A stretch of DNA of 64,000 nucleotides, taken from the NCBI GenBank assembly GCA_035221665.1, contig CM069141.1, positions 25,358,001 to 25,422,000 on the forward strand, in the 5' to 3' direction. The notes below the pieces were generated by a model. That model was not told the origin of the DNA and ran no database searches. It worked only from the letters and a program-made list of their open reading frames with translations. The position numbers and the translations under genes are program-made. How positions within the stretch are numbered: the stretch's first letter is position 1; each line of letters starts with the position of its first letter. Positions 1-64,000 of this stretch are shown here, one piece after another. Source of the stretch: Okamejei kenojei. Its lineage: Eukaryota.

Positions 1-799
1 GAACAGGTGCTGCTAGCACAAGCTCTCCATCAGCCTGGCTTGGGCACCACTCCTCCTCACGGAGCTGGTCCCTGTCGAGCATTCTTTGTAATAAAATCTC
101 GACCTGGGAAAGCCGTGAGCAAACGGACTCTCCTATGGAGGGTATAACCTCCATGCCCAACTCATCTACGGGCCTGACAGACTTGCCAGTGGCCTTCCGC
201 CCTACTGGCAAGCCTTCACTGACCCCAGGCAGTGGGTCCGCAACCAGCACCGGACCAGGTGTACCAGACGGGCCTCCATCCACAACACTCTCCTGGTCAC
301 TTTCCTTTCTACCTGCGGAGCGCCTCGCCGACACCTTCTTCATTTTCTGCAACATATCTCCAAGAACTCCAAACCGTCACAGAAAATGACCTGTGGTAAA
401 AATGTTTAACAAACCTTACCTCCGTTTTTAAACTTACCGCTTGGAGGAGCGCTGCTGCGAAGGGCGAAGAAGGGCAGAAGGGGGGAGAAGGAGTGGAGAG
501 AACCTTCGACCTCCTGGCAACTCACTAGGACCTCCTGGCGACACACCTATGGCACGAGAATTCTTGCTACTCTCCATGGCGGCTTCATTCTAGTCATCGC
601 TCATTTTTCAACATGTTGAAACATTTGCGGTGACCATAATGAGGCCACGACTAGTTCCCAGAATGTTCCCAGAATGCAGGAACTCCTCACGACCATGAAG
701 GCGACTACCCTGCAACCACCCGCGAACATGTGGCGACCATGTGGCAACCGCATAGTCTCCTGCAGACGTCTAAAAAGTCGCCCAAGTGGGACAGGCCCA
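1..799. mobile_element. End of a Harbinger-type TIR element; the other end is not visible in this window
   Basis: Ends in AAGTGGGACAGGCCCA followed by TAA. About 497-799 is homologous to the end of the MITE at 9705-10507 and to the reverse complement of the start of 52751-53496. Whether 1-496 belongs to the element is not established. Confidence 0.65.
2..355 (-). CDS. Unidentified open frame of at least 118 codons running off the window edge, probably TE-encoded
   Basis: ATG at 355, then MLQKMKKVSARRSAGRKKSDQESVVDGG...SRLSQVEILLQRMLDRDQLREEE with no stop. Preceded by GTAAGT/GTAAGG donor-like and TTTTACCACAG acceptor-like sites. No motif recognised. Confidence 0.3.
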   Translation of the reverse strand, partial: MLQKMKKVSARRSAGRKESDQESVVDGGPSGTPGPVLVADPLPGVSEGLPVGRKATGKSVRPVDELGMEVIPSIGESVCSRLSQVEILLQRMLDRDQLREEEWCPSQADGELVLAAPV

Positions 800-865
800 T
801 AAATCACCCTGGGATATATTGTTCATTAAAGTAATTTACAAATGCAAGTTGTTGTAAATATCAGA

Positions 866-1415
866 GACTTCCCATGCCTTCCCAAAGACATGCAGGTTTG
901 TAGATTAATTGGCCTTTGCAAATTGCCCCTGGTGTGATGAGAATGGATGTGATTGTAGAATAATATAGGACTAGTGTGAACGGGAGATCGATGTGCTCGA
1001 TGGACCAAAGGGCTTGTTTCCATGCAGTAAACTCTAAACTAAACTCTTTACCCCAAATTATTTGCATGTACAAATCTGTGAAGAAGAGTGCATTTGAAAT
1101 GGCACCTCGCACCACAGTGGCGGCACAGTGGCACAGCGGTAGAGCTGCTGCCTAACAGCAGAGATCGGGTTTGATCCTGACTACGGGTCCTGTCTGTAAG
1201 GAGTTTGTACTTTATCCCTGTGACCGTGTGGGTTTTCTCTGTGTGCTCCGTTTCCTCCCACATTCCAAAGACGTGTAGGTTTGCAGGTCAATTGGCTTCT
1301 GTAAATTGTCTGTAGTGTGTAGTATAGAACCAGTGTGAACGGGTTATCGTTGGTCAGCGCAGACTTGGTGGACCAAAGGGCTTGTTTCCACGCTGTGTCT
1401 CTGAAACTAAAACTA
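866..1415 (+). mobile_element. Two HE1/V-SINE copies (partial 866-1045, full about 1120-1415)
   Basis: tRNA-like head GGCGGCACAGTGG...GGTAGAGCTGCTGCCT...GGGTTTGATCC, central CCCACATTCCAAAGACGTG, and (CTAAA)n tail. The same unit recurs many times in the window. Confidence 0.8.
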
Positions 1416-2257
1416 AGACAACAACTTAGATGGAATAAAAAGGGATAGAAAGTGGACTATCTGAGAAGTAAAAAGCCACTGACTTCTATGATTGCAATCC
1501 ACACTCATCCGTACAAGCATAGATTTCTAGAACAAGTGTTAATAACAAGTTAATGTCTTTAAAACATGAAAGGCACTAACAAGAGGCAATGAAAATTAAC
1601 AGTGTTCTGTATTTAGTGAAAGGTCAGATCATCTGTTAAATAAATAATGTGAAGCTCTCTGACAAACAGATCTAACTAAGCCCATTGTGTTTTGCCTTTT
1701 TCGTCCAGCAGTAATTTTTTTCTTGGAGCGGTAAATAAAAGCATGCCTTTAAATATAAATAACTGACAGTCAAACAAAGAAATCTCTGCTTCCTTTCATT
1801 TATGCTTATAAACTGGTTTGTTGATAACATTGAGTGAATACAGGCTTCGCACATTGCTTTTGTCAGGATAGGGCCAGGCACTGACACTGATTAATAGAGG
1901 TGAACTTCCCAAATTACCTTGGCAGTCTTCAGCGAGGTTATGAAAAAGAGGATAATTAAATAACTCTTGTGTACTCGACTTGTCTGCTGGGAAGGGAGGT
2001 GAGCCAGCCACTGATTATTGTACTTCTCATGCCATTATCCTTTCAAAATAAATTAGGGCTGTTTAGTAACAAACTATTGAGAGAAACCCCGACAAATCAG
2101 TCTCCTCCCATAAATTCTCGTATAAGCCACTCACAAAACAGTGCAGTACTGATGCATTTCAATATAAAACATCTATTTGAAGGATTTGAAAGATATAACC
2201 ACAAATAAAATTGGTTCCTGTTCCAACTTTTCCTCCACCTCCTTATCTTTCTATCAA

Positions 2258-2583
2258 TTTGGTTTAGTTTAGAGTGTAGAGATACAGCGCGGGAACAGGC
2301 CCTTCGGTCCACCGAGTCCGCGCTGACCACCGATCCCCGCACATTTACACTATCCTACATGCACTTGGAGCAATTTATACTTACACCAAGCTAATTAACC
2401 TACATACCTGTACGTTTTTAGAGTGTGGGAAGAAACCGAAGATCTCGGAGAAATCCCACGCAGTCACGGGGAGAACGTACAAACTCCGTACAGACAGCAC
2501 CCATCGTCAGGATCGAACCCGGGTCTCCGGTGCTGCAAGCGCCATAAGTCAGCAACTCTACCGTGCTGCGCAACCGTGCTGCC
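2258..2583 (-). mobile_element. HE1/V-SINE, full length
   Basis: Reverse complement of the same SINE: TTTAG tail, GGATCGAACC B-box, CAACTCTACC head. Confidence 0.85.
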
Positions 2584-2887
2584 TTCTCTTTTTTCCCCAT
2601 TCCTACGTCAGTTTGCTCCCTCTTATTCCTGTTCCCACTCCTCCTCCTCCTGTTTTTGCCTACTATTCCTCCTTACCCCTTGTTTTATTTCTAACCCTAA
2701 CCACTCCTGTTTTCGATCTCCCTCCTCTCCTTGTCCCTCCTCGCTCCTCCCTTGAGTAAAGATAGTGACAATGACTGTACCTTCAAGATTAACAGATTCT
2801 GTGTTATCCAGGGGACTACAACAAACCTTTAACCCAGCTCTCCTGGGTTCTACCGAGCTCCTTCAGTCCGGCAAGTTAGACTTGTGG

Positions 2888-3102
2888 TTAGACACAAAGT
2901 GCTGAAGCATCTCAGTGGGTCAGGCAGCATCTCTGGAAAAAAGGAATAGATGATGCTATGGGTCAGAATCCTTCTTCAAAGGCTTTCCAACCCAAATGTC
3001 ACCTGTTTCTTTTCACCAGAGATGCTGCCTGACCCACTGAGATGCTCCAGCACTTTGTGTCTATTTTCGGTATGAATAAGCATCTGCAATTCCTTCCTAC
3101 AC
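2888..3102. repeat. Fold-back palindrome of the Penelope-end repeat
   Basis: TAGACACAAAGTGCTG..CATCTCAGTGGGTCAGGCAGCATCTCTGG is inverted against CCAGAGATGCTGCCTGACCCACTGAGATG..CAGCACTTTGTGTCTA. Confidence 0.8.
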
Positions 3103-3258
3103 GTAGACCTGTAGCTTGAGGCTCCCGGATATCTGTGCAGCATGTCATTTACAGTGTCATATAACATTGATATAGGCCATCCATCCCACCACGTTCCAGC
3201 ACTTGGCCCATGGCCGCCTATGCCAGGGGATTCAAGTGCTCAACTAGACAATAAGGTC

Positions 3259-3321
3259 CTGTCGGCAACTCTGTCGGTAACTCTGTCGGCAACTCTGTCG
3301 TCAACTCTGTCAGTAACTCTG
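3259..3321 (+). repeat. 12-bp tandem repeat, about 5 copies
   Basis: CTGTCGGCAACT units with single substitutions. Confidence 0.9.
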
Positions 3322-3369
3322 CTTCTTTTTCTTTCTCAGACAATATATTCCAAATACTCAACTCTCTTT

Positions 3370-4465
3370 GGATGAAAAAATCTCAGATCCACATCCTAAG
3401 TCTATGATTTCTAATTATATCTACCACTGATACGCGGAAAAGTTTCCTGCAGACTACCTTTTCTATAATCCCCATCATTTTTATATATCAGTCATGTCTC
3501 TCTTAACCTCCTCTACACCAAGGATAACTAACCTAGCTCCTCCAGTCTCCCAGCATAACTGAAATTCTCCCAGGAAATATCTGCACTCTCTTTAGCACTA
3601 TCAAAACTTTCCGACAGTATGGTAACTGAAACTGCACAGAGTGCTCCAGATGAACTCTGAGCAAGGCTTTAGAATGATGTAGTGTAGCCTCCCCACTCCT
3701 GCATTCAATGTCCAATAATGCAGCCCAGTATCCCATATGTCTTTGTAAGCATGATATCTACCTACACAGTTGCCTTCAACAATGTTGGTTTTGCACACCT
3801 TTTGCACACGAGGTTCCTTAATATTCCCTGGGATTCTACTATTCGCGGTGTCATTAGTACCTTCGGTGAAGATGGTTGCCTAAGACAGTGAAGATGGTTG
3901 CCTACAACAGGATATGGATCAACCTGGATTGTGGTATACCTCAGACAAGTGGTATGCGATGCATTTTGAGAAGTTAAACTAAGGCCCGACATACACAGTG
4001 AATGGCTGGGCCCCAGGGAATGTTATTGAACAGACAGGCCATGGGGTACAAGTACATAATTCCCTGAAAGTAGCAAAGCTGGCAAACAGTATGGCAAAGA
4101 AGGTACATGGTGTGTTTCCCTTCATCACCTGCGGCTTTTTCAGCACAAAAGGTGGGACATCACATTATATTTATACAAATCGTTGGTTAGGCCACACTTG
4201 GTGTATTGTGTGTAGTTCTAGTCACTGCACTACAGGAAAGATGTAATTAAACGAGAGAAGGTAAAAAAGAAAGGATGTTGACTGAATTGGAGGGATTGAG
4301 TAATAAGGAGAGATTTGATAGGTTGGATCTGTTTTCCTTAGAGCAAAGGAGGCTAAGAGATGACGTGATAGAGGTATATAAAATGTTGAGAATCCTAATG
4401 TAGACAGCCTGAGTCTGTTTCGCATGGTCCGGGTGTCTAAAACTAGAGGGCACAGGTTTAAACTT
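3370..4465. mobile_element. Old CR1 LINE 3' fragments in opposite orientations (minus about 3370-3860, plus about 3890-4465)
   Basis: Degraded ORF2 C-terminus: ALLRVHLEHSVQF on minus; GTTAGGCCACACTTGGTGTATTGTGTG and AAAACTAGAGGGCACAGG on plus. Confidence 0.65.
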
Positions 4466-6599
4466 AGAGACTGAATCTATTTAACCTCATGGTTGCAATA
4501 TAATTATTGTTTTGCCTGTGTGTGCCTGAAAGCCTGAGATGGAAATGGAGAACACTGCATTTATAATTGATATCTTTAGGCAATTGAAGGCACCAATTTT
4601 CTGATGTATTGAAGGCATTATATTCCAATTAATAACCAGGTTGATCCAATCCGAATCACTGTAAGCAAACTGCAGATAACATAAAAAGGAAGCAATATCA
4701 ATTTTGTTGTATATGATTGAAATGTCATTAAAGGTGACCTATTCACTTTCACAACAAATGGAAACTTTTTTCCACAATCATAAAATACTCTCAGTATTTT
4801 TAAAATTCCATTTTATATAATACCACCCACTATTTTTAAAACAGTATGGAATTGAATTAATGATTTGAAACAAATTATGCTTACTTAAAGAAAAATCAAT
4901 TTTGGTGCTTTTCACACCACTCACACAGAAAAAATTCATTGAATTTGGCATACATAATTACAGTAAACTAAAGCAAGTTCTAATTCAACAAAAACAAAAA
5001 CAAAATTATTAAAAATCATTTAACCTTGGTATCACTACGTTTCTAGTTTTCTCTACCTCATTAATCAAATCCTTTATAATTCATATTGCAGACACATATT
5101 GAAGAAAGCAGAATTGAGGTTCAGTTAATAAATCCATGGGCTGCTGGTTTTCAAATATACGGCAGCTTAAATCATTGGTTAACAGTAATAAACCTTGCTT
5201 GTGAGAACAGTAACAAAAGGACTGAAAGCAAAAACAATATGAGAATGTTATTGCTTTGATAAAAGTACATTGCTGATCAATAGGAGTGTAAAAGCTTATA
5301 CCATGTACTATCTAAAGCTACTAATCATCGGGGACTTTTTAATATTTACAATCCTTAACTTTGACTTAAAAAAGATATATTTGTAATTAGCAAATGTCCT
5401 TTATTTCAGATTTCATTTCTTACCTTGTTTTGTTTTCATTCTAGGTATTTAATTTAAAAATAACTCATCAGTTTTTGGCATTGCAATACATTCTCAAATT
5501 GAACCAGCTATTTTACAGAAACACGAACTAAACATTAAGCTCTTTGGAAGAGTGGGAAATAAAAATTACAATCTGCCTATGGAATAGTTGCTCACAAGCA
5601 CCTCCATGAAATAGCCTCTGATATATCTCCACTTAAACTTCTCTGTTCAATCTCTCATCTCCCACACAAGACCGTCATCATTGGAATCATTCTGCTAAGT
5701 CTCATCTACAGTATATCCACTTTAAGACTTAATATCATCAGAAAATAGGTGACTTGCATTGGACACAATACTTCAACTGAGATCAAAATGATGGCTTAAC
5801 ACAGTTTTTGCACTTCAAACCTCTCTTTTTAGGTTTGGGCTAGGTTCAAGTTTATTATTGCCACACGTACCGAGGTAGGATGAAAAGCGCTGTTTTGCAT
5901 GCTATCCAATTAGATTGGGGGGGGGGGGGCATGACGAAACCCAGCACATGCTTATTCCTTTTTCTCTTAATATTCCTAAACTGAAAGGGATTGCTGACAG
6001 CTACTGAGAAAAGGAGGATATTCTGATGAAGTGTAGTTAGAAATATTGTTTGCTTGATATCTAGCTCTGGCATTGTCTAAAACACCTTGATATGGTGCCC
6101 GTTTTCAAATCCTACTAAACATCTTCACCTGCGTGAGGGAGAAATGTGCCTTTTGTCATCCATGCTAAATGCAAACAGCTGAACTCTGCTCCCAATGCTC
6201 AGTTTTACTTAGAACAATAAAATGGTACCACATTAGAACAGGCTCCATGCTGAACATGATGCCAAGTTAAACTAATTTCCTCTGCATGTGATCCATATAC
6301 CTCCATTCCCTGAAGATCCATGTGTCTATCCTACCTAGTCTATGGAACACTAGGGTCCAGCTCTTGCACTACAATGGACTAGATTTATTTTCCTAATAAT
6401 GTTTTGCTCTAATGTCTTGTTTATTATGGCATGATTTTTCATGTTTTTTATCGCAGCATGCCTGGCCCACTGAGTTGCTCCAGCACTTTGTGTTTTCTTT
6501 TTGTAAATCAGCATCTGCAGTTCCTTGTTACCACATATAGTTCTCATCATTGTAGGACATCAGTTCCATAGACAAAGTCCAATGTCTGCAAATAGGTTA

Positions 6600-6815
6600 G
6601 AGGTAAATCAGACATACCCTCGCTTATGGTATTACTATTCTGAAGCTTGACAGCAGAGGGGAGGAAGCAGTTCCTGAGTTGGTGGTACGTGCTTTCAAGC
6701 TTCTGCATCGTCTATCAGATGGGAGCAGAGAGAAAAACAAATGACCCGAGTGGGACAGATCTTTGATAATGTTGGCTGCTTTTCCGAGACAATGTAAAGT
6801 GTAGATGGAGTCAAT
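6600..6815 (-). mobile_element. Rex1/Babar-type LINE 3' fragment
   Basis: KAANIIKDLSHSGHLFFSLLPSDRRCRSLKART resembles the conserved C-terminus of this clade and matches the copy at 47090-47510. Confidence 0.7.
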
Positions 6816-8365
6816 GGTCTGGTCTATAATACCAGGGAACCAGTGTTGCATATGTTTTACCCTTTCAGGAGCACAAACAAATCCATTTTATATAGTGAAT
6901 GCTGTACAGTGATTCTAATGAAAAATCACAAAACGTTTTAAAATGTTCAGAAACATTTTGTTTCAGCTAAAGGTACTATTTTTCCACTTCCTTCCTTCCA
7001 CTAAACCCATGGAGGAAAAATAATTCCATTCATCAAAACTGAAAGATCTGAGAACAGTTTAAAATTGTTTCACACCTCTCCCATTTTTCATGTTGAAAAT
7101 AAATAATCTGAACATGGAAAGACCAGCTCAACATGCCACTGATCGTGCTTGTAGCCTGTAACCAATTCTCGTTTATGTGTACATCTTTTGGGGACTTTAT
7201 TCACCATCAGTAGCTTATTTTACAACGCTAGATAAAATTAAAAAACACTAAATTATTGTTTCCTATTTCCCCTAGAGCACAAAATCTCACACAAATTAAC
7301 TTTTATCCACAATTATTCTGCTTGGTTTAGTACAAAAGAATGCCCTAACAACCTGTTACCCAATGGGAAGTCTGTGCTAATAAAATATTAAACACAATTT
7401 GTTACACAATCTGTTTATTAGCAAAGAGTGAACTTTAAAATGTGTACATTTTACCAAAATAAATCTTTCCAGGTCAGAATTACCACTTAATCTGGTGTAA
7501 TTTGCCCGAAACCTATTCATCCCATGCAAAAAATTGCAGTGTTTTCAGTCCAAGTTGTGCCCAACACAAATTGAGTGTCTGCCATGTTGCTGCCATAAAC
7601 ATGACAGATGAAATATGGACAGTATGTAGACATCATTTAATAATGTACTGTGCAGCAGACATTTGTAAAATTGAAACCTATGAAAGTAAAGGGATTGCAT
7701 CATGAATATATAATTATTTTGGGCAGAAAGTAAACAAATTTGAGATGAATAGTTTAAATAATGGATGAGCGTAATAATGTGTCCCCAGCGAATGGCATTG
7801 GGACATTTTCTATTTTTAATACATTTTAATGATGTGGAATTGTATGGAGAGAAGCAATCCTCAAAATGTGCACGTGACAAAACATGGAAATAAATAAAAC
7901 TGGTCGGAAAACATCAGTAGACTCCAAGAAACATTGACAGAATGGTGACATTGGCAAATTCACAGCAATAGAAAATCCACATGTAGATAGATATAAATTA
8001 ATGCAGTTTGGAAAGAAGGAAAAGGAAAAACAATTATGTACCAGTGACACCATTTTAGAAGTATTTCAGAGACACAGAGCTGGGGTTTGAAGCAAATAAG
8101 AAAGTTAAAAAAAACTACTGCAGCCCTCAGTCTGTCCCCAGCTTGCAATTACAGTTGCAGCTGATGGGGACTTTCACCAAGGATACCTTTATTGAAACAC
8201 ACTCATCTCATATGCTGCAGCCACTAAAAATCAAATGGAAACACCATTTGAATGGCAACCAGTCTGAGAGCAAGTTATTTGTGCAGACTCTGAGACTTTG
8301 AGAACAAAATCCGGCAGCACTGCATTCACAACTTTAAAACACGTCAGAAAGCATTAAACACTTAT

Positions 8366-8464
8366 GGAAGGTACACAAAAGGCTGGAGAAACTCAGTGGG
8401 TGCATCAGCATCTAAGGAGCGAAGGAGATAGGCGACGTTTCGGGTCGAGACCCTTCTTCAGACT
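8366..8464 (-). repeat. Penelope-end repeat with an intact minimal hammerhead-like core (8434-8461)
   Basis: Minus strand reads CTGAAGA-A-GGGTC-TC-GACCC-GAAAC-GTC. Confidence 0.7.
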
Positions 8465-9704
8465 TATGGAATCCTAACATCAGACAGGATGGAGTTTGTT
8501 GTTTATCCCATTTACAGTATGTAGCATAGAAGTATCCTTCCTGCTACAAAGTTCATGTTCAATGGTGAGAAGTCAGAAGAGGCAAAAGGTAGGGTGTTGA
8601 ACCCAAATTGACATAATGGACTTAAATTCAAGATTGAGCACAAAGTTGACATTGTAATCTTCCTTCTCTGTATAACTTCCACAAGATGTTAGCAGTTAAT
8701 GGGCGACTCTTGCCATCAGTGACATGATACCTGGGGTGACACGTGCAACGTGGAACATGAAATTGTCACCGCATCTCGAATGCAATGTGAAAAATGTGCA
8801 TTGGACTATTTTTGGTGTACGAGCTTTATTGAATAGTAGAAAGGAGTATACTTAGGAATAAAGTTCAATATAATTTATTCCCATATTTCAAAGGTTTATG
8901 AGATTTCTAATTTCTATTTCACAAATGTCAATGTGTCTTTAAATGATGGCATTAATAATGCTGGGAGTCAGATCTATAAAGCAGTTAACAAGAGAATGAA
9001 AAATATCTGTTAATGTCAGTATGAAATGTGAGTACAGCTGGTACAAACCTTTCTGGTGTGCATTCATTGCTGAAAATATTGTCTGCATTGGGGGAAATCT
9101 ACTTCCTTTGTGCTCTGGCTACATTGAAACAACTCTGTTTTCATCACTTCACCTATTATGTCATCAACCCGAAGCCATCTCATGATTTTGACACAAATGC
9201 CCCCACCTGCTTTCGCAATTGATTTTCCATCAATTGGTTCCTCATTCTTAATGTTCAAATAAATCCTTCCACCCCCTTTTCTTTGCTTTTAAAGCTTCAT
9301 TTGCTGTTTCTAGCCTTATCCTACAGAATTCGCAAATCAGTTCCAGTAGTCACTCCTCAGATTTTGCTGTAACATGACCACTGACCCACCTCTTTCTGGC
9401 CTCTCTTCTATTTCATTCTCTTTCAAAATACTTTACCCACTTATCAAACTCTGCAGGTGATCTTTAGATGTGGTATGAAACTTACTCCTCAACCTCGTCT
9501 GATGTTGTCTTCTTCTGCTGATAAAGACACAATTTCCATTAAACTTTCTAACAAATCTCTTCCTCACTTCCTACGAGGATTCAGATGATCTCATCAATCC
9601 ACTCTCCCTCTCTCTGGCACCATCCCTCTCTATCTCTCCATCCATCTCTGACATCACCTCATAAGTGCACTCTATTCTTTTAACATTTTCATTTCTAACA
9701 GTTA

Positions 9705-10507
9705 TGAGCGTGTCCCACTTAGGCGATTTTTCAGCGGACTGCCGGCGACTGTCAAGTTGCCGGCAGTCACCTGAAAAACCGGGAACTGAACCGGCGACTG
9801 TCAGAATGGAACACACACACAAACGCATCGCTTCCTTCACCAGCCATGTGATTTTTTTTTAGACAGCGCTCCCCCCGCTTACCCTGTCTAAAAATAACAG
9901 GGTGCAAAGCCAAGGTGATACAGACACAAACTGCCATGAACAGGAAGGTTGGCGCTGTAAAAAGATGGCTAAAGCACAGTGTACAGTCAGTCCTTTAAAA
10001 GAGGGGGTGGGAGGGGGGCAAGAGGGGGAAGAAGGGGGGGAGAAGGAGTGGAGCCAACTTTTAAGAAGCCAGAGATACATGGCTGAGAAGCTCGGCGGAC
10101 ATTTAACATTACTGGTCGGTTATCCTTGTTTCTGAAAACTACTGCTTACCTTTTTTTTCCCAATGAGCCAATGAAATTCACCGGTCAGCACTGGCTCCAA
10201 ACTACGGAACCTCCGAGAACCTTCGCCCTCCTGGCAACCCACTAGGACCTCCTGCCGACCCACTTACGGATCGAGAATTCTCATTACTCTCCATGGCGGC
10301 TTCATTGTAGTCGTCGCAAATTTTTTCAACATGTTGAAAAATTCACGGCGACCATAATGAGGCCGTGACGAGTTCCAAGAATGTGGGAACTCCTCACGAT
10401 CATGATGGCGACTCCCCGACAACCACCCGCAAACATGTGGTGACCATGTGGCAAATGCATAGCCTCCTGCAGTCGCCTAAAATGGTCGCCTGAGGGGGAC
10501 AGGCCCA
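9705..10507. mobile_element. Harbinger/PIF-type MITE, family A
   Basis: Imperfect TIRs TGAGCGTGTCCCACTTAGGCGA and TCGCCTGAGGGGGACAGGCCCA, TTA TSD on both sides, no coding capacity. Confidence 0.8.
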
Positions 10508-10552
10508 TTAATTAATCCGCAATACATTTGAATTGATTTTCTCAACTGCTTA

Positions 10553-10870
10553 ATTTAGTTTAGTTTAGAGATACAGCATGGAAATAGGCCCTTCGGCCCA
10601 CTGAGTTCACACTGACCAGCGATCCCTGCACATTAACACTGTCCTACACACTAGGGACAATTTACATTTATACAAAGCCAATCAACCTACAAACTTGTAT
10701 GTCTTTGAAGTGTGGGAGGAAACCAAAGAACTCGTAGAAAACCCACACGGTCATGGGGGGAGCGTAGAAACTCCATACAGACGGCACCCGTAGTCGGGAT
10801 CGAACCTGGGTCTCTGGCGTTGAAAGCGCTGTAAGGCAGCAACTCTACCACTGCGCCACCGTGCCGCCCC
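10553..10870 (-). mobile_element. HE1/V-SINE, full length
   Basis: (TTTAG)n tail through CCACCGTGCCGCCC head. Confidence 0.85.
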
Positions 10871-12928
10871 TGCCATGACCTCACTGAACTATTCTGCACA
10901 ATAACTATTCAATACTTCAGTTATGATCTCACAAAGTTCTGGAGTTTGTCCTTTTCTCTGTTCTTGCCCTCACCAGACCCATTAGCACTGACCTCTAATC
11001 TCTCTAGATTCTTGCTCAACATCTCTCTTCATTCAACCATGCCTGCTATTCAACATGTCTTTACATTATTTATGACACGATCATCTAAAGAATCATTACT
11101 CATTTGAAATTCCCAAATTAATCTGACCATTGCATATCGCCTTCTAGGAAAATATCATAAAGCAATTTTCTTTCCCAAAGCTCACATTTGCCGGACTCTT
11201 TAATGCATGTTCCTCTCTGTTTAAATCCTTCCTGTCTGATTTGCATCTCACCTCGACAAATGAACCAACCCAAATTCACAAGTTATATTCTAAGCAACAG
11301 TGATGGCACCTCATCTTTCAGTGGCTGTTAACATGATTAACCACACAATCATTCTTCACCACTACTCCGCCTTTATCTGTCTCTGTGACATTAACTTCTT
11401 GTGGTTCCAAGGTTTTCCTTTCTATGGTACTCACAACCTACCAAACCTTCCAAGCCTGCTATCAACACTGATCTGTCTTTATATCTTGCTCTATTTTTCA
11501 TTCATGAGATGTGCACTGCGGTGAAGAATAAAATCCCTGCACAAGTGAAGGATGCTGAAAACTTTTTTCCATCTATCTGCATAATTCTGACCTCAAAACG
11601 TAGCACTGAGAAAAATCACCCCATGATAAAGCCAGCTACTCTCAGCTACGGGAGAGTGTTGGCAGGGATTGAGAGCATGCTGTAATAATAGGAAGCAGTT
11701 GACAGGGGAACAGTTGCCAGCTTCCTTGTACAAAGGGCATTTATGTGGAGGTTGCCAGGAAGGTGTGTTTAAGGATGTGATCTGATCACCTGCGCTACGG
11801 GGAGCCCTGCAATGCAGCCAATTTTTTCTTCCAGATATGAATGCATAAGTTACACTCACCAAAAATCAATTTGCTGATTGTGCATTTTTTTTGCTTCTGC
11901 ATTGCATCAGTGTATTATATACATCAGCAGACAGCTTGCAAGCATCCTCAGGCAAGGTCTGTGAGTGTAGCTCTGACTTTGACTGTGAGAGTAGTGCAGA
12001 CATTTGTCCTTATTTGTTACTGAGGTTTGCCTGTGACCTCCAAGCACCATTACAAGCTTGTAATAGAACCTCTACTCCTCTCGAAGGCAAAGTCAGAATG
12101 GTCCTCATTCTCATAAACTTTATCCCAAGATCCTCGCATTTGCTGAATGCTACTCGCCGCTGTTTTATAGAAGTTAAATAGCACTTTTCAGGCAAAGTGG
12201 ATTCTTATTCAATACCATTTTTCCATTCACACTTGGAAGGAGCATATGGCTGCAGTGCAGGGCACCCAGAAGTACAGGCATTCATAAAGGGTGCTCATGC
12301 TCCTGGGAACATCCTGCCTTCGGTAACCGTTGGACAAGAAGCTGTCCACTGCTCTCTACGTACTCTGTTCTTCAGACATTCCTGTGCAGGTTCATCAGTT
12401 CCTCCGCGAAAAATCTGTCAACTACTTTCCATCATTGCAGCATGTATTTATTGACAATATTCTCCAACAGCTGACAGAGCTGGCGTGTCCCTTTGTGGAG
12501 CAAGGAGCTACTAACGACGGATATCTAACTGCCAATGCTCATTATTTATGTACACGAGGGAACGAGTGCTAATGAATTTTGTTTTATGAGGGTGGTGGGG
12601 GGGGGGGGGGGGTAGGCTTTTTAAAGCAGGATTGAGGAATCCCGACTGCAGTTTTAGTGCTAGAAATGTAACAGAGATGAATTTCTTGTCCAATGTCTCT
12701 AAAATCTTCCAGTTCATGGAGTACTCTATAATCTGTGGCCCAGCTAATTAAGTCTGCTATACCTTTCGCGATTCTCAGCACCTGAGAATGATGATTTCGA
12801 AATCAAATCCCTGTTTTGTGTCCTTAGATTGCTTAATTTCTGCTTCTGCACCAAATACTCTGGAATCCTGTACATTTACCCTTGTTTCTCTACATCATCA
12901 GTGCTGGAGCACGTAAGCAACACATCAA

Positions 12929-13232
12929 GGCGGCACAGGGAGCTGCAGTAGAGCTGCTGCCTCTCAGTGCCAGGCACCCGGGTTCGATCTTGACCTTGGG
13001 TGCTCTCTGTGTGGTTTGCATGTTCTCTTGCGTGAGTTTCCTCCGAGTGCTCCAGCTTCCTCCTACATCCCAAAGACATTTGTAGGTTAATTGCCCTCTG
13101 TAAATTATCTCTAGTATGTATGGAATGGATAAGTAAATGGGATAACATAGAGCTAGTGTGAAAGGGTGATCAGTGGTCAGCATGGACTCGATAGGCCTAT
13201 GAGCCTGTTTACATACTGAATCTCTAAACTAA
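12929..13232 (+). mobile_element. HE1/V-SINE
   Basis: GGCGGCACAGGGAGCTGCAGTAGAGCTGCTGCC head, GGTTCGATC B-box, CTCTAAACTAA tail. Confidence 0.8.
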
Positions 13233-13779
13233 GCACTATCCTTCCTTAATTCTATATGTTTCTGCATCCTCACAAGCACCTGAAGCAGTGCTAGTGATCA
13301 TCCTCCCTAACATTTTCACTTTCAGTAAACTCAGATCATTAACCGTTTTACACTTTTTTTCTGTTTAAAAAACAACAATATATTTATTGGGCTTTGAAAT
13401 GAAACCTAATGAAATTAACTTTGTTTTGGTACTTTTCAGAAACCCGTTATCGATGATAGAGGTTTTACAAGTATAGGTTTACAAGGTTTACCCTGCTAGA
13501 GAAAGTATGTTACTGAGCTGGGAATGTTGCAAAAAAAAATCCACAAGGATGTTAAAGAGTCTGTAAAGTATGGGATAGAAGCATAGGTTGGGTTTACCTG
13601 AAGTGTAGGTGGCTGAGGGGTAACTTTATTGAGTTATATAGAATCATGCAGTGTATGGGAAAGAAGCACATGCCACAGTCTATTATCCTGGGGAGGAGAG
13701 TATAAAAGAAGAGAGCATGGGTCTAAGATGAGAAGTAGCCTGGGCACAGATGTGGCGTAGACGGAGGAATTGGGCGGCA

Positions 13780-16043
13780 GGTAACTGGGTATTCAAGGGT
13801 ATACTTCCTATCGAAAAGACTGACTGGTGGGCAGAAGGGGTGGGGTAGCTCTGTTGGTGAGGAATGAAATTCAGTCCCTGGCAAGGGGTGACATTGAAAC
13901 AGGAGATGTGGAGTCAGTATGGATAGAACTAAGGAATTGAAAGGGTATAAAGACCCTAATGGGACTTATCTACAGGCCCCCAAACAGTAGTCTGGATATA
14001 GGGTGCAAGTTGAATCGGGAGTTAGAATTGGCATGTAGTAAAGGTTTTTATGGGAGATTTCAACATACAGGTCGACTGGGAAAATCAGGTTGGTACTGGA
14101 CCCCAAGAAAGGAAGTTTGTGGAGTGCCTCCATGGTGGATTCTTAGAGCAGCTTGTATTGGATCCTACCAGGGAGAAGGCAATTCTGGATTTAGTGTTAT
14201 GTAATGAACCGGATTTGATAAAGGAACTTGAGGTTAATGAGCCATTTGCAGGCAGTGACCATAATATGGTCAGGTTTAATCTACAATTGGAGAGGGAGAA
14301 GGGTAAATCAGAGGTGTCTATGTTACAATTGAATAAAGGGGAATATGGAGCCATGAGGGAGGAGCTGCTCAAAGTTGACTGGAAAGATACCCTAGCAGGG
14401 ATGACAGTGGAACAACAATGGCAGGTATTTCTGAGAATAATACAGAAGGTGCATGATTTGTTCATTCCAAAGAGGAAAAAAGATTCCAAGGGGAGTAAAG
14501 CGTGACCATGGCTGACAAGGGACATCAGGGACAGTATAAAAATAAACGAGAAGAAGTACAACGTAGTTAAAAGATAAGCGGGAAGCAAGAGGATTGGGTA
14601 ATGTTTAAAGAGCAACAAAAGATAACTAAAAAGACAATACGGGGAGAAAAGATGGGGTACGAAGGTAAGTTAGCCAAGAAAATAAAGGAGGATAGTAACA
14701 GCTTCTTTAGGTATGTGAAGAGGAACAAATTAGTTAAGACCAAAGTTGGACCCTTGAAGACTGAAAAAGTTGAATTTATTATGGGGATCAAAGAAACAGC
14801 AGATAAATTGAACAGGTACTTTGGATCTGTCTTCACCAAGGAGGACACAAACAATCTTCCTGATATACTAGTGGCCAGAGGATCTGGGTTGACGGAGGAA
14901 CTGAAGAAAATCCACTTTAGGCAGAAAATGGTGTTGAATAGACTTATGGGACTGAAGGCTGATAAATCCCCAGGGCCTGATGGTCTGTATCCCAGGGTAC
15001 TTAAGGAAGTTGCTCTAGAAATCGTGGATGCATTGGTGATAATTTTCCAATGTTCGACAGATTCAGGATCAGTTCCTGTGGATTGGATGCTATCCTACTT
15101 TTTAAGAAAGATGGGAGAGAGAAAACAGGGAATTATAGTCCAGTTAGCCTGGTAGGGAAGATGCTGGAGTCACTTATAAAAGATGAAACAGCGGCACATT
15201 TGGATAGCAGTAACAGGATCGGTCCAAGTCAGATGGATTTACGAAGGGAAAATCATGCTTGACTAATCTCTGGAATTTTTTTGAGGATGTAATTAGGGAA
15301 ATGGACAAGGGAGAGCCAGTGGATGTAGTGTACCTGGACTTTCAGAAAGCATTTGATAAGGTCCCACATAGGAGATTAGTGGGCAAAATTAGGGCATATG
15401 GTATTGGGGGTAGAGTACTGACATGGATAGAAAATTGGTTGGCAGTCAGAAAACAAAGAGTAGGTATTAATGGGTCCCTTTCAGAATGGCAGGCAGTGAC
15501 TAGAGGGGTACCGCAAGGCTCGGTGCTACGACCACAACTATTTATAATATACATCAATTAATTAGACGAAGGGACAAAAGTAACATTAGAAGATTTGCAG
15601 ATGACACAAAGCTGGGTGGCAGTGTGAACTTTGAGGAAGATGCTATGAGAATGCAGGGTGACTTGGACAGGTTCGGTGAGTGGGCAGATGCATGGATGAT
15701 GCAGTTTAATGTGGATAAATGTGAGGTTATCCACTTTGGTATCAAAAACAGGAAGGCAGATTACTATCTAAATGGTTTGAAGTTGGGAAAAGGAAAAAGA
15801 TTACTATCTAAATGGTTTGAAGTTGGGAAAAGGGGAAGTACAACTGGATCTGGGGGTCCTTGTTCATCAGACAATGAAAGTAAGTATGCATGTACAGCAG
15901 GCAGTGAAGAAAGCAAATGGCATGTTGTCCTTTATAATAAGAGGAGTTGAGTATGGGAGTAAATAGGTCCTCCTGCAGTTGTACAGGGCCCTAGGGAGAC
16001 CACACCTGGAGTATTGTGTGCAGTTTTGGTCCCCAAATTTGAG
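13780..16043 (+). mobile_element. CR1 LINE ORF2 (APE endonuclease plus RT), degraded and 3' truncated
   Basis: IYRPPN, MGDFN, ILDLVL, GSDH, KSPGPDG, YLDFQKAFDKVPH, GVPQGSVL, FADDTKL, with frameshifts and stops. 40-bp internal tandem duplication at about 15758-15835. Confidence 0.95.
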
Positions 16044-16215
16044 AAGCAGGGTGTAAACAGGAAGTAAGTGTTGTCAAGATAGCTATGGGAATCAGTAGGT
16101 TTGTTGTAGATGTCGGTCAATAGACTGTTACCTGTGATGGAGACGGTGAGATCTAGAAATGGTAGGGAGATGTTGGAGATGGACCAATTTGAGTGCAGGA
16201 TGGAAATTAGTGTTG
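16044..16215 (-). mobile_element. Penelope-like RT fragment
   Basis: TDIYNKPTDSHSYLD and NFHPALK, homologous to 32250-32400. Confidence 0.8.
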
Positions 16216-17019
16216 AAGTTGATGAAGTCCTGATCTAACTCACCATCAAACCTGTTAAAACCAGTTGAAAGCGAAAAAAGATACAAATGCTGGAAATCTG
16301 TATTAAAAACGGGGAATACTGTAAACACCCAGCAAGTCAGGCAGCATATACGGAGTGAGAAGCAATTTGTAGTTGATGACATTTCATAAAATAATGATGC
16401 TACTTAAATGATGCTGAGCATGATGAGATTTTTCAATTGTCTGTCATCACTATTAAATATTGTCTTTGACATTCAATAATCTTCAAAAACTATTCAATGA
16501 TCAAAACACAGGAAAGATTCAAAAAAAGAAAAAGTAGAATGAATCTAAAAAAAAGACAAGAGTATAAATAAAAACTCAAAACAACTTTAAAATATTTACT
16601 TAAAGTCAAATAATTCTAAAAAAAAGTGTAAACTTGTATAAAACCTACCTCGGAGATGAATCCATTCATAGCTCTCACAACAGGCTTAGGTGGTGTAAGC
16701 TTTGTGAATTGATTTACCATGTTAAGTGCAGGAGTATGCCCCATCATAGGCCTCTTACAGTGATGCACAGGTCAAGAAAGGTGGGTGAAGAATGTCGAGC
16801 AGGTTTTGGACTTTGGCACATTTCTGTGCTAAATAATACTCAACAATTTATCAAGATGCTTATTCAGGTATCTACTTTAGTTTGCTTTGATGATGGCAGA
16901 AAGAGAAACCTATCACATTTTCCAATAAAATGCTTTCATTTTCATGCCTCATTCTTATAACAACATTGAAGGAGACAACTCAACCCTTGGGTCCATGCTA
17001 GGTTCCGAGGTAACCCCAT

Positions 17020-17328
17020 ATGTTCTATTTCAACCAGACCATCTTGAATGTCTCCAACTACATTTAATCTGTTTGCTTTTTTGTTACCTTCTCCCAGCTG
17101 TGATCTATTCTACATTTTCCTTGAACTTCATCCCCTTTGTCCCGTTTTCATACCTTACACTTCCTTATTTATGTATCTTCCTCTCCCCTGACTTCAGTCT
17201 GAAGAAGGGTCTCGACCCAAAATGGCACCCATTCCTTCTATCCAGAGATGCTGTCTGTTCCGCTAAGTTACTCCAGCATTTTGTGTCTGTCTTCGGTTTA
17301 AACCAGCAACTGCTGTTTCTTCTTACAC
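17020..17328 (+). mobile_element. Penelope 3' end with terminal repeat (hammerhead-like core at about 17199)
   Basis: Pyrimidine-rich segment leading into CTGAAGAAGGGTCTCGACCCAAAA and the recurring CCAGAGATGCTG...TTACTCCAGCATTTTGTGTC unit. Confidence 0.65.
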
Positions 17329-18759
17329 CTATCATCGCTTATCAGTTTAAACCAGAATTTGCAGTTTTCGTCCTGCACATGCTTATTTATTTCCCTTTTC
17401 ACAGGCCCGTCAACTCTCCTTTCATTCTTATTTTTTCCATTAAACGTCTCTGAAGGGTATTTTTACAACAGCAGCAGCTAACTAACCCACAAGACTGCCT
17501 TTCGAATATGGGAGGAAACAAAACATACATGAAGGAAATCCAGGGTCACAGAAAAGCATGGAAATGGTGTGCCGACAGCAAACCCCAGGACAGACCTCCC
17601 GAGTCCCTGGAGCTGTGAGGCTGCAGCACTAACTGAACTGTAGTGCCCAATGCCCAAATTAAATATAATGTCAAATAGTTTAGTGAAAGCTCACTTGTCT
17701 AAAACATTGATTCATTTTCTTTGTCCATTGAAAATGCCTGATCCCCAGAGCATTTCCTGTACTTTCTATATTTATAGCAGGCATCTATATTGTTTGATTT
17801 AATTGAGAGAACAGAACTCATTGTCTGTGTGCAAACAATTTGTTTGAAATATGAATGTGAGCAAATCCATTTGACATTTAATCAACTAAAGATAATTTGT
17901 AACCACAGGAACAAAATGGGCATAGGGCAGATCTTTATTATCTCTTAATTTGTTTTTTTTTTTTTTTTTGTCCTGATTGTCCATTATTCTTTTCTCACAT
18001 AGAAAATTGTATCATTCCTGACCATGACATTTTTGGTAAAACGTCTTTATCAAGATCAATCTGCAAAAATTACTTTCAATGTTACAATATTCCAGTAATT
18101 AAGCAAGTATAATAGAGGAACGACAGAGGCAATTGTAATGAAAATTCAGCAGAAATGACCACTGGTGCTGGCTGAGGGCACAAAATAAACATGTTCACTG
18201 TGTACCCCTTTGCTGATGGCAGAATAGAGATTTCAAAAACAAAAAAACAGAAAGTACTGCAAACACACATTACAAGTACAGAGGGGACAAGTTAATAGTT
18301 TGTGTGCAGGCACAAGAAACTACAGATGCGGGATCCTGCTGGAGGAAGTTAACAGAGCAGGCAGCATCCGTGGAGAGAAATGAAGAGTCAATGTTTTGGG
18401 TCAAGATCCTTCATCTGGACTGATGAAAGGACATTTCCCCAGAAACATCAAATGAACATTTCTCTTCATGAAGCTGCCTGACTTGCTAAGTTCCTCCAGC
18501 AACTCAAATTTTTGTTCTCGGTTTCAGAGGGACCTTTCTTCAGGGGCAGTAATAGAATAGAGCATTCAGTTGAATTTTGAATGCCCTACATCCTAATCTC
18601 ATCTACATACAGGAGGATACTACACTGCTCCTAGCAAAACTGCCTAGTTTTGGATAGGCACATGGATATGCCTAGAGTTTGGCTTGGCATCATGTTCAGC
18701 ACAGACATTATGGGCCGAAGGGCCTGTAACTGTGCAGTTCACCTCACTTCCTACAAGTC

Positions 18760-18990
18760 ATGAGTTGGATTGGAAGATCTACAAGACAAATGGGAAGTTG
18801 TTCAACTTACGTTGCTTTCACTCCAGAACCAAGATTACCCAACATCAAGCTGCAGTACACAGACAACACACGTATATGTACATATTCAAAGGCTGAGCTT
18901 CAAGTCATTGCTATGTCGCTCATTGAACCATATGAGAAGATGGACCATACACCCCATATCTGTAAAGCAAATGTTATCCGCTTTGCTGAT
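18760..18990 (+). mobile_element. RTE-type LINE RT fragment
   Basis: IYKTNGKLFNLRCFHSRTK then IKLQYTD..ELQVIA, resembling the RTE/BovB YRxDGKLFNLRRL...ELQYADD region. Confidence 0.6.
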
Positions 18991-19957
18991 TTATGGTGAT
19001 GCCTGGTCCATAACCACTCAAAATGGAAAAGTAACATTCACAATACCTTTCAGTTACTTGAATCCATTTGATGGGAACTCTTGCCTGCTGCATCAGGGAT
19101 CTTGTCCCACCTGCTGCAGATTCTGCGGGTCCCACATTGGCTTCTTGAGCTTACTGCCTGTAAGCCTCCAGCAGTAGAATGGAAACAGGTTTTCCTCAAT
19201 CATGAAATTTGTGGAAGTGCTAGGGAGGAACCGCAGATGCTGGTTTAAACTGAAGGCAGACACATAAAGCTGGAGTAACTCGGTGTCTCTGGAGAAAAGG
19301 AATAGGCAGTGTTTCAGGTTGAGACCCTTCTTCAGACTGCTTCAGATACTTATGAATGATGGATATTATGGCTGGGAATATATGTAGAAAAATACTGATC
19401 AACTGTAAAAAAATTCTCCCAGTGTATACAGTATCAATAGTTCTGAGAGAAATGCCCAAAGCTGGTAATTCTCTGAGTAATAGATTGGTATTGCAGTAAA
19501 GTAAAATGTTGGACAGTGGATAAATACTGTATATTATATATGAACATTTAGAATATCAAAGTTTTATATCAACAATGTTTTTGGACTTCCAGCAGCTGCA
19601 ATTTTCTTTTGTATTATTATCTACATATTCATTTTTTAAGCAGAATGAAGAATGTTATAAAGTCTGATTAATTAATCTTTTGCTGCATAGCTCACGAGGA
19701 GTAAGTCACGGGAGACACAGTGCAGTCTTCAGGTGAGCAATGAGAGAGAGAATCAACTAATTCAATCAGGATGTACAGATGTACCTGTATCAGATTGTAC
19801 AATTATTTCCTTAATTGCCTCTGAGTCTGCACTATCATTAGATCATTAATACAAAAGTTGGCTATAATATGGAATTAAATGTGGAATAAATGGTAATGGG
19901 GGATTTATGTAGTTTTATGTCTTAATACAACAGTGCTGTATTCAAGTTTATATTAAC

Positions 19958-21005
19958 TGATCCCTTTCAGAATGGCAGGCAGTGACTAGTGGGGTACCGC
20001 AAGGCTCGATGCGGGGACTGCAGCTATTTACAATATACAGTAATGGTTTAGATGAAGGGATTAAAATTAACATTAGCAAATTTGCAGATGACACAAAGCT
20101 GGGTGGCAGTGTGAACTGTGAGAAGGATGCTATGCAGAGTGACTTGGACAGGTTGGGTGAGTGGACAGATGCATGGCAGATGCAGTTTAATGTGGATAAA
20201 TGTGAGGTTATCCACTTTGGTGGCAAAAACAGGAAGGCAGATTATTATCTGAATGGTGTCAAGTTGGAAAAAGGGGAAGTACAACGAGATCTGCGGTTCC
20301 TTGTTCATCTGTCACTGAAAGTAAGCATACAGGTACAGCAGGCAGTGAAGAAAACTAATGGCATGTTGGCCTTCATAACAAGAGGAGTTAAATATAGGAG
20401 CAAAGAGGTCCTTCTGCAGTTGAACTGGGCCCTAGTGAGACTACACTTGGAGTATTGTGTGCAGTTTTGGTCTCCAAATTTGAGGAAGGACATTCTTGCT
20501 ATTGAGGGAGTGTAGTGTTGGTTCACAAGGTTAATTCCTGGTATGGCAGGATTATCATATGTTGATAGAATGGAGCGGCTGGGCTTGTATACTCTGGAAT
20601 TTAGAAGGATGAGAGGAGATCTTATTGAAACATATAAGATTATTAAGGGATTGGACATGCTAGAGGCAGGAAACATGTTCCCGATGTTGGGGAAGTCCAG
20701 AACCAGGGGCCAAAGTTTAAGAATAAGGGGTAGGCCATTTAGAATGGAGATGAGCAAAAACCTTTTCACCCGGAGAGTTGTGAATCTGTGGAATTCTCTG
20801 CCTCAGAAGACAGTGGAGGCCAATTCTCTGGATGCTTTCAAGAGAGAGTTAGATAGAGCTCTTAAAGATAGCGGAGTCAGGGGATATGGTGAGAAGGCAG
20901 GAACGGGGTACTGATTGTGGATGATTAGCCATGATCACAGTGAATGGCGGTGCTGGCTCAAAGGGCCGAATGACCTACTGCACCTATTGTCTATTGTCTA
21001 TTGGT
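19958..21005 (+). mobile_element. 5'-truncated CR1 LINE with 3' UTR and (CTATTGT)n tail
   Basis: GVPQGS, FADDTKL, WQMQFNVDKC, HLEYCVQFWSP, RGDLIETYKI, RVVNLWNSLP. Confidence 0.95.
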
Positions 21006-21093
21006 TGATAGAAGAATTATCCAATTACCTAGACTTAAAGGCATTTAGAGGCATTGGAAAGTCTTTTTGCACAATTATTATATCTTTATTGTG

Positions 21094-21096
<3 letters not shown>

Positions 21097-21150
<54 letters not shown>

Positions 21151-21220
21151 CATAATATATACACAATATATACACAAATACACATTATATAAATCACACA
21201 CACACACATACATACACACA
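21097..21220. repeat. (TA)n/(CA)n microsatellite
   Basis: Directly visible. Confidence 0.95.
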
Positions 21221-21259
21221 AAACAATAATAGTCTGATAATAATAACAATTGCCTATGT

Positions 21260-21710
21260 AGTTCAGAGCTTATTTGAGTTTGTAGTGTTTAATAGCTGAA
21301 TGCCTATGGGGAAGAAGCTTTTCATGAACCTGGACGTTACAGTTTACAGGCTTCTTCCCGATGGCAGGGGTGAAATGCGTGTGTGAGCAGGGTGGTGTGG
21401 ATCTCTGATAATGCTGGCTGCCTTTTTGAGGCAGCGACTGGTAAATCCCTTAGATGGTTGGGAGGTCAGAGCCGGTGATGGATTGGGCAGTGTTCACAAC
21501 CTTTTGCAGTCTTCTTCACTCCTGGGCATTCAAGTTGCCGAACCAGGCCGTGATGCAACCAGTCAATATGCTCTCTACTGTTTAGCTGCAGAATTTCAAG
21601 AGAATCCTCTCTGACATATAAAATCTCCGTAATCTTCTCAGGAAGGAGAGCTGTTGATGTGCTTTCATTATAATTGCATCAGTGTGCTGTATCCAGGAAA
21701 GTCCTTCGGA
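21260..21710 (-). mobile_element. Rex1/Babar-type LINE 3' fragment
   Basis: ATAATGCTGGCTGCCTTTTTGAGGCAGCGACT is the reverse complement of the RCLKKAA-II motif seen at about 47170. Confidence 0.7.
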
Positions 21711-23619
21711 AACTACTTGCCCCGCACATCTCCTTTAAGCTTTCCCTCTCAGACCTTATAGTTATGCCCTCGAGTAATTGACACTGAAAACTTGAGTATT
21801 TGATACTTGCACTCTAAGAATAACATTTTTACTAGATGCAGCTTTCTAATTTATATTTCTCTCTGAATTATTTATTTTATAATCCTTCACTAATTTGTTG
21901 AGGTGTAGACCATTTGGGTGCCTTTCCACTTAGGTTCAAATGCCATGCTTCCCTTATTGCACCATCAGTAACTCATAATTTTACTAACTTACTGGGTAAA
22001 TATATGTTGAACTAAGTGGTGTTCAGCCATGTCTAATGAACAGCAGATACAACTAAATGCAAAAATCGAGCATAATCATAATCATAATAATCATAATCAT
22101 GTTAGTACTTTATTAGCCATGTATGTTATGCAACATATGAGGAATTTGATTTGCCATACAGTCATACCAATAAAGAGCACAAAGACACCCAAATAAATTT
22201 TTAACATGAACATCCACCACAGCGACTCCCCCACATTCCTTACTGTGTTGGAAGGCAAAAAAAAGTTCAATCTTGTTCCCTTCTTTGTTCTCCCGTGGTC
22301 GGGGCACTCAGACCAGCTGGCAGTCGAGCCCTCCGCATCGGGGCGATCAAGCAGGATGTCTACATATTATAATCAGACTTGTTAATGTCTTGATCATCAT
22401 AATAATAACAATGTGATGATTATTTGCGTTGATTGATACCTTCCAGTAACAATTATCTTTTATTTATCTCAGAAGTCTGAATTAGGTTAAACTATAATAG
22501 TTTATTATACACCTGGTTGTCAATTGTATTTATTGAGATGTTATTTCATTTTAAACATGTATAACCTTTGTGTCTAATCTTTTTGACATTAGCCTCAGTG
22601 ATTAATGAGTTGCGGGGATTAGATAGTAGAACAAGATGAAGTTGAATGCCTGAGGTTATACCGAGGTACATCAATCATTTGTCAATGCACACCATCAAAA
22701 ATCGTTACTGCCAATATATAATGCCTCAGAGTCTCAGGTTTAATTTATGAAGAAATACATTTTCTGACGTAGTGTGATTATCTAATCTATTAACGCAATG
22801 TAATCAAGCAAGGTTGCTGGTGAAGTCAATCATAAATTGGAATAATCATACGTCATTATTTGTAGGTTGATCACGGGTACTATATTTTATTATATTAATC
22901 GAGGAAACCTCATTCTGGTTCAAGATGCTAAATGTTTACTTTGTTTAAATCTTAGTTATTCCCCGAGAAATTAGGTTTGCCCTGGGGCTCAATGAAGAAG
23001 ATCTGAAAGGCAGAGCTGGGCAAAATAAATGACTAATATTATTTCACTGAGTTCAATATAGGCTTTGATTTGAATTATAATAAAATACAAGATGTGTTAT
23101 AGACACTGCTCACTACACCACTATTCCTTGACAATATCCAGTCAAGAAATTATTGTATTAAAGCACAGACATTAGACTCTTTATTCTACATGAATGTCAA
23201 TTAGAAATAATCTATGCCAATAAGATTATGGTGCATACCAACATGTGGATTCCAGAATTCAATATAATGTTGTACTTTTTTTTAAATGGGTTAAAAATTC
23301 ACTTTTGAAATGTATTACATTTTCCAACAGTTCAACTGAAACATATTCTGTTTTATACATTGGATGACAATGATAATATGGAGGGACATCATGTGAAGCA
23401 AAGCAAAGTTCACATTTAGCTGTTAGGCCATGAGCTGAAAATTGGGAGTTAAGATTCTTCTTTCTCTCTTCTTAAATGTATGGCTTCTAGTTCTTGATAT
23501 ACTAACAATGGGAAAAATGGTTACAGTATATTAAAATAGACATTCACCCTATCTCTGCCCCTCAAGATTTTATACACCTCTGTAATGTCATCAATATAAT
23601 AAAATACATTTTAAGGTTC

Positions 23620-24195
23620 TGGTACGACTCCCGAATGCAGGTACTTCAGAGCCACCTATCATAGTCAAAAACCAGGCTCAAGTTCAAGAAAATAGTATTT
23701 TATTTAGTTAAAACCCCAACCTGATTCAAACAACCCAGTCAAGGACAAGAATAAACTAATAAACAAAGATAACAGTGCTCCAGCCAGCCTCGCAATGGGC
23801 CGTCGAACTAGAGTCTCTAACCTGCCTAAATGGAAATAACCCTAAAACTAAATACACGAAAACCCTCAGGTCAGCCCTTATCCATCCCAATTCAATTTTA
23901 ATTGACAAATGTAAGTAATAATACACAAAGTTCTATGCCATGTGGCCAGGCCTCCTGCAGTTCAAACCACAGTCTGTTCATGAGTCAGGGTCGACGAAGA
24001 GAGAGAGAGTTCTGGGAGACTCCTGGTATTTAAGCTTTCGATGAGTCACCCGTCACCTGACGCAGCTTGGCCAATCGGGTACAGGAGCCCTTAACCCCTT
24101 GATTCCTGACTCCCAGCCACGGGGCCTGCACTCAGGAGAGAAACAGAAGAGTTAAGTACATAGCATTCACCAGAGGGGGTGGGAAGTACCTAACA
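23620..24195 (-). mobile_element. Solo LTR, 576 bp
   Basis: TG...CA ends (TGGTACG / CCTAACA), GGTTC 5-bp TSD at 23615-19 and 24196-200, minus-strand TTAAATA and AATAAA, plus CCAAT and TGAGTCA motifs. Confidence 0.7.
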
Positions 24196-24199
24196 GGTT

Positions 24200-24546
24200 C
24201 ATAAGTTCACAAGTGATAGGAGCAGAATTAGGCAATCCGGCCCAACAAGCCTACTCCACAATTCAATCATAGCTGATCTATCTTTCCCTATTAACCCCAT
24301 TCTCCTGCCTTCTCCCCATAACCCATGACACCCGTACCAATCAAGACTACCTCTGCCTTAAAAATATCCATTGACTTGGCCTCCACAGCCTTCTGGGAAA
24401 ATGAATTCCACAGATTCACCACCATTTAATTAAATAAATTCCTCCTCATCTCCTTCCTAAAGGAATATCCTTTTATTGTGATGCTATGGCCTCTGGTCCT
24501 AGACTTTCCCACTATTGAAACATCCTCTCCACATCCACTCTATCCA
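24200..24546 (-). mobile_element. CR1 LINE 3' end
   Basis: Reverse complement of GGTGAATCTGTGGAATTC...CAGAAGGCTGTGGAGGCCAAGTCA and the 3' UTR. Confidence 0.85.
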
Positions 24547-24744
24547 GCTGGCAGAAGAAAGAAATTTGCTTGCACATTTTTGTGCATTACCTAAATTAAT
24601 TTGATCGATAACCAAACTTTAAAACCCTATCAAGTCTGAGGTAAATGCGAACTGCATGCTTCAGTAAATTCTACCTGCCCTCCTTGAGTGTATGTCATGT
24701 ACATACACATGGGTCACTGAACTTTCACACTGATAACATATGAT

Positions 24745-25162
24745 GAGCATTTGTCGGCACTGGGCCTATATTCGCTGGAGTTGAGAAGAATGAGGGGGGA
24801 CCTCAATGAAACATTCAGACTAGTGAAAGGCTTGGATAGAGTCAATGTTTCCATGAGTGGGAGAGTCTCGGACTAGAGGTCAAAGCCTCAGATTTAAAGA
24901 ACGTTCTTTTAGGAAGGAGATGATGAGGAATTTCTTTAGTCAGAGGGTGGTGAATCTGTGGAATTATTTGCCGCAGAAGGCTGTGGAGGCAAAGTCAGTG
25001 GATATATTTAAGGCAGAGATAGATAGATTCTTGATTAGTACTGGTGTTGGAGGTTATGGGGTGAAGGCAAGAGAATGGGGTTAGGAGGGAGAGATAGATC
25101 AGCCATGGCTGAGTAAACTTGATAGGCCAAATGGCCTAATTCTATCATTTATGATCTTGTGA
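24745..25162 (+). mobile_element. CR1 LINE 3' end
   Basis: ESRTRGQSLR...FFSQRVVNLWNYLPQKAVEAKSVDIFK. Confidence 0.85.
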
Positions 25163-25879
25163 TGTCAAATAACATGTAGAACATGTTTGAGCAAAGTGTA
25201 CAATTTTCTTTTACAGTATACACCAGTGGCACATGCACACCACTAGTCATGATAAATGGGCTGGATTCCGATGTAGAGGTGAGGTTGATTCAGCAATATT
25301 TAAAGATAAACATTGCTTGTCCCATTCCCATGAACAGGTACTCCTTTCAGCATGGTGTTACAAATTCATTTGTATAATCAAACCCCACCTCGCCTCATCT
25401 TACATTGTCCTTTAGGCTGTCTTCAGATTAAAAAATTTGCCAGGGCAAATCTATTTGTTTTGTGTTTAAGGAAAGAATCGCCACTTAATTAGACTCTTGG
25501 GAGAATCAGTGCTGCATTCCCTGGAAACAATCTGTTTAACATCACATGCAGTGTAAATGCAATGCATTGGGAAATTTTATAAAGAAAGTCAAATAATCCC
25601 TTGGGATTCCTGAGCATTGAAAAAAAAATCTACAAACACCAATCCTCACTTTCCAGCATTTAAAATGTAGAGTGAATGGTTATATATGAATAAGATTCTA
25701 TGCACAATGCTTACCCAGGAGCACAATTCAACTTGCTAGTGCGAGCAGCAGTTGTTAAAATCTAGTCTATGCTCTCAGGTGGATTTAAAGGGTCCCATGG
25801 CACTCATTTACAAAAAGAGCATGAGAAATTGCTTCAATATTCTAATCAATATGTATCCCTCAAACACACTAACTTAGAA

Positions 25880-26083
25880 GTTAGACACAAAATACTGGAG
25901 TAACTCAGTGGGTCAGGCAGCATCTCTGGAGCATAGGGATAGGTGTTGTTTCAGGTCAAGACCCTTCTTTATTCTGAACTTCACATATTCCTTTTCTCCA
26001 GAGATGCTACCTGACCCGCTAAGTTTCTCTATTATTTTGTGTCTATCTTTGGTGTAAACCAGCATCTGCAGTTCCTTCCTACA
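25880..26083. repeat. Fold-back palindrome of the Penelope-end repeat
   Basis: TAGACACAAAATACTGGAGTAACTCAG...CATCTCTGGAG inverted against CTCCAGAGATG...ATTTTGTGTCTA. Confidence 0.75.
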
Positions 26084-26602
26084 CTAACTGTAGTGCTGGT
26101 ATTGTACAGTTTGGAGGCACTTGCTGTACTAAACTAATACCTACTCTTCCACAGTCACTCCAGTTCAAAGAGGTATTATTTGTTATAAAATCCTTTAGGA
26201 TATTGAGGTCATGAAACATGCGTTTAAATATAACCTATCCTTTTAATTTATCTAACCATGTTAATTAAGTGAAGTACTGCAATTTGCACAATGAGGAAAG
26301 ACCTGAAATATGTTAACTCTGTTTCTCTCTCACCACAGATTTACTAGAACTGTTTTTACTTTTGATATCCAGTATATACCATCATCCCATTGTCTTGAAG
26401 ATTTTAAAATACACATAACAAACCTGCTTCAAATATTCTTTCTATTGGCAGCCACCATGATCCACATAATGAATCGCCTGCTTACTTATGTAACCAACTG
26501 TATGATTTGGGTTCACTACAATGCAAAATATCTTTGGGGATTTTAGGCATCCCACATACAGATAAAAAATATATTCAGATCAGACATGTTCACTGCTCTG
26601 AC

Positions 26603-26735
26603 TCAGTCTGAAGAAGGGTCTCGACCCAAAACGTCACCTATTGCTTTTCTCCAGAGATGCTGTCTGACTCGCTGAGTTACTCCAGCTTTTTGTGTCTATC
26701 TTCTGTTTAAACCAGCATCTGCAGTTCCTTCCTAC
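26603..26735 (+). repeat. Penelope-end repeat (hammerhead-like core 26608-26635), target of the hAT insertion
   Basis: CTGAAGAAGGGTCTCGACCCAAAACGTC...GCAGTTCCTTCCTAC; its last bases resume after 33215. Confidence 0.75.
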
Positions 26736-26947
26736 CAGATCCGGATTTACGTATAAGCTAGACAAGCTTAAGCTTAGGGCCTCGAGATCTAGGGGGGCCT
26801 CTGCTCGCTGCACCAAGGTGTGTTAAACTTTTGAGATAGTGGCGTAATTACAAACCCTACCATCAGTGGCGCTGTGCGATAGTGGCGTTGTTACAAAACC
26901 TACCATCGGTGGCGCTGTGCTTGCGATTCCGGAGGCTTTGGTGGTGT

Positions 26948-26991
<44 letters not shown>

Positions 26992-28032
26992 GAAGGGATT
27001 AAAATGCAGGTGAGGTTTATATTCGTTGTGGAGAGGAATTTGCTCCACAGATCCTTGGATCATTGGAAGTGCAGGACAAAGCAAAAGGTATGTAGTTTAT
27101 TTAACCATTTTTCCCCGCTGAACCTCGCATCCGCAGTGGGGGCCTATCCATCTCGCATCCGCACCTGTCTGAGCCACCAGGCCTGAAGCATCCACGCTGC
27201 TAACTCCCACTCCCCTGGGTTTGACGGCACTGGGTCCTAGTGCCAATCCCAAACCCTGGTAACTTCAGCGGCTGTTCCACTAGGTCTTCCCCATCCCCCT
27301 CAAACTTTGTGACCCCTGCTCTTCCCCATCCACACTACAGTCCTCTCACCCCCGACCACCCACTACCCCCCCCCCCCCCCCCCCCCACCACCAGACATTG
27401 CCTCGGCCTCAATTCACTCACCTGCCTTCCTCGGGCCCCAACACCCATTCCTGCCATGTGTTCATCATCCCCCGTTGATCTCCCCCCTCCGACACCGAAC
27501 GGTCTGTCCTCAGCAGAGGTCTTACCTTTGTCCCCCTCCGTCCCCACCTCAATGAGTTCCGCGCCCACCACGACTTGGAGCTCTTCTACCGTCGCCTCCG
27601 CCTCACAGCGTTCTTCCATGGGCAAGAGTCCTCTCCCACTATTGATGATCCCTTTTCCCATCTCCAACGAACCGCCTCCTCGTGGTCCCCCCTCATGGCA
27701 TCCGGCTTTAGACCTTTTTATCCAAAACTGCCGGCGGGACATCAACTGCCTCAACTTCTCCACTCCCCTGTCTCACTTCAATCTCTCCCCGAACGTACAG
27801 CCATCAACTCACCCCGCAACAACCCAGACTGGGTGATCAAACCCGCCGACAAGGGAGGTGCCGTAGTAGTTTGGCACGCTGATCTCTACAAAGCTGAGGC
27901 CACCTGCCAACTCACGGACACCTCCTCCTACTTACCCCTGGACCATGACCCCACTGACGAGCACCAGGCCACTGTAGAGAAGGTACACAGACACCTTAAG
28001 GTCTTCACTACTTTATTAATCATACATCATAT

Positions 28033-28747
28033 GCACACGGCAGCTGACGCTTCGCTACAACAGCTGGCCGCGGTCATCAAGCATGGCTGGCCACAACGCC
28101 GTTCTTCCCTGCCGGCCGCAGCGGTGCCTTATTTCTTGGTTCGTGACGAGTTGGTGCTGCGTGATGGTGTGATTGTGAAGGGGCACAAGGTCGTGGCGCC
28201 CCCTGCACTACGAGAACAATATTTCGAAACCGCTCATCGTGGCCATCCCGGGGCCGAAGCGACCCTTTCCATCGCTCAGAGCCAGTTCTTCTGGCCTGAC
28301 ATGCCTCGCTACTTCCGGGATAGATTCTCCGCGTGCCCTACCTGCAACAGCCTCGCACTGCAGCAACAGCGGCAGCCGCTCCTGCAGCAGCCAGGTGCTA
28401 ACCTGCCCTGGTCTGCGCTAGCAACCGACATCTTCGAGTGGCACGGAAAACACTTCCTGGTGCTTGTCGACTCTTACTCCAGCTGGTTTGAAGTTGACCA
28501 GCTCCACTCCCTCTCTTCCTCCGTAGTCATCGAGAAGTTGCGCCGCCACTTTGCCACCTTCGGGTCCCCGGCCAGCCTGCAGTCGGACAACGGCAGCCAG
28601 TTCACCAGTGCCGAGTTCCGTGCTTTTGCCGAATGATGGAACTTTTGTCATTACACCAGCAGCCCGGAATACCCGCAGAGCAACGGACTGGCCGAGCGCT
28701 CGGTCCGCAGTGCTAAAGGATTGTTGGAACGTTGCCGCCTATCCCAC
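28033..28747 (+). pseudogene. Second copy of the Gypsy integrase segment
   Basis: Near-identical to about 30581-31293. Confidence 0.9.
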
Positions 28748-29049
28748 TTCTGACACCATGTAGAGAAGGTACACAGACACCTTAAGGTCTTCAATACTGT
28801 ATTAATCATACATCATATAGCCCTTTGCTGTACATGGTCTGTCACGATCACCAGAGAGAGAGCTAAGGGCGTGTGGGTTACAATTATACTAACTGGTGGG
28901 GGAGTGGTTAGCATGGACATCGTCACTATCAATTAAAAGTGTATACACATATCATCTACATCCTTCCTCTACCAAAACAAACAGTGAGTGACAGGGCGAC
29001 CACGTCTCATGCGCTAGGGTAAATGCAAACAGTAAAGCACGGGAATACA

Positions 29050-29758
29050 GAATCACACATAATCGCCGTAACGGACCGGCGACCTGACCAGGCTACCAGA
29101 CCGGGTCCGCACCTCGCGATCACCTCCTTCCTCGACGGGAACAAGCAGGGACGACGCTGGGGCATGGCGGGGGCTATGGACAGGAGAACTTCTGGGCGAC
29201 GAAGGCATCGGGGGGTGGGGCGGCGAAGAGAAGGGCGAGGAAGCCGGAGAAAGCGGGACCGCAGTCAGGAGGCGGACAGGAGAAGGACGAGGGGGGGGGG
29301 GGTGACCCCAGAGGAACGGGCAAAGCACTGGGCTGCGATAGTGGCAGCAGGAGGGGGTGGGGCATACGGAGCCGCCGGGGGAGGGAGAGGATCGTTCACG
29401 AGCCGGAGATGCTGGCGGGACCGGCGGTGGTTGACAAGGTACGAACGAGGGGAACCAGCAGAACCGACGACCACGGCCAGCTTGGAGCGGCCAGACGTGG
29501 ACCTCGTACGGACAACCTGGCCGGGGAGAAGAGGGCGGAGGACACGGCAGGACCTGTCATGGGAACGCTTCTGTATACCGTGTTTTTGGGCAATGAGTTT
29601 CCGGACCAAGGCAGGTTTAAAGACAGAGGGGGACAAGGACTGTTGTGACACTGGGACCGTGGGTCTCGTGACTCGGGACATGAGGCGCTGAGCCGGGGAG
29701 CCCAGGACATGGTCGCGGGAGATGTTGCGGAGGTTCAGCAGGGCAAGGTAAATGTCGG
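29050..29758 (-). pseudogene. Gypsy integrase C-terminal part, sense with respect to the LTRs
   Basis: DIYLALLNLRN..GSPAQRLMSR..LRPLLPGQVVR..PRSYLV..RRSRQHL and the terminal RTRSGSLVRSPVRYGDYV. Confidence 0.85.
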
Positions 29759-31293
29759 GCCCGGGAGGTCAACCTGAAGCTCAACCCGAAGAAGTGCTGA
29801 TTCCGGGTCCCTGAGGTCACCTACATGGGGCATGTCTTCACAGCATCGGGGCTGAAGCCCGACCCGCAGAAGACGGCCGCAATATCCGAGATGCCTGCAC
29901 CTGCGGACGTGCCTGGCCTACAGCGCTTCTTGGGCATGGTCAACTACCTGGGAAGGTTCATCCCTGACCTGAGCGAACTGAGTGCCCCTCTGCGGGATCT
30001 GGTGAAAAAGGACACTGCCTGGGCCCGGTTCCCGCAACACCAGCGAGCATTTGACACCCTCAAATCTAAGCTGATCAGAATGCCAACGCTGAAGCACTTT
30101 GACCTCCAGCGTCCCATCGTTCTCACATGTGATGCATCTAAGTTTGGCCTCGGAGCTGCCTGCCTGCAGATCCATGACGGGGTGCAACTGCCTGTGTCCT
30201 ACGCATCCCGCACAATGACAACCGCTGAACAACACTATGCCCAGATTGAAAAGGAGCTGCTGGCTGTTGTCTTTGCCTGCTCTAAATTCAAGGACTATAT
30301 CCTGGGCACCTGCTTCACTGTCGAGACGGACCACCAGCCTCTGGTCACCATCCTCAACAAGCCGATTACACATGGCCTCCTCCTGGCTCCAGCGCATGAT
30401 GCTCCAGCTACAACGCTTCACTTTCACAGTGGTTTATCGCAAGGGCAAGGACATGTTTGTTGCTGACACGCTGTCTCGGGCGCCTCTCTCATCCACAACC
30501 TGACATCCGTACGAGGCGTCCAATCTGATAGTCCTAAATGTCAATTTTGTGCCCTCCAGTCAGTTGAAGTCCCTGGCCAAGCACACGGCGGCTGATGCTT
30601 CGCTACAACAGCTGGCCGCGGTCATCAAGCATGGCTGGCCACAACGCCATTCTTCCCTGCTGGCCGCAGCGGTGCCTTATTTCTTGGTTCGTGACGAGTT
30701 GGTGCTGCGTGATGGTGTGATTGTGAAGGGGCACAAGGTGGTGGTGCCCCCTGCACTACGAGAACAATACTTCGAAACCGCTCATCGTGGCCATCCCGGG
30801 GCCGAAGCGACCCTTTCCATCGCTCAGAGCCAGTTTTTCTGGCCTGACATGCCTCGCTACTTCCGGGATAGATTCTCCGCGTGCCCTACCTGCAACAGCG
30901 GTCGCACTGCAGCAACAGCGGCAGCCGCTCCTACAGCAGCCAGCTGCTAACCTGCCCTGGTCTGCGCTAGCAACCGACATCTTCGAGTGGCACGGAAAGC
31001 ACTTCCTGGTGCTTGTGGACTCTTACTCCAGCTGGTTTGAAGTTACCAGCTCCAATCCCTCTCTTCCTCCGTGGTCATCGAGGAGTTGCGCCGCCACTTT
31101 GCCACCTTCGGGTCCCCGCCAGCCTGCAGTCGGACAACGGCAGCCAGTTCACCAGTGCCGAGTTCCGTCTTTTGTCGAACAATGGAACTTTCGTCATTAC
31201 ACCAGCAGCCCGGAATACCCGCAGAGCAACGGACTGGCCGAGCGCGCGGTCCGCAGTGCTAAAGGATTGTTGGAACGTTGCCGCCTATCCCAC
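29756..31293 (+). pseudogene. Gypsy pol fragment (RT C-terminus, RNase H, integrase), antisense to its LTRs
   Basis: NLKLNPKKC, LQRFLGMVNYL, CDASKFGLGA, YAQIEKELLA, ETDHQPL, ADTLSR, HRGHPG..CPTC, LVDSYS, SDNGSQF, PQSNGLAERAV, with frameshifts and stops. Confidence 0.92.
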
Positions 31294-34200
31294 TTCTGAC
31301 ACCATGTAGAGAAGGTACACAGACACCTTAAGGTCTTCACTACTTTATTAATCATACATCATATAGCCCTTAGCTGTACATGGTCTGTCACAATCACCAG
31401 AGAGAGAGCTAAGGGCGTGTGGGTTACAATTATACTAACTGGTGGGGGAGTGGTTAGCATGGACATCGTCACTATCAATTAAAGGTGTACACACATATCA
31501 TCTACAGCCACTATCTCTAGCACCATCACCGACTTCATCAACTCCGGCTCCCTGCCCTTCCTCGAGCTTCCAGCCTCATCGTTCTCCAGCCCCGTACAGC
31601 CCGATTTTACCTTCTCCCCAAAATCCACAAACCTGACTGCCCTGGTAGACCCATTGTCTCTACCTATTCATGCCCTACCAAACTCATTTCCCATACCTTG
31701 ACCATCCAACGCCCCTGGTTAAATCCCTCCCTACCTATGTTCAAGGCACCTCAAACACTCTCCGTCGTCTCCGGGCATTCAATTCTCTAGGCCCCCATCC
31801 CTTCATCTTCACCATGGATGTCCAGTCACTCTACACCTCCATCCTCCACCAGGATGGTCTCAAAGTCCTCCGGTTCTTCCTCGACCGGAGAATCAACCTA
31901 TCCCCATCCACTGGTACTATCATCCGCTTAGCGAAGTTGGTCCTTACCCTCAATAACTTCTCGTTTGACTCCTCCCATTTCCTCCAAATACAAGCTGTAG
32001 CTATGGGCACGCGCATGGGCCCCAGCTATGCCTGCCTCTTTGTCGGTACGTCGAACAATCTTTATTCGAGGCGTACCAGGGCCCCATCCCTGACCTCTAC
32101 CTCCATTACATCGACGATTTCTTTGGTGCTACCTCCTGCACCCACACACATCCGCTTCACTATGATCAGCCATGATCATATTGAATGGCGGTGCAGGCTC
32201 GAAGGGCTGAATGGCCTACTCCTGCACCTAATTTCATCTGCTTCACCATTAACTTCCATCAGGCACTCAAATACACCTGGACCATTTCCGACACTTCCCT
32301 ACCATTTCTTGACCTCACTATCTCCATCGCCGGTGATAGACTTCTGACCGACATCCACTATAAACCCACTGACTCCCATGGTTATCTAGACTACTCTTCT
32401 TCCCACCCTGCTTCCAGTAAGGACTCCATCCCCTACTCCCAATTCTTCCGTCTACACCGCATCTGCTCCCAGGATGAGGTGTTTCACACCAGGGCATCGG
32501 AAATATCCTCCTTCTTCAGGGAACGGGGGTTCCCCTCCCCCACTATAGATGAGGCTCTCACCAGGGTCTCTTCCATATCCCGTAACACTGCTCTCTCTCC
32601 CCATCCCCCCACTCGCAACAAGGGCAGAGTCCCCCTAGTCCTCATCTTTCATCCCACTAGCCGTCACATACAACAAATAGTTGTGCGTCATTTTCGCCAA
32701 CTCCAACGTGACCCCACCACTAGCCGCGTCTTCCCATCTCTCCCCCCCCCCCCCCCCCCACCCCCTTGGTCTGCTTTTCGCAAAGATCGCTCCCTCTGCA
32801 ACCCGCTGGTCAATTCTTCCCTTCCCTCCCGCACCACCCGAAGTCTACAGGCTGAGCAGGGCAGAGATTCACGCTGGTGGCCCTCGGCAAAGGGATCCCA
32901 GGGCTCCATGATGTTCAAATCAGCGCAGCCGGAGGCTGGGAGCTCCACAAACCACAGCTCCATGATGTAGAAGCAGCAGGCCCAACACTCCAGAGCTTCA
33001 AACGGCGATCCAGGTAAGGCATCGCTCGCTCTGCGGTGAATCCAATATGTATTTTAAAACCAACTGTTTAATGACAACATACAGTAGGATCTAACAGTGT
33101 CACACTGTCACTGTCGGGTAGTCATGGTCCTCTAGTCATAGGGGGTGGGGGATTGGGAGGGGGGGCCTCACAAGTGAAATAGCTTAGCGCCTCTCTTAAT
33201 CTAAATCCGGCCCTGCTTCCTACACATGTTAATTCCTTGTTTGTTTGCTGAATAATTTCAACAATTTTGGTGGTAAGAAGCTGAATCTACAATAAACAAT
33301 TTTGCAAAGTTCATAAATATTATATTCATTGTGCAGTTGACACAGTTAGCAAAGTGACTTTTGGCCATGCCATAGTCTACCTCTTCCCTACTGAAATCGT
33401 GTCAAGCTTGGGTTTGTGCTGCATCAAACAACTTTGTCTCTTCGCTGTCAGCTTTCGCAACTCACAGAGATATCGAGAAAGAATGTTCACGTTAAATTTT
33501 GAACCATTAAAAGGTGCTGTGTGCACTCCACACTGTAGGAAGAAGTACACAGTTTCTGAGCTTTTCATTGTTGGCAATTAGATTCTCAAAGCGAATGCAC
33601 TGGAAGAGTTCCAATTTACCAATGATAAATTTGGCACCAGCTCAATCAGTTAAATAAGTTGAAGGTTATAAAGCAATCTATCTCGTCCAAGTCACATGTC
33701 ACTCAGAGCTGCCATTAACCCCACATCTGAACCTGCTGAAACATTTTAGTGTCTGTGCAATTCCATCATCATGGATGACATGATTAACCGTGACATTAAT
33801 GGACACATCAAACAACTGAATGCATCCTTGGGGCATTTTAACAAGTGAATGTTAGACCAGCAAGGCATAAAATGGAGTGGAGTTTTAAACTACATCAAGC
33901 AGAAATCTTGCTAAATGTATCTTTAACTATTTTTACCCTGGTTGTGATGGCAGGTCACGAACCTGACACATCAACTCTATTCCTCTTTCCACAGACGCTG
34001 TCCAATTTTCAGAATATCTCCAACATCTCCATCCATTATTTATCGTGTGGCTGAAAATCTTTAATCTGTTACCAAGAAATATGCTAAAAAGAATGAGCTG
34101 ACCAGTTCCATCTGCTGTTTTGGACATCAAATGGTGAGAGAAAATACTGAAATGAGAACAGGGACAAATGCTTCAAATATTAATGGATGGTGGTAAAAGC

Positions 34201-34507
34201 ACAGCTGCATTGATCAAATGATTTGCCACAGACAGCTGTGGAGACCAAGTCTTTCGGTATTTTTAAAGCAGACTTTGACAGGTATTTGATTATTAAGGAT
34301 GTCAAACATGACAAGGATTAGGCAGGAGAATGGCATTGAGAGGGAGAGATAGATCAGCCAAGACTGAATGGCGAGGTAGCCTTGATGGGCCGACTTGCCT
34401 AATTCTCCTCCTATGGCTTATGAACTTTATACAGTGAAAATCAATAAAAATCAGCTGCTGTAACTCGGTGAGTTTGGGCGTGGGAACATTACTGTAGAGA
34501 CCAGTAC

Positions 34508-35258
34508 AAGTTTAGTTTAGTTTACTTTAGTTTAAACATACAGTTTGGAAACAGGCCCTTCGGCCCACCAAGTCCATGCCGACCCTATACAATAGCACTA
34601 TCTGACACACAAGGGACAATTTACAATTCTAACTGAAGCCAATTAACCTGCAAACCTGTACGTCTTTCGAATGAGGAAGGAAACTAGAGCATTCGAAGAA
34701 AAACCACGCAGTCACAGGAAAAATGGACAAACTCCGTACAGACACCACCTGTAGTCAGGATTAGAAACATAGAAACATAGAAAATAGGTGCAGGAGTAGG
34801 CCATTCAGCCCTTCGAGCCTGCACCGCCATTCAATATGATCATGGCTGATCATCCAACTCAGTATCCTGTACCTGCCTTCTCTCCATACCCCTTGATCCC
34901 TTTGGCCACAAGGGCCACACCTAACTCCCTCTTACGTATAGCCAATGAACTGGCCTCAACTACCTTCTGTGGCAGATAATTCCAGAGACTCACCACTCTC
35001 TGTTAAAAAATGTTTTCCTCATCTCGGTCCTAAAGGAATTCCCCCCTTATCCTTAGACTGTGACCCCTTGTTCTGGACCTCCCCAACATCGGGAACAATC
35101 TTCCTGCATCTAGCCTATCCAACCCCTTAGAATTTTGTAAGTTTCTATAAGATCCCCCCTCAGTCTTCTAAATTCTAGCGAATTTGAACCTGGGTCTCTA
35201 AATTGAACCTGGGTCTCTGGCGCTGTAATGTAGCAACTCCACCGCTGCGCCACTGTGT
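34508..35258 (-). mobile_element. HE1/V-SINE interrupted by a CR1 3' end (about 34762-35178, minus strand)
   Basis: The SINE halves join at GTCAGGATT / GAACCTGGGTCTCT. The insert carries an (AGAAACAT)n tail and RRLRGDLIETYKIL. Confidence 0.85.
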
Positions 35259-35569
35259 GCACAACTGGTTCAAGGAGAAGCCCCAGTATGTTATGATCTC
35301 CCTGGCTCCACTCTGGAGGGCTGGAATCCTTCTGCCATGCGCACATTTGCAAAAGTGTTGGCACATTTCAAAAGCCAGAGTCAAGCTGCTGTGAGGCAGG
35401 GAAAATAATTTATTGTCTCTTATTTAAACCCTCCCTCCCTTCCTTCAAGCTGCAACAGTTCAAAATGAACATTATCATCTGCTGATAGCTGAATTGACAG
35501 ATTACAGTAATCCATATTTATTAATCAAACTGATTATGTGTAGGTTTTATATTTTAACTTGTGGCCATA

Positions 35570-35731
35570 TTACTGGTTGCCCATACTGCTCTTTCTGTCC
35601 TGTGCCTCCTCCTTTACCAGAGCAAGGCCAAATGCTTATTGGAGAAACAGCACCTCATATTTTACTCCCCCCCCCTCCACCCCCCTCCCATATGCCCCAC
35701 CTAGACTTGCAGCTATTTCTCCCCTCTCACT

Positions 35732-35763
<32 letters not shown>

Positions 35764-35985
35764 ACCCCCCCCCCCCCCCCCCCCCCCCCCCACATTCCAT
35801 CCTCAGGCTTCACAATTTGACTCTTCAATCCTCCATGTCACACCTCCTGTTTCAATCTATGGCCTTTGCTCCAACCATCTGCATTTCAAAATCCTCCTTG
35901 CGTGAGCCCTGTCATGCTGTGTCCTGCTTCTCCTCTCTCCTAGCTTTCTACCCAAACCCCTCACCCCTCTCCCTTACAATCAGAC
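35570..35985 (+). mobile_element. Degraded Penelope 3' region containing a poly-C tract (about 35733-35791)
   Basis: GGAGAAACAGCACCTCATATTT resembles the EEQHLIF C-terminal motif; a C-rich tail follows. Confidence 0.5.
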
Positions 35986-37265
35986 GACATATATGTGCTG
36001 GACCTTGGATAGATCATCTGAGATGTTGACGCCCAGGAATTTGAAACTGCTAACTTTCTCTACCACCAATGCAAACTGGTGCATGATCTCCTAACTTTCT
36101 AAATTCAATAATTAGGTTGAGGAGGTGGCCACACTGGCCAGGTTTCTATCTCTTTCTTGTACACTGACTTATCACCACAAATGATGGGGTCAACCACAGT
36201 GGTGTTGTCAGCCTATTTGTCGGTAGTATTTGTTAACAATACACTTACTTGTGTGAAATTCCACATAACAGCATATTACAAGATGCTATTAGATTATATT
36301 ACACAAAATATCACAAAAAAAACAGTGAAATAATGTAGCCTTCATACTGTAACAATCTTACCGTTTTAACTCTGAATCCTATCAGATTCATTCACTTGTA
36401 TTCCCCTTTGACTGTTGTGATGTATGTGATATAATTAGCATATGTTATGTCTTGTGTGAGGGGACGCATGCGCTGGGGGAGACTCAAGGTGGCGTCCTAG
36501 AATAAAGAACCTTGTTAATTTACTCCTGTATCTGAGTGTTCTTTTAAGTCAGTTCCAAGCACTCAAATACACTACAATGGGCAACGAGGGTGGGATGTAG
36601 TTTGTGAACTCACCCGCAGGACTGTTTTGCAACATGCAGGATTGTTTAACAGTTTAAATAGGAAATATGGAGTTGTGTCGCAGCTGGACATGAGAGGCCT
36701 GCAGATCCCTCTAAGCTTGATCGCTCTGCAAGCTGCATACCATGGTTACCGATCAAGGGTACACTACAGAGCTATGGGACAAGCAGTCATTTCGATCCAG
36801 ATGGGACTGTAGTTTAAAACATCAGCTGTACAAGTCAGCAAGTTTGTCAGGCTATCTCTATGTTGTGTCTACGTGGCAAGATGTCGTCCTTCGGATTGTT
36901 ACACATTTTAGGCTGAGTTTTTTTTGTCGAATTCCTCAAGCTGAATAATCATTCTACAGCTATGTTTTAGGTGAATTGTTACACGAAAACACACAACAAG
37001 GATAACGAGGCAATGAGGATAAAAGAACAGAAAAGAACAAAGAAGAAGGGCTGTCAAGAGAAAAAAAAAGTTAAAAAGAAGAGGTTGTGTTTGGAAACAA
37101 AGTGGAACGGCACTAAGCAAAAGGATTTGGCGCCAAATAGTTTTGAATTGGCGCCAAAGAAAAGAAAGGTCGGAACCAGAAACAAGGAAAACAAGTGGGG
37201 CAGTAAGTAGGTGACACCGAAGGACGCAGCCGAAAGCTGGAAGCCTAACCAGCAGGACAGCGACG

Positions 37266-37525
37266 GTGTCAACTTACCTGGAATGCTTTCCAGGGCCATG
37301 CAGCCACGGCAAAGGGGCAGAAGAGGCCCAGCAGCCGCCACCGACTTCGGGTGAGATCCAGGGATATCGCTGCAGAGGAAAAGAAGATAGCATGGTTCGT
37401 ATTAGGCTTAGGAAGAGAGGGTTATCAGACCTTACGTATGTTACTGCTGCCAGCAAAGCCCACAGACAAAATGTACGAGGAGTGTAAGGAGGCATTAATG
37501 GCTCATTTCTCGCCAAAACCTCCAA
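37266..37525 (+). pseudogene. Gypsy gag N-terminal remnant
   Basis: STYLECF...EEKKIAWFVLGLGREGYQTLRMLLLPAKPTDKMYEECKEALMAHFSPKP matches the typical G..Y.LLR.L..P.KP.DK.Y.EL...L..HF.PKP gag start. Confidence 0.75.
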
Positions 37526-37689
37526 GGGCATCCAGAGGCAAGAAGCCTGAACTAAAGAGGGTAGGGAGTCCCTCAAAGGACAAAATTCAAGGGCAAAGTG
37601 ACAAAAGTCAAGTGCCAAGTGACAAAGGTCAAGTGGAAAAGGCCAAATGTCAAAGGCAAAGGGACAAAAGTCAAATGCAAAGGGACATT

Positions 37690-38745
37690 GCCATCCAGTG
37701 GGCAACCCTAACTATTCAAGCTGCATTCAGGGGTATGAAGGTACAGAAAGAGATCTGGAACAAACAGAAGGCAGCAACGATAATACAAACAACATTTAGA
37801 AGGCACAGAGTATACCATCCATACAGGGCAATGAGATTGGCAGCTATAATAGTGCAAACCCATTCTAGGGCACACCTTCAAATGAAAAGTGATTGCAAGA
37901 CTTACATGAAGGTACACAGCAGTGTTGTGCTGATTCAGGCTGCTTACCGAGGAATGGTTGTTCGAAAGCAATTGTGGTGCATGCACAAATCTGCACGTCA
38001 TACAGACTTATTATCAGATGCATAAACAGCGTCAGAATTTCAAGAAACTACGCTGGTCTGCCATTGCTGTACAGCAATGATACAGAGCTTGCCAGATAAG
38101 CGATGTCCAAGTGAGACATTATTATAGTTTGAGAAAAGCAGTGGTTTGTATTCAAGCCTTCTACTGCGGGAGTAAAGCCAGAGAATTGGTTGAGAAAATC
38201 AAGGCAGCACGCCATATTAAGTCAATCTTAATGATGTGCATTAAAAGAAAAAAATTCTTGATGCAAAAGGCAGCTGTTGTCACTCTGCAAGCTGCATACC
38301 ATGGTTACCGATCAAGGGTACACTACAGAGCTATGCGACAAGCAGTCATTTCGATCCAGAGATGGTACAAAGCATGCAAAATAGGGCATTCCCAGTTTGT
38401 GCAATATCAGTCAATGAGGTTTGCAACCATTACCATTCAGGCTGCCTACAAGGGTATGGCAGTTAGGCAGTGGATTAAGCAAAAGAGGGCTACTGTAAAG
38501 GTTCAGTCAGTACTTCGTATGAGTTGGTATAGGAAAGACCTAAGGAGACAAATAGATGCACAACAGAAAAGGCTGAAATGATACAAAAGGCTTAAACGAT
38601 ATAGGAAAGACTTCCTCAAACTGAAATATACAACAGTTGTAGTGCAGTCTCACTACCGTGCTTATGTAGTAAGAAAACTATGCAGAGCACAAATCAAAGC
38701 CACTGTTGTATTGCAAAGACAATATAGATCCTACTTCTTGATGAA
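37690..38745 (+). pseudogene. ASPM: Captured ASPM-like IQ-repeat fragment
   Basis: Tandem IQ motifs IQAAFRGMKV, IQTTFRRH, IQAAYRGMVVRK, IQTYY, IQAFYCG, LQAAYHG, IQRWYKA, IQAAYKGMAVR, VQSHYRAY, LQRQYRSY at ASPM-like spacing, with one frameshift and several stops. Confidence 0.8.
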
Positions 38746-38754
38746 TAACCAGAA

Positions 38755-39272
38755 ATGTGGTTTAAGAAGACAAATAGATGAACAACAGAAAATGGCTTAA
38801 ACGATACAATGAACGGTTAAATAAATGTGTGATGATGAGCAAAAAGCTGTTAATAGAAAAGTTTAAAGAAGAGAGGCTTGTCGGTCGAGACAAAAGTATG
38901 CAGGACCTATTGCGATTAGGACACTTCACTATAGTCCAGCATTGAGCCTCCTTCACTGAGCAATGGACAAATGGTTATGCATTGCAGAATGTTATTATAC
39001 AACAAGAGCAGATAAATACGCAGCGCCAGGAAATTGAGCAACAGAGGGAGCTGCTAGAAAATGATTACCTGCAGTCATGTGTCAGATCCCACCTACAAAT
39101 AAGGAATAGAAACAGAGGAAATGTTAACTATAGCAGAATATCAGGAACAGAAATAAATCTGCAAATTAGATTAGGATATCTAAAAAGGGAAGAGGCAGAG
39201 ATACAGGTAGAACTAGAGTGATTAGAAAGAGTGCGCAATTTACACAGAAGGGAACGGAAAAGGATAACACAT
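38755..39272 (+). pseudogene. TLK2: Captured Tousled-like kinase (TLK2-like) coiled-coil region, intronless
   Basis: [11 protein letters not shown] / [69 protein letters not shown] / MCQIPPTNKE*KQRK / LTIAEYQEQ / RLGYLKREEAEIQVELE*LERVRNLH, collinear with my recollection of vertebrate TLK2. Confidence 0.85.
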
Positions 39273-39357
39273 AAAGCAAGGGTAATGTATGTGGTTTAAG
39301 GAAGATGAGTGGAATGAAAAATTATAAGTGATAAGTTTAGATACGATTATTACAGTT

Positions 39358-40115
39358 ATAGAAACATAGAAACATAGAAATTAGGTGCAGGAGTAGGCCA
39401 TTCAGCCCTTCGAGCCTGCACCGCCATTCAATATGATCATGGCTGATCATCCAACTCAGTATCCCGTACCTGCCTTCTCTCTATACCCTCTGATCCCCCT
39501 TAGCCACAAGGGCCACATCCAACTCACTCTTAAATATAGCCAATGAACTGGCCTCAACTACCCTCTGTGGCAGAGAGTTCCAGAGACTCACCACTCTCTG
39601 TGTGAAAAAAGTCTTTCTCATCTCGGTCTTAAAGGATTTCCCCCTTATCCTTAAGCTGTGACCCCTTGTCCTGGACTTCCCCAACATCGGGAATAATCTT
39701 CCTGCATCTAGCCTGTCCAACCCCTTAAGAATTTTGTAAGTTTCTATAAGATCCCCTCTCAATCTCCTAAATTCCAGAGAGTATAAACCGAGTCTATCCA
39801 GTCTTTCTTCATAAGACAGTCCTGACATCCCAGGAATCAGTCTGGTGAACCTTCCCTGCACTCCCTCTATGGCAATAATGTCCTTCCTCAGATTTGGAGA
39901 CCAAAACTGTATGCAATACTCCAGGTGTGGTCTCACCAAGACCCTGTACAACTGAAGTAGAACCTCCCTGCTCCTGTACTCAAATCCTTTTGCTATGAAA
40001 GCTAACATACCATTCGCTTTTTTCACTGCCTGCTGCACCTGCATGCCTACTTTCAATGACTGGTGTACCATGAACCCAGGTCTCGCTGCATCTCCCCTTT
40101 TCCTAATCGGCCACC
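39358..40115 (-). mobile_element. Young 5'-truncated CR1 LINE inserted in the LTR element
   Basis: Open frame VKKANGMLAFI..VRPHLEYCIQFWSP..RGDLIETYKIL..RVVSLWNSLP, with an (TTTCTATG)n tail. Confidence 0.95.
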
Positions 40116-41124
40116 ATATGTGGATGTAATGTAAGATTACTGTAATAATATAATTTTGCAAGTTAATCAATTATATTTAATGTAAACAAAATGGTGTTAT
40201 CTGCCTCCAAGTTAAAGGGGGAGCAGTGTGGTGTGTATTATATAAATTGTGTTACCTGCCTCCAAGTTAAAGGGGGAGCAGTGTGATGTATGTGATATAA
40301 TTAGCATATGTTATGTCTTGTGCGAGGGGACGTATGCGCTGGGGGAGACTCAAGGTGGCGTCATAGAATAAAGAAGCTTGTTAGTTTACTCCTGTATCTG
40401 AGTGTTCTTTTAAGTCAGTTCCAAGCACCCAAATACACTACAACTGTGAACATAACTCATCTCAGTGACTACAGTACGTGAAGCAGTTTGTTCCATCACG
40501 ACAGCTGATCAATGTAGTCTGCTGGTGGCCAAGGTTTGCAAACAAATATTCCTTTTTAATAAACATAAATTACACCTGTGATAACTGAATGACATCTCTT
40601 CCAACTTCTCTGTTGTCTAACCTGTCCTCACAAATATCTATAAATATGCAATAACAAAAAAAAACTGCTCAGTGGATCAGTTGACATTTGTGGAGGGAAA
40701 TGGATGGACCATGTTTCAGGGCACACTCTTCTTCAGACTCTTATAGATGCTTCCTGACGTGCTGAGTTCCCCCAACACGTGTGCTTTTGCTCAGAATTCC
40801 AGTGTCACTTGTGTCTTTAATTTCCATAAGTTGATTTAATGAGCCTTTGTCATCAATGTTCACAGTTAAAAATTATTTTGAGGAATAAGAACTCTGAGCT
40901 TGACGGTGCATTGATAGGTTCTTATTTTAGTGAACTCTTGCTTGTTGTCATGGAAACTACCACATGAACTCTCTGGAGAAAATAGATAAGTATATTATGC
41001 CCAACAAACAAAGTGCTGGAGGGGCACAGTAGGGCAGACAACATCTGTGGAGGGAAATGGGCAAGCGTCATTTTAGGATGGGACCCTTCTTCAGACTCAG
41101 TTACAAATACAACCTGACATAATA

Positions 41125-41370
41125 TACAAACTGCAGATGATGGCTTAAATCGAAGATAGACACCAAATGCTGGAGTAACTCAGTGGGACAGGCAGCATAT
41201 CTGGAGAGAAGGAATGATGTTTCGAGATGTTGGGGAGAATAGGTGATGTTCCGGGTCGAGACCCTTTTTCAGTCTGAAGCAGGGTCTCGACCCGAAACGT
41301 CTCACATTCCTTCTCTCCAGAGATGCTGTCTGTCCCGCTGACCACTTCGGCATTTTGTGTCTATCTTCAA
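41125..41370. repeat. Fold-back palindrome of the Penelope-end repeat with two hammerhead-like cores
   Basis: CGGGTCGAGACCCTTTTTCAG-T-CTGAAGCAGGGTCTCGACCCGAAACGTC at the centre; the arms end in GAAGATAGACAC / GTGTCTATCTTC. Confidence 0.8.
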
Positions 41371-41528
41371 GTATATTATGTCACTGGGTTAATCTTATTT
41401 GTGTCTCTGAAATAATAATTCTTTTCCTGCAGATTCTTCAAATCTCAGTCAGTTTTAAATGTTCTGTGATTCCTCATGAAAATCAAAGAATAACTTGCAA
41501 ATACTGAACATCTGAAATGAAGGAATAA

Positions 41529-42223
41529 AGGGCCTGTCCCACTTACGTGTCCTTGGCACGCAAATTACGCGACCTTGTGGTCGCATTGAGGCGTATGGGC
41601 ATCATATGGCTGCGCGAGGCCGGTCCCACTTAGAAGCGCGGAGGGGTATGTAGTTGTGCGCGACATCACGCGGGGCTCCGAAATTTTTGTAGTGAACGTA
41701 ATCATCGCACCACAACGGCCTGTCGCAGAACTGACGGCCAAAGTGGGACAGGCACAAGACCCTGACGCGACGCAACGTCTCGCCTTCAACAGCAACAGTA
41801 GCAGGCAAATGATCGCTGAACTCGGATTGGGGCTCATGGCCGTTGCGGTCCGGATCTGCCCCCACTTCTACTCCCAGAGCGGGTCCAAGAAAATTGAAGA
41901 TAGACACAAAATGCAGGAGTAACTCAGCGGGACCGGCAGCATCTCTGGAGAGAAGCAATGGGTGACGTTTCGGGTCAAGACCCTTCTTTTCAGGCTGAAG
42001 AAGAGTCTCGACACAAAACGTCACCCATTGCTTCTCTCCTGAGTTGCTGCCAGTCCCGCTGAGTTACTCCAGCTTTGTGTCCATCTTCAAATGATGTCAC
42101 GCGCTCTGGACGGCTGTGCGTACACATGTAATCGCGCCCGACCTTCATGGGACCATTGCGGCTTAACGTGACCACGAGGTCACGTGATTTACGTGCCTAG
42201 GACACGTAAGTGGGACAGGCCCT
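41529..42223. mobile_element. Harbinger-type MITE, family B, containing a Penelope-end palindrome (about 41895-42089)
   Basis: TIR AGGGCCTGTCCCACTTACGTGTCC extends about 55-65 bp imperfectly; TAA TSD. Confidence 0.88.
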
Positions 42224-42480
42224 TAAGACAATGAACTCAACTTGACTTAGTTTGAAATGAAAAGACTCTCTAAGTCACGACTTCAGCATAGCATGAATAT
42301 TTTATTCCAGGAGCCTCTCTGGAATTGTGGCAAAGCCCTCTTATGAAAAATTATAACAACAGAGGATGACAACTATGTCATATTTTTAATAGAACTATTG
42401 TGGTTTGCCTTTTGACCACTGTTCATGTTGTGTCTCATTTTAAGTGCATTTGTCACACCTTCAGTTACCTTAATCCAAAT

Positions 42481-42815
42481 AAGGGCCTGGATAGAGTGGA
42501 TGTGGAGAGTATGTTTTCACTAGTGGAAGAGTCTAGGACCAGAGGTGATAGTCTCAGAATGAAAGAACGTTCCTTTAAGAAGATGAGAAGAAATGTCTTC
42601 AGTCACAGAGCGGTGAATCAGTGGAATTCATTGCCACACAAAGTTGTGGAGGCCAAGTCAATGGATATTTTTAAGGCAAAGATAGATAGATTGTTGACTG
42701 TCAGAAGTTATGGGGAGAAGGCAGAAGATTGGGGTTCGGAGGAAGAGATAGATCAGTCATGATTGTATGGCAGAGTGGACTTGATGGGCTGAATGGCATA
42801 ATGCTGATGCTATCA
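42481..42815 (+). mobile_element. CR1 LINE 3' end
   Basis: KGLDRVDVESMFSLVEESRTRG...VNQWNSLP. Confidence 0.85.
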
Positions 42816-44869
42816 CATGAAGTTATCGCTTCATTTGCATATTATCATGTCTCTTCATTTGCATATTAAGGTATTGTCATCCAATTTCTTTTGAAATATC
42901 ATTAGCAGTATAGCTTTTAAGAAATTAGGATTAAAAACCAAGGCATCTACAATAGAAACTTTAGGATCACTCTCAGTGCCACATGCTATTTTAGGTTTAA
43001 AATAATGGTCAGCTAGAAAGTTGTTGCAAGAAGAAGGGTGTCATATACTTGAGCTATTGGGATCAGTTCTGGGGAAGGTAGTACCTGTACTGATCAAGCA
43101 GAATGCACTACGATATTAGGACCAGGACACTAAAAACAAACAATATTGAAACATCAGGCATCATCTGCAGAAAGATAAATAGCGTTAATGTTTCATGTCA
43201 AAGATTTTCAATGGTCAGGGCATTTTAGTCCTAAAACCAATTTTGTGTGAACTATTACAAGTTCATCAATTAAAAGTGAAGAACTATATTTTGTTTAAAG
43301 AGAACAAATCAACACCAGTCATTTATGACCTGTACCAGTCCATTCTTCATTGATTTAAAGCTCACAGAAAACTGCAATGACAATCCATTTATGCTGATTT
43401 CTCAGAGATCATGCATTTCACACCCAATAATGGTGCTTATTAGCATTATTTTATCTAATTATTCAATCCAACCCACGTCTTCCAAAATAATTGCATTGAT
43501 TGGCACTTCACAATTCCAAGAAATGTTAAACATTCTTATGGCAGTTCAGGAACTAAAAGTGGAAGAGAAACAAGTCTAATTATGCTTCATAGAATGAAAA
43601 ATGGGCCCAGCAATTGATAGAGTAATCCAGCCTTTTCTTATAATGGGGAGTTTCCTTCCAAAGATGTTAATTAGTTCATTGTTTTATTACAAAATTATTA
43701 ATTACGCACATACTTAAAAAAATCAGGATTATTTTACACGGTGGAGAAACATCATTTTCAAGATAGTGCCCATGGGTTCTCTGCCTAATACAAAAGATGA
43801 CTTTTTCCATTTAGCTCTATTGATTTGTTTGCTGGTAATATTTTAAGGAAACAATACTGCTTTAAAGGGTCAATTTCCTTTGAATATCATAATACTATTA
43901 TTTATAAGATTTATAGGATTGCTTTTACCCTGTAAGATTTTTCCAATCAATATATAACCTTTATAACTGAAAATATATTTTGATTTTATTTTCAGATTTA
44001 TAACTCAAATAAATAAATAACATCATTGCATTTCAGTGTAAAGATGATATTACTTCAATTGTTATGTGGTAGCATTTATTTAGATAATTGAATAAATTAA
44101 TTATGTAAAGAGTAACTATGGTTTTAAATGAGGTCATTTTGGATGGGTTTTTTTTACATTCATTAATATTAAGTCTTCTTCCTTTCCTTAAGCAGCCCTT
44201 TGATAGCAAAGATGACGTCTCTGGTTCTCTGGTTCTAAGGTGGCTGATGAGGCAATTGTGAGAATTGCAGCTTCTTCCACAGCAAGTACTAAATGAAGTG
44301 GGCAGATAGATAGTCCAATCCTTCTACCATTTATGCAAAGTCTCTGTGCTCCTAATGTTTAGACTTGAGGTTCTTTAAACAAGCCTTTATACAGATCTTC
44401 CAAAGTAATTATATTCCCCACATTCAGTGGTGAACTATTAGATTTCCATCTCCAATGAACTGTTAACTTCCTTGATCTCCACACTTCAATGTTTTGTGCG
44501 GGCTCACTGCTATTCCAGTAGCATTGGGTCTAATAAATATCGGTAGTTCCAAGAATTCCTTTGAAATATAGATGATTAACAGGAGATTGTCAGCACCTGA
44601 CTATTAGTTTATTATGGTTGTGTGTACTAAGATATAGTAAAAATGTTTATTTGTGAGCTATCCATTCAAAGCTTACTATAATTTATTACAATCAAGTCAT
44701 ATGCAATACAACTGATGAAGGAAAAAAAAATACTGGAGAGCTGAATATAGTGGTATTGCATTGTAGTGGTACAACTACAGAAAAAATGCGGATTTTAAGA
44801 ATGGCAATGAGGTATGTTGGAAGATCAGGATTACATCCTTAGTTTATGAGACATGCGTATGGCTATGCC

Positions 44870-45485
44870 GTCTAGTGTTTGACATTTCTACTCGGGGGAA
44901 AAGTTTTTGTTTGTCTATTCTTTCTATGCCTCTCATAATTCATATACTTTCATCATGTCTCCCCCAACCTCTGAAATTCCAGAGAAAAATTCCAAGTCTA
45001 TTCTACCTCTTCCTGTAGCTGAAACCCTCTAATCCAAGCAGCATTATGTTAGTCTCTTATGCACCATCTCCAAACCTTCCACCTCTATCCTGTAATGGGG
45101 CAACCAGAACTGTACGCTATATTCCAAACATGGCCTAACCAATGCCCTAAAGAACTGCATCATGACTTCCTGACTCTTATACTCAATGAAGCCAAGCATA
45201 CCATATACCTTCTTTCCCACCCTATCAACTTATGCTGTCACCTTCAGTGAACTATGAACTTGGACTCCAAGATCTCTCTGTACATCAATGTTGTTAGAGT
45301 CTTGCCATTAACTGTTTACTCCCTCCTTATATTCAACCTCCCAAAGTCTAACACCTCATACTCGCACGGGTTAAACTCCATCTACCATGCGTCCACCCAT
45401 TTCTGCAGCTGATCTATATCTTACTGGATCTTCTGACAGCCTTCCACATTGTCTGCAACTCCAATGTTGGTGTCATTAACACACT
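44870..45485 (-). mobile_element. Old CR1 LINE fragment
   Basis: CCAGAACTGTACGCTATATTCCAAACATGGCCTAACCAA is the reverse complement of the LVRP.LEY.VQFW region. Confidence 0.7.
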
Positions 45486-47089
45486 TCCAGGCTGTATTTC
45501 TAAACTAAACTATACTCTAAACATAGATATGTTTCGAGAGACAGCGTAGATCAGGGATGGCGTGGGCAACCATTGGTAGGTCAGTCTGCTATAACCAAAA
45601 TCCATTATAAAGAGGTCCATTAAAACAAGAGTTTACTGTGGGGATATTCTTAACAGAAACACTTTTTTATCATAAGCTGTAAAACATTTGCTGGCCTCCT
45701 AGTTTAATAATTCCTTTTTAATTTTTTTAAAATAAATAAATAAATTGATATGATAAATGAATAATAAATTGATGCCACGTTTGTCACAGTTAACCATCTG
45801 AGAGTTTCCTAGCATCTTCCTCACATATGTATCTGCCGGATAGCACACACACACACACACACGCTCCAATGATTTCCCGTAATCACCCGAGCACCAAGAA
45901 AACACAACTCATCACATTCTGCTACGCAAGACCTCCACACTGTATATAACAGTTTAATGAATGATACTTTCACTGTACAATGTTGTTGACTTGAGACCGA
46001 TGATCTATAATTCCTTATGAATGACATCCTGTTTAAACAACTGTTCAACTCTGTAAATTTAAACATCAGTCGAACTATGAACGTCTTGGTCCGCTGCTCA
46101 ACATCGTTAGCGGCTAGTCAGCCATGTGGAAGCAGCACATCAAAGCAATGCACAGAACAATACACTGATCAGATTGTCAATCAATCTGTAGGGAGATGTA
46201 TTGAAGGATAACATGACAAGCCAGTGAACTCTACAACCCTTCAACAATGTGAAATTCCTCACAAGAGACTAACTGAGATTCGCATTAAACCATTAAACAT
46301 TGGAATGGAATACTCTATGGAATAATTTATTGTCAGATGTGACAAGGCACAGTTAAATTATTTGAATGCATACCCGAGGTAAACGAATAGCGACCATGTA
46401 CGGTGCTGACAAAGTTACAAAGTACGCCGGCTCCTTCTTTGTTCCCCCCCCCCCCCCCCCACCTCTACCCCACAACTGTTCCCCCTCGCCGGGTCCTCCA
46501 TTGTCCATTGTTCTCACCCCCCTCCTTCCCCATTGTCCATTGTGCTCCCCAACCCCTCCCCCCCCCCCCATTGACCATGTCAGGAAGAGAGGGGATCACA
46601 ACTGACAAGGTTTTGGCAGTAAAATTATCATTTTTGAGAAAGCTCAAGGCAATTTTCTCTGAGCAATATAATGCAAAACTACCGCCAGGCCGACTTGGTT
46701 AAAATCAGTCCTTAGAATTTCTGAATGAAGATGAAGAAAAGATTATTAAGTGATTATGAAACTTAAATAATTGAAATTGGATTATTGGATTAAAGGATTT
46801 TGTTTATTGCAGTTAATTTTATTTACTTCAAAAATGTTTACTTGTCATATCCACCTGATATGAACTGAAACAATGAACGCCCTACTTGCTGGAGATCTAC
46901 AGGCACATTTGACCACCATCAGCAACAAATAAATATATAATAAATTGTCAGTTATTCTAAGGGGACCAGATCATGATGGAGCAAAAACTAAAGTGCGTTG
47001 AGTAACCATTGTAGTACAAACTTAGTAATGGCATGGTGCTGAGGACTGGTTGAATAGTGGCTTGGTTTGGCAACTTGAGCGTCTAGGAA

Positions 47090-47510
47090 AAGAATGCAGA
47101 ACGGTTTTGACCATTGCCCAGTCCATCATCGGCTCTGACCTCCCCACCATCGAAGGGATCTATCGTAGTCGCTGCCTCAAAAAGGCTGCCAACATCATCA
47201 AGGACCCACACCATTCCAGCCACGCACTCATCTCTCCGCTACCATCGGGTAGAAGGTACAGGAGCCTGAAAACTGGCACATCTAGGTTGGGGAACAACCT
47301 ATTATCCACAGCCACCAGGCTATTAAACACTAACAAACAGGCTATGAACTGTAACAGCCTATTGCACTTTATCTGTTTATTTATGTGTATATTGAATTGA
47401 ACTGAATTGTTCTGTATTAATGCTTACAATATTCTGTTTTGTGCAGCAAGCAATAATTTCATTGTCCTATCTGGGACACATGACAATAAACTCTCTTGAC
47501 TTGACTTGAA
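47090..47510 (+). mobile_element. Rex1/Babar-type LINE 3' end with (CTTGA)n tail
   Basis: AQSIIGSDLPTIEGIYRSRCLKKAANIIKDPHHSSHALISPLPSGRRYRSL, then AATAAACTCTCTTGACTTGACTTGA. Confidence 0.8.
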
Positions 47511-48808
47511 GTTAATGACATTTCCACAAACCCATTACCAACATATTGTGTAAAATAATTCACCACATATTTAATGTATGTTACAAATACACAATCACAA
47601 TTCCGGTCTCTTTGTTGCACCCATGCACTATAGTGTGAAATATTCCCAGAAATGTCTGCTTTTATTTCAAATTTCCAATATCTCCAGTTTTTATTTTAAT
47701 TCATTTTTTGTTATTTGCATTCAAATTCCTCTTTTCACCCAAATGCTTTAAAAAAAAGACTTTTTTAAGTAAGTAAAGATTTGGAGATTCAGTGAGTAAT
47801 TTGAGCTTTGTGGTACAAGAATAATATTTGGATGGTAAAGAGTTACTGAAGTAATCTGATTGGAAGGTAAACAAGATTGGGGTTTTAATTTCCTAATGTT
47901 TGGTTCTTTGGAAAATAATTGGTATGGCTAGATCATTATTTTTCATCAATAACTCCATTATTATTGACTGCCAAGATGGTGAAGGGCCAGCTGGGTGGAC
48001 CTTTGTTTTCTTAGTCTAACAATTCATATATTACCAGTCAATATACATGGATACAAACACACACAGAACCACAACAGCTTCACAACACATTTCACATCGT
48101 TTGTTTAAATGATAGCCATTTCATAATATTTTGAACGTTAACATTATTTTGAAAAAGCAAATTAATTTTCAGCAAATGCAATCATATTTTCTTCTAAGTG
48201 CTAAGTTCCAATTTAATATTATCAAAATGTTATAATGAAATGGGAAAGAGTCACAAACTTTACAAGCTTCCTATAAACAGAGAGATTTGAACTGCGTACA
48301 GAACTGATACAATTGTGGCAATTCTGAGGTATGGAAGAAATTAGAATGAAACTCCTAGAATAGCTACCTGTGGCAGTGTAAAATAAAACTGTAGAATGCT
48401 GCTCTGTTAAAGATGGGTTTCTAATATGTTGAAAAATAGAATCCATCTTTTATACTGCAGCTTAGAAATTCATTCTCTGCCAATGCAGTAAACATGCAAT
48501 ACATTTATGCATATCTGCTGAAATTCATGTTTGAAATTCAATTGCATTGAATAGTAGATATTGAAAAAAAAAAGGATTTTTTCAGCAGTGTTGCTGGATC
48601 TTTGCAGACTTTTGTTCAAGAAGTAAGTGATAGGTGCGGTCACTGCTTTGCTGGAACCAAAATCCACGCTATCGTTGAAGACTGATTTTGTTGATGTGAT
48701 GTGTTTAAATAATTAATGGCGTATATGTATGCTCTCACCATCACTGTAAAGATTTAGTACTAAGTATCCAAGGTTAATCCAATTCTCATGGTGCATTGGT
48801 GTACAGTA

Positions 48809-48902
48809 CTGAAGAAGGGTCTCGACTCAAAACATCACCCATTCCTTCTCTCCAGAGATGCTGCCTATCCTGCTGAGTTACTCCAGCATTTTGTGTCTAC
48901 CT
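48809..48902 (+). repeat. Penelope-end repeat
   Basis: CTGAAGAAGGGTCTCGACTCAAAACATC...TTACTCCAGCATTTTGTGTCTAC. Confidence 0.75.
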
Positions 48903-49370
48903 GTACAGTACATTATTTCCTTCTGCAAGGAATAATGCATAATTTCACAACACTAACATTCTGGGCAGAGAAATACGAGAATCCTACTTCACAGCAGAAG
49001 GAATCACAGTAGAGCAGTAGAGGTCTGTTCAGGGCATAATAATGGGAATCACTCAAATGTAATCCCTCTGTTTCGTGCTCAATTGTCGGAGTACTTTCCC
49101 AACAAGGATAATATTCAAATCTCCAAAATATATATCTAGGTGTAAATAAAATTCACAAGAAGGTTTATGTTTTATTTATTAGGAAATGGACTTCAAAAAG
49201 ACAGACCAAGAGAATGCAAAATTATATTACAAAATCAGCCATGAAACAGTTGTAGTAAAAAAAAAAAAAAAAAACAGTTGGAAAGTCTTCACTCAAAACT
49301 CATTTATAGGAAAATCAACATAGCTGAAAGGCAACAGAGGTCAATTCAGTTATTTGGGGTTTTATGATAT

Positions 49371-51394
49371 TGTAGCGGCACCGTACGTGGTGAATAAAGG
49401 TGAGACGTCAGGCCGGTTCAAAGTGTTGTTTATTCAGTGGTGATACGTTAATTTGGTGCACTAACCATATTACAATGTTGCTGTAACTGAGCAAGGTTGT
49501 ACTCTCGGGCTCAGCTACCTGTTGACTTTTCTAGGTCTCGATGTGAGAGACCTTAAGTACCAGGACACTCTCTCTAGCCCATGATGTCACATGCCCGCCC
49601 TCATATCTCCTGATGAGGATTCGAGCATAAGTGGCCCGTGTTTAGATTGATGCCACAGGACCCCCCCCAGAACCGGAGGAAGGAATAGCATGGTCAAGGG
49701 CGGCTCCTGCATGTGGGTCTGGGACACTCCGGGCATGGGTCGGGATGGAGGGCTCCACGGGCGCAGTGACGGAAGCCACCGGATGGAAGAGACAAGGTCG
49801 CATCTTCTCAACAAGCTAGGGGAGAGTGTCCTGTGAAATACGGCCCCCAGCAACGATGAGGGGAAAAAAACTAAATAAAATAAACAAACTAATTTCTGAA
49901 CCGAGCGTGGAAATGCAGTGAACAGAAAAATGAACAATAAAAAGACAAATTACAGTGCAATCAGTGTCCAAAGTTCAAATTGACCAGTGTTCATAGTGCA
50001 GGATAGGAAAGCTGTGTTGCAGTGATAGCCTCCAGCCTGAATGAGGCGCTGTTGCCGGTAGTCAGGCTGCAGGAACTGCATCCGGCTGGAAGGTGGCGCT
50101 GTGGACGGTGGTGGGGCTGCAGTGACAGCAGCCGCTCTGGTTGTGGCGCTGTTGCCGGTGGTCAGGCTGCAGGGACGGCATCCGGCCGGAAGGTGGCGCT
50201 GTGGATGGTAAGTTCGAGCTTCTCTTCCAGCTGGCCGCGGCGGCCATTTTGTAGTCACACGGCCCCTTGTTGTAGGAGGCCTCAGCGGCCATTTTGCAGG
50301 CCGGCTGAGGAGGCGTTCACCAGCGATTCAAGACCAGTGAGGAGCATAAGGGCATCTTCAGCAGGTGCCCCTGGTAAGTCCACCCTATCGGGGGGCTAGA
50401 CCCTGGGCAGCGGCCGGCATGGCCAGGCATGGTGCAGGGCAGGGCGCGAAGCCATGGTGAGTCTGGAGTGGTGCAGGGCAGGGCACGGAGCCGTGGCAAG
50501 TCTGGAGCAGTGCAGGGCAGGGCGCGGAGCCGTGGCAAATCTGGAGCGGTGCCGGGCCTGGAGCGGTGGGGTCCAGTGAAGTGCGGGTGATGTGAGGCTG
50601 GTGCAGGGCCTGGATTGGTGGGGCCCTGTGCAGTGCAGGGCCTGGAGCCGTGTTCATGGTGCAAGGCCGGGCTCGGGCTGTTGTCGGGAGCGGGAGAGCG
50701 GCAGGTCCACTCTCTCTGCTCCCAGGGCCATCGGGCATGCGTCGGCCTTGCTGTGGGCAGGAGGCTGGTGGGGCAGCGGTGGCTGCTAAAACCTCCCCGC
50801 TCCGGTGGTCGTCTCCAGGCAGGTCATGCAAGGGAGCTCAGCGGCCGTCAGACAAGGCCTGGAGCGGTGTGGGGTTTGGAAGCGGGGCCTGCCCCGTTGC
50901 CGGGAGCGGGAGAGCGGCGGCAGCCGCGGCTTCTCAACTACGGTGAGCAGCAGCTGGTGGGGAAGAGGCGGCATACCTCACTGCAGCGCCTGGTTGGTGG
51001 CAGCGTAGTTCTGCAGGGCTGGGCAGCCGGCTGCAGACATCAGGTCTCCCGAGGCTGCATGCTTCAGGTGAGTCCAAATTTCAATTCGGACAGTCAGGGG
51101 TCACCAATGTAGCGGCACCATACGTGGTGAATAAAGGTGAGACATCAGGACGTTTCAAAGTGTTGTTTATTCATTGGTGACACGTTAAGTTGGTGCGCTA
51201 ACCATATTACAATGTTGCTCTAGCTGAGCAAGGTTGTACTCTCGGGCTCAGCTACCTGTTGACCTTTCTAGGTCTCGATGTGAGAGACCTTAAGTACCAG
51301 GACACTCCCTCTAGCCCATGACGTCACGTGCCCGCCCTCTTATCTCCTGATGAGGGTTTGAGCATAAATGACCCGTGTTTAGGCTGATGCCACA
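49371..51394 (-). mobile_element. Non-autonomous LTR retroelement with a non-coding GC-rich interior
   Basis: 287-bp LTRs (49371-49657 and 51108-51394; about 21 mismatches by my count), ATAT TSD, minus-strand PBS TGGTGACCCC (tRNA-Trp-like), PPT GGGGGGGG. Confidence 0.9.
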
Positions 51395-51559
51395 ATATAA
51401 CGCTTCCAGTGGAAATAGTAACTCAATAGCTGGTGATTTTCCAACATTTTACAAAAATAATGTGTTATGTTATAGACAAGTAAATATAGCACAAAGTGGG
51501 TACTATGTCAGTAAAAAATGTAGAAAGATCTTGTGAGCATTTTGGGACTGATTGATGAT

Positions 51560-52247
51560 TAGTTTAATTTAGTTTAGAGATACAGTGAGGAAACAGGCCC
51601 TTCAGCCCATTGAGTCCACGGCGACCAGCAGTCTCCCATGCACTAGTTAAAACCTACAAACTAGGGATAATTTACAGAAGCCAATTAACTAACAAACCTA
51701 TATGTCTTTGGAATGTAATGCCCCTGTCCCACTTAGGAAACCTGACCAGAAACGTCTGGACTTTGTGCCCCACCCAAGGTTTCCGTGACCTTTTTTACAC
51801 CCAGTTTTATTCCACCAGGGAGGTCTTACCTTCCACTATCTGCAACCTCCGGCAACCACCTTCAACTAGCATCGCAACCCGCTTCGACTAAAAAGTACCG
51901 ATTTTTAAAACGGCAACCTATTTTTAGTCGCGGCCAGTTTTGAATTTTTTTGAAATAATCGCCGGAACATAGAAGAAGTGGAAAGCACGTTTAACCATTA
52001 GGGAGATTGACAAAAACCACCGGGAACCACACGGAAACTTTGGGTGGGCGCAAAGTCTCCGGAGGTTTCAGTTCCGGTTTCCTAAGTGGGACAGGGGCAT
52101 AAGAGGAAACCAGAGCACCTGGAGTAAACCCACATGATCCCAGGGAGAACCTACAATCTCCATGCGGATACCACCCATAGTCAGCATCGAACACGGGTCT
52201 CTGGCATTGTAAGGCAGCAACTCTAACACTGCGCCTCCGTGCTGCCC
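51560..52247 (-). mobile_element. HE1/V-SINE interrupted by a MITE
   Basis: The SINE halves TCTTTGGAATG and GAGGAAACC flank the insert. Confidence 0.8.
51719..52099. mobile_element. Harbinger-type MITE, family C
   Basis: Perfect TIR TGCCCCTGTCCCACTTAGGAAACC, imperfect further in; TAA TSD. Confidence 0.88.
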
Positions 52248-52750
52248 TATTATTTAAATATGCCCGGAGGTATAAAATGGACTCCTGTGTGTTGAACCCT
52301 CAAGCACCAAAATAAAAACCATTTTGCTAAAGCTGCTTCCACTAATCCACTTAGTGTGGAAGACATTGCCAGGGAAAGAACCAAGCATGGGTGTGGCTTA
52401 GGGATAAGGAAGCTTAAATTCTTGGAATTGCCATCGTAGTTACTGGAAGAGGGAGGAAGGATGCCCGGTAGCTGCATTGAGAAAGAAACTCAGTGTGACG
52501 ATCAGTACTGTGCATTCTGGAGTTGATTACAGAAGAGATCAAGCCAGAAGCAATGTCCCCAGGCTTTAGCTCCAGAGTCACCAAAAATGTAACAGCTTGA
52601 CATAAGTGGGAAAGGTATGATTCTATCTCACTAGGATACTGATCAATAATTGAGGAACACTACCTACAATCTTAACATTGTTCATCTACTATGTAATTAT
52701 ATACTGATATCCATGCATGCCTTGCTTACTTAGAATGTGCAGCATCTTAA

Positions 52751-53496
52751 AGGGCCTGTCCCACTTAGGCGACTTTTTAGGCGAGTGCAGGAGACTCTGC
52801 ACTCGCTTCATGATCATCACATGGTCGCCACATGTTCGCTGGTGGTCTCTGGTGAGTATCCTTCATCGTCGCGAGGAGTTCCCGCATTCTGGGAACTAGT
52901 CGCAGCTTCAGTATGGTCGCAGCAAATTTTTCAACATGAATTGGTCGCCATGGAGGAAATCGATACTTTTGTAGTCGTAGGTGCAGTGGTAGTGGGATCG
53001 CCATGTAGTTATAGGTAGTTGAGGTAGCCGTAGGTAGTTTTAGTTACTCTCCTTTGCTGACTGGGTATTTTCATTGGCTCTTTGGGGAAAATAAAATGTA
53101 AGGACAAGTTTTCAGAACGAGGGAAAACCGACCGGTAATGTTAAATGCCCGCCAAACTTCAAAGCTGTGATTCTCTGGCTTCTTAAAAGTGTCTCCACTC
53201 CTCCTCCCCCCTTCTCCCCTCCCCCCTCCCCCCACTCTTTTAAAGGACTTACCGTACACTGTGCTAGCCATCTTAACCTTCCTGTTCATCGCGGTAGGTG
53301 TCTGTATCATCTTGGCTTTACACCGTGTGAATTGCAGACAGCACTCCCCCGCTTTTCCTGGCCCCCGCCTTTGCAATGTGTTTGTGTGTGTTCCGCTCTT
53401 GACCCTAGCTGTTTCACTTCCCAGTTTTCCAGCAAGTGCCGTGAGCTTGACACTCACCGCAGTCCGCTGAAAAATCGCTTAAGTAGGACACGCCCT
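52751..53496. mobile_element. Harbinger-type MITE, family A, opposite orientation to 9705-10507
   Basis: AGGGCCTGTCCCACTTAGGCGA ... TCGCTTAAGTAGGACACGCCCT, flanked by TAA and CAA; the interior is homologous to the reverse complement of 9705-10507. Confidence 0.85.
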
Positions 53497-54573
53497 CAAC
53501 AAGCTATCTCAGGCTGTATTAGGCAGAGGAGAGTGATGTATGACTGAAGGTAACAATAGCCTAAAATGTTAATGTGACACAACACCACCGTATAACTGAG
53601 AGATATCCCCCCAAAAATCTTGCTTGCAAAACATTGTTCCAGACAGTTACCTAGTGTGGCTCAAAGTTTTTCTTCAGTAATCAGTGGATCTAAATTGGCA
53701 AGTGACCAAGTAGCTCATTTGGTCCCAATCTCAGAAGAAAGTTAGAAGTTTGTTCAAATTCCTCTCCAAAGAGAGGAGGACAGAAATCTAGGTTTATTCC
53801 TCGAGGTGACAGGTGTTCACATAATGAAAATAGTGTTTTAATTTGGACTCCAAATCCTGAACAATAATTTGTTTAAATGTGCAAATTTGTTTACTTTGGA
53901 CTATAGACTTTTATATTTTAGACTTTTAGAGATACAGTGTGGAAACAGGCCCTTCGGCCAACCAAACCTACGTCGATCAGTGATCACCCCATACACCAGC
54001 ACTAACCTACACACTAGGTACAATTTAGGGGGCTGTCCCACTTGGGCGACCTAATTGGAGAGATTAAAAGAGTTTGAAAAAGTGACATGTTGAAGACCTC
54101 CTTCGACTATGTAGAAGACCTCCTTCGACCTCCTTCGACGTCCTTCGACGTCCTTCGACCTCCTTTGTCTAAGTTGAAGGCCAGCTTCGACTAGCTACGA
54201 CTAACTTCGGGAAAATTGGACACTGAATAGTGGAGAGTGAAGACAACCTCCTTCCAGTTCCTTCGACTATGATGAAGACTATCTACGACTACCTTTGACT
54301 ACCCTTGATTAACTATGACTAACATGCCGACCTACTACGACTAAACCTACGAGTGCAAAAAGTGTCGATTTTTTCCATGGCAACCTTTCTTTACTTGCGG
54401 GCATTTGTTAACATATTGAAAAAAATGCCGCGACCAAGCTGAAGCCTCGAGTACGCGGAGCCCACTTTCGAGCATGAAGTAGAGTTACGAAGACCTCCTA
54501 TGACCTCGTGTCGACCATGCTGCGGGCATGAGTCGAGGGCAAACACGGCAGAACTCACGGATTAGGTCACCTG

Positions 54574-56199
54574 CAGTGGCTTGCAAAAGTATTCATACCC
54601 CTTGAACGTTTCCACATTTTGTCACGTTAAAACCACAAACGTAAATGTATTTTATTGGGATTTTATGTGATAGACCAACACAAAGTGGCGCATAATTGTG
54701 AAGTGGAAGGAAAATTATACATTGTTTTCATTTTTTTTACAAATAAAAAACTGTAAAGTGTGGAGTGCAAAAGTATTCAGCCCTCTTTACTCTGATACCC
54801 CTAAATAATATCCAGTGCAACCAATTGCCTTCAGAAGTCACCTAATTAGTAAATAGAGTCCACTTGTGCGTAATCTAATCTCAGTATAAATACAGCTGTT
54901 CTGTGAAGGCCTCAGAGGTTTGTTAGAGAACATTAGTGAACAAACAATGTTCCTTGGGCATCATGAAGCCCAAGGAACACACCAGACAGGTCAGGGATAA
55001 AGTTGTGGAGAAGTTTAAAGCAGGGTTAGGTTATAAAAAAATATCCCAAGCTTTGAACATCTCACGGAGCACTGTTCAATCCATCATCCGAAAATGGAAA
55101 GAGTATGGCACAACAGCAAACTTACCAAGACATGGCCGTCCACCTAAATTGACAGGCCGGGCAAGGAGAGCATTGATCAGAGAAGCAGCCAAGAGGCCCA
55201 TGGTAATTCTGGGGAAGCTGTAGAGATCCACAGCTCAGGTGGGAGAATCTGTCCAAAGGACAGCTATTTGTCATGCACTCCACAGATCGAGCCTTTATGG
55301 AAGAGTGGCAAAAAGAAAGCCATTGTTGAAACAAAGCCATAAGAAGTCTCGTTTACAGTTTGCCACAAGCCATGTGGGGGACACAGCAAACATGTGGAGG
55401 AAGGTGCTCTGGTCTGATGAGTCCAAAATGGATGTTTTTGACCTAAATGCAAAACGCTATGTGTGGCGGAAAACTAACACTGCACATCACCCTGAACACA
55501 CCATCCCCACTGTGTAACATGGTGGTGGCAGCATCATGCTGTGGGGATGCTTTTCTTCAGCGGGGACAGGGAAGCTGGTCAGAGTTCTTGGGAAGATGGA
55601 TGGAGCCAAATACTGGGCAATCTTGGAAGAAAACCTGTTAGAGTCTGCAAAAGACGCGAGACTGGGGCAGAGGTTCACCTTCCAGCAGGACAATGACCCT
55701 AAACATACAGCCAGAGCTACAATGGAATGGTTTAGATCAAAGCATATTCACGTGTTAGAATGGCCCAGTCAAAGTCCAGACCTAAATCCAATTGAGAATC
55801 TCTGGCAAGACTCGAAAATTGCTGTTCACAGATGCTCTCCATCCAATCTGACTGAGCTTGAGCTATTTTGCAAAGAACAATGGGCAAAAATGTCAATCTC
55901 TAGATGTGCAAAGCTGGTAGAGACATACCCCAAAAGACTTGCAGCTGTAATTGCAGCGAAAGGTGGTTCTACAAAGTATTGATTCGGGGGGCTGAATACT
56001 TTTGCATGCCACACTTGTCAGTTTTTTATTTGTAATAAAATTTGGAAACCATGTATAATTTTCCTTCCACTTCACAATTATGCACCACTTTGTGTTGGTA
56101 TATCACATAAAATCCAAATAAAATACATTTACGTTTGTGGTTGTAACGTGACAAAATTTGGAAAAGTTCAAGGGGTATGAATAATTTTGCAAGCCACTG
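54574..56199 (+). mobile_element. Full-length Tc1 transposon (IR/DR type, Passport-like)
   Basis: About 210-bp TIRs starting CAGTGGCTTGCAAAA, with inner direct repeat GCAAAAGTATTCA; TA on the right flank and TG on the left. Confidence 0.95.
54963..55982 (+). pseudogene. Tc1 DD34E transposase, 339 codons with two in-frame stops
   Basis: GYKKIS, GRPPK, WSDESK, QQDNDPKH, SPDLNPIENLW. Three ORF-track segments lie in one frame, separated only by TAG (55221) and TAA (55515). Confidence 0.95.
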
Positions 56200-56392
56200 T
56201 AAGTGGGACAGGCCCTTTACAATTTTCAGAAGCCAATTAACCTGCAATCCAACACTCTTTGGAGCACCCGGAGAAAACCCACACAGTCACAGGGAGAACG
56301 TACAATCTCCATACAGACAGCACCCATGGTCAGGATCAAACCTGTATCTGTGGTGCTGTAAGGCAGCAATTTACTGCTTTGCTGCCCGACAA

Positions 56393-56463
56393 GGGATCAT
56401 CCAGGATTTGAACCCAGGACCTCTCGCACCGTAAGCGAGTATCATACCCAAGTCCAATGAGCC
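56393..56463 (-). pseudogene. tRNA-Pro-derived pseudogene; anticodon loop now TT-ACG-GT
   Basis: GGCTCATTGGACTTGGGTATGATACTCGCTTACGGTGCGAGAGGTCCTGGGTTCAAATCCTGGATGATCCC aligns end to end with vertebrate tRNA-Pro, with several substitutions and a 1-nt D-arm deletion. Confidence 0.85.
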
Positions 56464-58481
56464 AGTTAGGGCAAGTTCTTAAGTGTTGTTAGGGAAAGTT
56501 CTTAAGGTGTCAGCAAAATTACCAGAAGCAAGTAACTAAAGTGTTAATCAGAGACTAGCAAACTAGAATACAAGGATTGCTGGCACATCTCCCTTACCAA
56601 GATGGTCACTTGTGCTAAACAATTTACAATTTCAACTTGGCCACCTTGGGTCACTTTATCTTTCTTAGTATGATCTTGAAATCACTCCTGCTGTTATATG
56701 AAGGTTGGGCTACTTAACCTTAAACCACTTCACAGCTTGATAGAAAGATGAATGTAGTATAAAAAATACCTAATGAAGAGCCACCTACTACATTCCAGCA
56801 AGATGTATCTTTTGATGTTTGTGAAATATCTAATAGCACATCAGAAAATTAGCAATGTTGCTGTTCTTTGTTTTGCATTGTGCTGCATGTTTTATTGCTT
56901 CACAATCACTGGGTTGATGTCAATGTCAAATTCTTGTTATATTTTTGTTATTTTTGTTCACTTTCTTCTGAATTTCCTTTAATTCCCTTTAATTTAATTA
57001 TAAGAGTTTAAATCCACATATGGGAAAGTGGTCTAGGAGTCTTATGGTTAGAATGTTCAACTTAAAAGCAATGTTCCCTGTTGAAAGACAACATCAGTCT
57101 TGAAATTATACTATGTTTTTCACAACCTCTCGAACTACATACCAATAGTATATAAATGTAATTTAGTAAATACCACAGGCAAGTTTCATATAACAAGCTC
57201 CCTCCCGTGAGTAGCAACATGATAATGACCAGATACTGTAGGAGCATGGAATTTTCTATTGTAATAATGATGAAACTGTCAGTGCACATTCTCATTATTG
57301 TGTGAATCTGCCAGCAATGTCAACCTAGATTTTTCTACTCCTATCTTTTGAGAAGAACTTGAAGTCATAAACCTCTGACTTTCTAGTGGGATTGTGACTC
57401 ATGATCCACAGCTGACATTGGAAGTAATGATGGTGGAAGATAGTCAAGAATGCCCAACATTATCTCTTTAACCATTATTGCACCATTGCAACATTAGTTC
57501 AGTATTAATGTTTTAATAACAAATTCCTGGTTCATTAATGTGCATTTTTTTATTTTAGCCTATTTGTTTCAATATTGTCTTCATTACATATTGTAATCTG
57601 TTATGCAAGTAGTTCCATTAGTTGCCGGAATGGTAAGTATAATACTCGGAGAGAGCCAGTTACCATGTATGATCAGTATTTTGTCATATTTACATATCTG
57701 GTGCCCCAAATATCTCAATTGCAGTTATTGGCTAGAGTTGCCATGGTTACAGCTGACACTTTTGGTGCTGAGAACAAGCATATATCGGTGATTATTTCGC
57801 CCTTCCCCTTAGCTTGCAGCTAAATAATTCTTCTCGGGTTCCCATGCACAAAATAAATACCACGTTATACATCAGTAGCATTAATGACTATGTTGCATGT
57901 CATTGCATTATTCAAAGCTATTCAATGCCCACTTTCATGACCAAAAAATTGTGTAAGTGCAGCCATTTCTGCATGAAGGTGGCATGCATCTTTGCATAAT
58001 GCATCTTTGCATAAGCAAACTGATTAAACCTGACAATGCCATTTGCATTTTTCTAGTTATCTGTCAAGGCAGAAATGTACATCCAAAAGTCAGTGAAGGG
58101 ATGTCAATAACCCATTGTATCCCAGACACTTTCCAACAAGGAGGAGCAGTACAGACACAAGACAGTGTTAACAGAAACATAGAACTGCCGCCAGGTGGTC
58201 TTGAATGTAAAGCACAAGAGAACATGATAGAGAGGCATATAAGGGTCGCGACCAGAAACATCACCCATTCTTTCTCTCCAGAGATGCTGCCTGGCCCGCT
58301 GAGTTATTCCAGCATTTTGTGTCTATCTTCTGTTGAAACCAGCATCTGCAGTTCCTTCCTACACATGATATGTTTAAAGATATTTAGGGTAGTCTTCAGT
58401 GCAATGCTCTTTCCAAATAAGTACCAAGACATCTTGGACCCTAGACGGATAATCCAATCAAATTATGGTGCAGGTGCCTCA

Positions 58482-58886
58482 TTTAGTTTAGTTTAGTTTA
58501 GTTTAGAGATACAGCATGAGAACAGATCCTTCAGCCCGCCGAGTCTGCACCAACCAGCGATCCCCTTACACTAGCACTATCCTACATACTAGGGACAATT
58601 TTACAATTTTTACCGAAGCCAATTCACCTACAAACCTGTGGAGGGAGAAACTGCAGATGCTGATTTAAACCAAAGATAGACACAAAAAGCTGGGGTAACT
58701 CAGCGGGTCAGGCAGCATCTCTGGAGACAAACCTGTTATCTTTGGCATGTGGGAGGAATCCGGAGCTCTGGAAAACCCACGCGGTCACGGGGAGAATATA
58801 CAAACTACATGCAGACAGCATCCATAGTCAGGATCTAACACAGGTCTCTGGCATTGTTAGGCAGCAACTCTACGCTGCACCACCAC
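58482..58886 (-). mobile_element. HE1/V-SINE with a Penelope-end fragment inserted (about 58639-58727)
   Basis: The SINE is broken at ACAAACCTGT, which appears on both sides of the insert. Confidence 0.8.
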
Positions 58887-60021
58887 ATCATTTCGATGCC
58901 AATATCACGCAACGTGTCCAGGATTCAAGAAACCTTTGTACTTGCCACTCTCATTAGAGTGCACTCATCCTCACTTTTTGCATATGAAGGTTTAATAGCA
59001 TCTTGTTCTGATGTTGACAGTTTTGTTGCAAGTAGATGCATGGTGCAATTATACATTAACTAAGGTACCTTGGAGTTCACTGCAGAGAGAAGATAATCTT
59101 CCTGAAATATTACAGTCATGGGATATTAGTTCTGAATAATATGAGAGACTGCAATTGTGTTTTGGTACTGGATCACTTCTTTATCTATATTATGGTTGTA
59201 TTTGTGCACGCCTAATGCAATATTTTATTAATCATCTCAAGCTTTTCTCTTGTAGAAACCAATTGATGTCACCTCCAAACCCGTCTAATTATTGAGTTTG
59301 TATTTTAAGATGGTAATAAAAGGATTCAATCTGGTTGCATAGCTGTGTTGTTTCGAGCATATTTTACAAGTTAAATGATCCATACTTCAGAAACAAGGCT
59401 CTACTTCCCCATATTATGTTTAATCGCCAAGATTAATTATCATATTTCCTTCAAAGTAACGTAGTATATTAGGACCCCAAAACTAAAACATAATGAAACA
59501 AGATGGTAAATAAGATCATGCTTTGGTTTTAAAAGTCACTCTATTTAATAAGTCAATATATTTCAGAGATATGCATACAGGAATGTGTATTTTTTATTAT
59601 TAATTCGCAAGGCGAATTAAATAGTAATGAACAAATTGTTGGAACTACCAGGTGACAAGTCTTTGGGTCCTGGTGAACTTCATCCTACAGGCTAGTGAGA
59701 TAAACAAAGTATTGGTTTTAATTTTGGTTTTTGGTACGTTACCATTGGATTGGAAAGTTATAAATGTAACTTATTTGAAAAGGGAGACACAATGGAAACT
59801 GAAAACAAGAAACTACAGATTAACATCTGCAACCGGAAACTGTTAGAAACAGTTATTACAGAAGTTATATTGACTTCCGGTGGCGCTATGGAGGGCTAGA
59901 AAGCAACGCCAGCAAGCTCCGTGAAAAAAAACGAGGAAAAAACGGGGAGAAAAGACCTACCTGCTACCTGCTGTTTCTGCACCGGCTGCCGTGAGTGACG
60001 TCATCAGGCGTGCGACTCGTA

Positions 60022-61101
60022 ATGGCAACACAGCGCAGACCACCCATGGATAAAACAAAACTCCGGTATGCAAGGAAAACGGCAGAACAAGAACAAGGCC
60101 TGACTGGAGCCTCGGCCTCAGGTAGGACACTATCCCTAGGAGATATGTCGAAAAAAACGAAGAAAAAATCGGAAATTGAAGAACTCAAAGTTTTTTTGTA
60201 CAAGAAATGGCAGAGTTAAAGAAAGAAATAAAGTTGGAATTAAAGACTGAATTGGTAAAAAATGAATATTAAGGAAGAAATAGAAAAAATCAAGGAGGAG
60301 ATGAAGGAGTTAAAGTCTGAAATCAATACCTCGGCCACGGAATTATCTGACAAACTCCGAAAGGAAATTGCAGAAATATTGACGGATCAATCTGCAAATA
60401 TAGTGGAAGAGATGAATGAAAAAATTGAAAATAAGGTGGAAACAGAAATGGAACCCGTGGTGGAGGAAATCAAGGAACAGTCGACAGCCATAAAGAACCT
60501 TGAAAAGCTAGCCGAAACAAGTACTCAGACTGCAAAAACGTTCCTCAAAGAAAATCGACGTTTATCTGACTTACTGGGCAAAATAACTGATAAGTGTACT
60601 GAGTTGGAAGAACGCCAGAGAAGACAGAATCTAAAGATCGTGGGTATTCGAGAAGGGAGAGAAAAGAAACAAGATACCCGAGAGTTTACTGCAAACTTAT
60701 TGCAAAAGGTTTTATCTCTGGAACAAAAGCCTTTACTAGCCCGAGCACACAGAGTAATGAGACGTTATACAAAGCAAGACACCCCTCCAAGACAAATGAT
60801 AGTAAAAGTCCAGTATGATCATGTCCTGGAGGAGATGATGACCAAAATTGTAAAAAGTAGAAATCTTACATATGAAGAAGATTCGATCAGCATTTACCGA
60901 GACTATCCAGCAGAGGTCTCCAAGAAACGAAATGCGTTCAAGGAGACCAAAATAATTTTGATGGAAGTGAAGAATCTGAAGTACAGTCTGAGATACCCAG
61001 CCACCCTGAGAATTACCTACAACCAGGAAGAACATTATTTCAAAAACCCAGCGGATGCAATGAGCTTTGCCCAAGGGATTAAGGAGCGAGGGGTAGACTG
61101 A
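60022..61101 (+). CDS. L1 ORF1p (coiled coil, RRM, CTD); probable frameshift near 60190-60220, last 279 codons open
   Basis: Heptad-rich N-terminal half, ELEERQRRQNLKIVGIREG, RAHR, PRQMIVK, IYRDYPAEV, LRYPATLRI. Confidence 0.8.
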
Positions 61102-61975
61102 ATGAAAGTTTCAAAGATGAACTATACCAACAATTAAATTGTACTTTCAAGATTGGAATGGACTATGGACTTGTTTCATCTAAAGAAGATGGAGAAGGAT
61201 GCGGATGGGAGATTCGGGGAGATACGGATTGGAGACTCTCCTATGGATACTAATAATTAGAATAGTAACACTACTAATATTAATAACTAACACATACTAA
61301 AATTAATACTGTGGTATTATTATTAATTAAAGCTAATAACTACCAATTAATGATTAACAACTAATTATAGCTGATTTACTTAGAATTAAGTAAATAGTAA
61401 ATATAAATACACAAAATATAAACTTTGACTTTATTTATATCCCCTGGTATTTTTTTTCTTTTTCCTATATTTTTCATCCCTTTTTCTTATTTTTTATTAT
61501 TACTTTATTTTTTATATTTTCTTATTATTATAGCTTTTAATAAGTATTAAGTATAGATATTATCATATACTTGACTGATGTATTTTGTACACATCAGAGT
61601 TTAATACTCCCGGTTAAATATATTTATGGAATAACAAATTTAATGAATCGTGGAGATGGATCAGTTAGTAACATCGACTACGGAAGTCCATAGATTGCTA
61701 GCCATGGTAGTATGGCTAACACTAACTACACCAATACTAGATGTAGTTTTTTCTCTCTTTGTGCAGCCTATTAATCTCTTAATCTATCCTTTTTTTAAAT
61801 ATTATTTCTTGTTATTATTATTTTATATTTGAATGGAGTTATAAATTAATGCAAAGGAGGTATATACGTGAGAGATACCCAAGGGTCTTGAAATTCATCT
61901 ATTCGGAGTTCGGGTGTAAAGTCGGGTATGTCGAGCTGAACCATTTGCCCTATTATATATTTCTTTAGATAAAAG

Positions 61976-64000
61976 ATGCAAGACTTACAAACAAATATGG
62001 GGAATGGAGGAATAACATTTTGTAGCTGGAATGTTAAAGGTATTAACGAACCAATTAAGAGACGTAACGTATTAGCACATTTAAAAGCACTTAAAGTAGA
62101 TGTGGTATTCATCCAAGAGACACATCTAAAAAAAGAGGCAGAACATAGATTAAATGCTAAATGGATTGACAAAGTGTATCATTCTTCTTTCACACACAAA
62201 TCTAGAGGTGTAGCAATATTAATTCGTAAAGGCACTTCATTTAAACATCAACAATAACTGATAGTGATGGTAGATATATTATTGTAATAGGAGAATTATA
62301 CACACAAAAAATGATTTTTGTCAATGTATACGGCCCAAATTTTCACAGCCCGCTGTTTTTAAAACATATATATTTAATACTATCCCGGAATTATCACAAC
62401 ACAACCTAATAATTGGAGGAGATTTAAATTGTACACTAGATCCTTATTTGGACAGGTCATCAAAACAACGGAAACTTAAATCACATTCCAGTGATCTAAT
62501 AAATGCATATACAGATACTAGTAATATTAAAGATGTTTGGAGAATGCAAAACCCAGCTGGACGAGAATACTCATTTTACTCACCTGTGCATAAAACTTAT
62601 TCAAGAATAGATTATTTTTTGGTAGATTTAAAACTTATCCCACTCACTTATAATTCCAGATATCATTATATTATAATTTCAGATCATACACCTCTAACTT
62701 TTATGATGAAAATAACTGGTAAAACGTAAAAACAGGGACAATGGAGATTTAACCCACAAATTTTAAAAGACAAAATAACTCAAGAATACATCACAAAACA
62801 GATCAAGATTTTCTTTGAAATAAATGATACGCCAGAAATATCTTCGTCCCTATTATGGGAAACTTTTAAAGCGTATCTTCGGGGAATTATGATATCCTCT
62901 CAAGCATTTTATAATAAAGAGAATCGGAGGGAACAACAGGCATTGGAAAAGGAGATCAAACAATTAGACACAGAAAACGCTGTTAACCCAACCATGATAA
63001 ATCATAATAAAATCTTTGCATTGAGATATAAATTAAATAAAATACAGTCAGACCAAGTTGTAAAACGATCCCAATATACTAAACAAATACAATTTGAATT
63101 AAATTATTTAAATAATTTAAAAAAATTATTGGTTCATCAATTACGAAAATTGGAGGGAGAAAAATTAATCCATAGGATTAAATCAGACAAAGTGGAATTA
63201 TTAGTACAAACTAAAGATATAAATGAGAGATTTTTGCAATATTATAAAAATTTATATTCAGCCAAAACGACAGAAAATCAGATAGGAGTAGAAACATTTT
63301 TTTAAAAATGTAATCTAAAAGGACTGGATTCGGAAAATAGAGAATCACTAAACGCTGAAATAACTACCAAAGAAATCGAAGAAGCTATTAGGTCATTAAA
63401 AAATGGTAAAACTCCAGGACCGGATGGTATTGGATCAGAATTTTATAAAATATTCTATGATATGATAGCTCCACCGTTTGAAGACACTTTATGAACACAT
63501 TTATGCACAACAGAAGTTACCAGAAACATTAAACAAATCTATTATAATGCTCATACCTAAATCAGATAAAAATCTGGATGATCCAGGGTCGTATAGAGCC
63601 ATAGCTCTTTTAAATACTGATCAAAAAATATTAACCAAAATACTAGCACAAAGACTAAATATAATGATTAATAAAGTAATTCATTCAGATCAAACAGGAT
63701 TTATACCAAAATGATACTCCTCAAACAACCTGAGAAGATTATTCAATATTATATACTCGAAAAGAAACATTAATAAAGATTTATCAATTATTTCATTGGA
63801 CGCAGAGAAAGCTTTTGATCAGATTGAATGGTCTTATTTATTTTCGGTTATGGAAACTTTTCAGTTGGGAGAGAAGTTTATAACATGGGTTAAGCTACTA
63901 TATACCAAGCCAACAGCTAGAATATTAATAAATCAAATGTTAACTACTAAATTTAATTTATTCCGAGGCTGTAGACAAGGTTGTCCTCTATGTCCACTAC
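61976..64000 (+). pseudogene. L1 ORF2 (endonuclease plus N-terminal RT), disrupted
   Basis: SWNVKGIN, IQETHL, NVYGPN, GGDLN, YSRIDYF, SDH, WETFKAYLRG, GKTPGPDG, YRAIALLNTDQKI, QTGF, SLDAEKAFD, GCRQGCPL, with stops and frameshifts. Confidence 0.93.

Follow-up and report, generated by a model that had tools for sequence, protein, structure and literature searches.

The window analyzed here, a stretch of 64,000 nucleotides from Okamejei kenojei (GCA_035221665.1, contig CM069141.1, positions 25,358,001 to 25,422,000), contains an LTR retrotransposon insertion at 27973-31506, bounded by the 5-bp TSD GCCAC. It comprises the following features:

27968-27972: left TSD GCCAC, repeated at 31507-31511
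27973-28032, minus strand: partial LTR holding the final 60 nt (LTR positions 143-202, U5 end); the insertion's actual 3' terminus
28033-28740, plus strand: inner inverted pol piece (integrase zinc-binding part and N-part of the core), antisense to the LTRs
28741-28758, minus strand: second 18-nt PBS derived from tRNA-Leu(CAA), adjoining inverted integrase at the same site
28759-28960, minus strand: middle LTR, 202 bp, PPT before and 18-nt PBS after; 6/202 mismatches with 31305-31506
28961-28970, minus strand: PPT AGAGGAAGGA, assigned by sequence; the motif also precedes the 3' LTRs of non-inverted copies
28971-29758, minus strand: integrase C-terminal remainder (DIYLALLNLRN...) and 3' untranslated part, in element sense
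29756-29758: second junction, between RT and integrase remainder; 3-nt microhomology, private to the window copy
29756-31286, plus strand: outer stretch of inverted pol, covering the RT C-part, RNase H and the integrase N-part and containing frameshifts and stops
31287-31304, minus strand: 18-nt PBS derived from tRNA-Leu(CAA), whose final 5 nt (31287-31291) are the ATCCC of the integrase site
31305-31506, minus strand: 5' LTR, 202 bp, TG...CA
31507-31511: right TSD GCCAC, matching the left one

Much of this layout had been recognized in an earlier, sequence-only reading. As it described, LTRs, PBS and PPT read on the minus strand and RT-RNaseH-IN on the plus strand, where the outer piece matches Pfam RT_RNaseH_2 (E 4.7e-31) and is ~94% identical to non-inverted copies; plus-strand pol ends in ...RCRLSH, where CTATCCC merges into the anti-PBS; the integrase remainder resumes on minus from 29758, 8 nt into the same PBS-mimic site (stop at 29265); and gag, PR and the RT N-part are missing. 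It was also right about retained cis signals and a clean, integrase-type TSD, but placed the element at 28741..31506. That left end is ruled out, as there is no TSD at 28741, which is a second anti-PBS, and a whole second unit was thereby missed. The PBS/inverted-integrase junction is thus present twice. The shorter unit (27973-28758) consists of the 18-nt PBS, an inverted integrase stretch of 708 nt (Pfam Integrase_H2C2, E 8.1e-12; rve, E 4.6e-10) and the last 60 nt of the LTR, and is 96.6% identical to 30581-31509. Its pol piece differs from 30581-31304 by 21 mismatches over 723 aligned nt, and its partial LTR shares 100% identity with 31305-31364 and 96.7% with 28759-28818. The two units are each other's nearest rows, diverging by 3.3% versus 3.0% between the LTRs. 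Contigs from public runs (X1, X2, X4 and X6; probably DNA, carrying neither strand nor level) span exactly 27973-31506 as a direct join in other copies of the host element. In the same runs the non-inverted join and the unoccupied host site also appear (word sharing 0.2), and no reading frame of the host element had a Pfam match.

The family has the pol order of Ty3/Gypsy: the non-inverted copy L143 encodes a protease-like domain (E 0.003, under the curated cutoff) and RVT_1, followed by Integrase_H2C2 and rve. RNase H precedes integrase in the window, the best PDB matches are Ty3 RT, and direct TG...CA LTRs, PBS, PPT and a TSD of the 4-6 bp class are present. The short LTR, 5-bp TSD and tRNA-Leu PBS would fit the Mag clade of Ty3/Gypsy.

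The native PBS of the family pairs with tRNA-Leu(CAA) over 13-14 nt only, and this short form has 476 exact matches in the genome. None of the 41 family copies with an 18-nt PBS runs into the normal leader; 26 continue in antisense, 12 in sense at ectopic sites and 3 were unplaced. Conversely, none of 24 short-PBS copies has an antisense piece (Fisher p 1e-7). PBS base 4 is T, the tRNA base, in 99 of the first 100 18-nt matches (all families pooled), versus C in 71 and T in 29 of the first 100 short-PBS matches, and tRNA-only bases stand at every junction read. Judged by its bases, the 18-nt form is derived from the tRNA and not from the family's own PBS. At six tRNA loci ARAGORN called no gene; by direct reading, four of them hold intron-containing tRNA-Leu(CAA) genes, the other two being read-through copies. 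Read-through past 18 nt into the tRNA was found in 39 of 103 loci, 18 of which carry a mismatch opposite A58, in 13 cases dATP. Such read-through with misincorporation at A58 gives independent evidence of an RT origin.

At the breakpoint, non-inverted relatives carry ATCCCGCTCCGACATC and encode RLSR-SDIY, so that the His of RLSH is tRNA-derived; the base behind it is G in 16/18 non-inverted copies and in all but one of the first 100 pattern matches. The proposal that the original integrase resembles the tRNA 3' end, or anti-PBS, is thereby supported by the parental sequence, and the site is, of 60 sense sites that begin with ATC, the best pairing partner of the 18-nt PBS (RNA-RNA energies, one natural copy). 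After the 18-nt stop, 22 of 25 antisense landings fall on ATCCC sites, 13 of them in the integrase and 5, 3 and 1 elsewhere. In 41 copies, two of the six ATCCC sites on the ruler (2276 and 3093) were never landed on, and a single landing fell on the second-ranked site (2521); therefore, pairing energy alone does not set landing frequency. An apparent template-exit hot spot near ruler position 3000 was discarded as an artefact of a deletion in the ruler copy L143.

With a probability of roughly 80%, we read the insertion as an integrase-inserted Ty3/Gypsy copy in which a copied tRNA-Leu end is joined to backward pol, likely within one round of RT in which plus-strand strong-stop DNA failed to settle on the short PBS and instead used the integrase look-alike for priming, an event that likely recurred independently for each of at least 149 copies. 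The backward pol would then result from a copying intermediate longer than its normal landing site can take. That plus-strand strong-stop DNA landed with its PBS end at this site, as first suggested by the sequence-only reading, is supported by the tRNA-only bases of the junction; that reading had not noticed the short native PBS, the likely cause, nor the other landing sites and the tRNA read-through class. As expected of aberrant plus-strand transfer, the junction lies at a tRNA-derived end absent from the parent PBS and the landing site is complementary to the PBS 3' end. Plus-strand transfer thus likely fails repeatedly, with integrase still inserting the products.

The individual steps are all inferred from sequence. 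RT would copy the primer up to m1A58, leaving a 3' tail of 4-5 nt (GGGAT) unpaired at the native PBS. This tail may pair with a strand of sense polarity, likely genomic RNA, at ATCCCGCTCCGACA (8 consecutive pairs including one T-G), and its extension would copy pol backwards. RNase H acting at the invaded site would end the minus-strand template there, so that the minus strand would halt at or before it. After a variable distance the extended strand would jump to the minus strand by microhomology, and finishing the LTR would provide two proper ends for integrase. In the window, the strand likely re-entered the still-attached tRNA, re-primed at the same site and jumped into the LTR, which would explain the inner unit. 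Because the leader/gag region is missing, where the packaging signal is expected, the products likely did not multiply further.

The course of the antisense tracts, which range from 27 to 3652 nt in 52 copies, bears on the template. An unlikely variant is that tRNA-tailed strong-stop DNA pairs with plus-strand DNA, or that host microhomology repair acts before integration, instead of extension on genomic RNA. The sequence reveals polarity and not template chemistry, several copies require multiple jumps, and in L247, L245 and L104 the antisense reaches as far as the start of U3, the expected end of a linear DNA template. However, the final sense run begins at or past the integrase site in 33/33 placeable copies, as expected from a cut RNA template, and in L256 and L195 the antisense passes through the LTR beyond U3 into the PPT and integrase C-part. 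This latter course is what one expects of an R-to-R jump with RNA as template. The lack of upstream starts might partly reflect loss of long inverted repeats. Several copies contain sense pieces from upstream of the site, which require a second minus strand or extra jumps.

Even less probable, and already largely refuted, is a single origin of the inverted form in one master copy that then propagated as a non-autonomous (defective-interfering) family, with deletions and recombination with normal RNAs later altering its second junction. Exact genome matches to the PBS-side junction number 149, versus none for a reversed-pattern control, which argues against chance; the window copy is one of at least 149 separately inserted ones. 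Its identity in all of them, the retention of all cis signals with loss of coding capacity, as in self-propagating non-autonomous elements, and one 7-row inverted-only starred group in the tree are compatible with such a master. Nevertheless, among 52 examined copies none shares both junctions with another, the second junction of the window was not found again among 40 scored matches, the junction lies beside 5' LTRs that are 81-95% similar to that of the window, and the 18-nt PBS is also joined to other ATCCC sites and to tRNA read-through. TSDs, exact in 22/52 copies and matching at 4/5 positions in 6/52, all differ between copies. In a tree built from 400-nt stretches of 43 inverted and 43 non-inverted copies (rows not colinear over 370 nt, 9 inverted and 5 non-inverted, were left out), copies of one structure do not form a clade: inverted are interspersed with non-inverted rows (23 label changes, 6 forced by starred branches; 47/83 branches unresolved) and a single inverted clade is rejected (p-AU 2.2e-6). 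Labels are slightly more clustered than shuffled ones (15 and 9 of 500 shuffles were as low). Recombination between co-packaged RNAs can likewise scatter labels on a tree. The differing second junctions and the scatter on the tree argue against a spreading defective clone, and the transposing family with two common breakpoints foreseen by the sequence-only reading is not borne out; only its PBS-side breakpoint recurs. One LTR only was found within ~9 kb in 11/52 copies, and ~5/24 short-PBS copies are likewise cut short.

Chromosomal inversion after insertion, by recombination of the PBS with an inverted integrase look-alike followed by deletions, would fit the 7 copies that pick up sense integrase within -6..+9 of the site but is highly improbable, since the native PBS lacks the GGGAT matching the site, junctions carry tRNA-only bases, none of 24 short-PBS copies is inverted and the reciprocal junction (inverted leader with integrase remainder) was not seen in 52 copies. 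Its absence from these 52 copies also rules out an invertible switch between two repeats.

Work on plus-strand transfer in short-PBS elements comes mostly from yeast Ty1/Ty3, and the skate genome adds hundreds of fixed, dated outcomes; with landing sites predictable from sequence, this step becomes testable by counting. The process would provide a mechanical means of generating antisense copies from an active element, on which piRNA silencing may draw, and its m1A58 signature remains in chromosomal DNA. An 18-nt PBS given by an annotation tool may be a feature of failed copies alone. A doubtful but far-reaching extension is that Gypsy elements with a PBS below 18 nt routinely turn "dead-end" tRNA-tailed strong-stop DNA into integrated rearranged copies (~4 in 10 PBS-bearing insertions of this family), that the integrase mimic lets each transposition burst seed LTR-driven antisense-pol loci as a built-in brake, and that the genome records germ-line tRNA modifications (m1A58, likely m1G37).

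The component steps are already known from Ty1/Ty3 and from retroviruses in culture. Pulsinelli and Temin are said to have described PBS-anchored deletions of retroviral vectors in 1991. No genomic description of such a product was found in the literature searched, which lay outside most subscription papers, Repbase reports and supplements; the passages considered in PMC12312487, PMC12220202, PMC4558846 and PMC10886601 do not describe it. In TRIM and LARD elements, as the latter two present them in part, two LTRs, PBS, PPT and TSD likewise occur without intact coding capacity, but these are self-propagating families of one structure, whereas the skate copies are each unique, with no sign of amplification. 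For MLV, a rearrangement with one end fixed at the PBS was ascribed to a strand-transfer error (PMC3185545, in part), as proposed here; the vector cases are deletions in single-cycle culture with a full 18-nt PBS, whereas the skate events are mainly inversions at a defined mimic in a natural family.

Retroviral plus-strand synthesis halts after 18 nt of the primer tRNA at m1A58, and without this stop RT copies more of the tRNA (Fukuda et al. 2021, PMC8599865, in part). The skate family would show the same stop and the same further copying. The extra tRNA sequence blocks completion and integration according to that excerpt, whereas the skate genome holds read-through segments, as long as 49 nt, placed between LTR and element sequence. 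In RNA-seq, m1A causes RT arrest and misincorporation (Hauenschild et al. 2015, PMC4787781, in part); the skate copies share the arrest and the misincorporation, with dATP as main error, but carry this signature in chromosomal DNA, written by endogenous Gypsy RTs and in the context m1A-A, where the excerpt names m1A-U as the strongest dATP context. The closest likeness is with yeast Ty1/Ty3, whose tRNA-tailed plus-strand strong-stop DNA is described as a dead end (Lauermann and Boeke 1994/1997, as cited in the part of PMC5371799 considered). In both systems the PBS is shorter than the copied tRNA stretch, tRNA-tailed strong-stop DNA lies off the normal route and in most cases the tRNA is not the source of the genomic PBS (here C at base 4 in most short-PBS matches), although the T in the remaining matches suggests some tRNA inheritance in the skate family. 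Unlike the dead end in Ty1/Ty3 particles, as far as that source goes, the skate products reached completion and entered the genome with 5-bp TSDs, hundreds became fixed in the germ line, and a hot spot inverting pol sets the skate family apart.

Re-reading of the window located the sequence features described in the sequence-only reading; self-comparison, however, gave three LTR pieces rather than two. The window spans G000:C11:25358001-25422000 of an animal genome of 2.76 Gb. The target-site duplication GCCAC flanks 27973-31506 and thereby sets the limits of the insertion, whose family belongs to Ty3/Gypsy by domain order. PBS18 denotes its 18-nt, tRNA-Leu(CAA)-derived PBS.

Features in the window, the insertion in element sense first
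31506-31305, minus: first LTR (self-comparison)
Directly after LTR 31506-31305, minus: first PBS18 (sequence)
After the first PBS18: pol running backwards from integrase to RT, 1.5 kb (sequence)
After the backward pol, minus: integrase remainder and 3' region, then PPT (sequence)
28960-28759, minus: middle LTR (self-comparison)
After the middle LTR, minus: second PBS18 (sequence)
After the second PBS18: second backward pol piece, 708 nt, starting at the same integrase site as the first
Close of the insertion: partial LTR, last 60 nt only (self-comparison)
27479-27972 and 31507-32970, plus: broken RT frame of the host element, resuming across the target-site duplication
32162-32235: insert of 74 nt within the host RT; 39377-39450 and 34780-34853 match its complement at 99-100% (self-comparison)
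34762-35136 and 39359-39734: young direct repeat pair, about 4.6 kb apart
36416-36577 and 40282-40443: young direct repeat pair, about 3.9 kb apart
37575-37687: tandem repeat, 21-nt unit
56393-56463, minus: tRNA-Arg(ACG) gene or look-alike

From its motifs, the host RT frame looks Penelope-like; a Pfam search of the host-element frames returned zero matches. In other copies of the host element, public contigs join 27967 directly to 31507.

Non-inverted copies of the inserted family are present in the genome, and their integrase site reads ATCCCGCTCCGACATCTAC (translated RLSRSDIY), close to the original sequence that had been guessed from the window. Exact patterns matched this parent site 592 times versus 149 times for the junction between PBS and inverted integrase, with 0 matches for control patterns. 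The site forms 8 consecutive pairs with PBS18 counted from the 3' end, ranking first among the 60 ATC-starting sense sites of one natural copy. Since the parent has G in 16/18 where the ATCCCAC of the window has A, this A is tRNA-derived.

Next, we compared the first 51 junction matches in genome order together with the window. Across these 52 copies the PBS-side junction is constant and the antisense tract ranges from 27 to 3652 nt; a family with the same two breakpoints had been expected, but no two copies have both junctions in common. Target-site duplications, every one different, are exact in 22 copies and 4/5 in 6, and three further ones close once longer flanks are read. Only a single LTR was seen in 11/52, similar to cut copies with a short PBS (about 5/24). 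A second product class (L247, L268 and L189; the same arrangement is recorded for L327, L329 and L071) has direct outer LTRs and a target-site duplication, and carries an internal inverted LTR with PBS18 at the integrase site. A tree built from the 400 nt adjoining this site (43 inverted and 43 non-inverted rows, after removal of 14) shows 23 changes of label; a single origin occurs in 0/200 bootstrap trees, and the AU test rejects one inverted clade (p 2.2e-6). LTR pairs are equally old in the inverted and non-inverted classes (median identity 0.973, n=29, and 0.98, n=18). Recombination between co-packaged RNAs could also spread the label over the tree, which by itself is therefore no proof of many events; we conclude on many events because of the unique junctions and the parallel product classes.

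Where a copy runs on into the gag leader, its PBS, TGGYGTCAGAAGT(G), measures only 13-14 nt and the leader follows directly. This pattern has 476 exact matches (a few lying within inverted copies) and PBS18 has 1687 across many families. The tRNA-Leu(CAA) genes on contig C13 predict T at PBS base 4, which is found in 99 of the first 100 PBS18 matches listed; the short PBS has C in 71 of its first 100 (base 4 context CG 64, CA 7, TG 29). The T at native base 4 exceeds symmetric CpG decay, which suggests either that the tRNA-derived strand is inherited in part or that a T subfamily exists. The window family's LTR accompanies 18 of the first 80 PBS18 places listed on contig C1, extrapolating to ~380 copies, or roughly four in ten PBS-bearing family copies, a rough share as the two patterns differ in length. 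In 41 PBS18 family copies taken in genome order (18 from C1 and 23 limited to one LTR-end variant), a normal leader followed in 0/41: 25 end at 18 nt and turn antisense, 3 make a sense jump, 10 copy further into the tRNA before jumping and 3 are unplaced. Antisense landings lie on ATCCC sites in 22/25 (integrase 13; three other pol sites 5, 3 and 1), and an antisense piece occurs in 0/24 short-PBS control copies. One locus, L142, is a tandem arrangement with a common LTR and native short PBS.

A likely cause is the short native PBS. According to PMC8599865, RT halts 18 nt into the primer tRNA, at m1A58; because this exceeds 13-14 nt, strong-stop DNA on the native PBS would be left with an unpaired GGGAT tail. 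In 39/103 loci of the window family and other Gypsy families (L088-L110, L161-L240), antisense tRNA-Leu(CAA) continues past PBS18, with T in 21, A in 13, C in 3 and G in 2 opposite A58. Mismatches at the next eight positions number 7/312, a control flattered by the use of these positions to select loci. Arrest plus misincorporation is the known RT signature of m1A (PMC4787781), and the 39 loci carry a genomic m1A58 misincorporation signature, a link between the whole PBS18 class and the copying of mature tRNA by RT. The longest read-throughs (L093, L110, L213) end at position 38 with A where G37 predicts C, likely reflecting a stop at modified G37. A cluster of intron-containing tRNA-Leu(CAA) genes (L306-L309; C13, 63.17-63.20 Mb) is absent from the ARAGORN output as run. 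In a second Gypsy family on C1 with one LTR end (L161, L171, L174, L181, L192, L218, L226, L240), each sampled PBS18 copy goes on differently, mostly via tRNA read-through. Three families (L185/L198/L207/L209; L194/L203; L206/L208) have a common leader after PBS18; they apparently possess a native full-length PBS and may serve as a natural control group.

The final sense run begins at or beyond the invaded site in 33/33 placeable copies (if starts were uniform, the probability would be about 1e-21; the pattern could owe something to loss of long inverted repeats). It resumes within -6 to +9 of the integrase site in 7 copies, in the window at +8 via a 3-nt microhomology, and copies primed further upstream resume at that upstream site (L201; L228, from another family). 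These restarts fit a minus strand that would exhaust its RNA template where strong-stop DNA invaded. In L256 and L195 the antisense run crosses the LTR and enters the PPT, the outcome expected of a normal R-to-R jump. Inner and outer units of the window differ by 3.3% and its LTRs by 3.0%, and the units are mutual nearest rows with 3 rare alleles in common; the duplication is therefore of about the same age as the insertion. An early unequal crossover followed by deletion might produce such a double unit; the simplest reading would be that, within one round, the strand ran into the attached primer again and misprimed once more.

Read from sequence, inverted copies retain LTR promoters ahead of antisense pol; public runs matching the family are contigs, probably DNA. 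A defective-interfering role is unlikely because inverted copies did not multiply. They are without the leader and gag region, which may have a packaging role.

In searches of openly available literature, we found no account of fixed genomic copies joining PBS18 to inverted pol. Altogether, the inverted-pol copies are real and represent a known error in a new form, unusually frequent and well documented in this genome. As in Ty1/Ty3, the native PBS of the window family is shorter than the copied tRNA stretch, which would give strong-stop DNA an unpaired tRNA tail; for Ty1/Ty3, PMC5371799 describes the tRNA-tailed product as a dead end and states that the elements do not inherit their PBS from the tRNA. 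In its workings the process resembles both the dead-end strong-stop DNA of Ty1/Ty3 and the PBS-anchored transfer errors of retroviral vectors.

Follow-up and report, generated by a model that had tools for sequence, protein, structure and literature searches.

The window analyzed here, a 64,000-nt stretch of the Okamejei kenojei genome, contains a decayed copy of a non-autonomous retrotransposon family of the Ty3/Gypsy group, with parts of two host genes, ASPM and TLK2, in its internal region. The element retains its cis signals, lacks pol, and has many dispersed sister copies with target duplications of their own. The explanation that we favor, with a probability of about 0.65, is that ASPM and spliced TLK2 sequences took the place of pol in this family, that its copies were propagated by a helper and encoded a single gag-ASPM-TLK2 protein, and that the TLK2 coiled coil of this protein was under selection.

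Anatomy of the element in the window

In window coordinates, the element is laid out as follows.

36411..36415, plus strand: 5' target-site duplication, ACTGT
36416..36576, plus strand: 5' LTR, TG...CA, 161 bp, pairing with 40282..40442
36579..36596, plus strand: primer-binding site (PBS), degraded in this copy but complementary to tRNA-Ser(GCT) in its family form
36597..37363, plus strand: 5' leader, ending at a deletion of the window copy (from comparison with sister copies)
36721..36801, plus strand: 81-nt duplicate of ASPM cargo (source 38280-38360) within the leader, private to the window copy
37357..37518, plus strand: remnant of the gag N-terminal region, the first ~30 codons missing
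37519..37584, plus strand: gag segment immediately preceding the zinc-knuckle region, brought up in frame by a deletion within gag
37574..37687, plus strand: 21-nt tandem repeat at the gag-ASPM joint, its copy number varying among element copies
37662..38762, plus strand: ASPM cargo with IQ repeats, from the 3' portion of the large ASPM exon
38540..38611, plus strand: 72-nt in-frame insertion inside the ASPM part, shared by most copies
38753..39271, plus strand: TLK2 cargo, derived from spliced mRNA and made up of five exons (residues ~193-373 of skate TLK2)
39272..39359, plus strand: first section of the 3' UTR, which is that of the parent element
39360..40116, minus strand: LINE 3' fragment, a later private insertion
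40117..40268, plus strand: remainder of the 3' UTR, in which a 55-nt tandem duplication repeats the polypurine tract (PPT) region
40269..40281, plus strand: PPT
40282..40442, plus strand: 3' LTR
40443..40447, plus strand: 3' target-site duplication, ACTGT

The LTRs differ at 6 of 161 positions, and ACTGT flanks both ends; genome-wide, there are 537 LTR candidates, of which 40 were scored, every one at 95-100%. The cis signals listed in the initial annotation (the 161-bp LTR pair, PBS, PPT and ACTGT duplication) are all present, the PBS in degraded form; in sister copies, it fits the 3' end of the genomic tRNA-Ser(GCT). The reported lack of protease, reverse transcriptase (RT) and integrase agrees with our scan of 8 internal ORFs of the element, in which no such domain of the LTR type was detected. 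The in-frame run from gag into the ASPM IQ repeats, also noted previously, is real and is contained in the ORF 37249-38022 (Pfam IQ, E=4e-14), but the true gag N-terminus is absent from this copy: sister copies spanning 37357-37363 typically carry an additional 1.0-1.5 kb that includes the gag start codon. The zinc knuckles, present in the basal copies L100 and L129, are absent as well, and the ASPM frame is interrupted near 37993 and by stops. The 72-nt insertion consists of the start of the TLK2 piece and a 12-nt ASPM duplication. The 81-nt duplicate was found in 1 of 100 copies checked, namely the window copy, and the LINE fragment, which we take to be CR1-like, has no counterpart there in sister copies covering the position.

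Donors, joints and the gag-pol parent

Comparison with host exons bears out the identification of both donors. The ASPM cargo comprises ~1.05 kb from the 3' portion of the large ASPM exon and is 88% identical to the host over 880 nt; the TLK2 cargo matches five host TLK2 exons at 84-90% compared to 74-78% for TLK1, which rules out TLK1 as the donor; a search with sister copy L048 also identifies TLK2 through a match to the PDB entry 5O0Y. The captured segment is the coiled-coil region without the kinase domain; its start falls inside the first coiled coil, and the LC8 motif is not included. Because the five TLK2 exons are joined without introns, this piece derives from mRNA, and capture at the DNA level is ruled out; the ASPM part, located within one exon, is uninformative in this respect. 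Repeated re-capture or conversion from the host is not supported, with only 2 of the 30 shared alleles matching other ASPM repeats, and TLK2 variants mostly track subfamilies, with host-like states in the basal copies. In the tree, the ASPM repeats of the host group together, apart from the element copies (support 100/100).

Host sequence stands in place of the internal ORF, as in chimeric retrocopies, and each joint shows short similarity (raw lengths: ~8-10 nt at gag-ASPM, 4 exact and 8/9 at ASPM-TLK2, ~9 nt at TLK2-3' UTR). The founder would thus probably have picked up co-packaged ASPM and spliced TLK2 RNAs via template switching, with displacement of pol.

The family shares its LTR, PBS, gag start and 3' UTR with a decayed gag-pol parent family of which about 30 loci were found. 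For example, parent L145 has the same PBS between paired LTRs, along with a 5-bp duplication, and parent L102 contains RVT_1 at 3528-4304 followed by Integrase_H2C2 and rve at 4985-5872, that is, RT upstream of integrase, the order characteristic of Ty3/Gypsy pol. There is no env: in parents L138 and L145, pol ends ~250 nt from the 3' LTR. The parent gag matches Retrotrans_gag weakly (E=0.002); the gag start and the tRNA-Ser PBS may point to the Mag clade of Ty3/Gypsy. A pol-bearing Gypsy parent with the same LTR and PBS, a search for which the initial annotation proposed, hence does exist, though in decayed form. The parent RT copies are 66-85% identical to each other's query, and one LTR pair differs by ~9%; with parent copies of such apparent age and decay, no helper was found for the youngest cargo copies, and no young one turned up among 147 scored RT candidates. 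Copying in trans by enzymes of the gag-pol parent is nevertheless the likely route for the cargo family, which outnumbers the parent loci found.

Family history, selection and competing explanations

The ASPM-TLK2 joint occurs at no less than 168 genomic places (control, 0), and we estimate the family at about 170-200 copies. These matches are spread over many chromosomes, so that misassembly is rejected; contigs from sequencing runs, whose species may not be O. kenojei, cover 30 of 30 bins and also count against it. Perfect, distinct 5-bp target duplications were recovered in 9 of 19 automated end calls. The suspicion that other copies exist is thus confirmed. The LTR pairs differ by 1.2-12%, and several subfamilies of differing structure spread at different times. 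Among 99 loci compared, 65 carry both cargo parts, 15 only ASPM (each incomplete or interrupted inside the stretch read) and none only TLK2. In Leucoraja erinacea, both joints are present in proteins misnamed ASPM and TLK2. The capture predates the window insertion, as had been supposed, given that the end branch of this copy is 0.028 compared to the 11-12% distance to the host. The label of a gene-capturing vehicle is overstated, because every cargo copy seen goes back to one ASPM capture and has the same ASPM-TLK2 joint; no other cargo was recognized among 49 further gag-bearing loci mapped.

Among 66 copies examined, the ASPM-TLK2 spacing is in frame in 58 of the 59 in which both anchors were found. 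At the gag-ASPM joint, 31 of 57 copies keep the frame, the other phases accounting for 15 and 11. Few frameshifts are shared within the ASPM part (per 1050 nt, 2 events, found in 3-5 copies); they are frequent in the leader and UTR, and near the gag start there are two, in 4 and 6 of 73 copies. Beyond TLK2 nt 307, frameshifts are common to most copies, and a near-end stop is found in 34 of 48; the commonest indel sets of this tail (-30, -24, -3, +3) total multiples of three. A 1135-aa open frame on C24 proved to be a simple repeat and was rejected.

For the analysis of selection, shared changes, defined as those present in more than 5 copies but in less than 80%, were compared with singletons after removal of CpG-capable sites. 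Amino-acid changes are depleted among the shared changes in the host frame (N37:S23 vs 439:99, p=6e-4) and only there (p=0.74 and 0.59 in the shifted frames). Stratification by transition and transversion retains the signal (CMH, p=0.027); a stricter filter against derived alleles that create CpG weakened the signal without removing it, so that a CpG artefact was rejected. The depletion is seen in TLK2 nt 15-300 (N4:S10 vs 105:22, p=5e-5; 14 variants in a partition picked post hoc), whereas ASPM alone is not significant (33:13 vs 334:77, p=0.17), constraint is absent from the gag N-terminal region (N5:S1), and amino-acid changes predominate among the TLK2 differences from the host that are nearly fixed (N8:S3). 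Judging from these sequence comparisons, the signal is carried by the TLK2 coiled coil, and the captured piece is likely to have been under selection at the protein level.

These observations are best compatible with source copies that made a single gag-ASPM-TLK2 protein, in which the coiled coil, the selected part, would most likely act through putative pairing with itself or with a host TLK and thereby boost the copying success of the source copy. The unconstrained gag, the weak constraint on ASPM and the tail indels, which keep a frame open without keeping residues, would also suit a neutral passenger, i.e., a spacer of tolerable length between intact cis signals, open at most as protection against nonsense-mediated decay; non-autonomous LTR retrocopies are also known to re-duplicate (PMC5131818). 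We regard such neutrality as unlikely, albeit a serious contender, because a synonymous excess that is confined to the host frame and survives the above controls does not follow from it, nor do the TLK2 subfamily changes on the lineage to the youngest clade, 7 synonymous and 0 residue-changing. Selection for the benefit of the skate, with one or a few loci kept as a chimeric host gene (cf. maize Bs1) and the dispersed copies being its retrocopies, would account no less well for the purifying selection seen on shared changes. In favor of such a gene, the copy tree is ladder- and star-like, and in one RNA run most reads carry a single deletion specific to one copy. This version is nonetheless improbable given the structurally distinct subfamilies that spread at differing times, and no copy is open for more than 305 codons among the 36, a minority of all copies, that have a recognizable gag start, an observation that also counts against the favored explanation. 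With regard to transcription in general, a polyA RNA run, whose species may not be O. kenojei, shows a strand bias that would fit sense transcription of the family, given the corresponding library orientation, and 41 of its reads span the TLK2-3' UTR join; the reads, mostly 86-95% alike, reflect the family rather than the window copy.

Both ASPM and TLK2 are essential in dividing cells, which would fit a role of the cargo as RNA camouflage, whereby small RNAs directed against it also strike the host mRNAs and silencing is weakened, an idea described for maize elements (PMC13317346). Camouflage, however, predicts nucleotide likeness to the host rather than synonymous excess, and with copies that have drifted 9-14% from the host and show no sign of re-capture, we consider it very improbable.

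Within the favored reading of a selected TLK2 coiled coil, a more specific and decidedly speculative version, which we think rather unlikely, is that the kinase-less segment is a decoy that would pair with host TLK1/2, lower TLK activity and loosen heterochromatin on germline repeats, which would explain how the derivative outgrew its parent. It is suggested by the reports that CC1 mediates TLK pairing (PMC6023931; PMC11879137) and that loss of TLK in human cells increases the transcription of repeats and ERVs (PMC7408502), together with the location of the selection signal in the same segment. If true, this would be a vertebrate retrotransposon anti-silencing factor made from two stolen host genes.

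Comparison with known systems

In defective transducing retroviruses, e.g., avian E26 (gag-myb-ets), gag is likewise in frame with two host genes that replace pol, and propagation depends on a helper. The skate element differs from E26 in being an env-less, germline-inherited Ty3/Gypsy derivative rather than an infectious retrovirus. The LTR gene captures known from animals are for the most part recent and of low copy number, whereas here a two-gene capture gave rise to a lasting family, with the parent, the intermediates and the donors all readable within one genome. Since the family allows changes that arose in copying to be told apart from decay that followed insertion, it can be used to ask directly whether host domains, once captured, promote the spread of a retrotransposon. 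The misannotated copies in L. erinacea may inflate gene-family counts and RNA-seq values of both genes in skates. No account of the family was found in searches of the openly accessible skate and chondrichthyan literature.

The capture mechanism has been described for animal LTR retrocopies by Tan et al. 2016 (PMC5131818), and the cases presented there share with the skate family partial mRNAs in place of internal ORFs between LTRs, short similarity at the switch points, and at least two parental genes; secondary duplication is also comparable, and so would be in-frame transcription in sense, which is putative here. The re-duplicated cases given in that study occupy few insertion sites (18 for nine fly retrocopies), in contrast to at least 168 copies in several subfamilies and two skate assemblies, with a selection signal in the cargo. 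In maize Bs1, also an LTR element, parts of several host genes make up a chimeric ORF, and the switch points are common to all copies, but, as described, it has 1-5 copies and is interpreted as a host gene (PMC5131818, PMC13317346), whereas the skate family is a high-copy vertebrate one. Similarly, CopiaMBD is a retrotransposon family that retains a captured host chromatin-related domain; that report, however, concerns one added domain with a tested function (PMC6673714), whereas the skate element lacks pol, has two donors, and its function is putative. Thus, the capture mechanism is known from the retrocopies of Tan et al. and from Bs1, and what is new here is the scale, the persistence across skates and the selection signal.

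Anatomy of the window copy and origin of its cargo

The element with an ASPM-TLK2 cargo in the window (G000:C11:25358001-25422000; searched genome, 2.76 Gb) is real. It is delimited by two repeats:

5' LTR, 36416-36576, 161 bp
3' LTR, 40282-40442, 161 bp

The LTRs are unlike at 6 positions and have ACTGT at either flank, and the PPT directly precedes the 3' LTR. The initial annotation considered the cis signals complete, which holds for the LTRs, the PPT and the target site duplication but not for the PBS, which is decayed in this copy; in sister copies, the PBS is the complement of the tRNA-Ser(GCT) 3' end (15 genomic matches, with tRNA genes in all 3 checked). Similarly, the ORF at 37249-38022 indeed links a gag remnant to IQ repeats, but the claimed gag N-terminus is missing: compared to its sisters, the window copy lacks a stretch of typically 1.0-1.5 kb, the gag start included. 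It additionally carries an 81-nt ASPM duplicate within the leader and a LINE fragment within the 3' UTR.

The window contains other elements as well: the remains of another Gypsy-type element with RNase H and integrase pieces (27479-31299), the integrase stretch occurring twice (about 28000-28636 and 30504-31299); a DDE_3 transposase fragment, presumably Tc1-like (55518-55982); and a frame resembling LINE ORF1 with endonuclease pieces after it, presumably L1-like (60259-63305).

Both proposed donors were identified in the host genome. A protein search located the ASPM exon, a 1988-codon open frame on contig C10, which matches window positions 37662-38539 (the last internal repeat and the unique part after it) at 88% and 38600-38762 at 91%. 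Because this whole piece lies within one exon, it is uninformative on RNA versus DNA origin. The next 520 nt correspond to five consecutive TLK2 exons (contig C31) without introns between them, with 84-90% identity, compared to 74-78% for TLK1 (contig C7). The host TLK2 exons show 88-100% protein identity to Amblyraja TLK2, which points to a skate as the host. The TLK2 segment of a sister copy matches human TLK2 in the PDB entry 5O0Y (E=3.5e-46), and its best named protein matches, among those listed, are TLK2 or tousled-type kinases. The captured piece encodes the coiled coils; the kinase domain is absent.

The host ASPM exon (L076, G000:C10:14496386-14500499, minus strand) contains four near-identical 657-nt internal repeats, 88-96% alike over 520 nt, which are a tandem expansion of IQ blocks.

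Spread of the family and its gag-pol parent

The suggestion that other copies exist is confirmed by a pattern across the ASPM|TLK2 joint, which occurs at 168 places (control, 0). Given that the pattern is present in 56 of the 66 copies in hand, a sample biased to good matches, about 200 copies are implied. The LTR query yielded 537 genome candidates (40 scored) and the ASPM cargo query 300; all 40 scored cargo matches span nearly the full kilobase, and the 39 others are 88-95% identical. The expected distinct target site duplications were also found, with perfect, distinct 5-bp duplications in 9 of 19 automated end calls, the remaining ten being mis-called or mismatched. LTR pairs of cargo copies diverge by 1.2-12%.

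The pol-bearing relative that the initial annotation envisaged is represented by cargo-less loci (L102, L137, L138, L143-L145 and others) that have full gag and pol, with RT upstream of integrase, and share the leader, LTR, PBS and 3' UTR with the cargo copies. An RT search identified at least about 30 parent loci (66-85% identity), a lower bound since 147 of 29,108 candidates were scored; their longest open frames found reach at most 552 codons. In the basal cargo copies L100 and L129, gag has lost an internal part without a change of frame, retains the zinc knuckles and passes into ASPM at a common Gln-Gln. In later copies, the knuckles are gone and a 21-nt repeat at the gag|ASPM joint is expanded. 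Short similarity between the partners is present at all three joints. A tree built from four host repeats and 68 copies (minimum 700 aligned nt each) groups the host rows into a single clade (100/100), with rough support for the inner nodes.

Some copies are rearranged. L110, L127, L142, L071 and L072 carry a tandem repeat of the last ASPM block and the TLK2 start (about 222 nt). L136 (922-3011) and L139 on contig C35 are twins that adjoin an inverted 3' end and consist, in this order, of a TLK2 exon piece, a partial LTR and a gag with knuckles ending abruptly at the ASPM start. In Leucoraja erinacea, two annotated genes are element copies: P0121, an annotated ASPM homolog, has the arrangement gag-linker-IQ and P0122, annotated as partial TLK2, IQ-TLK2, so that together they contain the gag|ASPM and ASPM|TLK2 joints.

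Reading frame, selection and transcription

Frame and selection counts used natural copies only; two segmental twins and two loci without cargo were left out of the codon counts. Of the 59 copies in which both anchors are present, 58 have an ASPM|TLK2 spacing that preserves the frame; at the gag|ASPM joint, 31 of 57 copies do so. The ASPM part shares a 72-nt insertion. In the 81 copies compared, 253 indels of this part are private, 55 of them in frame, but just two frameshifts are shared, one by 5 copies and the other by 3. With the 266-nt leader and the 255-nt UTR as references, 8 and 6 shared indels, respectively, have lengths not divisible by three; a few of these are reference-private.

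Substitutions in more than 5 copies but fewer than 80% were taken as source-lineage markers. With all CpG-capable sites removed, their ratio of amino-acid-changing to synonymous counts is 37:23, versus 439:99 for singletons (p=6e-4; p=0.74 and 0.59 in the two shifted frames; p=0.027 when stratified by transition/transversion). By region, the counts are 4:10 in TLK2 nt 15-300 (p=5e-5), 33:13 in the ASPM part (p=0.17) and 5:1 in gag; the TLK2 variants mostly track subfamilies, and seven that arose on the lineage of the youngest clade leave the residue unchanged. As far as substitution patterns indicate, the constrained part of the cargo is the TLK2 coiled coil. Counting against function are the near-fixed TLK2 differences (8:3), shared frameshifts in the TLK2 tail from nt 307 on, a stop in this tail in 34 of 48 copies, and the fact that in none of 36 copies does the frame that begins with gag stay open for more than 305 codons.

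About 6% of the polyA RNA run X11 was read and mapped on copy L048. The 755 reads include 2 at ≥99%, 97 at 95-99%, 360 at 90-95% and 296 below that. At the 3' end, one mate orientation reaches a depth of 44-50 and the other 1-2, and 41 reads span the joint between TLK2 and the element UTR. Depth in the cargo bins may include host TLK2 and ASPM reads. The pattern is consistent with some members of the family being transcribed in sense in organism E, perhaps another species.

Proposed origin and known systems

Beyond the observed structure, donors, splicing, joints, parent and spread of the family, we infer that host mRNAs were packed together inside parent particles in the germline, where RT would have left gag RNA for ASPM, passed on to TLK2 and returned to the 3' end of the element, with the template switches occurring in one or two rounds. 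The chimeric product would have retained all cis signals and been copied in trans, and source copies likely translated a single fusion of roughly 700 codons. Human TLK2 pairs via its coiled coil (PMC6023931, PMC11879137), and repeat and ERV transcription rises upon TLK loss in human cells (PMC7408502), which suggests that the captured coiled coil might act as a decoy that pairs with host TLK, lowers its activity and loosens silencing.

Literature searches aimed at skates or chondrichthyans listed no description of this gag-ASPM-TLK2 family, subscription journals and Repbase being outside the scope. A host domain retained by a retrotransposon is exemplified by CopiaMBD (PMC6673714). Template-switch capture with several donors is described (PMC5131818) for maize Bs1, which has 1-5 copies, and for animals, where secondary duplication is reported as well. 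The proposed capture mechanism of the present family resembles that of animal LTR retrocopies, and higher-copy cases may stand in the tables of that work.
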